Assembly (NCBI GenBank): GCA_964016885.1 | Contig: OZ024742.1 | Location: forward strand, 146,940,001-147,004,000 | Length of the DNA: 64,000 bases | Direction: 5' to 3' | DNA from: Eledone cirrhosa | Lineage: Eukaryota | In this document: positions 1 to 64,000 of the stretch, one piece after another | Position numbering within the stretch: position 1 is the stretch's first letter | How the letters are laid out: every line of letters begins with the position of its first letter | Notes under the pieces: generated by a model | The model's database searches: none | What the model saw: the letters and a program-made list of their open reading frames with translations, nothing else | What the model was told of the DNA's origin: nothing | Translations under genes and position numbers: made by a program

Positions 1-1357
1 ATAAATATAAACGTGCAAACACAGACACATACAAAAATACACACACAGATATACATTCACACAAATGCACATAGATTCACGTAAACACACACACACACAT
101 ACACTAACACACAACATAGCAAATGAAACGCTAATGTTTTGCTATAGTTTTTCTACCATCCCCTTCCTTCCTTCCTTTTACACACACATACATTCACACA
201 AACACACACACACACACACACATTGTGTGACAGACAGAAGTCACTCGAATTTATATATAGATAGCACTGCTTTCTCTACACAGCGAGGGCTCAGTAAAAG
301 GAGCCCTAAACAAATCCTTGCTCAATCTTTTAGCATGGCAGTAATGGTTGCATAGCAAGCTCCTTTCCTACACAGCCATGCCAACACCTAGAATCTACTT
401 TTACACATCCCTTCATAAATTACTGAGTCCTTCAAGTATTTTCTCTCAACTTCCTCATCTTATAAATTCCTTAAATATTCTCCCTACTCTCACCTACAAT
501 CTGCCGCCCTGACTTTACAGAATTTATATATAACTGTGTATCCTACCTTTTAACACCTTTATAGATTTCATCTTACACATGTATGTGTGTATGTATGCAT
601 GTGTGTATGAATGTAAGTACAAATGTATGCATGATTGTATATGTGTGTGTATGGTGTGTGAGAAATGTATGTATGTATCTATGTATGCATGTTTGTATGT
701 GTGTGTATATATATGTGTGTATGTTTATATGTGTGTATATATGTATGTTTAATGTTTGAATGTATAATCACTTTCTCTTAATTTTGAGTTTATTTTTGAC
801 TGGCCACCTTTCCACTGTCATTGTTGTAATGTATGTATGTATGTATGTATCTGTGTATGTATGTATCTAAATATGTATGTGTGTGTGTGTGTGTCTGTCT
901 GTGTCTATAAATAAATAAATTTATGTGTGTATATATGTATATACGTTTTTTTTTCCAGTGTCATTGTTGTAATGTATGTATGTATCTGTGTATGTATGTA
1001 TCTAAATATGTATGTGTGTGTGTGTGTGTGTGTGTCTGTCTGTGTCTATAAATAAATAAATATATGTATGTATATATGTATATATCTTTTTGTGTATATC
1101 ATCATCATCATCATCATCATTGTTTTTACATTCGTTTTTCCATGCTTGCATTGTATGTGTATACATATGTGTGTGAACATATTTGTATCTGTGCATATAT
1201 GTGATATTACTGATTTCATTTCACACACTAAAGTATTGCTTTTTCATCCTATTTTACATTATTTTATTATATTTTATATATTTATTTTTTTATCTTTATT
1301 CTATTATCGTTATTTTTTTTTATTATCTTTATTTTTATTTATTTATTTATTTTTTTT

Positions 1358-1515
1358 TTTCTATTTTTATTTCTATTTTTATTTCTATTTTTATTTCTAT
1401 TTTTATTTCTATTTTTATTTCTATTTTTATTTCTATTTTTATTTCTATTTTTATTTCTATTTTTATTTCTATTTTTATTTCTATTTTTATTTCTATTTTT
1501 ATTTCTATTTTTATT
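1358..1515. repeat. 12-bp microsatellite (TTCTATTTTTAT)n
   Basis: Perfect tandem repeat; it explains the FYFY and ISIF ORFs. Confidence 0.95.
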
Positions 1516-2482
1516 TTCATTTTTTTATTTCTTAACTATATTTTTATTTTTCTCCTCTTTTCTCCTAACCCTACCACTTTCTGTTGCAAGACACCATTTC
1601 ATTCTTCTAATACATCATTACCATGATCTTTATTCCAGTGCTCTACATTTAAGATCCATCTCAAACTATTCTTCAATCTGCATTCCTTGTAAATATAAGT
1701 TAAAATATGTTTATGAAATAATCGCTTGCCTTTGGAGAAATGCCAACTATTGAAATTCTTACATTTTAATGAAAATTCTTTAGCAAAATGCATTTTGTGT
1801 CTAGCAGTGAGAGTATGTGCATGTATGTGTGTGCGTAGATGTGCATACATGCATATGTGTCTGTGTGTGTGTATATGGGTACATATATGTGTGTGCTTGT
1901 ATGTAACTAAGATCATCAATTGTCTTGATTTCAACACAAATACACCGAAATTAAACCAAAGTTAACCACAATGAAGTAAACGTAAACTATATACCCACAA
2001 TTGATCACATTCACCAGATCCAGACCGCTGAAGGGAGAATCCTTTTGGGTACCAGCTGGAAAACAAAGTTCAGATCTGATGATATAATTGAGGAAATATA
2101 AATGATCACACACCAGATACCTTTTACAATTTCATACATAAATCCTCAGAAGTATCGCCTGAGTATTTAGCACTAAATTTTAGCTCTAAAATGTGTGCAT
2201 ACGTCTCCCAAATAAAACTTGCCCAACTTACAGTTTAGAAAACTGATGAACATAATTTTTGATATAATTTTTGTCCACACTAAAAAGAATTAGTAAACCT
2301 GCGTTTTCCACTAAACAATCCACACTTACCCATAATAAATCATGTGATATGTCATAACACTACACAACCCTTTCCACTGTTTTCAGTATTTCCACAACAC
2401 TGTTATACAGCAAAAATATTTAATGATTTATATTTGTTATACATTAAATCTAATTATATAAGTTGGTATAAACTGTGATCCT

Positions 2483-2710
2483 TTAACCCTTTACCATTTA
2501 CATTTCTCTATATTTACTATTACATTTCATGGTAAAGGTTTTACCTCACATAATTATTTCACACAATATCGAATCTATGAGATTTTGATATTATTTATGT
2601 TGAGAACAATACCTTAACATCAGTATGAGCAGCCAGTTACAGCTGGTTTGAATAGAAATAGGTGAGAAAATTCTGGCTGGGTATGGCCAGTTTAAATGCT
2701 AGAAGGTTAA
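2483..2710 (+). mobile_element. piggyBac-type (TTAA) MITE, family A
   Basis: TTAA-CCCTTTACCATTTA ... TAAATGCTAGAAGG-TTAA termini; homologous copies at 19691-19908, 20266-20492 and 60598-61033. Confidence 0.85.
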
Positions 2711-3456
2711 AGTTCAGTAATTAATGCTTTTTAAGATCTACCCCATAGGCAGTGTATGTGTTTCCACACTAGCAGGATAGTTCATAAACAACATTTTGGG
2801 CAGTTATTTTCATGTGATTCACTTTGACCTGGTTGGACCACACCTGAGGAAAAGATTACATATATGAAATTACTTCTCTCATAGCCCCACCCAACACTGA
2901 AATAAAGGTAAATGAATAGAACAAATCTAAAGCAACCAAAACCCACCATATGAAACACAATTACTCAGCTACATATACCTCATTTAATTAATCATCTAAA
3001 ATTAAACATTTAATAATATATATTACCCATATTAACAAACTAAACAGTGCAGACAAATACAAAAATATTATACAGACACACTTATGTATGTATGTATTTA
3101 GGTATGTATGTATGTATTTCTGTATGTGTGTATGTATTTATTTATGTATTTATATATATATGTATGTGTATGCATGTATATATGTGTGTTTGTCTGTATG
3201 CATGTATGTATCAATGGATGGATGGTTATTATTGACATGATGGGAGTAGACCTGAGAATCTACTCTGTACTAATATACTCCAAACAACTTGTATTTCATG
3301 TAGCCTCTGATAACAAAAGTCCAGCTCGTGGCTGTCATGTGACAGAGAAGTTTGAAACTGACAAGGAGAAGGGATAAAGGTGAGTTACTGTCACCTTAAG
3401 AACAATTGCTCTGGGTAATCAGAACTCATCAGCCTTGGGTAGCTGTCTGCCTAAGA

Positions 3457-3901
3457 CAGGGATCAGCAACCTTTTGGGGTGTGCAGGCCACATAGCTATG
3501 CTGTGTCTCGTTGTGGGTCATGATATTAAGATATAATAAATTTGCTCAACCTCAGACTGCTCTGTCCAGAAGGCTACCTTAATCCCGGAATTTAATGAAA
3601 AACAATGAAAATAAATCATTATTATCAAATAAAGAAATCATTATTTTAATGACTCCTTACTATAAATAAAATACAGGCAGAAATGATAAATTGTTTAATG
3701 AGGTTCTATCTGTCTGAGTTTCATGTTTGTTACTGTCACACAAAAAATTATGTTCAGCTAAGTGAGTTTTGTAGCTAGTCATGTTCTCTAGTTGGTATTC
3801 TAATACAAAATAATTCAGAGCACTTTTTCAGTGATTGCTGAGCCTAAGATTAAAACGTGTTGGACAAAAATCCTTTGCGTGCAAGGGGTTACCGACCTCT
3901 G
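3457..3901. mobile_element. hAT/Charlie-type MITE
   Basis: TIRs CAGGGATCAGCAACC / GGTTACCGACCTCTG; 8-bp flanks gcctaaga / gtctagaa resemble the Charlie NTCTAGAN target. Confidence 0.7.
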
Positions 3902-4577
3902 GTCTAGAAGGTTCATTCTGATTTCAAAACTGGGGTAAATATGACTCCTTAATCATAAATATGACAACTCATCTCTGCAGGGGAACTCAGAAACTCCACA
4001 GGTTGATGTCAGGTACATTGTAAGTTCATTAGGAAAGAAGGACCCTAAGCTATTGTAACAGCATTCTTCTAAGAGAGGGAAACTCTGAAGTAAACCTACA
4101 GTTTGTTTGATTAATAGTTATCTTGCTTAGGCTTGTCATCAGGTTATAAACATTGAGACTTCGAGAATAGCACTCGTTTTGTACAAGTGCTTGTCACTAT
4201 AATCCATCGCGTCTCCTTTGCAATCTCTTCATCTGTCATTCTATCTCCCTAGCCAATACAAGCCAGCACTCTGAATTATTGGCACCATACACACATTGGG
4301 TCACTAGCTGCAGCTATTGGGGTGTCACATGAATTTTCACCAATTAAATACCACCACTTCTGTAGTTTCGTCACTTCAGGTGATGTAATATAGGTGGGAG
4401 TAGTCACAGTTCACCAGTCTCCTTTTCTGATGTTTCCTATGTTGAAGTCTTGTCAGTACCTGGGGTGGTAGAGTCTTGGTCTTGCTTTTTGTTGCTGGAT
4501 TGAAAAGTCAACTCCTTGCACATAGGAGGGTGTAGGCTTGGCGGAACAAAATCATGCATGTATGAATATATGTATGT

Positions 4578-4612
<35 letters not shown>

Positions 4613-4635
4613 AAAATCTGCTTCGTAGAATCAAG

Positions 4636-4729
4636 ACATATCTGAGGACCTTGCGATTTTCAGAGTCAGGTTCGATCATCACATCGATCGTACCTCGAGC
4701 TGGTCGCCAGAGAAACGATTGTAATATAT
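4636..4729 (+). ncRNA. Type I hammerhead-like motif with long stem II (partly degenerate)
   Basis: acatat-CTGAGGA(4642-4648)-ccttgcga...tcgccaga-GAAA(4712-4715)-cgattg-TA-atatat, then AATAAA; the element lies between (TA)n tracts. Confidence 0.55.
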
Positions 4730-4857
4730 CCAATAAATTCCATTCATCGCAACACTAATTCTCTTTTTTTTCTGTGATACATATATATATATATATATCC
4801 AAACCCATGCAAGCGTGGAAGATGGACGTTAAACGATGATGATGATGATGATGATGA

Positions 4858-4898
<41 letters not shown>

Positions 4899-6805
4899 GG
4901 AGTTCTGCAATTTTTGATTACCAAATTTTACTTATATGGCATTTGTCAAACTGAGGCTGTAGTAGAAGACACATGGTTGGGAAGTGAATTCCTTAACCAT
5001 ATAGCAATGCCTGCTCTTGTTTACATATATCTATATACTCTACCTGTTTACATAACAAGCAACAGCAAACTATATTTGTATTTCATTTAAGCTGTTGAGA
5101 AGCAAAATTTACTCACTGCTAGTAAAAACACAAGTTTCATGCCATATATTCCTTTATTATTGTTTGTTGTTAATACCAGAGTACAGATTTGACCAGCAAA
5201 CTCCTTATTTCAACTTGACATGACTCACTCATGACACATCACCATCATTGAACCCTTAACTCCTAATAGAATTGATGGGTATTTAAACCTGGCAGAGCAT
5301 GTCCTCAGGGTCTAATCACAGATGACTTCTTCCAGTGAGAAGGAGATATTGAACCCTTAACTCCTTATGGAATTGGTGGGTATTTAAACCTGAAGAAGTT
5401 CATCTCTCTCAAGGTTTAACCACCACACAGCCAACTTTTCACAGGGAGTTACAGGAAGAGAGAGAAGGGGAAAGAAAGAGGGAGTGAAAGAAAGAGAAAG
5501 GTGAGGGAGAGAGAGCTGGTGAGTGAGCAGACTGGCCCCTTGTACTGGACTGATGTCTATATAATGAATAGACACTCATGACTATGCATCACCAATTGAT
5601 AGACTTATCTATAAACTATTACTTAGGATATTTTCAAAATTGACTTTAACCCTACTCTACTAGCTAGCTTTACAGATAGAGTAAGTCAGTTGCTCATAGC
5701 ATTCTATCAATACAGTCTACCCAAGTTTATTACATTGGACTGATATTAGGAGACCATTATAAAAAGACGATGTATCACTGCTTGTGTTAATAAAGGAACA
5801 TTAATTAACTTTCTTCAACAGACATAGCTTCAACAAATTTTCACAGTGATTACCGAGCTGTAAATTCACCATTTTGGATGGATGAACTTCACATGTTACT
5901 TTTGGAATGTCTATCATTAGTTTAACCTATACGAACTCCAGGGAATGAAAGTTCTGAATTAGTTGAAATATTCACTAAATGTTGAAACAGTTGTGTATTT
6001 GTTTCTGTGTATTTTTATGGTTTTATTTCATTTATGACAATACTTCCATATGTATTTGTCTACAAATCATACAACTATTTGGATCGATGTGGTTTCTATT
6101 TAAAACGCATGAATTTTAACAATCCATTGACACATTTCATGTAACAATAAAGTATAAGGTTAAAATCCCCTTTCTTCTGCAACACCAGAGCTCTTCCCGA
6201 TTTTTTTCTTCTTTCTTTCCTTTTTTTTTCTATATTATCTAGTCTTTCTTTACTTTTGTTTCCCCTTCTTTTTTATTATTTCTATATTGAAAATAAATAT
6301 GTATATTTGGTATACATTTTCAAAATTTTGATATAGTTCTTAAATGTTTTTACTTTGAATTTTATAGTTTCCATAGTGAATTTTCACTTTAACCACATGA
6401 AACTAGAAACCTCATTTCAGGTTTCATTGTTTTGTCAAGTGTGTTATTTGTAAAAATCAGAGACCAGAATTCAGACAGTTAATTCAGCTATCTAAACAGA
6501 ATTTGAACTTCTCTCTTTTGATATTCGCTAAGTAACCTGGCTGCTTTCTCTTAGCCATTAGCTTTTTTTTTTTTTTTACGTCAGAAGAACAGAATGTCAA
6601 ATTACAAGATATGTTAAGCTGAGAGAGAAATCATTTGCATCAATTGTTGCTTCTAACAGTTTAAAAACACCAAGGTTATCTGCTTTTTCTCTTTATTTAC
6701 CAGTCAACTTGTACACATTGTCCTTACAAATAATAAGAGGACATGTATTAACATTTTCTGCAGTACAAATTATTCAATTGACTGTAAAACAAGAAAATAC
6801 ACTGG

Positions 6806-9800
6806 ATCATCATCATCATCATCATCACCGTTTTACGTCCATTCTTCCACGCTAGCATGGGTTAGACGGGTTGTCCTGTTGTGTGCAGTGTCTGGTCGGC
6901 TGACCATGCCTTGCTCATACAGGAACTGATCTGGCTTGATTTCTACAGCTGGATGCCCTTCCTAACACCAACCTCATTTACAGTGAGTGCTGGGTGCTTT
7001 TTCGTGGTGCCTACACGTCCACTTTACAGTGTGGGCTGGGTGCTTTTTTGCCGTGGCACCTCCACGACCACCTTGCAGTGGGGGGTGTGGGGGCATATTG
7101 TTTATATGCTTCAGCATGTACCCATGGGAGGTCGGGTACTCTGTATTACTGCGTGACGCCAGAAGTCACGGTCGTGTGTCATTGTCTTTGAGAGGTGTAG
7201 TTGGGTAAGGTCGGCTTTTATCACCTCATCCCAGGTCATCTTGGGTCTCCCCACTCCGCGGTTTCCATCAACTTCTAGTGCTCTGCACCTTTTTATGCAG
7301 CTGTCATCCTTCATACGCATCACATGTCCATACCAGCGCAACCGCCTCTCCTGCACACAGCATTTGATTCCTCTTATGCTCAGTCTCTCTCTCAATTCAT
7401 TTATGCTTTGTCGTTCACGTATATTACTGTTACACATCCATCGGAGCATGCAGGCTTCGTTTCTCTCTAATCTACGTAAGTCTTCCACCTTCAGCGCCCA
7501 GGTCTCACTACCATGCAACATCGCTGTTCGGATACACGCATCATACAGTCTGCCTTTCATTCTGAGGGAGAAGCCTTTTGCAGCTAGCAGTGGTAGTAGT
7601 TTCCTAAACTTCTTCCATCCCGTTCTTACCCTAGTTATTGTACTTTCTGAACACCCACCTCCGTTGCTAATTCGGTCACCTAGGTAGCAGAAGCTGTCTA
7701 CTGTTTCTACAGGGCCCTCCCAGAGATTGGTGGTACTTGTTTCCTGTGGCTGTTTGCTGCTTGCTGTTTCAGCACAGCTGCTGCATGTGAATCCTACATT
7801 CTTAATTAAGCTTCCTGAGATCCCGCTACATCTCTTGTGTACCCATTGTTTGCATTTGGGGCAGAGAATGGAGTTCCTACCTACACCTTTCCTACATACT
7901 GAGCAAGGCCATTTCCCTGAGGGGATCTGGGTTCTGTTTTCTCGTCTACTTACAAGGACCTTAGTCTTTGTCATGTTGACTTTGAGACCCTTTCTTTCTA
8001 GTCCCTGCTTCCAGGTTTGGAATTTATTCTCTAGTTCTACCATAGATTCAGCTATGAGTGCGAGGTCATCAGCATACAGGAGTTCCCATGGGCATCCGGT
8101 CTTAAACTCCTCCGTTATTGCCTGCAGGACTATGATGAACAGGAGAGGGCTAAGAACAGAGCCCTGGTGGACCCCAACCTGTACGCTAAATTCCTCGCTA
8201 TACTCATTGCTAATCCTAACTTTGCTGACTGCTCCCCTATACATGGCTTGTACCGCTTTCACAAGCCATTCATCTACTCCTAGTTTTCTAAGAGCCCACC
8301 AGATTACCGCACATGGAACTCTGTCAAAGGCTTTCTCAAGGTCGACAAATGCCAAGTAGAGTGGCTTACTTTTAGCTAGGTACTTTTCCTGTAATTGCCT
8401 CACAAGGAAGAGGGCATCAGTGGTGCCTCTTCCTGGTACAAACCCAAATTGCATCTCGTCTATTTTCACCCGGTCCCTAATCAGCTGTGCTATAACTCTT
8501 TCTGTTACTTTCATGACCTGGTCCATCAACTTCATACCTCTATAGTTTCCTCTATCTAGTGCATCGCCTTTACCTTTGTAGCAGTTGACAATGATGCTAC
8601 TGCACCAATCTTTTGGTATGGCCCCTTCTAGTATTACCTGGTTAACAATACGTGTGGTTATAGTGTGACCTACAGACCCAGATGCCTTCAGCATCTCGGC
8701 AGCTATCCCCGATGGACCGGTTGCCTTCCCCATCTTCATATCTCTGATTGCCTTACTTACTACGCTGCCGCTGACTTGTACTGCTGGTCCCTCTATAGGG
8801 TCTACTTGGGGTAGGGTCTCTTCTTCCCATGCATTCTCCTCATTTAGTAATCTATCATAATGACTCTTCCATGCATCTTTCTTCTCAGCACTTGTGAGGG
8901 CAAGCTCACCTTTATCATTCCGGATACACTTCTCTCCAATGACATCACAACTATCTCTGACACACTGCCTCGCAATCTTGAATACCTCCTGTTTCTGGTC
9001 CTCACGTTGTAAAACATGCTTGAATTTTCTATCCTCTGCTTCCCTCCTAGCTAAGTATACTTGTCGCCTAGCTTCCCTCTTGGTCTCTATGTAATGTACC
9101 CTGCTCCCCCCGTTCTTCCATTCTTTCCATGCCTGTCTCTTGGCCTTGACTGCTTCATCTACCTTATTGTTCCACCACCAAGTCACTCTCCTCCTTCTTG
9201 AGGTCTTACTCCAGCCACAGACCTCGTCCGTCGCCTCTAGTAAATTATTTTTTAGGAACTCCCAGTTCTCTTCTACATTAAATGTCAGTATCTGTTCTTC
9301 TTTACTGTCGTAGGCGTTGAGTAAAATATCTTTAAATCTGTTACTGGTTGAGGGGACTTTCAGCTTCCAGATCTTTCTTCTCCAGGTTGGCCTCTGTTTC
9401 AGGGCTCGTCTAGTTCTGACCGTGAGATCGCTGACAACTAAGCTATGTTGGGATGTACATTCCTCACTAGGGAAGGCTTTTGTGTTTACGACCGTCCATC
9501 TGTCACGTCCTCTGATGAGGATAAAATCTAACTGAGTAGAGTGCTCCCCTGATCTATAGGTGATCAGGTGGTTGTCGGGTTTTTTAAAGTTTGTGTTACA
9601 TATCGACATGTCATTGGCGTCGCAGAATTCTAGAAGTCTGAATCCTTCCTCATTCCTTGTGCCAACTCCATGGCCTCCATGTACTCTATTGAAGCCGTCG
9701 CTGTGTTTACCTACGTGTCCGTTAAAATCTCCTGTGATGATTAGGAAGTCATTGTCGTTTGTTAGAGCAGTAGTGTGCATTAGGGACTCGTAAAACCTAT

Positions 9801-10036
9801 CCTTAAGTTCGTCTGGCAGCCCCGATTGGGGTGCATAAGCTGATATTATTGTGGTAATTGTCTTATTCAGGACTAATCTGAGTTTAATGATTCTTGCATT
9901 TACCCTGTACACTGAGATTACTTTATCTATCCACTTGTCAGCTAATAGTATACCTACACCACCCATCCCATCGTCATTTCCCACCCAGAAAAATTTGTAG
10001 CACTGACTTTTTACTACAAGGACTCTAGCAGACTCT
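6806..10036 (-). mobile_element. RTE-clade LINE, slightly 5'-truncated, with (ATG)n 3' tail
   Basis: Single EN+RT ORF, 3' UTR and (GAT)n tail; homology to the 11790-15150 copy extends to about 10036 (ESARVLVV). Confidence 0.95.
7111..9984 (-). CDS. RTE ORF: APE endonuclease + reverse transcriptase + PHD-like finger (957 aa, uninterrupted)
   Basis: SAYAP, GDFNGH, LDFIL, SQH (EN); [33 protein letters not shown] (RT); RLRWYGHV and GRP C-terminal RTE motifs. Confidence 0.95.
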   Translation of the reverse strand: MGNDDGMGGVGILLADKWIDKVISVYRVNARIIKLRLVLNKTITTIISAYAPQSGLPDELKDRFYESLMHTTALTNDNDFLIITGDFNGHVGKHSDGFNRVHGGHGVGTRNEEGFRLLEFCDANDMSICNTNFKKPDNHLITYRSGEHSTQLDFILIRGRDRWTVVNTKAFPSEECTSQHSLVVSDLTVRTRRALKQRPTWRRKIWKLKVPSTSNRFKDILLNAYDSKEEQILTFNVEENWEFLKNNLLEATDEVCGWSKTSRRRRVTWWWNNKVDEAVKAKRQAWKEWKNGGSRVHYIETKREARRQVYLARREAEDRKFKHVLQREDQKQEVFKIARQCVRDSCDVIGEKCIRNDKGELALTSAEKKDAWKSHYDRLLNEENAWEEETLPQVDPIEGPAVQVSGSVVSKAIRDMKMGKATGPSGIAAEMLKASGSVGHTITTRIVNQVILEGAIPKDWCSSIIVNCYKGKGDALDRGNYRGMKLMDQVMKVTERVIAQLIRDRVKIDEMQFGFVPGRGTTDALFLVRQLQEKYLAKSKPLYLAFVDLEKAFDRVPCAVIWWALRKLGVDEWLVKAVQAMYRGAVSKVRISNEYSEEFSVQVGVHQGSVLSPLLFIIVLQAITEEFKTGCPWELLYADDLALIAESMVELENKFQTWKQGLERKGLKVNMTKTKVLVSRRENRTQIPSGKWPCSVCRKGVGRNSILCPKCKQWVHKRCSGISGSLIKNVGFTCSSCAETASSKQPQETSTTNLWEGPVETVDSFCYLGDRISNGGGCSESTITRVRTGWKKFRKLLPLLAAKGFSLRMKGRLYDACIRTAMLHGSETWALKVEDLRRLERNEACMLRWMCNSNIRERQSINELRERLSIRGIKCCVQERRLRWYGHVMRMKDDSCIKRCRALEVDGNRGVGRPKMTWDEVIKADLTQLHLSKTMTHDRDFWRHAVIQSTRPPMGTC

Positions 10037-10176
10037 CATCTATTAACAACATTTAACCAAACTTGTTATTTTTATGGCATCAATGATGAATTTTTACCTG
10101 TATTCACAAACCATGTGCTGGTAATGACTATTTAATTATTGTACTAACAAAACCAGAAGAGATCTATTTCTTTTCT

Positions 10177-10870
10177 TTGGTGTTGATCTCCTTTATCACC
10201 TCACCCGTCAGTACTTCAATTCCTTTGCTTTTCATCAATCTACCCTTCTTCATCACTCAGACGCCACACTTATTAACACCAAATCCCATACATATATCAT
10301 TGTTGAAAATACAAACAGTTTTAACAAATACATTCAGCACCTTCTCATTCTTGATAAGCTCTCCTCTTCTCAGTTTATATCTTGCCTTCACTTTTCGCAA
10401 TACAAGGAACAAGAGTATGAGGGTAAGGACAAAGAAAAAAGGAGACAGACTATCCCCTTGGAAGATATCTCTCTTGATTTTTACTCCTCCAAAGGATTCT
10501 CCCCCTGATGTTAAATATGTCTCCCAGTTCTTCATGCTATTACTTAATAGCAGTCTGATGTTGTCTGCCATCTTGAAGATTTCTAGGCACTTGGTTATCC
10601 AAGAATGAGGAACTATGTCGAATACCTTCTTGTAATCTATCCATCCCATGACAAGACCAGTATGCCTCCTCTTGCAGTTCCTTATTATCATCTTGTCAAT
10701 AAGTAACTGTTCTTTTGTACTACAGGACTTCTTTCAGCATCCTTTCTGTTCCTCTGGCAATAAGTTATTTATGTCAAGGTGGTGGTAGATTTTCTCAGAT
10801 ATAATGCTCTGCAGCAATTTCCACATCAAGGATAGACATGTGATAATTGCTAAAGTCATTTCCCTTGGCC
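10177..10870 (-). pseudogene. Degraded RT fragment of an R4/Dong-like (RLE-class) non-LTR element
   Basis: EEQKGC..KEQLLIDK, WIDYKKVFDIVPHSWI, IFQGDSLSP; stops and deletions; next to (TTA)n. Confidence 0.75.
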
Positions 10871-11789
10871 CTTATTATTTATTATTATTGTCCCACCCTT
10901 GCAAGCAGGGAAAAGCGGAGGTAAAATGATGATGATGATGATTATTATTATCATTATTATTATTATTATTATAAGTACTTCATTTTCTTGTCTCTCCAAC
11001 ATCTCTGGTCCATTTACCTATCGGTATTTGTATTAAACTTCCCGTTTAATTTCCCATAATTATGGTCGAATCTGTAGGACCCTCAGAAAAATTAATCTGC
11101 TCGTTAACTTCCTTCAGGAACCTTCCTTCTTCCCCCCTCTGTCTCCCCCATACATCATTTATATGCTTACATGTTCTCTCTCCCCCTCCATTTTTCTCTC
11201 TCTCTCTCTGCAAATATAAAATAAATCTGTCATGAGTTGATGAACTCAGACTCTGTTGAATCCTTACTGTCGCTGAATTGTCGTGTTGAGAAATGTAATG
11301 TATTTTCACTTCATTTTCTTGTCTCTCCAACATCCCTGGTCCATTTACCTATTTGTATTAAACTTCCCGTTTAACTTCTCATAATTATGGTCGAATCTGT
11401 AAGACCCTCAGAAAAATTAATCTGCTCGTTAATCTTCCCATTTCGCTCACCACCACCCCCTGCCCCCACACGCCACCATTACTATTTGGTCCAATCATAA
11501 TTTAGCGGCTTATAATATGTTTCTCTTCCCAATCTCTTTCACAAAACCACCGCCTCGGCTATTACTCCCTCCTCGATATGTCAGATGGACTACGGGATTT
11601 GGAGTGTCTGAAGAATGTGAACACTCAATGTCAATGTCAAAGATAAAGATAAATTCACCTGCTGTTGCCAGACAAGAATGCAAGGACTCCGCTTTATTTC
11701 AGACACAGATGGCTAACATAACCCCATCCTCCTCACCCCTCCCTGCGCCTCCAACCCATCCCTTCCATCCACCCACCAAACGAAATCCA

Positions 11790-14700
11790 TAATTTCGGAG
11801 TTGGTACCATGAATGTAGGCACCTTAAAAGGTCGCTCAAATGAGGTTGTAGAGATGCTTGAAGATAAGGAAGTTGATATTTGCTGTGTTCAAGAGACTAG
11901 GTGGAGGGGTGAGTCTGCTAGATCCATTGTGGGTAAAAAACGATGCTATAAACTTTTCTGTGTAGGAAATGAAAATGGGCTGGGTGGAGTAGGAATCATT
12001 TTAGCAGAAAAATGGGTAGATAGGGTAATTAAAATAAGACTAGTCCTAAATAAAACTACTGTGACAATAATATCCGCTTATGCCCCCCCAATCTGGACTA
12101 CCTGGCGTTATAAAAGACAGATTCTATGAGTCGCTAATGCTCAATACCTCCCAAATAACCGACAGTGACTACATAATTATTGCTGGTGACCTAAATGGAC
12201 ATGTTGGACAACATTGTGATGGCTATGATGGAATCCATGGAGGCTATGGGTTTGGTAATAGAAATGAGGAAGGCTTCAGAATCCTGGAATTCTGTGACGC
12301 TAATAACATAACTATCTGTAACACAAACTTCAAAAAACGAAACAATCACTTGATCACCTATAGATCAGGGGAACACGCCAGTCAGATAGATTATATCCTT
12401 ACCAGAAGACGGGATGGAGTGTCTGTCGTAAACACTAAATCCCTCCCCCGTGAAAAATGCGCCTCCCAACATAGCCTCATAGTTAGTGACCTCATAGTCA
12501 GGACTAGACGTACTCGACAACAGAGGAGGACTACCCTGAGGAGAAGAATATGGAAGTTAAAGGACCCCACAGCCAGTAACAAATTTAAAAGCATATTACT
12601 TGATGCTTTTGACAGTAAGGAAGAACAATTAGAGTCGTACAATATAGAGGAACAGTGGGAATTCCTGAAAGTTAACCTACTGAAGGCAACAGATGAAATC
12701 TGTGGCTGGAGCAGACCTATAGGGAGGAGGAGAGTAACTTGGTGGTGGAACAGTAAGATGGAGGAGTCAATCAAGGCCAAAAAGCAGGCTTGGAAAGTAT
12801 GGCGGGATGGGGGAAGTAGAGAACATTATCAAGTGGCCAGGAGAGAAGCTAGGAGACAAGTGTACTTTGCAAGAAGGGAAGCAGAGGAAAGAAAGTTCAA
12901 GCATGTTCTACAACGTGAGGACCAAAAACGTGAGGTGTTCAGGATTGCAAGACAATGTGTCAAGGAAAACTGTGATATTGTCGGGGAGAAGTGTGTCCGT
13001 AATGATGATGGTGTACTTGCCATCACTGATGCTGATAAGAAGGTAGCTTGGAAGTGTCACTACAAGAGACTACTAAATGAGGAGAATAAATGGGAAAAAG
13101 ATAGTCTGCCCCAAATTGATCCAATAGAGGGACCAGCAGTGCAAGTTAAAGGTAGTATAATAAGTAAGGCAATCAAAGATATGAAGACAGGCAAGGCAGC
13201 TGGGCCTTCGGAGATAGTTGCTGAAATGCTGAAAGCATCTGGAATGGCGGGACACACTATGGTCACCCGGATAGTAAACCAAGTCATACAGAATGGGGTC
13301 ATACCAAATGACTGGCATAGCAGCATCATTATTAACTGCTACAAGAGTAAAGGAGATGCGCTAGATAGGGGAAAGTATAGAGGCATAAAATTGGTTGACC
13401 AGGTCATGAAGGTCACAGAAAGAGTTATAGCGCAACTAATCAGAGAGCGAATTGATCTAGATGAAATGCAGTTTGGGCTTGTGTCAGGTAAAAGTACCAC
13501 AGACGCCCTTTTCCTTGTACGACAACTACAGGAGAAGTACCTAGCTAAAGGTAAACCCCTATACTTAGCTTTTGTTGACTTGGAGAAAGCCTTTGCCAGA
13601 GTCCCCCGCTCCATTATCTGGTGGGCTCTTAGAAAACTAGGTGTTGATGATTGGCTCGTGAGAGCTATACAAGCCATGTACAAAGAAACAGTCAGCAAGG
13701 TTAGAATTAACAACGAATATAGTGAAGAATTTAGCGTAAAAGTTGGTGTTCATCAAGGTTCTGTCCTTAGCACCTCCTATTTATTATTGCCCTTCAGGCT
13801 ATAACAGAGGAGTTCAAGACCAGCTGCCCATGGGAACTTCTATACGCAGATGATCTAACTCTCATAGCTGAATCGATGGCTGAACTAGAGAAGAAATTCC
13901 AAACATGGAAGCATGGCCTAGAATCAAAGAGCCTTAAAGTTAACTTGTCTAAGACTAAAGTTCTAGTATGTAGGAAGGAAAATAGGGCACAGGTGCCCTC
14001 TGGGAAATGGCCATGCTCAGTGTGTAGGAAAGGAGTAGGCAGAAATTCAACATTATGTCCCAAATGCAAATTATGGGTATATAAAAGATGTAGTGGGATC
14101 ACAGGTAAGCTAACTAAGAATATAGATTTTATATGTGGCCAATGCTCAGGTGCAATAAGTAGCAAGTGACCACAAAATACTAGCTCCTTCTATTGCTCAG
14201 ATGGTTCTATAGAAATAGTGGACACTTTCCGCTACCTGGGTGACAAAATCAGCAGTTGTGGAGGGTGCTCCGAAAGTACAGTAGTCAGAGTCAGAACAGG
14301 ATGGAAAAAGTTCAGAGAGCTTATACACTGTTGGCCTCAAAAGGTTTCTCTCTAAAAATGAAAGGCAGATTGTATGATGCCTGTATACGAACAGCAATGC
14401 TACATGTCAGTGAGACATGGGCTTTGTGTGCAGAGGATCTGCGCAGACTGGAGAGGAATGAAGCATCCATGCTCCGTTGGATGTGTAATAGTAATATACG
14501 CGAACGGCAAAGCATAAATGAACTAAGGGAGAAATTGGGAATAAGAGAGATCAGATGCTGTTCACTCGAGAGAAGACTACGTTAGTATGGTCACGTGATG
14601 CGCATGAAAGAGTGCAGGGCGATCAAAATTGATGGAAGTTACGGAGTAGGCAGACCCAGAAAAACCTGGGATGATTTGATAAATTCCGACCTTACACACT

Positions 14701-15121
14701 TACACCTCTCTAAGACAATGCCACTGGACCGAGATCTTTGGCACTATGCAGTAATACAGAAGACCCGCCTTGCCTAAGTACAAAGCGAAACTTACAGTCA
14801 GTAGGCACCTCTTAATCAAATATACACACCCCTCTCACTACCCCAACTACCCCATCCCCACCCCTTTCTCTGTAAAGTTATGTTGGTACCACAACATCCA
14901 GTCCAAAATAAATGAGGTCATGTAGGTGTCACGACAAAAAACACACAGTCCACGCTGTAATGTGGCCGTGTAAACGTGGTTGGTGTTAGGAAGGGCATCC
15001 AGCCATAGAAAACCTGCCAGACAGTCCTATATGAGCGAGACATGGTCGCCCGATCAATCTTGCCTCAAGTAGGACAATTCCCCGTCTAAACTGATGCTAG
15101 CGTGGAAGATAGACGTTAAAC

Positions 15122-15150
<29 letters not shown>
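11790..15150 (+). pseudogene. RTE LINE, near full-length, frameshifted
   Basis: ORFs 11809-12129, 12080-13804, 13876-14169, 14256-14585 and 14595-14777 tile EN-RT-PHD; (GAT)n tail at 15122-15150. Confidence 0.95.
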
Positions 15151-15152
<2 letters not shown>

Positions 15153-15689
15153 GCATAAGTCAAATATTTTAATATGTAACAGATGTTTTATTTATATTTA
15201 TATTTTAAAATTGACTTGAATGTTCTAACAAGTGACAGCCACTCCTCTCCAGCACCATAGAACCATTCACACCACCACAAAACCATCCATACCGCCCTAC
15301 AACATTCACAACTCTTACAACACTCACCCATTACATGCACACACACACTACACCTCCCCCTCCTCACCTCCTTATTGCGTATGTTTTGACACTTTTATAG
15401 CATTTTGTAAATCAAACTATATTTAAACAAGAATATAAACTGGTTTTAAATATCATCAGCGTCGTCATCACCCTCCTCTCCTCCTCCTTCTATTATCATC
15501 ATCATCAATATCACCTCTTCCTCCTCCTCATGATCATCATTTTCCACACCATCACCACCGCCATCATAATTTTCATCATCATCATCATCATCATCACTAT
15601 TATCATCATGATGTTTACATCTATTTTCCCATAGTTGCATGGGCTGGAAGGAATGTTAATGATTCAATTATTTAGCCACTAGTTAAGGG

Positions 15690-16625
15690 CAACAAGTAGT
15701 GAAGGGAAGGTGTAGTCAGTGAGGGTAACATGGAGTGAAGGGAATGTGTAGTGAGTGAGGGCAACAGAGAGTGAAGGGGTGGTGTTGTGAGTGAGGGTAA
15801 CATGGAGTGAAGGGAATGTGTAGTGAGTGAGGGCAACAGAGAGTGAAGGGGTGGTGTTGTGAGTGAGAGTAACAGAGAGTGAAGGGAATGTGTAGTGAGT
15901 GAGGGCAACAGAGAGTGAAGGGGTGGTGTTGTGAGTGAGAGTAACAGAGAGTGAAGGGAATGTGTAGTGAGTGAGGGCAACAGAGAGTGAAAGGGTGGTG
16001 TTGTGAGTGAGAGTAACAGAGAGTGAAGGGAATGTGTAGTGAGTGAGGGCAACAGAGAGTGAAGGGGTGGTGTTGTGAGTGAGGGTAACAGAGAGTGAAG
16101 GGAATGTGTAGTGAATGAGGGCAACAGAGAGTGAAGGGGTGGTGTTGTGAGTGAGAGTAACAGAGAGTGAAGGGAATGTGTAGTGAGTGAGGGCAACAGA
16201 GAGTGAAGGGGTGGTGTTGTGAGTGAGGGTAACAGAGAGTGAAGGGAATGTGTAGTGAATGAGGGCAACAGAGAGTGAAGGGGTGGTGTTGTGAGTGAGG
16301 GTAACAGGGAGTGAAGGGAAGGTGTAGTGAGTGAGAGTAACACAGAGTGAAGGGAAGGTGTAGTGAGTGAGGGTAACATAAAGTAAGGGGTGGTGTAGTG
16401 AGTGAGGGTAACACAGAGTGAAGGGAAGGTGTAGTGAGTGAGGGTAACATGGGGTGAACTGGTTGTGTAGTGCGTGAGGGTAACATAAAGTGAGGGGTCG
16501 TGTAGTGAGTGAGGGTAACATAAAGTGAGGAGTGGTGTAGTGAGTGAGGGTAACAGAGAGTGAAGGTGTTGTGTAGAGAGTGAAGGTAACAATGCATGAA
16601 GGGGAGGTGTAGTGAGTGAGGGCAT
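15690..16625. repeat. 36-bp G-rich minisatellite with alternating A/B units (72-bp higher order)
   Basis: gtgagtgagggcaacagagagtgaaggggtggtgtt alternates with gtgagtgagrgtaacagagagtgaagggaatgtgta. Confidence 0.95.
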
Positions 16626-16629
16626 TATA

Positions 16630-17950
16630 CAACCACCAGCAACAATAACAACCATCCCACCACTAGCAACAACAACAACAACTACACAAATACACCACCA
16701 GCCATGACACATGGCAACTGCTATTCCCGTAAACCCCCCACCCCCATCATCGACCAGGATATTAATAATGACCACAGAACCACCACCCACCACCAACCAT
16801 ACAACCACTACCACCAGACATTATACTACCATCAGCAACAACAACAACCACACCAGCACCAACAACCACAACACCTCACCCTCCAACAACCATGATACTA
16901 TCACCCCCACCCCCACAACCAGCACCATCACCAATAATGACACCACCACGAATAATAACAACCATACCACCATCTCCAACCACAATACCACCAACAACAC
17001 CAACACCACCAACAACACCACCAACAACACCAACACCACCAACAACAACAACACCAACAACACCACCAACAACAACACCACCAACACCATCACCAACAAC
17101 AACAACACCAACAACAACAACACCAACAACAACACCACCAACATCACCAACACCAACACCACCACAACAACACCACCAACATCACCAACACCAACACCAC
17201 CACAACAACACCAACAACAACAACAACACCAACATCACCAACACCATCACCAACACCAACACCACCAACAACACCAACAACACCAACAACACCAACACCA
17301 CCAACAACAACACCACCAACATCACCAACAACAACACCACCAACATCACCAACACCAACACCACCACAACAACACCACCAACAACACCAACACCATCACC
17401 AACACCAACAACACCACCAACAACAACACCACCAACATCACCAACACCAACACCACCACAACAACACCACCAACAACACCAACACCATCACCAACACCAC
17501 CAACAACGACACCACCAACATCACCAACACCATCACCAACATCACCAACACCAACAACACCAACACCACCAACACCATCACCAACATCACCAACACCAAC
17601 ACCACCACAACAACACCACCAACAACACCAACACCATCACCAACACCAACAACACCACCAACAACAACACCACCATCACCAACACCAACACCACCACAAC
17701 AACACCACCAACATCACCAACACCGTCACCAACACCAACACCACCAACACCATCACCAACACCAACACCACCAACAACAACACCACCAACATCACCAACA
17801 CCATCACCAACAACAACAACACCAACAACAGCAACACCACCAACAACAACACCACCAACATCACCAACACCATCACCAACATCACCAACACCAACAACAC
17901 CAACACCACCAACACCACCGCCAACAGCACAATCAATAACAACAACGATA
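16630..17950. repeat. Compound (CAA/CAC/CAT)n low-complexity tract
   Basis: Direct reading; it explains the T/N/P/Q/H-rich ORFs. Confidence 0.95.
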
Positions 17951-18047
17951 TTAATACCTCATGTATTCAGTACTAAACAATCTACACTACAATCTGTTTA
18001 TGTCATGTCACACTGTTTTGTATTCTGGTGTTAGTGTTATTTGGAGT

Positions 18048-19320
18048 AATGAGAGAGACACCCACATAGCCACATAGTATACTAGAAATAACAGCAAAAT
18101 GTAATGAGGGAGACATCCACATAGCCACATAGTATACTAGAAATAACAGCAAAATGTAATGAGGGAGACATCCACAAAGTCACAACACTTAGAAACAGTA
18201 GCTAAATGTAAGGCTAGTCCTTTTAATAGGGGAGACACCCACATAGTCACATCAGTTACTAGAAACAGTAGCTAAATGTAGGGCTAGTCCCTTTAATGAG
18301 GGTGACACCCACATAGTCACATCAGTTACTAGAAACAGTAGCTAAATGTAGTGCTAGTCCTTTTAATGAGGGAGACACCCACACAGTCACATCAGTTACT
18401 AGAAACAGTAGCTAAATGTAGTGCTAGTCCTTTTAATGAGGGAGACACCCACACAGTCACATCAGTTACTAGAAACAGTAGCTAAATGTAGTGCTAGTCC
18501 TTTTAATGAGGGAGACACCCACATAGTCACATCAGTTACTAGAAACAGTAGCTAAATGTAGGGCTAGTCCCCTTAATGAGGGAGACACCCACACAGTCAC
18601 ATCAGTTACTAGAAACAGTAGCTAAATGTAGGGCTAGTCCTTTTAATAGGGGAGACACCCACATAGTCACATCAGTTACTAGAAACAGTAGCTAAATGTA
18701 GGGCTAGTCCCTTTAATGAGGGAGACACCCACATAGTCACATCAGTTACTAGAAACAGTAGCTAAATGTAGGGCTAGTCCCTTTAATGAGGGAGACACCC
18801 ACACAGTCACATCAGTTACTAGAAACAGTAGCTAAATGTAGGGCTAGTCCCTTTAATGAGGGAGAGACCCACACAGTCACATCAGTTACTAGAAACAGTA
18901 GCTAAATGTAGGGCTAGTCCCTTTAATGAGGGTGACACCCACATAGTCACATCAGTTACTAGAAACAGTAGCTAAATGTAGGGCTAGTCCCTTTAATAGG
19001 GGAGACACCCACATAGTCACATCAGTTACTAGAAACAGTAGCTAAATGTAGGGCTAGTCCCTTTAATGAGGGTGACACCCACACAGTCACATCAGTTACT
19101 AGAAACAGTAGCTAAATGTAGAGCTAGTCTCTTTAATGAGGGAGACACCCACATAGTCACATCAGTTACTAGAAACAGTAGCTAAATGTAGTGCTACATA
19201 ACCACATTAATGAAGAAGGCACTCACGTGGTCACATAGTCTATTAGAAACAGCAGCTAAATGAAGTGTAATGGGGGAGACTTCTTATAGTCATAACACTT
19301 ACTGAAACAGTAGCTAAATC
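18048..19320. repeat. 70-bp tandem satellite (14 homogeneous copies from 18221 to about 19195, plus degenerate flanks)
   Basis: Unit ytttaatgagggagacacccacayagtcacatcagttactagaaacagtagctaaatgtagkgctagtcc recurs every 70 nt. Confidence 0.95.
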
Positions 19321-19507
19321 TCGTTTTAAAAATGGAAAGATATATTGCATAACATAGTCTAGAATGTACTATACCTGAAAAATATAGGGTTGAGTCAGTT
19401 ATGGCTGGTATGTTTATAATCGTTGGTCTGCTTAATCAAAGTGGTCTATGGCTAAACAAAACCCCCACCACCCACCAGACAATAAATCATGTTAATTATT
19501 ATAAACA

Positions 19508-19694
19508 CTAGCATGTGTAGTGTGTATATTGATATTATACGCAAGTAGATATGCATGTAGATATGATACGTCAAATAAAATCGTAATTGACAATATACAC
19601 AGAAATTGAACGAAGACTGAGTTACACTGTCTTATTTAATCAGTAACGTAATCCATGATACATTAAAAAAGATGATATTATATATAAACTGCAT
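19508..19694 (-). mobile_element. Non-autonomous Helitron 3' fragment
   Basis: Matches 44480-44670 directly and 51700-52050 in reverse; ends CTAG|T on the minus strand. Confidence 0.75.
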
Positions 19695-19908
19695 TTAAAC
19701 CAGCCATATCCGGCCAGAATTCTCTCATTTCTCTCAGTTCAAACTGACCGTAACTGGCCACTCATACTGATGTTAAGGTATAGTTCTCAAAATAAATAGC
19801 ATCAAAATCTCATAGATTCGATATTATGTGAGATAATTATGTGAAATAAAGCCTTTACCGGGAAAATACAATAGTAAATATAGAGTAATGTAAATGCTAA
19901 AGGGTTAA
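19691..19908 (-). mobile_element. piggyBac-type MITE family A
   Basis: Reverse complement of 2483-2710; ends TAAATGCTAAAGGG-TTAA. Confidence 0.85.
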
Positions 19909-20265
19909 ATATTCTTGCCAACCCACAATTGGCCAAGCATGGTGAGTACAACTACACCCCTGAAGACATGAACAAAACCAAACAGAAAGTGATGGAGGTC
20001 AACCAAGGAGGGGTTCCTCCAACATGAGTGAGAAGACCATGGATTGGAATCAAGCATAGTTATGTGGTTAAGAAGTTTGCTTTGTAACTCATGTTTTCAG
20101 GTTCAATCTCACTCTACAGTATCTTGGACAAGTATCTTCTACCATAGATTTTGGGTCAATTCAATTCTTATGAGTGTAATTTAGCAGATATAAACTGTGT
20201 GGGAGCCCATCTAGTGTATGTTAGGGGTGGGGTGAAAGCACATTTCTATTCTTGAGTGGTAAACA

Positions 20266-20492
20266 TAACCCTTTAGCATTTACATTACTCTATATTTACT
20301 ATTGTATTTTCATGGTAAATTCTTTATCTCACATAATTATCTCACATAATATCAAATCTACGAGATTTGATAATATATACTTTGAGAACAATACCTTAAC
20401 ATAAGTATGAGCAGCTGGTTACGGCCTGTTTGAATAGAAAGAGGTGAGAGAATTCTGGCTGGATATGGCTGGTTTAAATGTTAGAGGATTAA
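20266..20492 (+). mobile_element. piggyBac-type MITE family A
   Basis: CCCTTTAGCATTTA ... TAAATGTTAGAGGA-TTAA. Confidence 0.85.
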
Positions 20493-21310
20493 TCCACATC
20501 AGTTTAACAACACCATCTGGTTCTTGTGTACCTTTAATAGAGTCCACTATGTTGCAACTGTTCAAGTCAGGTCATACAATCTGAGGATATCTCCTGCCTT
20601 TCCTCCCACCAATCATAGGGACCCTGAAAAATACCATGGCCCCTGTCCTTCCTCACACCAGTCTCAGAGATCCTAAAAAATATCTTGGATACTTTACTTC
20701 CTCCCACCAGTTTTTGAGATATTGAAAAGTATCATAGGCACTTCCCTTTTTTTCTCACAAATCTCAGAAACCTTGAAAAATATTGTTGATCTTGTTGTTG
20801 TTGTTATTGGTCAAAATGCTGCTGGTGCTGGTGCTGATGCTGGTACTGGGTAGCTGGTCATTCTAGTGGTAATATTTAAGGTGGAGCGGGGTTGGGTGGA
20901 TTTAGTGGTGTAAATATGTTCACCTCATCAACGTAACTACATCTAGTGTGTTTTGATAACCTGACATAACATGCTGTGCTGTTGCAAGTGAGGTTAAGCT
21001 GTTATAGCATACCCACTATGCTGTAACTCAATTAATTATACCTTTGATCACACCCAGACCTTCTTAACCCCTAATCTTACCAGCTACACCTGTCATGTAC
21101 TCTTTGAACTAGTTAGAAAGTCTCTCCAATGCTCAATAATTATGTTCAGAACCCAACAAAATTAATTACAATTTTCACCTGTAACATACAATTCTGTTAT
21201 ATGTATGTGTGTGTGTATGTGTGTGTACATGTATGTATGTATTTATGTATATATATATGTATGTATTATATGTGTATATACACACACACACACATATATA
21301 TATACATATA

Positions 21311-21520
21311 TTAATTATATAGAAATGACTTCTACAGTACTAGAACTGTTTCATTTGTATGAAATCATTAAGAATGTCCTGATGATTTCATATGAATGAA
21401 ACAGTTCTAGTACAGTAGAAGTCATTTGTATATAATAAATATGCTTATTCTCTATTAACGTATTGAGTATCTTATCTAACTGTTATTTCCCAATCTCCTT
21501 GGGATACCATCCTTAATTTT
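21311..21520 (+). mobile_element. Fold-back Penelope-like terminal fragment with decayed hammerhead core
   Basis: Inverted arms at about 21313-21372 and 21378-21436; CTGATGA(21379)-tttcatatgaat-GAAA; AATAAA; flanked by (TA)n. Confidence 0.6.
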
Positions 21521-21538
21521 ATATATATATATATATAT

Positions 21539-21883
21539 GGAGGCACATGGCTTAGTGGTTAGAGCACTGGCCTTGCAATCGAAAGGTTGTGAGTTCAATT
21601 CTCAGACCGGGTGATGTGTTGTTTCCTTGAGCAAGACACTTTATTTCACATTGCTCCAGTTTACTCAGCTGTAGAAATGAGATGATAGGGACTTGGGTCC
21701 CTATCATTCCACTTCAAAGTGGTCGTGGAGGTGCCACGGCAAAAAAGCACCCAGCACTCACTGTAAATGAGGTTGGTGTTAGGAAGGGCATCCAGCTGTA
21801 GAAATCAAGCCAGAATCAGTTCCCGTCCCACCCTTGCAAACAGGGAAAAGCGGACGTAAACATGATGATGATGATGATGATGA
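21539..21883 (+). mobile_element. tRNA-derived SINE with RTE-derived 3' tail
   Basis: A box TGGCTTAGTGG, B box GAGTTCAATTC, TCCTTGAGCAAGACAC central domain, 3' half matching the RTE 3' UTR, (GAT)n tail. Confidence 0.9.
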
Positions 21884-22054
21884 TATATATATATTCCTAC
21901 CTATGCTAGCATGGAAGATGGATGTTGAATATATATGATGATCATCATCATGGTGTGTGTGTATGTGTGTGTTAAAAGTAAACAGAAATAACAAAGCAAA
22001 TGACACTGTACATTGAACAAATATATTAGTTTAATGCTTGAAATTACAGGAAAA

Positions 22055-22097
22055 TAGTTTTAACGTTTCAGACACTAGTCCTTCGTCAGAAGATAGA
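22055..22097 (-). ncRNA. Minimal hammerhead-like motif (weak stem I)
   Basis: Minus strand: CTGACGA-a-ggac tagt gtct-GAAA-CG-TT; stem I pairs poorly. Confidence 0.45.
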
Positions 22098-22200
22098 CTT
22101 AGAAATAAAAGATGAAATAGAAAGATAAAAAGTGAGAAGACGAAGGATTGGGGGAAAAAATGAGAAAAATACACACGTGCGTATTCAGTCAGCCATTTTG

Positions 22201-22610
<410 letters not shown>

Positions 22611-22845
22611 ATATATATATATATATAATATAAAATCAAAAGATGGTTAAAAGAGTTCCATGTATTTTATTATAAAATACATGGAACTCTTTTAACCATC
22701 TTGGAACTCTTTTAACCATCTTTTGATTTTATATTATTTATACTCCAGTCCTATAAACTGTTGAGTGCTACTTATCCAATATTTGCATTGCTTTATTGTG
22801 CTACAATAAAACTCACCTCCTACATTATATATATATATATATGTA

Positions 22846-22895
<50 letters not shown>

Positions 22896-23434
22896 ACACA
22901 TACACACATACATCTATAATGATATATGATAGACTTATATATTTGTATATATAACTTTACTATTTTCACCTATAACATACAAAATGTTGTGAAATGTCAG
23001 AACGAACCATTGGAACATTAGATGAAATGTCTTGAAGTATTTATTCTGGCATTATGCATTCTGAGTTCAAATCTGAGGTTAATTTCACCTTTCATACTTT
23101 CAAGGTTGATAAATAAAGTTACAATGTAGGGCAAAGGACTGGTGGAATAATTAGAATATCAGATGGAATACATTGCAGTATTTGCTTCTCTCTTAGCATA
23201 CTGCATTCAAATCCTGCTCTGGTCTACTTCAATGGTAGACTTAATCTGTCACCTTGTTTAATCCTGCAATCTAACACTTTGTTACAAGCATCTGGACAAG
23301 GTTTCTAGTTTCAGGACATCTTCTATCCCTCCCTCTCTCCCACCAGTACTGACAGCTTGGAATGGGTCATTGGCACTTTTCTTCCTCCTGAATAGCTGAT
23401 AATTAAAAACCAGTGTATTACATGTAGTAATATT

Positions 23435-25175
23435 GACATAAAATGGAATTTCTACCTACTCCTTTCCTGCACACTGAGCAAGGCCATTTCTCTGAGGGTA
23501 TCTGAACCCTATTTTCCTTTCTACATAATAGGACTTTAGTTTTTGATAAATTAACTTTAAGACCTTTTGATTTTAGGCCATGCTTCCAGGTTTGAAATTT
23601 CTTCTCTAATTCTGCCATAGATTCAGCTATGAGAGTTAGATCATCTGCAAACAGAAGTTCCCATGTGCAGCCAGTCTTAAACTCTTCTGTTATAGCCTGT
23701 AGGACAATAATAAACAGGAGAGGGATAAGGACGGAGCCCTGATAAACACCTAACAGCACGCTAAATTCTTCACTATAGTCATTGTTAATTCTAACCTTGC
23801 TGACAGTTCCTCTATACATAGCGTGTACAGCTTTCACAAGTCACTCATCTACTCCTAGTTTTCTAAGAGCCCACCAGATAATGGAATGGGAGACTCTGTC
23901 AAAGGCTTTCTCCAAGTCTACAAAAGCTAAGTACAATGGTTTAGTTTTAGCTAGGAACTTCTCCTACAGTTGCCTCATGAGGAAGAGAGCATCCATGGTA
24001 CTTTTAATTGGCTCAAATCCAAACTGCATTTCATCAAGGTTAACTCGGTCCTTATTCAGCTGTGCAATAACTCTTTCTGTGACCTTCGTTGGCCTGCTCA
24101 ACCAACTTGATGTCTCTGTAGTGTTCTCTGTCAAGAACATCTCCTTTGCCCTTGTAGCAGTTGACGATGATGCTGCTACACCAGTCATTAGGTATGACAC
24201 CGTTTTGTATTACTTGGTTTTCAATACAGGTGACTATGGTGTGACCCACCATCTCAGATGCTTTATGCATCTCAGCAATTATCCCCAAATGCCCAACTGC
24301 CTTGCCTGTCTTCATATCTTTGATTGCCTTACTATACCATTGCTAACCTTGCACAGTCTGTCCCTCTGTTGGATCAACTTGGAGCAAACTATCTTCATCC
24401 CATTCATTCTCCTCATTTAGTAGTCTTTTATAGTGGCATTTCCATGCTACCTTCTTTTCAGCATCACTGAGGGTAAGTACTCCATTATCATCACAGACAC
24501 ACTTCTCCCCAATAACATCAAAATTTTCCCTGACATGTTGCCTTGCAATACCGAACACTTCACGCGTTTGGTCCTCACGTTGCAGAACATGCTTAAGTTA
24601 TTTATCTTCTGCTTCTCTTCTTGCAAAGTACAATTTTCACCTAGCTTCTCTCCTAGCCTCCTGGTAGTGTTCTCTACATCCCCATCCCCCCATTCTTTCC
24701 AAGCCTGCTTTTTGACCTTGATAGTTTCCTCCACCTTACTGTTCCACCACCATGTTACTCTCCTCCTGCCTAGAGGTCTGCTCCAACCACAGATTTCGTT
24801 TGTCTCCTTCAGCAGGTTATCTTTCAGGAAGTTCCAATGCTCCTCTATACTGTATATCTCTATTTGCTCTTCCTTACTGTAAAAAACATTAAGAAACATA
24901 CCTCTAAGTTATTTACTGGCTGTAGGGTCCTTCAGCTTCCAAATTCTTCTGCTCAAGGTTGTCCTCTGCCATCGAGTTAATCTAGCCCTAATGATAAGGT
25001 TGCTAGGTTATGTTTGGAGGTGCATTCTTCACCAGGGAGGGATTTGTATTTACAACTGTCACTCTGTCTCGTCTTCTGGTAAGGATAAAATCTATTTGGC
25101 TGGTGTGCTCCTCTGATCTATAGGTGATTAAGTGATTGTCCCCTTTCTTTTAAGTTTGTGTTACAGATAGATTAT
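23435..25175 (-). pseudogene. Internal RTE LINE fragment, degraded
   Basis: Frameshifted ORFs with TWWWN, QFGF, FADD and KWPCSVCRKG. Confidence 0.9.
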
Positions 25176-25319
25176 ATGTATTTAAATATACATATATATA
25201 TGTAGTATATGAGTATATGTATCATCATCATCATCATCATCATCCTTTTTATGTCCGCTTTTCCCTGCTTGCAAGGGTGGGACGGGAACTGATATATATA
25301 TATATATATATTTATATAT

Positions 25320-26190
25320 ATTGTTATACTTGGGGAGGGTCATATTTGCGTAATATTGCCAGAATTAATAACAGAACACACTCACTGTTTGGTTGGTTTT
25401 CGCTTCTCACTGTCTTTTATATCTGCGATCTAACTTACTCGGTCCTCAATGTTGCCATTGACTGACCGACGGTCAAAAATAATACAGATACAATATAGAC
25501 ACAAACACATATATATAGTTTATATAATTTACATAAATCTTTCATTGCACATCTGCAACATCGTCAGTGGTGTTATATTTTTTTCCTCCTGTTGTGTTGT
25601 ATGTCTACGCCATTTTTTATTCAGTCTGTCTATATATTTATTTATTTATTTGCTTGTTTGTTTATTTTATTTTGTCTTCTTTGCGCATGCGTTTGCGTGT
25701 GTGTATAGTGTTATGTGTGCTGTGTGACTAGTGTGTATAGTGTTGTGTCTGCTGGGTGACTTAGTGTGTGTTTATGTGCTTGTTGTTATTGTGCTTGTGT
25801 ATGTATTTATTTATCTTATTTTATTTTATTTTATTTATTTACTTATTTATACTTCTCTTAGGTCAGTGTTGTTTGTTTGGGTGTTGTTGTTGTTCCACTC
25901 ATTCTTTCTGTTTAGCTTTGGTCTTCTAATTTCTATTTCACTGGCCTCTCTGATTTGCCTATCTGCTGGGTCATTCCTATGTTTAGATATTATTCTAATT
26001 TCTATGTTGTCTATGTTACCGTCATGTTGTTGTCTAGCATGTTCGTATAGTACTGACCCGTTTTTTCGTCCTTTTAGTTCCCCCCAGTGTTGGTCTATCC
26101 TTTCACCTATGCTACAAGCTGTCTCACCTATGTATGTTGTTGTCATGTTTCTGCAAGTACCCTCTGTACATCTTATGCTAAAATTAGAAT
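25320..26190 (-). mobile_element. Penelope-like element 3' end: GIY-YIG endonuclease fragment + pseudo-LTR
   Basis: ORF 25847-26146 with YIGET..R..QH, EH, R.IREA.EI..RPKLN (PLE GIY-YIG); downstream non-coding repeat with hammerhead; ends CCCTCCCCAAGTATAACAATA in (TA)n. Confidence 0.9.
25531..25572 (-). ncRNA. Hammerhead ribozyme motif in Penelope pLTR
   Basis: Minus strand: cacca-CTGACGA-tg-ttgca gatg tgcaa-t-GAAA-gatt-TA-tg. Confidence 0.65.
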
Positions 26191-26209
26191 AATATCTAAA
26201 CTATTTTTT

Positions 26210-26560
26210 AGAAAACCTGCCAGACAGTCCACGCTGTAATGTGGCCATGTAGGCAACACGCTAAAAACCTCCCAGCCCCACACTGTAAATGTGGTTGGTG
26301 TTAGGAAGGGCATCCAGCTGTAGAAAACCCGCCAGACAGTCCACGCTGTAATGTGGCCGTGTAGGCAACACGGTAAAAACCTCCCAGCCCCACACTGTAA
26401 ATGTGGTTGGTGTTAGGAAGGGCATCCAGCTGTAGAAAACCCGCCAGACAGTCCTATGCGAGCAAGACAATCACTCTTGCCTCAAGTGGGAAAACCCCCG
26501 TCCAAACCCATGCAAGCGTGGAACACGGATGTTAAACGTTGATGATGATGATGATGATGA
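26210..26560 (+). mobile_element. RTE 3' UTR fragment with 120-bp internal tandem duplication
   Basis: gttggtgttaggaagggcatccagctgtagaaaa occurs twice; (GAT)n tail. Confidence 0.85.
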
Positions 26561-26565
26561 TATAT

Positions 26566-28097
26566 ATCATTATCATCATCTTCGTTTAACATCCATCTTC
26601 CACGCTAGCATGGGTTAGACGGGAATTGTCCCAATTGAGGCAAGGTTGGTCAGGTGACCGTGTCTCGCTCATATAGGACTATCTGGCAGGTTTTCTACGG
26701 CTGGATGCCCTTCCTAACACCAACCACATTTACAGTGTGGAACTGGGAACTTTTTACCGTGTTACCTACACGGCCACATTACAGTGTGGACTGTGTGTTT
26801 TTTTGTCGTGACACCTACACGATCTCAATCTCATTTATTTGGACTGGATGTCGTGGTACCAACTTTACAGAGAGGGGGTGGTGTTGGTGGGAGTGGGAGG
26901 ATAGGGTAAGGGTAGTGGGACAGGGGTGTATATTTGGTTAAGAGGTGCCTACTGACTGTAGGTTTCGCTTTGTACATAGGCAAGGCGGGTCTCCTGTATT
27001 ACTGCGTTGTGCCAAAGATCTCGGTCCAGTGACATGTCTTAGAGAGGTGCAAGTGTATAAGGTCGGAATTTATCGGATCGTCCCAGGTTTTTCTGGGTCT
27101 ATCTACTCCGTAACTACCATCAATTTTGCTCGCCCTGCACTTTTTTATACAGCTGTCATCTTTCATGCGCATCGCGTGACCATACCAACATAGTCTTCTC
27201 TCAAGTAAACAGCATCTGATCCCTCTTATTCCTAATTTCTGACTTAGTTCATTTATGCTTTGCCGTTCACGAATTACACATCCAACGGAGCATGCATGCT
27301 TCATTCCTTTCCAGTCTGCACAGGTCCTCTGCACGCAATGCCCATGTCTCACTGCCATGTAGCATTGCTGTTCGTATACAGGCATCATACAATCTGCCTT
27401 TCATTTTTAGAGAGAAACCTTTTGTGGCCAACAGCGGTATAAGTTCTCTGAACTTTTTCCATCCCATTCTGACTCTGGCTACTGTACTTTCAGAACACTC
27501 TCCACCACTGCTGATTTCGTCACCCAGGTAACGGAAGGTGTCCACTATTTCTATAGAACCATCTGGGCAATAGACGGAGCTAGTATACTGTGGGCACTTG
27601 CTACTTATTGCACCTGAGCATCGGCCACATATAAAGTCTACGTTCTTAGATAGTTTACCTGTGATCCCACTACATCTTTTATGTACCCATACTTTGCATT
27701 TGGGACATAAAATGGAATTTCTGCCTACTCCTTTCCTACACACTGAGCATGGTCATTTCCCTGAGGGCACCTGTGCCCTATTTTCCTTTCTACAAACTAG
27801 GATTTTAGTCTTAGACAAGTTAACTTTAAGGCCTTTTGATTCTAGGCCATGCTTCCATGTTTGGAATTTCTTCTCTAGTTCAGCCATTGATTCAGCTATG
27901 AGCATTAGATCATCTGTGTATAGGAGTTCCCATGGGCAGCCGGTCTTGAACTCCTCTGTTATAGCCTGAAGGGCAATAATAATTAGGAGGGGGCTAAGGA
28001 CAGAGCCTTGATGAACACCAACTTTTACACTAAATTCTTCACAATATTCATTGTTAATTCTAACCTTACTGACTGTTTCTTTATTCATAGCTTGTAT
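26566..28097 (-). pseudogene. 5'-truncated RTE LINE (RT C-terminus, PHD, 3' UTR)
   Basis: ORFs 27753-28292, 27267-27743 and 26999-27388; 5' end abuts (TA)n. Confidence 0.92.
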
Positions 28098-28130
28098 ATA
28101 TGTATATATGTGTATATATATGTATATATG

Positions 28131-28205
<75 letters not shown>

Positions 28206-28211
28206 GGCTTT

Positions 28212-28243
<32 letters not shown>

Positions 28244-29088
28244 CATGGTAATTAGTGTGGTTTATCACAGGGGTGTATGAAAGCATATACAATATGTTTA
28301 TGTATAATAAACATACGAGAGAGTCTCACTATGAATTGTTGTAATTGTATCCCAGCTATTTCAGTAGCAATGAGAATGCCAGACAGCTCTTTATGATCTT
28401 TTTTAAAATAAATCTTATCAGTTTCACACTTGTGGAAGTCTGGGGGATGCCATCCAATGAGATGGTCATTGGCCAAAGTCCAAGAATATAAACAAATATA
28501 TATAGAGAGAGAGAGATTAAGTTTATGAATATATTTGACAAGTTTGAAAATTTGAAAATATAATTGCTTATCTTATGAAGATTTGCCACAATGTATATTG
28601 ACAATAAAATTGTTGAATAAGTCAGACAAATAACCCTTGGGCATTGAAAATATTTGACTGAGATATCTGCAAGAATCAAACTAGTCTTCAACCATTTGCC
28701 AGATGGCTGTGATTCAATTACACCAAAGTGACTCATACAACCTCTTGACTGATTAAGAACCTTGTCATTGAGTTAGAAATGTAAGCTAACCTATAAGTTT
28801 ACAAAGATTTTCCCACATAAACAATGTCACACAGCTCAGTGGTTTGGTGTGCAAAAACCAGTAAAATAAAGTACCTTACTTAAAAACAAGTGTGGGTTGG
28901 CATTAGAAAGGTAATCTAGCAGTATAATACTGCATCAAGAACTCTTATCCAACCCATACCAACATGAAAAAATTGGATGTAAAAATTATGTTAATGGTTA
29001 TCTTCATGAAATATCAGGGCTGTACTTTGATCTGAGACTGTAGTTTAATACTGAAGAAATTACATCATAGAAGAGAGATTTTAATTAT

Positions 29089-29542
29089 TTAACCCTTTCA
29101 TTACCACATATCTAAAGGAATCCACTGCATATGATTTTCAAATCATTTTGAAATCCTTGGAAAGATTTAGTAATATAACTTTCTCATTAAGCTGGTGTTT
29201 AGAACATAACTTAACAAAGGTTCTTATATAAAACTGTAATGGAAGGTTTTTAGATAAATATAAATACTTGAACTCTTTTGTTACTATATTTCTAATGAAA
29301 GACACTACCTATAATTTTCCGATCATTTTGAAAATAAATATGAATTTGAAAGGATTTAGTAATATAACTAACTTTCTCGTTATCAAGCTGATGTTTGGAG
29401 CATAACTTAACAAAGGTTCTTATATAAAATTATGATGGAAGGCTTTAAGATAAATATAAACACTTTATAACAAACACTTTTAAGCACTTTTGTATTGTAG
29501 AACAAGTGGTGGTTTCAAGCAAGTTGCCATCAAAAGTGTTAA
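29089..29542 (+). mobile_element. piggyBac-type MITE family B with partial tandem duplication
   Basis: TTAA-CCCTTTCATTACC ... ATCAAAAGTG-TTAA; related copy at 43152-43400. Confidence 0.7.
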
Positions 29543-30225
29543 GTCAATAGATATATTCAAACATTACATGAATCACCTATTATTCTGATATTTCTACACC
29601 TGTATCAATGGGATGAAAGACATTAATCATTGCCCTTTGCTAAACATTTTACTTTGTTATAATATATAGTCACAAAACCATAAACAAATATATGTACTGC
29701 TCCATAACTGCTCCCAATCATTCAGTTATATTTGCTTTTAATTATAAAATAATGATTTACAATGGCTTTAGATTCTGTTGTAGCCATGGTGACTGATTAC
29801 ATATCATATAAGTGTATTTATCTCTGTTGCAATCACAGTGGAATCAGAATGGAATAGAATGGAGTTCCATTGCTTTAAGCAATGAGTGTTTCAGTTTTTA
29901 AATCAATGGAAAATCATGCTTGTGAAATTAATATGCAATTGATTGAACATTCTACGAACATGTGCACCAGTAATGTAGTTTTCAGGGAAATTCGGTGTAA
30001 CACTCTGACAGGCTTCTACACAGTTTCTGAGAACACAAATTCACTCACAAGGATTCAGTCCACTCAAGGCTATGGTGAATGACACTTTCCCAAGTTGTCA
30101 CACAATGGAATTGAAGCTAGGACCTCTACCTTATATATTTATCTCTACGTCTGTTCAATGTTCCTCACGCCTAAATCTTAACAAATGACTGATTGTTAGA
30201 TTCTAACAATAGTTAGTGACTGTTG

Positions 30226-30257
<32 letters not shown>

Positions 30258-30313
30258 GGTGGTGGTGGTGGTGGGAGTAATGATGATACTGGTGATGATA
30301 ATAATGATGATGG

Positions 30314-30344
<31 letters not shown>

Positions 30345-30714
30345 AATGATGAAAATGATGATGATGAAAATGACAATGAGGATTATGAAGATGATGCTGA
30401 CTGGTGTTTTATTTATCGACCTCAAAAGATGAAAAGCAAAGTTGACCTTAGCAGTATTTGGACTCAGAGTGCAGATAACCAAAACAAACACAACAAAGTA
30501 TTCTATCTGACATTCTAATGGTTAATTATCTAAACAAATGCCACCATGTATAGCTATGTATAATCAGTGCTATATTAGCATAGTAGCAAGCACCACAAGT
30601 GCGTGACATATGATCCCATGCTTTACACAGTGCATTTTATTGTGGCACAAACACTACGGAAGTTGTCATATCTTTAACATAGCTGAAGGCTTTTCTCAAC
30701 ATTTAACCTTTTAT

Positions 30715-31205
30715 TTGGCAGGTTTTCTGCCACCAATGGATGCACTTCCTATCAACAACCACTCTACAGGGTCTACTGGGTGTGTTCATCATGTAAATCA
30801 GAAACAATAGGGTGGTTGTCATGTCTATGACACAGCTAAGAGTCCACCTGACTCTTTGTCTGGCAAACTTTCTACTGCTTGATGCACTTCCTATCACCAA
30901 CCACTTTACAAAGTGTACTGGGTGCATTTTTCATAAAAATCATCATTCCTAAGGAGGGTGTTATGTTTATGGCACAGCTGAAAGGTCCTCACAACCCTCT
31001 GTTTGGCAAGTTTTCTAAAGCTGGATTCCCTTCTTATCATCAACCACCTTACAGAGTGTACTGGGTGTGTTTATTGTGTAGATCACCAACACCAAGGAGA
31101 CAGTCATGTTTATAAGACAAATGAAAAGTCATCCTCACCCTTGGTTTGGCAAGTTTTCTACAGCTGCATGCCCTCTCTATCACCAACCATTTTACAGAGT
31201 GTAAT
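30715..31205 (-). repeat. Old tandem array of RTE-3'UTR-like units (about 4 copies)
   Basis: Repeated tggcaagttttctacagctggatgcmcttcctatcaccaaccactttacagagtgta; similar array in opposite orientation at 61975-62320. Confidence 0.65.
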
Positions 31206-31220
31206 GTAGAAATCAATGTG

Positions 31221-31252
<32 letters not shown>

Positions 31253-31382
31253 GTATACTAGGGAGAGGATCAGGGGTGTATAACACTCCACTTATCCAGC
31301 AGGCAGTATAAGGTTAGCTCAATGTCTGAGGACAGAGCCGTGATATAATAAATAACAAAGAACGCCTATAGCATATGCATAT

Positions 31383-31440
31383 CTTTACTTGCTAACATTG
31401 TTTCATCCGCACTATAAGTGGGACTCATCAGAGCATAAAG
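31383..31440 (-). ncRNA. Type I hammerhead ribozyme motif (Penelope-like pLTR)
   Basis: Minus strand: cttta-tgct-CTGATGA-gtcc cact tat agtg c ggat-GAAA-caatg-TT-agca-ag-taaag. Confidence 0.75.
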
Positions 31441-32086
31441 GTTAATTACATACCATACAAGCAATAACAAATCCAAGACATTGAAGAATGAAAAATAATA
31501 ATAGACGATAAAGGATATTAAGGAAGTAAAAGTAAAAATAAAAATAGGAATAAAAATAAAAATAAAAATAAAAATAAAAATAAGATAATAAAATAAACAA
31601 TGAAAAATAAGGGGTGCTATCAGTCACAGTTGGGCGGGGTGCTGTCAACATATAGTTACATACAAGCATACACATGGATAAGAGAACAGACAAGAGTAGA
31701 TAAGATAGATAGGATTAGGTAAGAGTAGGTAAAAAATAGGTGAAAAACAGACTTATAATATATATAAGAAAATATAAAGAAATACATAACAAACTTACAT
31801 ATAAAATATAAAATATACAGATAATAGTGATACAGGGTAAGGAATGAGATAAAATAATATAAAATTAAAATTAAAATTATATAAAATAGAACATAATATA
31901 ATATAATCATAAAATAAGATAAAATAAGATAAAATAAAATAAGGTAAACTAAAATAAAATAAAATAGACTAAATTAAAATAATATAATATAAGATATTAT
32001 TAAATGTAATTAAATTAAATAAATGAATAAATAAATAAATAAAATTAAATAAATAAATAAAATTAAAATTAAAATTAAAATTAAAT

Positions 32087-32118
<32 letters not shown>

Positions 32119-32119
32119 G

Positions 32120-32158
<39 letters not shown>

Positions 32159-32252
32159 ATGGAATTAAATAAGTAAATAAATAAAATTAGATAACATGAA
32201 ATGAAATAAAATAAAATAAAATGAAATAAAGTAAATTGAGATAAGGTATATA

Positions 32253-32700
32253 TTTTTTTTTTTTTTTAGAATATATATCTTGAATATATCAGGGGCCCAC
32301 GAAGGCACTAAGTGTCACAGTTATGTGTATCACTTGACCATTTTTTTTAAATATATTTCTTGAAAATATCAGGGGCCCACGAAGGCACTAAGTGTCACAG
32401 TCACCAGTATCACTTGACCATTGCAAGGCAATGGAGGCGTCCCAGGTTGGGCAGTCTCAAAAGTTCACTCGAAAGTCACGGGTGTGAATTCACACAGTTG
32501 AGCGGTGGGGTAATCACAAACCGGTTCACACCCGGGCAGGAGTCCAATGGTCAGAGAGAGGTGCATCGAAGGAAGGTAGGAGAATTCACGTGCATTAGCA
32601 AGCGAAGTGCAGGCGGGTTAGCCAAAGCAAGCAGACACAGTTGGAGCGCATACAAAAGATATATAAAAAGACAGAAGATATATAAAAAATAGCTTCAAGA
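32253..32700 (-). mobile_element. Two tandem 3' ends of an unclassified poly(A)-tailed retroposon
   Basis: T-runs at 32253-32267 and 32341-32348, each followed by atatcaggggcccacgaaggcactaagtgtcacagt. Confidence 0.6.
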
Positions 32701-33067
32701 GCCATGAAGTCACCGCATTGGGACATCACAAGATTGTACACATCAATATGTTCAGCACGTATATGCACATATACACACCACATGCATATGCAGAGACGGT
32801 ATACATATATATATATATTTTTTTTTATATACAGACATATACAACCACCTACACCCATACACATATAAATGTATACACGGACACACACGCACACACACAC
32901 AGCGTAGGACACCCGGGTCAAAGCTGATATTAAACACCGAAATACCACATTAGGCCAGACCCACCACCACGGATAATACATTCAAAATAAATACATACGA
33001 TGAGATGTAGTAAAATCTCATTTCTACAGCTGAGTAAACTGGAGCAATGTGAAATGTATATGTATAG

Positions 33068-33113
<46 letters not shown>

Positions 33114-33124
33114 CTATACATATA

Positions 33125-33370
33125 CATTTCACATTGCTCCAGTTTACTCAGCTGTAGAAATGAGATGATAGGGACTGGGGTCCCTATCATTCCACTGCAA
33201 AGTGGTCGTGGAGGTGCCACGGCAAAAAAGCACCCAGCACCCACTGTAAATGAGGTTGGTGTTAGGAAGGGCATCCAGCTGTAGAAATCATGCCAGGATC
33301 TGTTCCCGTCCCACCCTTGCAAGCAGGGAAAAGTGGACGTAAAATGAAATGATGATGATGATGATGATGA
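33125..33370 (+). mobile_element. 5'-truncated RTE-tail SINE with inverted 5' duplicate (33015-33070)
   Basis: Matches 21644-21880; mirror copy across (TA)n. Confidence 0.85.
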
Positions 33371-33402
33371 TATATATACAATGATATATATATATATACA
33401 CA

Positions 33403-33436
<34 letters not shown>

Positions 33437-33889
33437 CACGCATATATGTGTGTGTATGTATATATTATCTAATCCTTTTTATTATTTTTTAATTAAGTTA
33501 AGTTAAGTTAATATATAATTCACTCTATCGGTTCTGATTACATCGACTTTCTTGTATTTTTTCGGAAATAACATGTGGTTTCTGTGTGTGATGTTTTCCT
33601 AATGCATCACCTGCTCAGAGGGTGCAACGATGAAGCTGTACAGTTTGGAATATTCTTTATGTTTCCACATAAATCCATGTATCCACTATGTAATGTATTG
33701 CGTCCAGTTTGATATACAAATTCCTACTTACAACTTACAAGTTTTGTAAAATCACGGAGTGAATGATAAACAGCAATCCTAGATGAAATCTAATTATCTG
33801 GCTTTTTATAATTAATGTTTAATTCTCCCCGGTAACAGATATGTCTTTGATTGTAAGTTGAACATTATTTTTTATATTAGTTCAAATCT

Positions 33890-36800
33890 TACTATTTATG
33901 CACTTCAATCTTACTATTTATGCACGCAAGGAAACTGCTCTCAAAATGATAGTTTTTAGGACAGTTTCCAATTCTACCCGAAAACCAATCCAATTGTCAC
34001 AGAAAGAAATTGAACTGGTTTTCAAAAATTCAATGAATAATATTTCATTCATTCAAAGAAGCAAACTCTTTGGGAGTATTTCGGTACTCATGAAGGATCA
34101 ATTGACGGCCCAAAATTACTCTGTGTCGCCAATTGTACCCAACCTGTATACCTTTTTCCCTACATACATGGGGAAAATGACACAAAAGATTAGAATGGTA
34201 GATACTGTGCGGCTTCATCAATTTTTATGAAGACAAAATACTTTCAGTCGGAAAGTCCCCCAGAGATGTGTTCAATGGGACTAGCGTTGAAGTTCTGCAA
34301 ATGAGCTCAGAGCGAATAGCTATGATCCCACAACGTGTACTCCTGGACGGAATCACCTACATAAACTTTTCGGTTGAGGGTAGGCGGCCTTCATGTTACC
34401 ACTGCTTTAGCAGGGGTCACCTGAGGACTTCCTGTCCTAAATTAATGAGTCAAAAAAAGACTCTTCTGCCAACACCCATCAAAATAACACAACCACGAAC
34501 ACCACCACAACAACAACAACACCAACACACAAAAATAACCACAACAAACACAGTCCCACCCAACCCCACTCCACCTAAAACCACTGCAAAATCACATACA
34601 GACACAACAGCTCCCCAAGACATACCCATCCCCAATCACACAGACGATACAACAGATGAGGCTATCTCGCCATCACCCAGTGAAGACGAGGGAGAACCCC
34701 ATCGCTCGAAAAGAAAGAAAAGACATCACAAAAGCAAAAAACCAGCAAACACTACCACAAACATACAACCACCAACATAAACAACAAAAACATCACAAAC
34801 AAAACCCCCACCTCCTGAAAACAAAATACCTACAACAAAACGAAAGCACACACAAGAACTACAGACAAAAATAAACACAACACAAGAAAATTACACTTAC
34901 ACTTACATAAACACTGAAAACAAAACACTAATGGAGACCATCACGAACAACCCTTCGGTTTTCACCGAAGGGAAAACTTTCGCCCACTCAATTAAAAATA
35001 ACAAAAAAACTGAACCTAAAACTGATTAGGGTCCCTATACAAACTTATAAGTCCCTAAAAGAAACATTTGAAAAGGATGTGGGGAATTCCTGCGTGAAAC
35101 CACTTAACCGCGTCCTTCTCAAATGTCTCCCCACCCCAGACACCCCCATCCCACCAGACCCCACCCCACCAAAGATCTCCATCCCCACCCCGCCGGAACC
35201 ACCACCCACCCAGACAACCCCTCCAACACCCCCATGGAAATCGTGCAGCCTGGCTGACGAAGGGTGAGTGATCTCTTTTCCTCTTTTAACTTTTCAGCAC
35301 CAACATAGCCAATATAAGAGTTGGATGTGTGAACGACGCGGCCTGGGGATGCTCTGGAAACAGGGCAAACTCTTAAACGACCTCAGGTCGCGCAGTATGG
35401 ATGTAGTAGCCATTTGCGAGTCCAGGATCCACAGCGAGCGACAGCTAGCCCCCATCTTCGACGACTTTGAGATCTACGCATCTCTCTGTCGGCCAGGGGG
35501 TGGGGGCGGGGTTGCCGTTTTGCTGTGAAAACATCTGGGCCTCGTAACACAGACGGTACATCTGGACCCGGAGGGTCGACTGGTGGTCCTAGACGTTGAC
35601 GGTAGTGAAGGTGGAGCCTTCAGGCTAGTGGCTGCATATGCCCCATCCAGGACACCGCGGCCAGACTTCTTCAAACGTCTAGAGACTTTTCTGGGAACGT
35701 CCCGCTCCTTGCTTTTAGTGGGGGACTGGAATGGAATCCTAGATGCACGTTGGGACTATGTGGGAGCATGTCCCGATAAAGGGGGGTGTAACAGCCTCAA
35801 ACAGTTAATAGACCGATTTGACCTGGCCGATAGATATGGACTAGATTTTCCGACTGTGCCACTGTGGACGTGGACTAATCTCAGCGGAACATCTAGATCG
35901 TACCTAGATAGGGTTCTAGTTAGAAATAAGGATAGGGACATGTTAAGCTGTTCACAAATGTTCATGGTTGCCTATTCAGATCACAAACTAGTGACCTGCA
36001 TGGCCAACCTTGATAGAACCCATAGCCAAGGACCCGGCTACTGGAAGCTGAACTTGTCGTTACCGACATTCAAAGCCTACAGTAGACGGATTAGCACTTT
36101 AGTTAAACAACACTTGACAGGGGCCATTGTCAACAACAGATGGTGGTACTCTCTCAAGGGGGTAGTTAGATTAGACTCGTTAGTTTTTAGTAAAGAATTA
36201 GCGTTAGATAGAAATAAAACCGAGAAGAACTGGTAGATAAAGTAGAAGAGGCAATTAGAAGTGGCAACGTAGCCAGCGTGCTAGCAACGAGAACGGCCTT
36301 GGAGCAGTTCTTCGACGCAAAGCACGAGGGATGCGTTGTCAGAAGCAAAATACGTGCTCTGGGAAACGAGGGAGCCAAAGCTGTTAGCTGGGCCCGAGTG
36401 ACGGAGGCAAAAAGTGGCAACAAGTCCACGATTCGGTCTTTGAAGGACCAAAACGGACGCGTGATACGTGAGCCGAAGCAGATGTGTGCGGCCTTTCAGC
36501 GGCACTTTGCTCAACTGTTCGGGAGGGCGGCGCGCCGGGAGGGGCTATGGATTTCGGTCCATACCTCGACGGCCTACCGCGACTCTCGGACAGCGAGACA
36601 AAGTTCTGCGAAAAGCCGATTTCAGCCGCTGAGATAAGGGACGCGCTGAGCCAATGCGGCAAACGCAAATCTCCAGGTCTCGACGGTCTACCCTACGAAT
36701 TTTACGTAGCAATGCCGGACTTATTCTCCGGTCTCCTTGAAGCGGTCTACTGCAACTGGCAACAGAAAGGGAGAATTCCCAGTTCTGTGACCTGGGGCGT

Positions 36801-38966
36801 AGTCACACTAGTCAGGAAGGACGAGAATAACGGGGATGACATAGGCAACTTCCGGCCCATAACTCTTCTAAACACAGAGTTACAGGTTTTGGCCAAGGTG
36901 TTGGCAAAGAGGCTGGCGCTTGTCGTCGAGAACCTGGTAGGAGAAGCGCAGACATGCGCAATCCCGACCAGGTCCATACACGACAACCTCCACCTCATGC
37001 GATACATCATAGAGAGAGTAGGGTGTAAACCCGGCTTCGGTGGGGCCCTGATCAACTTGGATCAGTCTAAGGCTTTCGATAGGGTTGACCATCGTTACCT
37101 GGATGCGGTGCTCGAGGCGGCAGGCTTCGGACCCGTGTTCAGGGGCTGGATTGCTGCAATGCACAACAGCAACATCTGCTCAAGGGTCAAGGTGAACGGC
37201 TACCTCTCGGAGCCGTTCCATATCACGCGAACCATTCGACAGGGATGCCCGCTCTCCTCCCTTCTGTACGTACTGACTCTCGAGCCACTACTGCGGAAGT
37301 TGGAGCTATTGCAGGGTATCCCTCTGGAACCGGGACTGCGGAAAGCGGCGTCCCCCTACGCCGAAGACGTGACAGTAATGGTGTCGAGCGCCTCGCAAAT
37401 CGAGGAAGTCGGCACCTTACTGAAAGAATACGAAAGTTTCACAGGAGCGAAGCTGAACCGGGACAAGTCCATCGGTTTGCAACTCGGATCGTGGAGAGGC
37501 AAACTGATGCCTTCCGATGGCGTCGTCGGACGCTGGACGGAAGCACCGGTAAAGCTGCTCGGGGTCTGGTTTGGTCCGGACCTCCAGGTGGAGAAGAACT
37601 GGAACGAGGTGACGGCCAAGGTGTTTGCACTCACCCAGAAGTGGGCCGAGTGAAAACTATCCTTGAAAGGTCGAGCGGAGGTGGCGAACACTTTTATAGC
37701 GTCCGCCATCTTCTACCGCTTGACCGTCGTGCCTTGTCCAGCTAAAACGCTCAACAAAATGGAGCGCGCGCTCTTCCAATTCCTTTAGAAGAGCGGGCTC
37801 CTTTGGTGAGAAGATCCATCTGCTGCCAACACCCTTCCAACGGAGGGTTGGGGATGCCGTGGCTGACGATGCGCAAACACGCGCTCAGGCTACGGCATCT
37901 CTACGTATTCCTCACCAGACAACCGGTGTGGGCCCCGTTCGTGAGGCGAGCCTTCCCACGACTCGTCTCGCTGACCGAGCTGCAGTCCTGGGTCAAGCAA
38001 AGACCGAGCGACTGGCACATCGAATGTGCTCAGGCGCTCACAGCCCTCTGGCAGGCGGACCCGGCGATCAGTGGAGACTCCACTTCGTCATTCTATAGAG
38101 GGTTGATCCGCAGCAAGTGCGACGGCGCGCTCAGTGAAACTCTAGGCGTAGAGGAAGATGAACTGGCCAGTCTGTTCGGTAGGACCTTCCGCCCGGGACC
38201 GATGGACAACTTCCAAAAGTCCCTGGCCTGGCAGTGCTACCGAGGAGCTCTACCAGTTCGAGACAAGCTCTACAGACATGGGCGCCCGGGCAGGGACCCT
38301 GAAAAAAAGATCTGTCCGAGGTGCGTGCGAGACGAAGAAACCGTCGCGCACGCATTCATACACTGCCCGGGCGTCACCGACCTGTGGGGCTATGTAGAAC
38401 GACTATTGTCGCGGGTGGGACCAATCCGGTTGACCACTGAGTCCATTGTCATGATCAAACCGCCACCCTCCTTCAAAAACGAAGGAGAGGCGGTGTTCCT
38501 TTGTGTGATAGCTATGGCGAAAGAGGTTGTATGGTGGACAAGGTTGAAAGGGCTGAGGTCAGACACCTTTCTCTCCGGCCAACAACTGATTCTTTTTTTC
38601 AAATACCACTTTGGAAGAAGAATCAGGATGGAGAGAGAGGTGCTGTACCCCAGCAAGTTTTATGAAAGGTGGGTGAAAGTGGCGGGAATGGCCCGAGTGA
38701 ATGGGCCTTCTCTCTATATCAGCCTGTAGGTTGAGGAAAAGGAGGAGGAGAGGAAAGGAGTACAAACTCTTCGTACTCCTGGAGATGAGGGTTTCACATT
38801 TTTTCGGGGGTATGTGTTACCCATATAAACTGTCTCCCCCTATTGGGGAAAATCGACTAATTTTTTAAATTGCATTTGTGATAACATTTTACACGTTTTT
38901 ATTGTATGTAAACTTCCCCCTTTGTATTTGTCCCTTTCTTTTGTGCCCCTGTGGCTAATAAAGAAA
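33890..38966 (+). mobile_element. L1/Tx1-clade LINE, near full-length, inactivated
   Basis: ORF1 with CCHC knuckle (CYHCFSRGHLRTSC); ORF2 EN (AAYAP, VGDWN, SYLDR, SDH), GPGYWKLN, KSPGLDGLPYEFY, RPITLLN, LDQSKAFDRV, RQGCPLS, YAED, C-terminal CPRC..ETVAHAFIHC; AATAAA at 38957. Confidence 0.92.
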
Positions 38967-39038
38967 CATATCTATCTACCTACTTATCTAACTATCAATT
39001 TATCTATCTACCTATCTAGCTATTTATCTCCCTCTCCC

Positions 39039-39100
<62 letters not shown>

Positions 39101-39102
<2 letters not shown>

Positions 39103-39563
39103 TTATTTATTTACCACAGGGGCGTACAAAAATGGGACATTACAAGACGTGACGGCGGGGGTTTTACATAAAATCTTTAACAATGATAAATAACAATAAA
39201 CTATATAAAAATAAAACAAGTGAAACCCGCTACTGCGGGGTTTTTTTAGACCCCATGGATAGAACAACCCTCAACACCAGGAACACGTTTTGTAGGTGTT
39301 CCCGTCTTCCCTCTGTTTATCATCCTCAACCTACGGGTTTATATACAAAGAATGGCCCATTCACCCGGGCCATTTTTGCCACATTCACCCACAGTTCAGT
39401 GAATTGGGTGTAGCACCTCTCTCTCCACTCTCACCTTCCTTCTGAAGTGGCACTTATAGAAGGGTATGAGTTGTTGTCCGGAGAGAAAGGCCATAGCCAC
39501 CAGACAGAGGAAGACCGCCTCTCCTTCATTCTTAAATGAGGGCGGCGGGGTGATCCTCACGGG
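39101..39563 (-). mobile_element. 3' fragment of a related Tx1 subfamily, tail-to-tail with the main copy
   Basis: PPPSFKNEGEAVFLC...FLSGQQLI...REVL homology; 3' UTR cccctgtgg.aaataaa. Confidence 0.85.
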
Positions 39564-39723
39564 TGATAAACGGAAAAAATGAAACGAAATTTCATTTCTC
39601 ACTCTTAGTACGGCTGTTACTTAAATATAAGTATGTATACGTACATACATATATGCTCAGCCGTTAATATGCATAAGGAATGTTTATACTTTCAGACGCT
39701 CAACCATCTGGCAGGAAGGTATA

Positions 39724-39764
39724 CGTTGCTGACGATAGCTAATAAGCTTGAAACTAGTAGAGCG
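39724..39764 (+). ncRNA. Hammerhead ribozyme, copy 1 (stem I closing pair mismatched)
   Basis: cgttg-CTGACGA-t agct aata agct t-GAAA-CTAG-TA-gagcg. Confidence 0.7.
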
Positions 39765-40145
39765 TTCCTTTGTCAGGGTTGAACAAATGAGCAACGATGG
39801 TTGCTAGACACTACGGCTTAATACGGGATGTTTGTTTACAAACACACCGAGCATTATAATAAATGTTCGGTAAATCCATACATACATATATATATGTGTG
39901 CATGTATGTATATATATATATACATACTACTGTACGTCTGTATACATATATGTATGTACGTGTACATACTTATATTTAAGTAACAGCCGTACTAAGAGTG
40001 GGAAATGAAATTTCGTTTCATTTTTTCCGTTTATCGTTTTCGGTGCACCCAGCCGATTAACCCACTCGATATGCAAATTGGGCTACTCAGCCGTTAATAT
40101 GCATAAGGAAAGTATATACGTTCAACAATCTGGCAGGAAGGTATA

Positions 40146-40186
40146 CGTTGCTGACGATAGCTAATAAGCTTGAAACTAGTACAGCG
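40146..40186 (+). ncRNA. Hammerhead ribozyme, copy 2 (stem I intact)
   Basis: cgttg-CTGACGA-t agct aata agct t-GAAA-CTAG-TA-cagcg; predicted GUA cleavage after 40181. Confidence 0.85.
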
Positions 40187-40450
40187 TTCCTTTGTCAGTG
40201 TTGAACAAACGAGCAACGATGGTTGCTAGACACTACGGCTTAATACGGGATGTTTGTTTACAAACACACCGAGCATTATAATAAATGTTCGGTGAATCCA
40301 TACGTACATATATATGTGTGTACATGTATGTATATATATATATACATACTACTGTACGTCGGTATACATATATGTATGTACGTGTACATACTTATATTTA
40401 AGTAACAGCCGTACTAAGAGTAGGAAATGAAATTTCGTTTCATTTTTTCC

Positions 40451-40499
<49 letters not shown>

Positions 40500-40718
40500 G
40501 AGAGAAATGTATATATATATATATATATATATATATTCAGAGAGACAGAGAGAGAAATGTATAAATGTATATATATATATATATATATACATTTCTCTCT
40601 GTCTCTCTGAATATATATATATATACATTTCTCTCTCTGTCTCTCTGTATATATATATATATATAAACGGAAAAAATGAAAAGAAATTTCATTTCCTACT
40701 CTTAGTACGGCTGTTACT

Positions 40719-40764
<46 letters not shown>

Positions 40765-40843
40765 GAGACAGAGAGAGAAATGTATATATATATATATGCA
40801 CACACACATATATACTTACACACAGATATACAACAGAAATGCA

Positions 40844-40893
<50 letters not shown>

Positions 40894-41252
40894 TCCGTTT
40901 GATAATAACACATTCAGCTAAACAGATTAAAACTTGTAGATGAAGCTAAGTGTATTGATATATGTACAAAGATCTTAACAAATGTCAAACTGTAGTAGGT
41001 TAAGGGTTAACCTGTGTTGATATGAAACCATTTTACCATTAGTAATTTAAATCAATGATGAAACATATATTGAGGCGCCTGTTTAGATACTCAACCAGGT
41101 AAAATGCCAGGTGGGACAATGAACAAATAAACAACAAACATACAATAGTCTAATAACTACACCTAGATCAATCAGCTGGAGGTACAAAATCAGAATAGCT
41201 TCTACACACACACACACACACACATGCACGCACACACCACACATATATATAT

Positions 41253-41480
41253 ATATTCAATATTATTAAGGCTAAAAAGTAAGTCTCGTTACTCTGGAGT
41301 TTCGCCTGTTTATCACAGGGCTATCAGACAAGAACTAACGTTAGTTGTTGTCTGATAACCCTGTGATAAATAGGCAAAACTCCAGAGTAACGAGACTCAT
41401 GTTTAGCCTTAATAACATTGAATATTAAAACTCTACTTCTGTGTTGAGTATTCCTTTCTCTCAGCCGTCAACCACATATG
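41253..41480. mobile_element. Fold-back element with two divergent, decayed hammerheads
   Basis: Palindrome 41253-41425 centred on aactaacgttagtt; arms cttgt-CTGAT(ag/aa)-ccctgt gataa ayaggc-(G/A)AAA-ctc ca gag-TA-acgag. Confidence 0.75.
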
Positions 41481-41486
41481 GATATA

Positions 41487-41609
<123 letters not shown>

Positions 41610-42327
41610 GAAATAAACATTAAAACAGATGTTACATAATCATATTTATTTGATAATACGTATTTCAATGACACCAATATGGAGGTGTGACATCAACCAG
41701 CACTGGTGTGACATCATCAGATGTTAACACAATTATGTGAAGGAATTGATATGTTGAGGGCTAATGCTTCCATGCCTCCATTCTTATGATACATGTCTCT
41801 TCTTTGATATACATATATATTTATATATATATATATTAATATATATATACAATAATTATAATGAGCCAGACAATTAGATTTCATCTAGAAATGCTGTTTT
41901 ACCACTCATTCCATGATTTTACAAAAATCGTATGTTGTAAATACGAATCCTCATATCCAAGTGAACAAACAGTGGATAAACGGATTTGTGTGGGAACGCA
42001 AAGAATACTCTGAACTGTACAGCTTCATCGCTGCATCCTGTAATCAGTTGATGCATTAGCAAAGCATTATGCGCAGTAAGCACTTGTTATTTCCGAAAAA
42101 AATTCAAGAAAGTCTATGAAGTCAGGACCAACAGAGCGAATTATCAACAAAATTCAGTCCTACATTCTAGTGAAGGAATCTTTCCATGATACCAGCAGAA
42201 CCAAACCCAAGACCACTATAGGAGTGGTAGTAGTTCTATATGGCAGCATCATGTGACCTTCTAAAGAGGAAGGTAGTCGAATTCGCTCTTTAATATAATG
42301 CACACTACTGGTGGTTAAATGAAAGCA

Positions 42328-42750
42328 GGTATTGGTATACATTGATATACATTGGCAGATATTGGTAGATATTGGTATACATTGGTAGATCTTGGTAGAT
42401 ATTAGTAGATATTAGTAGATATTGGAAGATATTGGTTGACATTGATCGATATTGGTAGATATTAATAGACATTGGTAGATATTAATAGACATTGGTAGAT
42501 GTTGGTATATATTGATATACATTGGCAGATATTGGTTGGCTTTGGTTGACATCGGTAAATATTGGTAGACATCGGTAGACAATGGTAGATATTGATTGAC
42601 ATTGGCAAATATTGGTAGACATTGGCAAATATTGGTAGACGTTGGTAGATATTGGTAGATATTGGCAGATATTGGTAAATATCGGTAGGCAATGGTAGAT
42701 ATTGGTAGATATTGGTTGACATTGGTAGACATATGAAGACATTATTAGAC
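42328..42750. repeat. 10-bp minisatellite (ATTGGTAGAT)n
   Basis: About 40 diverged tandem copies. Confidence 0.95.
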
Positions 42751-43151
42751 ACTGAACTTATAAAATGTAATAATCGTGATACATTTTATTTCAGTGAAAC
42801 CTAAATATCATTACTTGAGAAACATTTCATAATATCCATTCTGTCATTTATACCTCAGAAAAAATATTGAAATATTGGTCTTTTGATTGATGATGGTTAT
42901 TCGTCTGGAATGGAACTCAATCTTATTAATGTCTTCCAATTATGCTGGAGAAGTAGTCAAAAGATCAAGTCCTAAATGACAATTTAATACCTGATCTGTC
43001 TGGCAACCAACCTTGAGCTGTACACATAGAAGAAATATATAAAATCACGCAGAATGTTATAGCTGCTTCAACGTTTTCTTTTTGCTAAAAGTTTTGTTTA
43101 TTATTAATGAATATATAAAAATGAATCTTCTTTAATTCCAATAAATGCAAC

Positions 43152-43400
43152 TTAACTCTTTCATTACCATATTTGTAACGAAATACACTGCCTATAATGC
43201 TCAAATCATTTTTTAAATAATCAAGAATTTGAAACGATTTAGTAAAATAACAAATTTTCTCATATTTCTAATTGGTACTTCGAATATAATTTAACAAAGG
43301 TTCTTGCATAAAATGATGAAGGAAGTGTTTTTCTGTAAATATAAGCACTTTATTGTAGCATCAGGGATAGAACCAGTCAGTTGGGTATCAAAAGTGTTAA
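43152..43400 (+). mobile_element. piggyBac-type MITE family B
   Basis: TTAA-CTCTTTCATTACC ... GGTATCAAAAGTG-TTAA. Confidence 0.7.
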
Positions 43401-43767
43401 TGACAATTTTATGCTTTATCTATCTGGCAAACAACATCATGATATACTCATAAAAAGATATGAATATAATCACACAAGTTTTTTTGCTAAATATTTTTCT
43501 AGTAAATTATCATCATCATCATCATCATTTAACATCTGCTTTCCATACCGACATGGGTAACATGTTGTCATGATCTGAGACTAGATAAATCAGAGAACCA
43601 CAACTTGCTTATACATTCCATTCTAGCATGATTTCTTAAAGAATATTTCAAAATGCATCTTTTGTAAACTCAATGAATCTAAACTATAATAAACCAAGGG
43701 CTGCGGGACTGCGTACGGTTTATTCTTTTAATCCAGTTAGTAAGTTGGATTACTTTGAATAAATAAT

Positions 43768-43955
43768 TGTTTCTACTATTGGCACAAGGCCAGAAATTTC
43801 CCAGTACATTACTGGTACTTTATTTTATCGACCCCCGTAAGGATGAAAGGCAAAGTTAACCTCGGCGGGATTTGAACTCAGAATGGCAAGGGCCGTAACT
43901 CTATGCGTCAAAGCATGACGTCCGAACTTCTACCGATACTGCCAATCCACCAATG
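43768..43955 (-). mobile_element. tRNA-derived SINE with Meta-like domain, nested in the Helitron 5' end
   Basis: Minus strand: GAGTTCAAATCC B box, gcctttcatccttacgggggtcgataaaataaagtacc. Confidence 0.85.
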
Positions 43956-44447
43956 AATGAATATTACATATTTTATGTACTAAATTTCGTAAACAAATAA
44001 TTTCGTAAAAATAAATAATCTAAAATTGACTTCTTTTCAAAGTTGCACTTCCGGTATATCGTCGCCACCACCACCACCACTTCAACTACCATATATATAG
44101 AAAGAGAGAGAGTGTGTGATGAGAGAGATAGAGAGATTATGATTTTCTGACGCGTATGAGTGTGCACATACATACATCTATATGTATGAGTATATAACTA
44201 TAATCGCGCAAACGCAAACTTATAAAAATACACACTCACGGACATAATTCAGATAAATACTCATACATTCACACATACTTTCACGCAAACATACATACAT
44301 TCACACATATACATTTACACAAACACACAGTCATGATAGCGTTCGGTTTAATTGGAAATGGGAGGGTAAAACAAGTATAACGTTTTATTTATTTATTAAC
44401 TTTTTATTTATTTATTAACTCTTTTTTTTTAAACTCGTTTAATATAA

Positions 44448-44930
44448 CTAGCAGAAAAACCAGCCTTCGGGTGGTTTTCTGCTAGCTTGTGTAGTGTGTA
44501 TATTGATATTATAAGCAAGTATATATGCATGTAGATATGATACATCAAATAAAACCGTAATTGACAATATACACAGAAATTGAACGAAGACTCTGTTACA
44601 CTGTCGTATGTAATCAGAAACGTAATCCATGATACATGAAAAAAAGACGATATATATATAAACTGCATTAGGAGAAAATTAGTGACAGAAATATATGAAT
44701 ATTTATGTATTCAATCGCTAATCGGAAGTGTTGACATTTTAAATTTTAAAGAAGTGAATCTTTAAATAAGTAATAAAATATATTTAATGAACAGCCACGA
44801 AATTTAGTAGATAAATTATGTAATATTCATTCATTATTTATTCAAAGTAATCCAACTTATTTTACTAAGGGGATAAAAAAAATTATAAACTGTACGTAGT
44901 CCCGCACTTCTTACTTTATTATAGTTTAGA
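44448..44930 (-). mobile_element. Complete non-autonomous Helitron
   Basis: Minus strand: A|TCTAAACTATAAT ... hairpin ... CTAG|T. Confidence 0.88.
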
Positions 44931-45013
44931 TTAAGCCCTGTTGTACGCTCATTGATTAGATATATATAAATGTAATAGCATATAAATCATGTCTGATGCA
45001 GACACACACATGC

Positions 45014-45046
<33 letters not shown>

Positions 45047-45162
45047 CACACACACATACATACCACACCACACACAAATCGTCTTCCAAAGTTAGTGAAG
45101 CTATTATTAATCCTCCCCGAGTGAAGTAACTTGCAAATTCTTCGTAATTCAAGAAATGCAAT

Positions 45163-45373
45163 CTGGTCTGAAGTGCGCATGCACGAAGGCTGGTCCGTAC
45201 TGCACATGCGCGAGGGTTGGTTCGTACTGCGCATGCACGAAGGCTGGTCCGAAGTGCGCATGCGTGAAGGCTGCTCTGAGTGCACATGCGCGAAGGCTGG
45301 TCCGAAGTGCGCATGCATGAAGTCTGGTCCAAAGTGTGCATGCACGAAGTCGGATCCGTACTGCGCATGCACG
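45163..45373. repeat. About 27-bp tandem repeat carrying TGCGCATGC(G/A)C motifs
   Basis: ctggtccgaagtgcgcatgcacgaagg repeated about 8 times. Confidence 0.85.
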
Positions 45374-45410
45374 AATATATATATATATACATACATATAT
45401 ATATATATAT

Positions 45411-45550
45411 GGTGGCTGCCAACTCGTTTTCGAGTACGGCCACTACTTTATATCCATGTAGGAGAACCCCTACCGATGCGCTGAACGAGTGTGACATTTT
45501 AGTCCAGCCAGCGACTTGAAAACTCTGGTACAAACACTACACTTGTGACA
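45411..45550 (-). mobile_element. 3' tip of an RTE/BovB-like LINE (C2H2 finger + short UTR)
   Basis: Minus strand translates CSVCTRVFKSLAGLKCHTRSAHR*, followed by an actcg-aaaa-cgagt stem. Confidence 0.65.
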
Positions 45551-45723
45551 ATTATATATATATATATATATAGACACACATACATACCGCACACAAATCG
45601 TCTTCCGAGGTTAGTGAAGCTGTTATTAATCCTCCCCGGATAAAGTAACTTGCAAATTCTTCGTAATTCTTGAACTGCAATAATACATCTAATGGACACA
45701 CTCTCTAGAATAGATATATTTGT

Positions 45724-45762
<39 letters not shown>

Positions 45763-46564
45763 GTAGATAGAAAGGTGGGTTGGTAGGTAGATAGATAGGT
45801 CGATAGATTGATACGTAGATATATAGGTAGGTAGATAGGAAGATAGATGATAGTGTGGTTATCTGTATATGTGGCTGTGTGTTTGTATGTGAAGATGTGG
45901 AAATAAGGAAAGGATAATTTACAGTACCAATGATTCAATCCACAGGTGTATATTCTTTTTACCATTGCATAAGTACATAGACTCACTCACACACGTATAT
46001 ATATATATATATATATGTGTGTGTGGTGTGTTTATGTGTGTATCTGTGTGTGTGCATAAGTGTTTATGTGTATATATATGTGTGTGTGTATCTGTTTGCT
46101 TATGTGTGTTACTCTATCTGTGTATGTGTGTGAGTTTATGTCCTTGTGTGTCTCGTGATTGTAATGTTGAGAGTTTGAATCCCATCAGTGCGTTGTGTTC
46201 TTGAGCAAGACACTTTATTTCGCCTTTCTTCTCTCCACTGAAGTAAAAAAAAGTCTCTGCTAGTAAGTCAAAGAACCAATGTAGTCCTACCCTGAAACCC
46301 CCTGTTATACGTGTCTATGGAATGCTCAGACACTCTCACCTTAATTTCAGGCAGTTCCATTTGAGAAACCTAGCTGGAAGAATCCTCATTGCAAGTGATA
46401 GGGTACCATCATACATATGAACACATAGATACACACACGCGTTTCAAAGAGAATAGACGAGATCAATAAAATAAGTACTAGATTTTAAAATATATGTACT
46501 GGAATTGAGGTCAAGAAAATCCTTTAATCGTGGTACCCCAGTATGGGCTCAGTCTAACGTCTGA

Positions 46565-49500
46565 AACAAGTGCAGGCCAGAGAATTGTTCTTCCTCCTTC
46601 AATCTATGGTTTCCCTCGCTTCTACAGTGAGTGCTTTCAAAATTCGATGACTGTGGTTCGACACATGGGAAAGCCATCTTATTTCATCACGGTAACAACT
46701 AACCCTAACTGGGATAAAATAAAAAAATAGTTTGCACCATGGTGAAGAACCTAGAGACCGTCCTGATATTTGTGCAAGAGTCTTCAAGATCAAGTATGAC
46801 AGCCTCATGGGTGACATACTGAAAAAATTGTCCTAGGAAAGGTTGTGGCTCATTTTGCTACAATAGAGAGGCAGAAAACGAGGCCTTACTCATGCTCATA
46901 TTCTTCTGATAATGGCTGAAGATAGCAAGCCCAAAACTGCTGATGCCATTGATCAGGTAGTGTACTGTGAGATTTCTGATAAAGAGACCAATCCAATTCT
47001 GCATAAGATCATCACATCCTGCAAAATTCATGGCCCATGTGCACAAGCTAATATGATGTGCTCGTGTATGGAAGGACTAGAAAACAACGCCATTGCTCAA
47101 AAAGTTATCCCAAGGCATGCAGACAAACCACATTTGTTACCAAAAATTCCTTTCCAGAGTATCGAAGAAGGGATAGACAGCATGGTGGTCACACCCATAC
47201 AATCCAACATAAAGGTCAAGAATTTACTGTTGATAATCGTTGGATTGTTCCATACAACCCTTTCCTCTCATTGAGATATCAGTGCCACATCAATTGTGAA
47301 GTTGTCCACAGTGTCAAGGCTGTTAAGTACTTATATAAGTACATCACAAAAGGATCAGACAAGATCACTTTATTGATTAAGGATGATCAAGGAAATTGTG
47401 TCCATTCCCAAAATGAGATTGAGACCGATATCAATGCACGGTACATCTCAGCCAGTGAAGCATTCTGGAGAATCTATAAATTTCCATTACATCATCGAAA
47501 ACCACCAGTTGAAAAGTTGCCTTGCCATTTACCTGGGGAACAAATGGTCATGTATAAGTGAGGGCAGGAAGAAAGTATTGTTTCTAGGGGACAGCCAATG
47601 ACTAAGTTGACGGAATATTTTCAACTGAATATTAGAGACCCACTGGCACAAAACATATTGTATATTGATATTCCTAAACTTGGACAAACAAAAGGTGGCA
47701 AAGAAGAAAAAAGGGACATCTGGATGGTGATCAACAATTTATGAGTGAATCTCTTGGACGCATTCCAACAGTATCTCTCACTAGACATCAATCTGAATAA
47801 TATTACCTCAGGATTATCCTACATCACAAGGCTAGGTCAACTTCAGACAAAGATTTGAGGACAATTGAAGCAGTTGAATTTCCAACATTCCAAGAAGCAT
47901 GCAGGAAACTTGGTCTGTTAGATGATGATGGAGAAAAAGACAAAGCTATGGAAGAGGCCTCATCCATTACGCTTGGTGCTCAGCTGCGGGAGATCTTCTG
48001 CACCATTTTATTGTACTGCATGCCAAATGACCCTCTTCAGTTCTGGGAGAAATGGAAGAATTGTCTTGCAGAGGATATCATGCATGAACGTCATGAGCAA
48101 GACATGTCGAAGCAAACCATGCAGATTGTTCTACAGAAGATCCAACAAAGACTTCAACATGTCTTGGACATTCATGCCAACTATGGACTTCCTCGACCAG
48201 ACCCAACTATTGTTGCCATACCAGAAATCAACAGGGTTCTTATGGCAGAAACTGATTTCAATACACACCAACTGCAAGCAAACATAAATGAACTTCAGCC
48301 AACATTGAATCCTGAGCAACTGGGTATTTTTCACAAAGTAATTACCTCTGTAAATGAAAATGAAGGCAGAATGTTCTGCTTGACTGCAAGTGCAGGTATA
48401 GGAAAGACCTATGTCATAAACATCCTATTGGATTACCTCTGATCTAAAAAAAATTGCACTTGCCACTGCCATATCTGGAATAGTGCAAGATTCCTCTGTG
48501 ACTGCTGAATCAATTTGCTTCTTCACAAAGAGGGATGACACAGATAAACTTATGCAGCAAGCTGACCTGCTAATCATTGATGAGATAGGTATGGGACATA
48601 AGCATATCTTTGAATGCCTTGACAAGAGCTTCAAAGATGTTCGAGATTGAAAAAAGCCATTTGGTGGTCTAACAGTATTACTATCTGGTGACTGGAAGCA
48701 AATTCTTCCAGTTGTACATCATGCTGCTAGACCACAAATAGTTGAGGCAACCATCAAGAGATCCTATCTCTGAGACTATGTGGAAACCATGGAGATGACA
48801 ACCAATCAACAGTTAATTAATGCAGAGGATTCTGATGAAAGACAGTTTGCAAACTACCTTCTTGATGTGGGAAATGGTAACATGTAGGTGCATTCACAAT
48901 TCTTCTGCCAAATGAACTTTGTCTGGAATATGGTAATGTGTCTGGACTGTGTGATTTTGTGTATACAAATCTTCCAGGAAACTACACAAACCCACTATGA
49001 CTTGCAAATAGAGCCATTATCACTCCAACAAATGATACAGCAAGATTGGTGAATGAGTTCATGGTCAACAAGTTCCCTGGTCATGAAATAATCTACAGAA
49101 GCACTGATACAGTAGATAATGAACTGCAATATCCAATTGAGTTCATCAACAAACTTACCCCATCGGGCTTCCCAACATACATACTTAAACTGAAGAAAGC
49201 CAGTTGCATCATGCTTCTGAGAAATCTGGATCCTCTAAACGGGCATTGCAATGGTACACGCTACATCATCAGTTTACATAATCATGTAATTGAAGCTGAA
49301 GTGGCATTGGGTCCCAATGCTGGAACAAGGTTGCTAATACCAAGGATACCACATGTATCTCAAGATCTTGAGTTCCCTTTCACCTTTACTCGCAAGCAAT
49401 TTCCTGTCAAACAAGCCTTTGCCCTTACATGCAACAAGGCACAAGGGCAGACATTTGAAAAGATAGGTGTATATCTACCAACACAATTCTTCTAACATGG

Positions 49501-49620
49501 TTACTACCAACACAATTCTTCTCATATGTTGCATTATCACGAGTTACAAAAAAGAAAATATAAAAATATTAAATGAAAGGGGTCTGTTTGCTGACAACTG
49601 TGTCTACAAAGAAATTCTAC
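46565..49620 (+). pseudogene. Helitron RepHel (HUH Rep + Pif1 helicase), multiply disrupted
   Basis: GKPSYFITVTTNPNW, DRPDICARVF, QKRGLTHAHIL, NRWIVPYNPFL, KYLYKYITKG, RYISASEAFWRI, AGIGKT, LIIDE, GDWKQILPV, NGHCNGTR, TCNKAQGQT, YVALSRV. Confidence 0.95.
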
Positions 49621-50616
49621 AGCTATCACTCTCTTTTAGTTGAAATGCATTTCAGTTACTTTTTAACTGCTAGAAAGGGACACTACAAAAACTTAAGAAG
49701 TCTATATGTGAATACAGTAAAACAACAATATAGCGAAAGTCAACTCTTCATATTGGTAAATGTAATTCATTCATACCAGCAGCATCTATTTTCAAATTCA
49801 CTGCTTGAAGCTTCCCTTCGACATTCTTAAGTGAAGATTCATGAACATTTTCCGTCAACAGTTTCATCGCTTTTCCATCTCCATTATCGCCTTTTTTTAA
49901 AATGTATCATGGATTACTTTACTGATTACAGAAGTAAGTGTAACACAGTCTTTGTTCGGTTTATGTGCATATTGTCAATTTACGTATTATATCTATGTGC
50001 ATATATATTTGCGTATATCAATATACACACTATATATGCTAGCAGAAACCGCCCGATGGGCGGTTCTTCTGTTAGTATAACTAAAGACATACAATAAAGT
50101 CTATAAGATTGTAATTAGGTTTAGACAATTATAAACACAGCAAGTGTTTTAATGGAATTTTCCTCTGCTAAGGCATGGGTTAGCCTCAGAGGTCCCATGA
50201 AAGCTTTCATGTTCCTCATGGGGTCCATTTTTGCGTTTTTGATACCATCCCATCTAAAACTGCCATTATTTCTATGAAACAAAACCATCCATTTTAAAAG
50301 TTCCCGCTTAAATTAAAACCATTCACATAATTATAAGAACATTTTTTTATGTTACAAATGTATCTTAATGAAATTATAATTTTAATAAGTAATTAATTAA
50401 AATACAAAGTATTTCATTATAAATAAGGTAATAAAAGGGTTAAAGCAAAGTTTTACGATTGGATGCTCTTCCTGGTACCAACCCTTTTAGTTGCTTTTTA
50501 CAACATGCAGAGATATGGTGTACTTATTTTAAATTAGGCATACACACAGCAAATTTAGACAAAAAAGCATTTCTAAAAAGATTTTTTTTCTACTTTCATA
50601 TTATAATTGTCTAAAA

Positions 50617-51290
50617 TCTAAACTACAATAAAGGAAGGTCTGCGGTATTGCGTACGGCTTATTTTTTTTTTTTATCCCATTTGTAAAATAAGTTGGATTA
50701 CTTTGAATAAATAATGAATCTACTCAATTCTGTAAACAAAAATAATTTCGTAAAAATAAATAATTTCAAATTGACTTCTTTTCAAAGATGCACTGCTGGT
50801 ATATCGTCGCCACCACCACTACTTCAACTACCATATATATAGAAAGAGAGAGTGTGTGTGATGAGAGATTATGATTTTCTAAATCTGATGCGTATGAGTG
50901 TGCACATACATACATCTATATGTATGAGTATATAACTATAATCGCGCAAACACAAACTTATAAAAATACACTCTCACGGACATAATTCACACAAATATAC
51001 ATACATTCACACATATACATTTACACAAACACACACATACAGTCATGATAGCGTTCGGTTTAATTGCAAATGGGAGGGTATACTTTCACACAAATATGCA
51101 TACATTCACACATACATACAAACATTCACACAAACATACATACATTCACACATATACATTTACACAAACATTCATACATATACATTTACACAAACACACA
51201 CATACAGTCATGATAGCATTCAGTTTAATTGGAAATGGGAGGGTAAAACAAGTATAACGTTTTATTTATTTATTAACTCTTTTTTTGCCG
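50617..51290 (+). mobile_element. Helitron 5' segment (paralog of 43678-44430 without the SINE)
   Basis: A|TCTAAACTACAAT start; collinear homology. Confidence 0.8.
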
Positions 51291-51437
51291 GGACTGTGGG
51301 TGGGCCCCATCGCGTACCAATACATTAGTTAAATACCATTCTTTCATCTGATATATCTCTAAATTATATTTTGTACAATAATAAATTACGTTTAAATATA
51401 ATGGTTACAGAACGAATACACTATCAAATATAATATA

Positions 51438-52083
51438 TCTAAACTACAATAAAGTAAGAAGTGCGGGACTGAGTACGGTTTATAATTTTTTATCCCATTA
51501 GTAAAATAAGTTGGATTACTTTGAATAAATAATGAATGAATATTACAAATTGTATCTACTAAATTTCGTGGCTGATCATTAAATATATTTTATTACTTAT
51601 TTAAAGATTCACTTCTTTAAAATTTAAAATGTCAACACTTCCGATTAGCGATTGAATAAATAAATATTCATATATTTCTGTCACTAATTTTCTCTAATGT
51701 AGTTTATATATAATATCGTCTTTTTTCATGTATCATGTATTACGTTACTGATTACATACGACAGTGTAACACAGTCTGCATTCAATTTCTGTGTATATTG
51801 TCAATTACGATTTTATTTGATCATATCTACATGCATATATACTTGCGTATAATATCAATATACACACTTCACATGCTAACAGATATATAATATCGTCTTT
51901 TTTTAATGTATCATGGATTATGTTACTGATTACAGAAGACAGTGTAACACAGTCGTCGTTCACTTTCTGTGTATATTGTCAATTACGGTTTTATTTGATG
52001 TATCATATCTACATGCGTATAATATCAATATACACACTACACAAGCTAGCAGAAAACCACCCGAAGGGTGGTTTTTCTGCTAG
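51438..52083 (+). mobile_element. Complete non-autonomous Helitron with duplicated 3' segment
   Basis: A|TC ... AACCACCC-GAA-GGGTGGTT ... CTAG|T. Confidence 0.9.
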
Positions 52084-52607
52084 TAACAATAATAATTTAG
52101 ACGATTATGAATTTAAAGACAAAGGTAATTTTTTAGAAATGTGTTTTTTTTAATTATTTAAAATTGGTTCTTATCTTTTCTCTGAAATCAAGTTTCAATA
52201 AAATTGAGCAATGTTGCTTTACAGTGTTATTGGATTCTTTTAATATATTGCAGAGTGATCGTTGAAATGAATCCTTTCAAATAACTGGAAGTTTCCAGAG
52301 TACTTGACAGCTTCCATTACCTAGGTTACGAAATTAGCAGTGCTGGTGATATTAATGATGGGGGTGGATAACAACAATGAGGAATACAACGATGATGAAG
52401 ATGATGATCATGGTGTTGTTGCTGGTGGTGATGGTAGTGGTGGTGGTGGTGGTAGTGGTGGTGGTGGTGATGGTGGTAGCACTGCTGCCGCTGCTGATGA
52501 TGATAATAACAATGATTATTATTACACATTAACAAGATTTCATAGTATTGTATTAAATTGTATTACTAGAATAGAAAATAGATGTTAAACAGTGATGAGA
52601 GTGATAA

Positions 52608-52643
<36 letters not shown>

Positions 52644-52644
52644 C

Positions 52645-53038
52645 AACACAACAAAAAGCACCCCGCCCACACCATAAAGCAGTCGTGATGGCAACATGGC
52701 AAAAAGCACCCAGCCCACACCATAAAGCAGTCGTGATGGCGACATGGCAAAAAGCACCCAGCCCACACCATAAAGCAGTCGTGATGGTGTCACGACAAAA
52801 AGCACCCAGTCCACAATGTAAAGTGGTCATGTAGGCATCATGACAAAAAGCACCCAGTACTCACTGTAAATGAGGTTGGCATTAGGAAGGGCATCCAACT
52901 GTAGAAACCAAGCCAAAATCGGTTCTGTATGAACAAGGCATGGTCATTTGACCTGGCATTGCTCACAACAGGATAACTCATCTAACCCATGCTAACGTGG
53001 AAACATGGACATCAAATGGTGGTGATGATGATGATGAT
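52645..53038 (+). mobile_element. RTE 3' UTR fragment with 48-bp tandem expansion
   Basis: aaaaagcacccagcccacac units; (GAT)n tail. Confidence 0.85.
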
Positions 53039-53225
53039 ATATAATATTTATAAAAAGGAATATATGATGATATATGATATTTATAAAAAGGAATATATGA
53101 TGATATATGATATTTATAAAAAGGAATATATGATGATATATGATATTTATAAAAAGGAATATATGATGATATATGATATTTATAAAAAGGAATATATGAT
53201 GATATATGATATTTATAAAAAGGAA
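53030..53225. repeat. 33-bp minisatellite (about 6 copies)
   Basis: gatgatatatgatatttataaaaaggaatatat. Confidence 0.92.
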
Positions 53226-53441
53226 GTACATTGACTGTTAATAAAACTAAATAAAATTGGCAATGATTGAGGTTTTTGTGTGTTTTCAACTAATCTCACA
53301 TTTGACATCCTTGCCATCAACTTTTTCTCTGTAAACGGAATTGGGAGGACGAGATGTTGCTGCTCTTTCTAGCACATAACTCTGTGGTAGGTACTATTGC
53401 TGGTTTGTACATTCACATAATTTCTCTATCTATATCGCTCT

Positions 53442-53821
53442 ACTGATTCTTTTTTTTAAAATACCACTTTGGAAGAAGAATCAGGATGGAGAGAGAGGTG
53501 CTGTACCCCAGCAAGTTTTATGAAAGGTGGGTGAAAGTGGCGAGAATGGCCCCAGTGAATGGGCCTTCTCTCTATATCAGCCTGTAGGTTGAGGAAAAAG
53601 AGGAGGAGAGGAAAGGAGTACAAACTCTTCGTACTCCTGAAGATGAGAGTTGCACATTTTTTTCGGCGGTATGTGTTACCCATATGAACTGTTTCCCCCT
53701 ATTGGGGAAAATCGACTAATTTTTAAATTACATTTGTGATATTTTACACGTTTTTATTGTATGGAAACTTCCCCCTTTGTATTTGTCCCCTTCTTTTCTG
53801 CCCCTGTGGCTAATAAAGAAA
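53442..53821 (+). mobile_element. 5'-truncated copy of the Tx1 LINE 3' end
   Basis: Near-identical to 38585-38966. Confidence 0.92.
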
Positions 53822-54004
53822 CATATCTATATCTCTCTATCTCACTCTATTTCTCTCTATCTCACTTATTGTCACTCTATCTAGCTATCTCCCTCAATGT
53901 CTCTCTGTCTATCTCTCTTTATGTCTCTCATTATCTCTTTATCTTTCTCTCTCAACATCTCTCTATTTCTAAGTGTCTTTCTCTACTAGTATATATGTCT
54001 TTCT

Positions 54005-54070
<66 letters not shown>

Positions 54071-54109
54071 GTAGCTGTATATGTGTCTCTCACTCTTTCT
54101 GTAAATCTA

Positions 54110-55005
54110 CTTCTTCTTCTTCTTCACCCACTTATTCCTGAGAGGGTCATGGGGGCAGAGTCCTCAAACACTTCTTCCAGCAGGTCTTATCAGAAGCAAC
54201 TGTCTCCAACTGATCTGGCTGGATCCCCAAGCGAGATCAACCAAGCTCATGGATGTTATCAAACCATCTTGCTCAGGGTCTACCCCTGGGTCTCCTACCA
54301 GTTGGTTTTGCCTGTAAAATCTGTCCAGCAATTCTTTCCAGAGACATTCTAACCACATGCTTGTAGTATCGGAGCTGTGGTCTCTCAATTCGGAGTAGTA
54401 GTGGCTCTACACAGAGTGACTCTCTGATCTCCAAGCTACGCACTCTATCGAGTGACATTACACCAAAGACCCTTTGGAGGAACCCCATTTCTGCTGCATG
54501 TATTTGTAATTGTATTCTTTCGGTCATTATCCAAGCTTCATGACCATGGGTAAGGGTTGGCATGAATACCAAATTGAAGATAGTGAGTTTTGCTTTTACA
54601 TCTACCTCCCTTCTTCTGATTACTGAATGCTGGGGCTCGTGCATTACTGCACCAGCTTTTGCAATGTTTGCACTTAATTCAGCCTCCTGCCTTCTATCAC
54701 TAGTGAACACAGCACCAAGATACTTGAACATCTCTACCTGCTTCAGTGGAACTCCATTCACATGTCGTGCACTGCGCAGGCTTCCTTGAAAGAATGAGTG
54801 TCTCAGTTTTCTTCACAGCACTGATTTTCATTCCACCCATGTATGCAAGCACTCAACATCAAACCTGTGAAGTGCAAGACGAAGACACCTTCTGTCGAGT
54901 TAAGTAACACTATGTCGTCTGCAAATTTCAGCCAACTTATTTCACACCTGCCATCTGTGATACCTCTTCCAACCTGGCTGCGCATGTCAATCCTGCTCAT
55001 GAAAA
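54110..55005 (-). pseudogene. Second RTE family (Rex3/Expander-like) 3' fragment
   Basis: FADD, FKYLG, HEAW, AAEMGFL, RPRGRP; (AAG)n tail. Confidence 0.8.
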
Positions 55006-55316
55006 TAATGTATGTCTAAATATATATATATATATGTATATATACACAAATAACGAATCAAAACATATTAAATATGTTATATATATATATATATGTGTGT
55101 GTGTGTATATATACATAGAATCCATACCAAAATGGAACATAATTCAAGCCATGGCCATCTGACATATTTCGCTTTAGAATATGATAACCCACCCAACACA
55201 TGCCAGTGGGGAAAACAGATGTAAAAAAAGATGATAATATATATATACATATGTAGTTCAATTCTTGTTCATTTTGCTGATTGGTTCATCATCATTACTA
55301 TTACTATAGTCATTAT

Positions 55317-55509
55317 GGCATAGGTGAATTGGCAGTATTGGTAGAGGGTCGGACACCATGCTTTCTAGCATAGTTACGTCCCTTTACGGGTCTGAGTTCA
55401 AATCCCGTCGAGGTTAACTTTGCCTTTCATCCTTACAGGGTCGATAAAATAAAGTACCAGTAATGCGCTGAGTAATTGCTGGCCTTGTGCCAAAAGTAGA
55501 AACAATTAT
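55317..55509 (+). mobile_element. tRNA-derived Meta-like SINE with TSD
   Basis: A and B boxes; TSD tatagtcattatg at 55305 and 55510. Confidence 0.9.
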
Positions 55510-55989
55510 TATAGTCATTATGATGGTGAATTCCTGTACTTTTGAATACAGCAGGCATAAATTGCTACTGTCCAAACTCAAAGGTATCACCAAACTTGAT
55601 ATCTAATCGTGTGCTATCAAATTATACTTTAAACTTCAGTCACTTTTCTCCAAAAACCTGAAAGAACACTCCCAAATGTTTGCCACAAAATTAGCAAAAA
55701 ATTTGATGCCTAATCATGTTTTCTTCCACAACTTATCAAATTGTACTTCAAGTATATATCAATCTGACACACATTTTTTGTATAAAACTGAAATAGATTC
55801 CCATCTTTCTACACTTTTGAAAATCATAACCTCATAAACTATTGTAAATAAACCTGAAAGACTCCAATTGCATTTTCAACTCCTTTTTCCTATATTTTTA
55901 CCTGTGTGGGGCATATTAAAAAACCTTACTTTCATATATATATAGTAAGAGAAAACAAAGAGCGCTTATAACATCAATCAATTTTTATT

Positions 55990-56036
55990 CGCTGACAGTG
56001 TTTCATCCATACCATGGAGCAGGACTCATCAGAGCA
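55990..56036 (-). ncRNA. Type I hammerhead ribozyme motif (GUC site)
   Basis: Minus strand: tgct-CTGATGA-gtcc(13 nt)ggat-GAAA-cactg-TC-agcg, then AATAAA; same family as 31383-31440. Confidence 0.8.
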
Positions 56037-56643
56037 TTGAAAACAAAAATACAATAATGAAGATAAGCTCTACCGACCTACATCATAAGAACAATAGATA
56101 TATGGTACAGGATCATAGGATAATAGTAAGAATGGAGATGATACATAATAAGGTTGTAATCAGAGTAAGGAAAAATAAGGAAAAATAAGGAAAAATAAGG
56201 AAAAATAAAATAAACTGAAGTAATCACACAAGAGATACATGCATGTGAAGGAATCAGTCAAGGCGATAAAGAAAAAAGAAAGAATACTCAAAAATAACAA
56301 TGTTTGAGGCAAATCCGGCAAGGGGAACAAAAAACATATATATATCGTCAGTAGATGGTAACTCACGAAATTTCACAACATATATAGACACATGTATATA
56401 TATATATCCTTCATAGATGGTATTCCAGTCCCGTTCATACATCCACATGTACGTATCATAACGTATGGTACTATATGTTATGAGCCGGTGTTCAAATCGA
56501 AATCCTCATATAATTAGTGCTACAGATTGCGGTATTATACTATTCACATCTAATTCCGTGTTCCGCGGGTATTATTGTCCGAGCATTGCATAAACACACA
56601 TTATAGCAGTAGCTTGTTGACTATTCACATGAAGCACGTGGTT

Positions 56644-57263
56644 AGACAAACAAACTTAAAATATAATTGTTTCTACTTTTTGGCACAAGGCCAGCAATTA
56701 TCCAGTGTATTACTGGTACTTTATTTTATCGACCCCGTAAGGATGAAAGGCAAAGTCAACCTCGGCGGGATTTGAACTCAGATCGTAAAGGGACGTAACT
56801 ATGCTGGAAAGCATGGCGTCCGATCCTCTACCGATACTGCCAATAATACCAACTTAAAATATAATATAATATAACATGACATATAACATGACATATAAAA
56901 TATACAAGTGTACAGACCGAATCAGTAATTCTGCCAAGCTCAACTGTGAGTCAATAAACACAGTTGCGCTTGGCAGAATTACTGATTCGGTCTGTACACT
57001 TGTATATTTTATATGTCATGTTATATGTCATGTTATATTATATTATATTTTAAGTTGGTATTATTGGCAGTATCGGTAGAGGGTCGGACGCCATGCTTTC
57101 CAGCATAGTTACGTCCCTTTACGATCTGAGTTCAAATCCCGCCGAGGTTGACTTTGCCTTTCATCCTTACGGGGTCGATAAAATAAAGTACCAGTAATGC
57201 ACTTGTTAATTGCTGGCCTTGTGCCTAAAGTAGAAACAATTATATTTTAAGTTGGTTGTGTCT
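56644..57263. repeat. 620-bp near-perfect palindrome with a SINE in each arm
   Basis: Arms 56644-56948 and 56959-57263; 10-nt loop. Confidence 0.95.
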
Positions 57264-57265
57264 AT

Positions 57266-57937
57266 ATCATCATCATCATCGTTTAATGTCCGTGTTCCAC
57301 GCTTGCATGGGTTTGGACGGAAGTATTCCCACTTGAGGCAAGAGTGGTTGTCTTGCTCGCATAGGACTGTCTGGCGGGTTTTCTACGGCTGGATGCCCTT
57401 CCTAACACCAACCACGTTTACAGTGTGGACTGGGATGTTTTTACCGTGTTACCTACACGGCCACATTACAGCGTGGATTGTGTGTTTTTTTTGTCGTGAC
57501 ACCTACACGACCTCATTTGTTTCGGACTGGATGTTGTGGTATAACTTTACATTGAAGGGGGTGGTGTGGATGTAGTGGGACGGGGGTGTATTTTGTTAGA
57601 GATGCCTACTGACTGTAGTAGGTTTCACTTTGTACTTAGGTAAGGCGGGTCTTCTCTATTACTGTGTAGCGCCAAAGATCTCGGTCCAGTGACATTGTCT
57701 TGGAGAGGTGTAAGTGTGTGAGGTCGGAATTTATCAAGTCGTCCCAGGTTTTTCTGAGTGTGCCTACTCCGTGGCTACCGTCTATTTTTATTGCCCTGCA
57801 CTTTTTTATACAGCTGTCGTCTTTCATGCGCATCAGTGATCATACCAACGTAGTCTTCTCTCGAGTAAACAACATCTGATCCCTCTTATTTCTAATTTTT
57901 CCCTTAGTTCGTTTATGCTTTGCCGTTCACGTATACA
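57266..57937 (-). mobile_element. 5'-truncated RTE LINE 3' end
   Basis: IRERQSINELRE...RLRWY...KTRL*; 3' UTR; (ATG)n tail. Confidence 0.92.
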
Positions 57938-58864
57938 TGTGAAATTTCGTGAGTTACCATCTACTGACGATATATATATGTTTTTTGTTCCCCTTGCCGG
58001 ATTTGCCTCAAACATTGTTTAAACCATGTATGAACTGTCTGTTATGAATTTCTCGTTGTGAATTGACTACTTCAGCTTCTTCTATACACTTACCCTGCTT
58101 TGCTTGTGTTCCTGCTTCTGCCTGTGCTGTACCCATCCTTATGCAAGACTAACACCTCTTCTCTGCACAGCTCCACTATCTTATGGTTACCCTAACCGTG
58201 CTGAATTTGGAGAATACTAAATCCCCTCTGAACCATACTTTAAGAGCTACATAGCACTTCTCTATATGACATCCGATTGATGCCTAGTCCTATTGTAATT
58301 TATCTGCTGTAATTTATCTACTTTGACAACTGTAATATTCGAGTGCACTGTGTGGCTCACCCTGAGAAACTATAGGATATAAGACTCTTTGTCATGGGAA
58401 ATCATCTGGCCTAGGCATCAATTGGGGTGTCATATGGGTGTCATATTCAACTGTGACCAATACATGATTCCTCTCCTTGCGTTTGTGTGCCCTCATATGC
58501 ATCTATGCATTGCCCTCTCTCTTGTTAATCATTTTGTTAAATATATATTTTTTAATTATTCTTTTAATTTAATTTCGATTTTTTTTTTAATTTTTTTTTT
58601 TATTATTTTTAATTATTATTTTTAATTATTATTTTTAATTATTATTTTTAATTATTTTTTAATATATATTTTTTTAATATATTTTTAATATATATATTTT
58701 TTTAATATCTTTAATTTTTTTTTTTTTTTTATTTCTTTTTTTTTCTTTTCTTTTTTTTTTTTTTTTTTTTTTTTCAATTATAATATACGGCTCAGAAATA
58801 TCTCTTTCTTAGAGCTATTTTGTTGTAAGAGACTATTTTGAGTTCCTAACTCAATATATACCTT

Positions 58865-58926
<62 letters not shown>

Positions 58927-58932
<6 letters not shown>

Positions 58933-59810
58933 ATACTTGGGGAGGGTCATATTTGTGTAATATTGCCAGAATTAATAACAGAACACACTCACTGTTTGGT
59001 TGGTTTTCGCTTCTCGCTTCTGTGTCTTTTATATCCGTAATTTAACTTACTTGGTCCTCAATGTTGCCATTGACTGACCGACGGTCAAAAATAATACAGA
59101 TACAATATAGACAAACACATATATATAGTTTATCATAAATCTTTCGTTGCACATCTGCAACATCGTCAGTGGTGCTATATTTTCCTCCTGTTGTATTGTA
59201 TGTCTACGCCATTTTTATTCAGTCCAATGAATGGAATAACAACAACACCCAAACAAACAACACTGACCTAAGAGAAGTATAAATAAGTAAATAAAATAAA
59301 ATAAATAAATAAATACATACACAAGCACAATAACAACAAGCACATAAACACACACTAGTCACCCATCACACAGCAAACAAAACACTATACACACACGTAA
59401 ACACATGCGCAAAGAAGACAAAATAAAATAAACAAACAAGCAAATAAATAAATAAATATATAGACAGACTGAATAAAAATGGCGTAGACATACAATACAA
59501 CAGGAGGAAAATATAGCACCACTGACGATGTTGCAGATGTGCAATGAAAGATTTATGATAAACTATATATATGTGTTTGTGTCTATATTGTATCTGTATT
59601 ATTTTTGACCGTCGGTCAGTCAATGGCAACATTGAGGACCGAGTAAGTTAGATTACCGATATAAAAGACACAGAAGCGAGAAGCGAAAACCAACCAAACA
59701 GTGAGTGTGTTCTGTTATTAATTCTGGCAATATTACACAAATATCACCCTCCCCAAGTATAACAATATTTGTTTCGACACACGATTTCATATAAAAAACC
59801 TCGCAAAACT
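58927..59810 (+). mobile_element. Truncated Penelope-like element with inverted 5' pLTR
   Basis: 59226-59282 encodes NEWNNNNTQTNNTDLREV* (end of the GIY-YIG ORF); 58927-59223 is an inverted copy of about 59468-59768; hammerhead cores at 59163-59169(-) and 59522-59528(+). Confidence 0.9.
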
Positions 59811-59847
59811 ATATATATATATACATTTTATTAATATATATATATAT

Positions 59848-60026
59848 ATATTCATTTTATTAAGACTCAATTGTTACACTGAAGTTTTGCCTGTTTATCA
59901 CAGGGTCATCAGACAAGAACAGGCGAAACTCTAAAGAAACAAAACTCACTATTTAGTCTTAATAAAATGAATATTTAATCACTACTTTGATGTCGAGTAC
60001 TATTTTCCCTCAACTGTCAACCACAC
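59848..60026. mobile_element. Fold-back hammerhead element, same family as 41253-41480
   Basis: Minus strand 59871-59917: cttgt-CTGATGA-ccctgt gataa acaggc-AAAA...TA-acaa; shared tail ...gagta...tcaaccaca. Confidence 0.7.
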
Positions 60027-60597
60027 ATATATATATATATAGATACCCTTATACGATGACCATTTAGTAGCTTTATACCTCACCATAATCTCTCTGTATT
60101 TTCATTGTAATCATTTAATAACTGCTTCATCATAAATTGATGCAAGTGAACACCTCAATGAATTTGTCTGAGAGATATGACCTGAATGTTTACTTACTAA
60201 TTGGTATTCATTATAAATATATTCATAGTCACAGTGAGATAGTTTGACACGCACGTACACACACAAACACACTCTCACATATACACACACACACACACAT
60301 ATATATATATATTCTGGAATTTGGTGAGGGTCTTCAACATAACATTCTTTATTTCATAATTAAATCACACAATGACATTCTTTGACATTCTATAGATTTA
60401 CTTGTAATTAACAAATAACAATTAACAAACCAAACTACTTTCACTAACTACTAATTAATAAAACATTTTTTTTTTTTTGTTTATTCCATTCTGAAATATA
60501 CACACAAACCAAAATATTTGTAAAGTAATTCTTTTTATTCTTTTATGCTTTTACTGGTTTCAGTCATTAGATTGTGGACATGTGGTGGGAAGCACCA

Positions 60598-61033
60598 TTA
60601 AACCTTTAGCATTTACATTACTCTATATATACTGTTGTATTTTCACAGTAAAGGCTTTACCTCACATAATTATCTCACATAAAATCGAATCTACGAGATT
60701 TTGATATTTATTTTGAGAACAATACCTTAACATTGGTATGAGTGGCCAGTTATGGCCGGTTTGAACAGAAAGAGGTGAGAGAATTCTGGCCGGATATGGC
60801 TGGTTTAAATGCTAAAGGGTTAAACCGGCCATATCCAGCCAGAATTCTCTCACCTCTTTCTATTCAAACTGGCTGTAACCAGCCACTCATACCGATGTTA
60901 AGGTATTGTTCTCAAAATAAATAATATCAAAATCTCATAGATTTGATATTATATGAGATAATTATGTGAGGTAAAGCCTTTACTGTGAAAATACAACAGT
61001 ATATTTAGCGCAGTGTAAATGATAAAGGGTTAA
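60598..61033. mobile_element. Inverted pair of piggyBac MITE family A copies
   Basis: 60598-60823(+) joined at a TTAA to 60824-61033(-). Confidence 0.88.
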
Positions 61034-61646
61034 GGGATTTAGTTGATCATGTTAACCCCAGTGCTTATTTTTAACTACTTAAATTAGAGTCTATTTTTTT
61101 ATGTTTTTACTGTTTAGTCAGAAGTGAAGGGCAGTGCCCATGGTCAGTTTGAGGACATCTGAGACTGGTAGTAAGGAAATATTCTCAAACTTGAAACCTG
61201 GCCTAAATATTTACACCAGAATAGACTCCACTAAAGTTACTTATGGGCCCAGGTGGTGGTGTTAAGTGAGGAGACAGATTAAGTCTAGCACCCACATTGA
61301 GATTTGAACTCAGAATGCAAAGAGCCAGAACAAATACTGTAAGCTATCTCATTCAACATTCTAATAATTCCACCAATCCACTACTCTGGACAGGACTTAT
61401 TTTATTGACCTTGAAAGGGAGGAAATACAAAGTTGACTTTGGCAGCATTTGGACTCAGTGCACAGAGAATCAAAAGAGATACAACACATTTTTTTCCTAT
61501 GCTTTAACAACTCTGCCAATTCACTGAATATTGAAGGAATAAGTAAAAGTTTTATTTTGAAGTGATTCTCTATTAATCTTTAATTCTTTTATTGGTTGAA
61601 CTTCTAAGTTATGGAACATAAACAAACAGTAATCATATGGACACAC

Positions 61647-61736
<90 letters not shown>

Positions 61737-61842
61737 GCATAATCCTGACCACAGAGCCCATGGTCAGGATTATACCTATCTCTATTACCCCATGCATTGA
61801 GTACTCCCATGATTGTGGTCTCTTCGGTCTCAGCATTGCAGA

Positions 61843-61946
<104 letters not shown>

Positions 61947-62440
61947 ATTATTTATATCATAATCTAATTTAGCAAGCAAAATGTTGAGAGGAATCTTCAG
62001 TTGTGTCATAGACATGACAACCTCCCTGGTGTTGATGATTTCCATGACAAACATACCCAGTACACTCAGTAAAGTGGTTGTTAATAGGAAGGGCATCCAG
62101 CCATAGAAAATTTACCAAACAAAGGGCCATAGACATTACAAATTCCCTAGTGTTGGTGATCTACACGATAAATGATCACCCAATACACTCTGTAAAGTGG
62201 TTGGTGATGAGAAGAGCATCTAGTCACAGAAAACTTGCCAAAGAAAGGGTCTGGAAAACTCTTTATGTCAAAAACATAACTTCCCTAGTGTTAATGCTAT
62301 GATAAAATGCACTCAGTAGAGCACAGGATATGTCAGGTCCCCAGCCCACATGCAGGTGAAGGGCTCTGCTAGAATACTGACCAGTTTGTCAAACATGCCC
62401 AGCCCTTGCTAGTAGGGATAATGGGCATTAAATGATGATG

Positions 62441-62481
<41 letters not shown>

Positions 62482-63280
62482 CAACTAATGCCCTTGTGAG
62501 TGAATTGGTCAGATAGGAACTCTGAAAACTTGTAGTTTTTATTTGTTTGTGTATGTTTTCACATTTATAATACTATTAAGTCAGTGAATCTCTCTACAAT
62601 ACTGAAAAGTATGGATTGGCATCAGGAAAGGCATTCAGCCATAGAAATTTGTCATGGATAAAGTAAAGCAGGACAACAGACTTCCATACAGTTTCTGTCT
62701 ACCAAATTTCTCTCAAAATATATTGGGCAACCTGAGGCTGTAGTAGAAGAGACTTGTCCAAGGTGCTATCAATAGGACTGAATCCTAAACCATGTAGTTG
62801 TAAAGTGAACTCCTTAACCACAAATCCATGCTTGTGTCTAATTTGTAGGAAAAATAAAAATAGAATTTGTGCTTATGTGAATGTTAAAATGTTGGTGTTT
62901 TTTTTTTGTTTTTTTTTGGGGGGGGGGGGGGGGGGTTCTTATATGAGCTAACAAGACATTAAGAAATGTAAATAAACTGTCAAATTGATAAATTTGTTCC
63001 TCTAATTCTGTTTATGCAAGACACTTAGTAACTGTAGATTATATGTAAATGTGAAACAGGTATCATCATGATCATCATAATCCTCCTCTTCCTCCACCAC
63101 CTCCTCCTCATCATCATCATCACCATCACCACCACCACCACAATGACAACTACCACCACCACAACAACAACCACCACCACCACCACAACAACAACCACCC
63201 CCACCACAACAACAACCACCACCACCATCATCTTCTTTATCTTCATCATCATCATCATCATCATCATCATCTTCTTTATC

Positions 63281-63314
<34 letters not shown>

Positions 63315-63469
63315 ACGAGTAGATACACACACACACACATGCACACATATATATATGTATATGTATATTTATATACATGTGAAGGTGCATGGATTAGTGG
63401 TAAAAGTGTTTGGCTCACAATCTTATGGTCACAAGTTTGATTCCTTGACTTGGTTGCTTGTTGTGTTTA

Positions 63470-63851
63470 TATAGTAAAACACTAACAACCAACCGGTAAC
63501 ATGTAAATAAACAAATAAATAAACGAATATAAAAACACACACACAGACACCCGGATGTGGCGCATGCGCAGACTGAGCACACAACACACACACAGAAACA
63601 AAATGGCGTAGGACAGAACAAAGGAGAGGCACAAAAACAAAGAAAAGAATCCCCAGTCACTGAAGAGGTCACAGAATGTGTGACGAAAGAACTTTGACAA
63701 TATATAAACAACTATCTGGTTGTGGAACCAACCAACCAACCAGAAATTTATAAATTCCTAAATTTATAAATTTATTATAATAAATTGAAGTGAAAGCAAC
63801 TGGTGCATGTGTTTCTTATTGGCAACATGACCCTCCCAAAGTATAACAATA
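63470..63851 (+). mobile_element. Penelope-like pLTR (sister family of 25320 / 58927)
   Basis: Same 3' terminus CCCTCCCAAAGTATAACAATA; hammerhead; AAAATGGCG motif. Confidence 0.75.
63656..63698 (+). ncRNA. Type I hammerhead ribozyme motif
   Basis: gtca-CTGAAGA-g-gtcaca gaatg tgtgac-GAAA-gaac-TT-tgac; stems I and II pair perfectly. Confidence 0.85.
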
Positions 63852-64000
63852 ACTTTATTTTATATTGCCCCAGTTCACTGACCTGGCAAAAATGAGTTGT
63901 ACTGATAATTCAAAGGACCAGCTTTTTCACACACTGTATCACACTTAATCCCCCTTATATCTATGATAAAGGTGCACATGTCTATGGAATGCTCAGCCAC

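Follow-up and report, generated by a model that had tools for sequence, protein, structure and literature searches.

The window analysed here, a 64,000-nt stretch of the Eledone cirrhosa genome, holds a dispersed insertion belonging to a young and abundant non-coding retrozyme with 422-bp units, which was likely copied into (TA)n DNA in trans by the reverse transcriptase (RT)/GIY-YIG protein of a Penelope-like element (PLE). The insertion is a metazoan non-LTR retrozyme, a class already known, and its family (family A) is new. Its copies, scattered in their thousands as monomers or in tandem arrays, vary at the 5′ end, include inverted arms, and stop at two fixed 3′ points; no LTR layout was found in 64 loci. 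The copy number, the non-coding tandem units, and the canonical hammerhead in each unit support the retrozyme identity proposed in a preliminary description of this DNA.

The insertion consists of a short inverted arm and a main arm of tandem units (Table 1). The two hammerhead motifs of the preliminary description, with predicted cuts 422 nt apart, were both recovered. The copies are 97% identical across 300 nt at this spacing, which rises to 430 further upstream because copy 1 has an 8-nt insertion. The head-to-tail repeat, delimited before as 39656-40035 and 40086-40453, also stood, but the 50-nt gap between its units did not, since the intervening segment belongs to the unit. The octamer in that segment lies within a predicted hairpin and is kept in 114 of the 130 distinct units that represent all families. 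The cut-to-cut monomer is non-coding, with stop-free frames of at most 53 aa (trimer examined), and pairs strongly with itself (folding z = -6.8; 0 of 100 shuffles as good).

Table 1. Features of the retrozyme insertion and its target (window positions)
Feature	Position	Strand	Details
Inverted arm, 5′-truncated	39565..39655	-	Monomer positions 186-276, counted from the cut site
Main arm, 1.9 units	39656..40456	+	Monomer 327-422, 1-422, 1-275
Hammerhead copy 1	39723..39765	+	Core from 39729; predicted cut after 39759, GUA
Hammerhead copy 2	40145..40187	+	Core from 40151; predicted cut after 40181
Cut-to-cut monomer, 422 nt	39760..40181	+	155/422 G+C (37% GC)
Unit segment including octamer ATGCAAAT (40071-40078)	40036..40085	+	Belongs to the unit
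56-nt tail, end-site 1 (monomer ~219) to end-site 2 (monomer 275)	40400..40456	+	
Inverted copy of the tail of copy 2 plus flanking target DNA	40663..40725	-	GAGTAGG variant in common with copy 2
(TA)n/(GA)n microsatellite target region, broken by fold-back duplication	40457..40886	.	

The left arm, whose 3′ end is end-site 2, carries variants typical of an older 430-bp subfamily and is a PLE-type 5′ inversion. The main arm stops at the same site, inside (TA)n, and its tail probably sits between two RT start points. Inverted copies had been reported on both flanks, and both are present, yet the right one appears to be a local fold-back duplication and not a second insertion arm, since it combines the GAGTAGG variant of copy 2 with duplicated target DNA.

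Both hammerhead motifs read CTGACGA, then T-AGCT-AATA-AGCT-T, GAAA, and CTAG-TA. A 6-bp helix I leads into an internal loop and a long extension, the 4-bp helix II stands on a U-U pair and carries an AAUA or AACA loop, and helix III consists of one A-U pair and the CUAG palindrome (ACUAGU), with a predicted duplex energy of -4.8 kcal/mol. Judged from its sequence, this is the canonical metazoan type I form in the available text of PMC4209133, with a weak helix III, a form that requires a second copy to cut well. The palindromic ACUAGU of the preliminary description thus holds, but its 'minimal' type does not, as a 6-bp helix I and a 4-bp helix II are canonical. The G-G mismatch that it placed at the stem I closing pair of copy 1 and the U-U in both copies were confirmed in the sequence. 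Copy 2 has the family majority sequence, and among 132 family ribozymes the closing pair is G-C in 129, G-U in 2, and G-G in 1, which is copy 1 of the window. A closing-pair mismatch in stem I is expected to slow hammerhead cleavage. The predicted cost of the core-open fold is 1.4 kcal/mol for copy 2 and 3.1 kcal/mol for copy 1, dearer by 1.7, and copy 1 is predicted to be weakened by its G-G.

Rfam hammerhead models had been suggested as a check. HH9 aligns to both copies and the loop 1 and loop 2 bases line up with it, yet the scores stay below the gathering score of 52, far below for copy 2 (19.7 bits, E 0.0097) as well as for copy 1 (11.9 bits, E 3.2), and a 7-kb Rfam scan listed no hammerhead. 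Rfam miRNA matches over the TA hairpins were rejected, all being under the gathering score and reflecting composition.

Variants of the 430 type occur in the left arm and where copy 1 begins, those of the 422 type in the rest of the insertion, and the cut-to-cut unit has at least 10 differences from each of 49 other units. The locus is likely an older, mosaic copy with one ribozyme probably weakened, made from a template that held more than one unit type. It is unlikely to be an efficient source of circles, given the private closing pair (1 of 132) and the mosaic units.

Exact matches to a 35-nt ribozyme core pattern number 7,443 in the 3.0-Gb genome, with 0 for the reversed control, and a pattern for sister-family stems gives 11,088 matches, with 1 for its control. 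The former count, together with the folding z of -6.8, rejects a chance origin of the motif; it also supplies the genome-wide copy number called for in the preliminary description, the copies being dispersed monomers and tandem arrays. Family A units measure 422 or 430 bp, and the tandem arrays anticipated earlier are borne out by the 36 of 64 loci with at least two ribozymes, the other 28 having one. Sister forms include an older 430-bp form, a 480-510-bp form, and family B, whose 465-469-bp units are ~60-63% identical to those of family A. A CAGCT-stem group, at first regarded as a 'solitary' family, turned out to represent this unit in an older subfamily.

The preliminary description had made its reading depend on conservation of the core among genomic copies, and the ribozyme stems do covary. 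In an alignment of 16 distinct ribozymes, 7 of 13 pairs changed on both sides and 96% of cells are paired, a level reached by 0 of 500 shuffles and compared with 25-48% in slid controls; the rows represent two or three related lineages, and the shuffle counts are not probabilities. Whole monomers compared across families have double changes in 25 of 89 predicted pairs. The pattern of substitutions shows that RNA structure is conserved between families. Per-position conservation within family A is not usable as evidence of selection because the loci were chosen by the core pattern.

Free 3′ ends fall at two fixed points in 147 of 164 cases when three sets of loci are pooled: 33 family-A loci taken in genome order, unranked, contribute 45 of 55, the 31 loci with the best hits 44 of 48, and the 41 loci of family B 58 of 61. 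The two points of family A (Table 1) have homologs in family B at 228-233 and 302, and the tails are 56 nt and about 70 nt, respectively. TA repeats directly follow 126 of the 147 canonical 3′ ends, none of the 164 ends lies within 10 nt of the predicted cut site, and the 5′ ends are scattered with no fixed point. End-site 1 of family A borders a TA-rich hairpin able to pull alignment ends, and family B has the same end-site 1 free of this bias. In the set of 53 distinct inverted arm pairs, 40 are canonical at both ends and the other 13 deviate at one end or both. Of the 40, 38 have one point per arm; the two exceptions include the window insertion, whose arms both stop at site 2. Target-primed reverse transcription is marked by the combination of fixed 3′ ends with random 5′ ends and inversions; the (TA)n targets mask target-site duplications.

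Coding PLEs of the same genome end in the same manner. A PLE family encoding RT and GIY-YIG (L081; 938-aa open frame; copies 97% identical) was used as an in-genome control, and 28 of its 33 hits stop in (TA)n at one of two points separated by 68 nt; in a second PLE-like family most ends fall on a pair of points with 81 nt between them. Calling PLEs here Neptune-like or Nematis-like reflects our reading of motifs, not a tree. An atlas search with a PLE protein returned PLE-type clusters. A tail at only one end of the insertion is a PLE feature (10.1101/2021.04.23.441226), and a purified anole PLE cuts and extends both strands, with two internal RT start sites that define the one-end tail (PMC11167929). 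Since the coding PLEs share the two-end pattern, the evidence points to PLE machinery, in line with the mobilisation in trans by a Penelope RT/GIY-YIG that the preliminary description had put forward. No parent PLE was found in the terminal regions of 50 GIY-YIG loci, none of which is similar to the unit (50 examined among 150 matches listed; 10,596 first-look candidates).

We hypothesize that tandem copies are transcribed and that their hammerheads would cut as dimers, via the 6-bp ACUAGU helix, into unit-length RNA, part of which a host ligase may close into circles, as in the axolotl, mussel, and coral retrozymes. The PLE protein would nick both (TA)n strands after binding a structured part of the RNA that lies 219-275 nt downstream of the cut. 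One strand would be primed at 219 and the other at 275, to give opposite arms with and without the 56-nt tail, and copying round circular or multimeric templates for more than one unit would generate arrays. A more specific version has, in our judgment, an even chance of being correct: the families, with at least 18,500 ribozyme copies, would record a PLE RT dimer that initiates at two set positions of a small circular RNA, then rolls round it, each target strand priming one arm, with or without the tail, to yield up to about 20 identical units in an inverted array. If true, the genome would directly attest both the mobilisation of animal retrozymes by PLEs and the role of the circle as template, and the 56-70-nt structured element would be an RT-recruiting signal; according to a 2020 review, no motif identifies the retrozyme helper (PMC7761336, as far as its available text goes).

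The arrays bear on the template. Head-to-tail runs of units reach about 20-30 repeats. In a sister array (L194/L216, within C1:30,831,500-30,841,000), 18 of 18 complete units are identical across both inverted arms, and this unit has 6 differences from the nearest of 78 others. Six of seven units are identical in another array (L201), and a third (L200) alternates as ABAB between two units differing at 14 places. Mixed or quasi-periodic arrays are found at L215/L195, L190, and L219, the first being a family-B array of 31 units with a short inverted arm and quasi-periodic variants (G000:C1:5738326-5752444). Ribozyme-region differences have a median of 2 within a locus and 8 between loci (142 units). 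The homogeneous and alternating arrays fit rolling-circle copying of monomer and dimer circles; many arrays are heterogeneous or periodic, L200 included, and in-place duplication explains these as well, and the identity of units could partly be an effect of assembly polishing. As a separate observation, a different TA-targeting element borders the identical-unit array on both sides with its ends facing inward (L194:1860-2030 and L216:3896-4058); it has its own hammerhead with an AUAUAU helix III and is present at 8 other loci.

A PLE-mobilised element could also have been copied from linear, multimeric read-through transcripts, with the ribozyme kept, circles not serving as template, and arrays growing by unequal exchange. 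This alternative, which we consider unlikely, makes the same identity call as the preferred explanation and differs solely in the template. It gains from the window itself, where arms with at least three unit types exclude a monomer circle as the template for this insertion, and from the quasi-periodic variant patterns at L215/L195, L190, and L219. PLE insertion in vitro does not need ribozyme cleavage, and uncleaved RNA is the main in vitro substrate of the anole PLE (PMC11167929). Against it, the 18 identical units in both arms would presuppose a transcript 6 kb long in which about 13 ribozymes had stayed uncut, the ribozyme stems covary between families, and circles have been shown for the retrozymes of three other animals (PMC7229834).

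It is very improbable that the unit is instead the pseudo-LTR (pLTR) of an ordinary coding PLE and its copies the 5′-truncated remains of that element. The two-end, inverted, TA-targeted pattern is the same as that of PLEs, and PLE protein hits lie near 17 of 64 loci, but head-to-tail units run to about 20-30 repeats, the hammerheads of the sampled coding PLEs differ from that of the unit, and none of 112 arms in 64 loci (29 with only 1.5-kb flanks) stands as a terminal repeat after the end of a PLE ORF. In the loci covered, the unit is not always attached to a coding Penelope ORF, the situation that the preliminary description had named as making it an ordinary pLTR. A same-strand PLE hit within 1.5 kb was seen for 11 arm sides, 8 of them across a TA run; the other three comprise a nested insertion at the 3′ end of a different element, a case with unrelated DNA in between, and a mid-ORF junction at L213. 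A pattern for other ACTAGT hammerheads gave 227 matches, of which 30 were examined; 25 are mutated family copies, and the remaining 5 neither resemble the units nor adjoin a PLE ORF. The L213 junction (L213:6438-7196) joins a retrozyme arm, short scrambled filler, and a 350-nt mid-ORF PLE fragment 91% identical to L098. Seen in 1 of 112 arms, it reflects either insertion of the retrozyme into a decayed PLE or a template switch, and in the latter case it would be a clue to the helper.

A satellite or minisatellite spread at the DNA level, with the hammerhead a chance feature or fossil, is scarcely credible: long tandem arrays agree with it, but it is contradicted by the fixed 3′ ends, random 5′ ends, and inversions, by the single ribozyme at 28 of 64 loci, and by the covarying RNA stems.

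A 265-base query from 40036 had 98-100% identity over essentially its full length in 40 of 40 scored candidates, which places 40036-40085 within the unit. On 40036-40290 only, contigs of four runs (kind unrecorded) gave variants of the family, among them changes at 40148/40184 that preserve the pair, and the same segment was present at low depth in runs of two other organisms, again as contigs, which cannot show RNA ends. RNA-seq reads across the GUA junction would not be diagnostic because tandem DNA copies contain the same junction. A snRNA-type promoter of the newt satellite 2 type (cited in PMC2220036, in the text available) was not supported, with the octamer in 0 of 9 of the genome's own U1/U2 upstream regions (300 nt); the units gave only AT-rich chance matches to these regions. 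Upstream of the U1 and U2 genes themselves (L131-L152), a TCAGTRG-like box around -58 and a TTACCTCCCTT-like box around -255 recur and are candidates for the proximal and the distal promoter element.

Hammerheads also occur in other elements. Further core motifs, in other repeat families, lie in the window at 22089(-), 25567(-), 31431(-), 56032(-), 59169(-), 59522(+), 63660(+), and 21379(+). Those at 59169(-) and 59522(+) form an inverted pair, several of the eight recur at other loci, and they are probably remnants of PLE terminal repeats. A coding PLE family (L084:3336(-) and 6 other loci) has a hammerhead 380-414 nt past the stop codon, with an AGUACU palindrome and a helix II that rests on a U-U pair; this is the family A design with no sequence similarity. 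Downstream of the ORF, the coding PLEs at L081 (7900-7950(-)), L098, and L099 carry hammerhead-like motifs with an ACCGGU palindromic helix III and the variant cores UUGAAAA and UUGAUAA, the latter of the U3-A8 type.

On the left side, the insertion adjoins an inverted piece (39330-39520) of the 3′ end of a broken LINE (34200-38729) with an RT hit, which we take to be L1/Tx1-like. Elsewhere in the window, 7111-10035 and 11722-14169 are presumably RTE-like LINEs, and 46867-49495 presumably represents Helitron-like helicase fragments.

The copying route of animal retrozymes has so far been argued from co-occurrence with PLEs and from pLTR homology, and this family is a test case. The two-site rule of PLEs is found in two retrozyme families that are ~60% identical, and PLEs with long-open-frame RT and GIY-YIG reside in the same genome, where open-frame PLE families include L081, L083, L084, and L064. 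A PLE protein active in vitro (PMC11167929) would allow a direct test of circle use, start sites, and the helper PLE. If the family is expressed as in mussel or axolotl, circular RNAs could be abundant in this animal. A literature search found no cephalopod retrozyme and no two-point end analysis of retrozymes, although the supplements of PMC7229834 and 10.64898/2026.07.22.740005 may hold such data, and the available text of the Octopus vulgaris repeat annotation paper has 0 occurrences of 'ribozyme'.

Metazoan non-LTR retrozymes include Rtz331 and Rtz353 of axolotl and units of 350-390 bp in mussel and 220-240 bp in coral (Cervera & de la Pena 2020, PMC7229834). The family described here resembles them in its non-coding tandem units, GC content below 50%, one canonical type I hammerhead per unit, and self-paired monomer. 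Its helix III, a single pair with a palindromic tetraloop, is like that of the axolotl HHR_Amex1, and the U-U in helix II is like that of HHR_Amex2; both axolotl ribozymes cut better as dimers and have circles in vivo (PMC7229834). The units here are longer (422-469 bp) and family A joins both weak features in one ribozyme; against a quoted retrozyme range of about 150-450 bp, the 422/430-bp units lie inside and the 465-469-bp sister units slightly over. The available text of PMC7229834 mentions neither fixed two-point ends nor (TA)n targets. Cleavage and circles, shown for those retrozymes, are predictions here.

A link of retrozymes to PLEs was proposed earlier (PMC7229834, PMC7761336, and 10.64898/2026.07.22.740005). 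Vertebrate retrozymes, like those here, occur as monomers, dimers, and multimers alongside PLEs and have been proposed as non-autonomous PLE partners (Li, Clavereau & Pollet, 10.64898/2026.07.22.740005). In Xenopus, 24 of 57 families matched known TEs, nearly all PLEs, and 8 of 9 dimers were without in vitro cleavage (same source, in its available text). The vertebrate evidence is co-occurrence and pLTR homology, whereas here it is the insertion signature, with no pLTR homology found. The core is also like the PLE min-HHR in its type I form, palindromic positions 15.2-16.2, and expected dimer action; the schistosome min-HHR has a 7-8-bp helix II, a 4-5-bp helix I, and a poorly defined loop 1, in contrast to the 4-bp helix II and 6-bp helix I here (PMC4209133). 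The insertions share with EN+ PLEs (Neptune, Nematis, Naiad, and Poseidon) 5′ truncation, partial tandems, and an inverted 5′ arm (Craig et al. 2021). As in EN+ PLEs, including PAc (Frangieh et al. 2024, PMC11167929), they have a one-end tail, AT-rich or (TA)n targets, and two internal initiation points. They differ from EN+ PLEs in lacking an ORF and in the tail, 56 or about 70 nt against a published 30-40 bp, with 68 and 81 nt in the coding PLEs of this genome.
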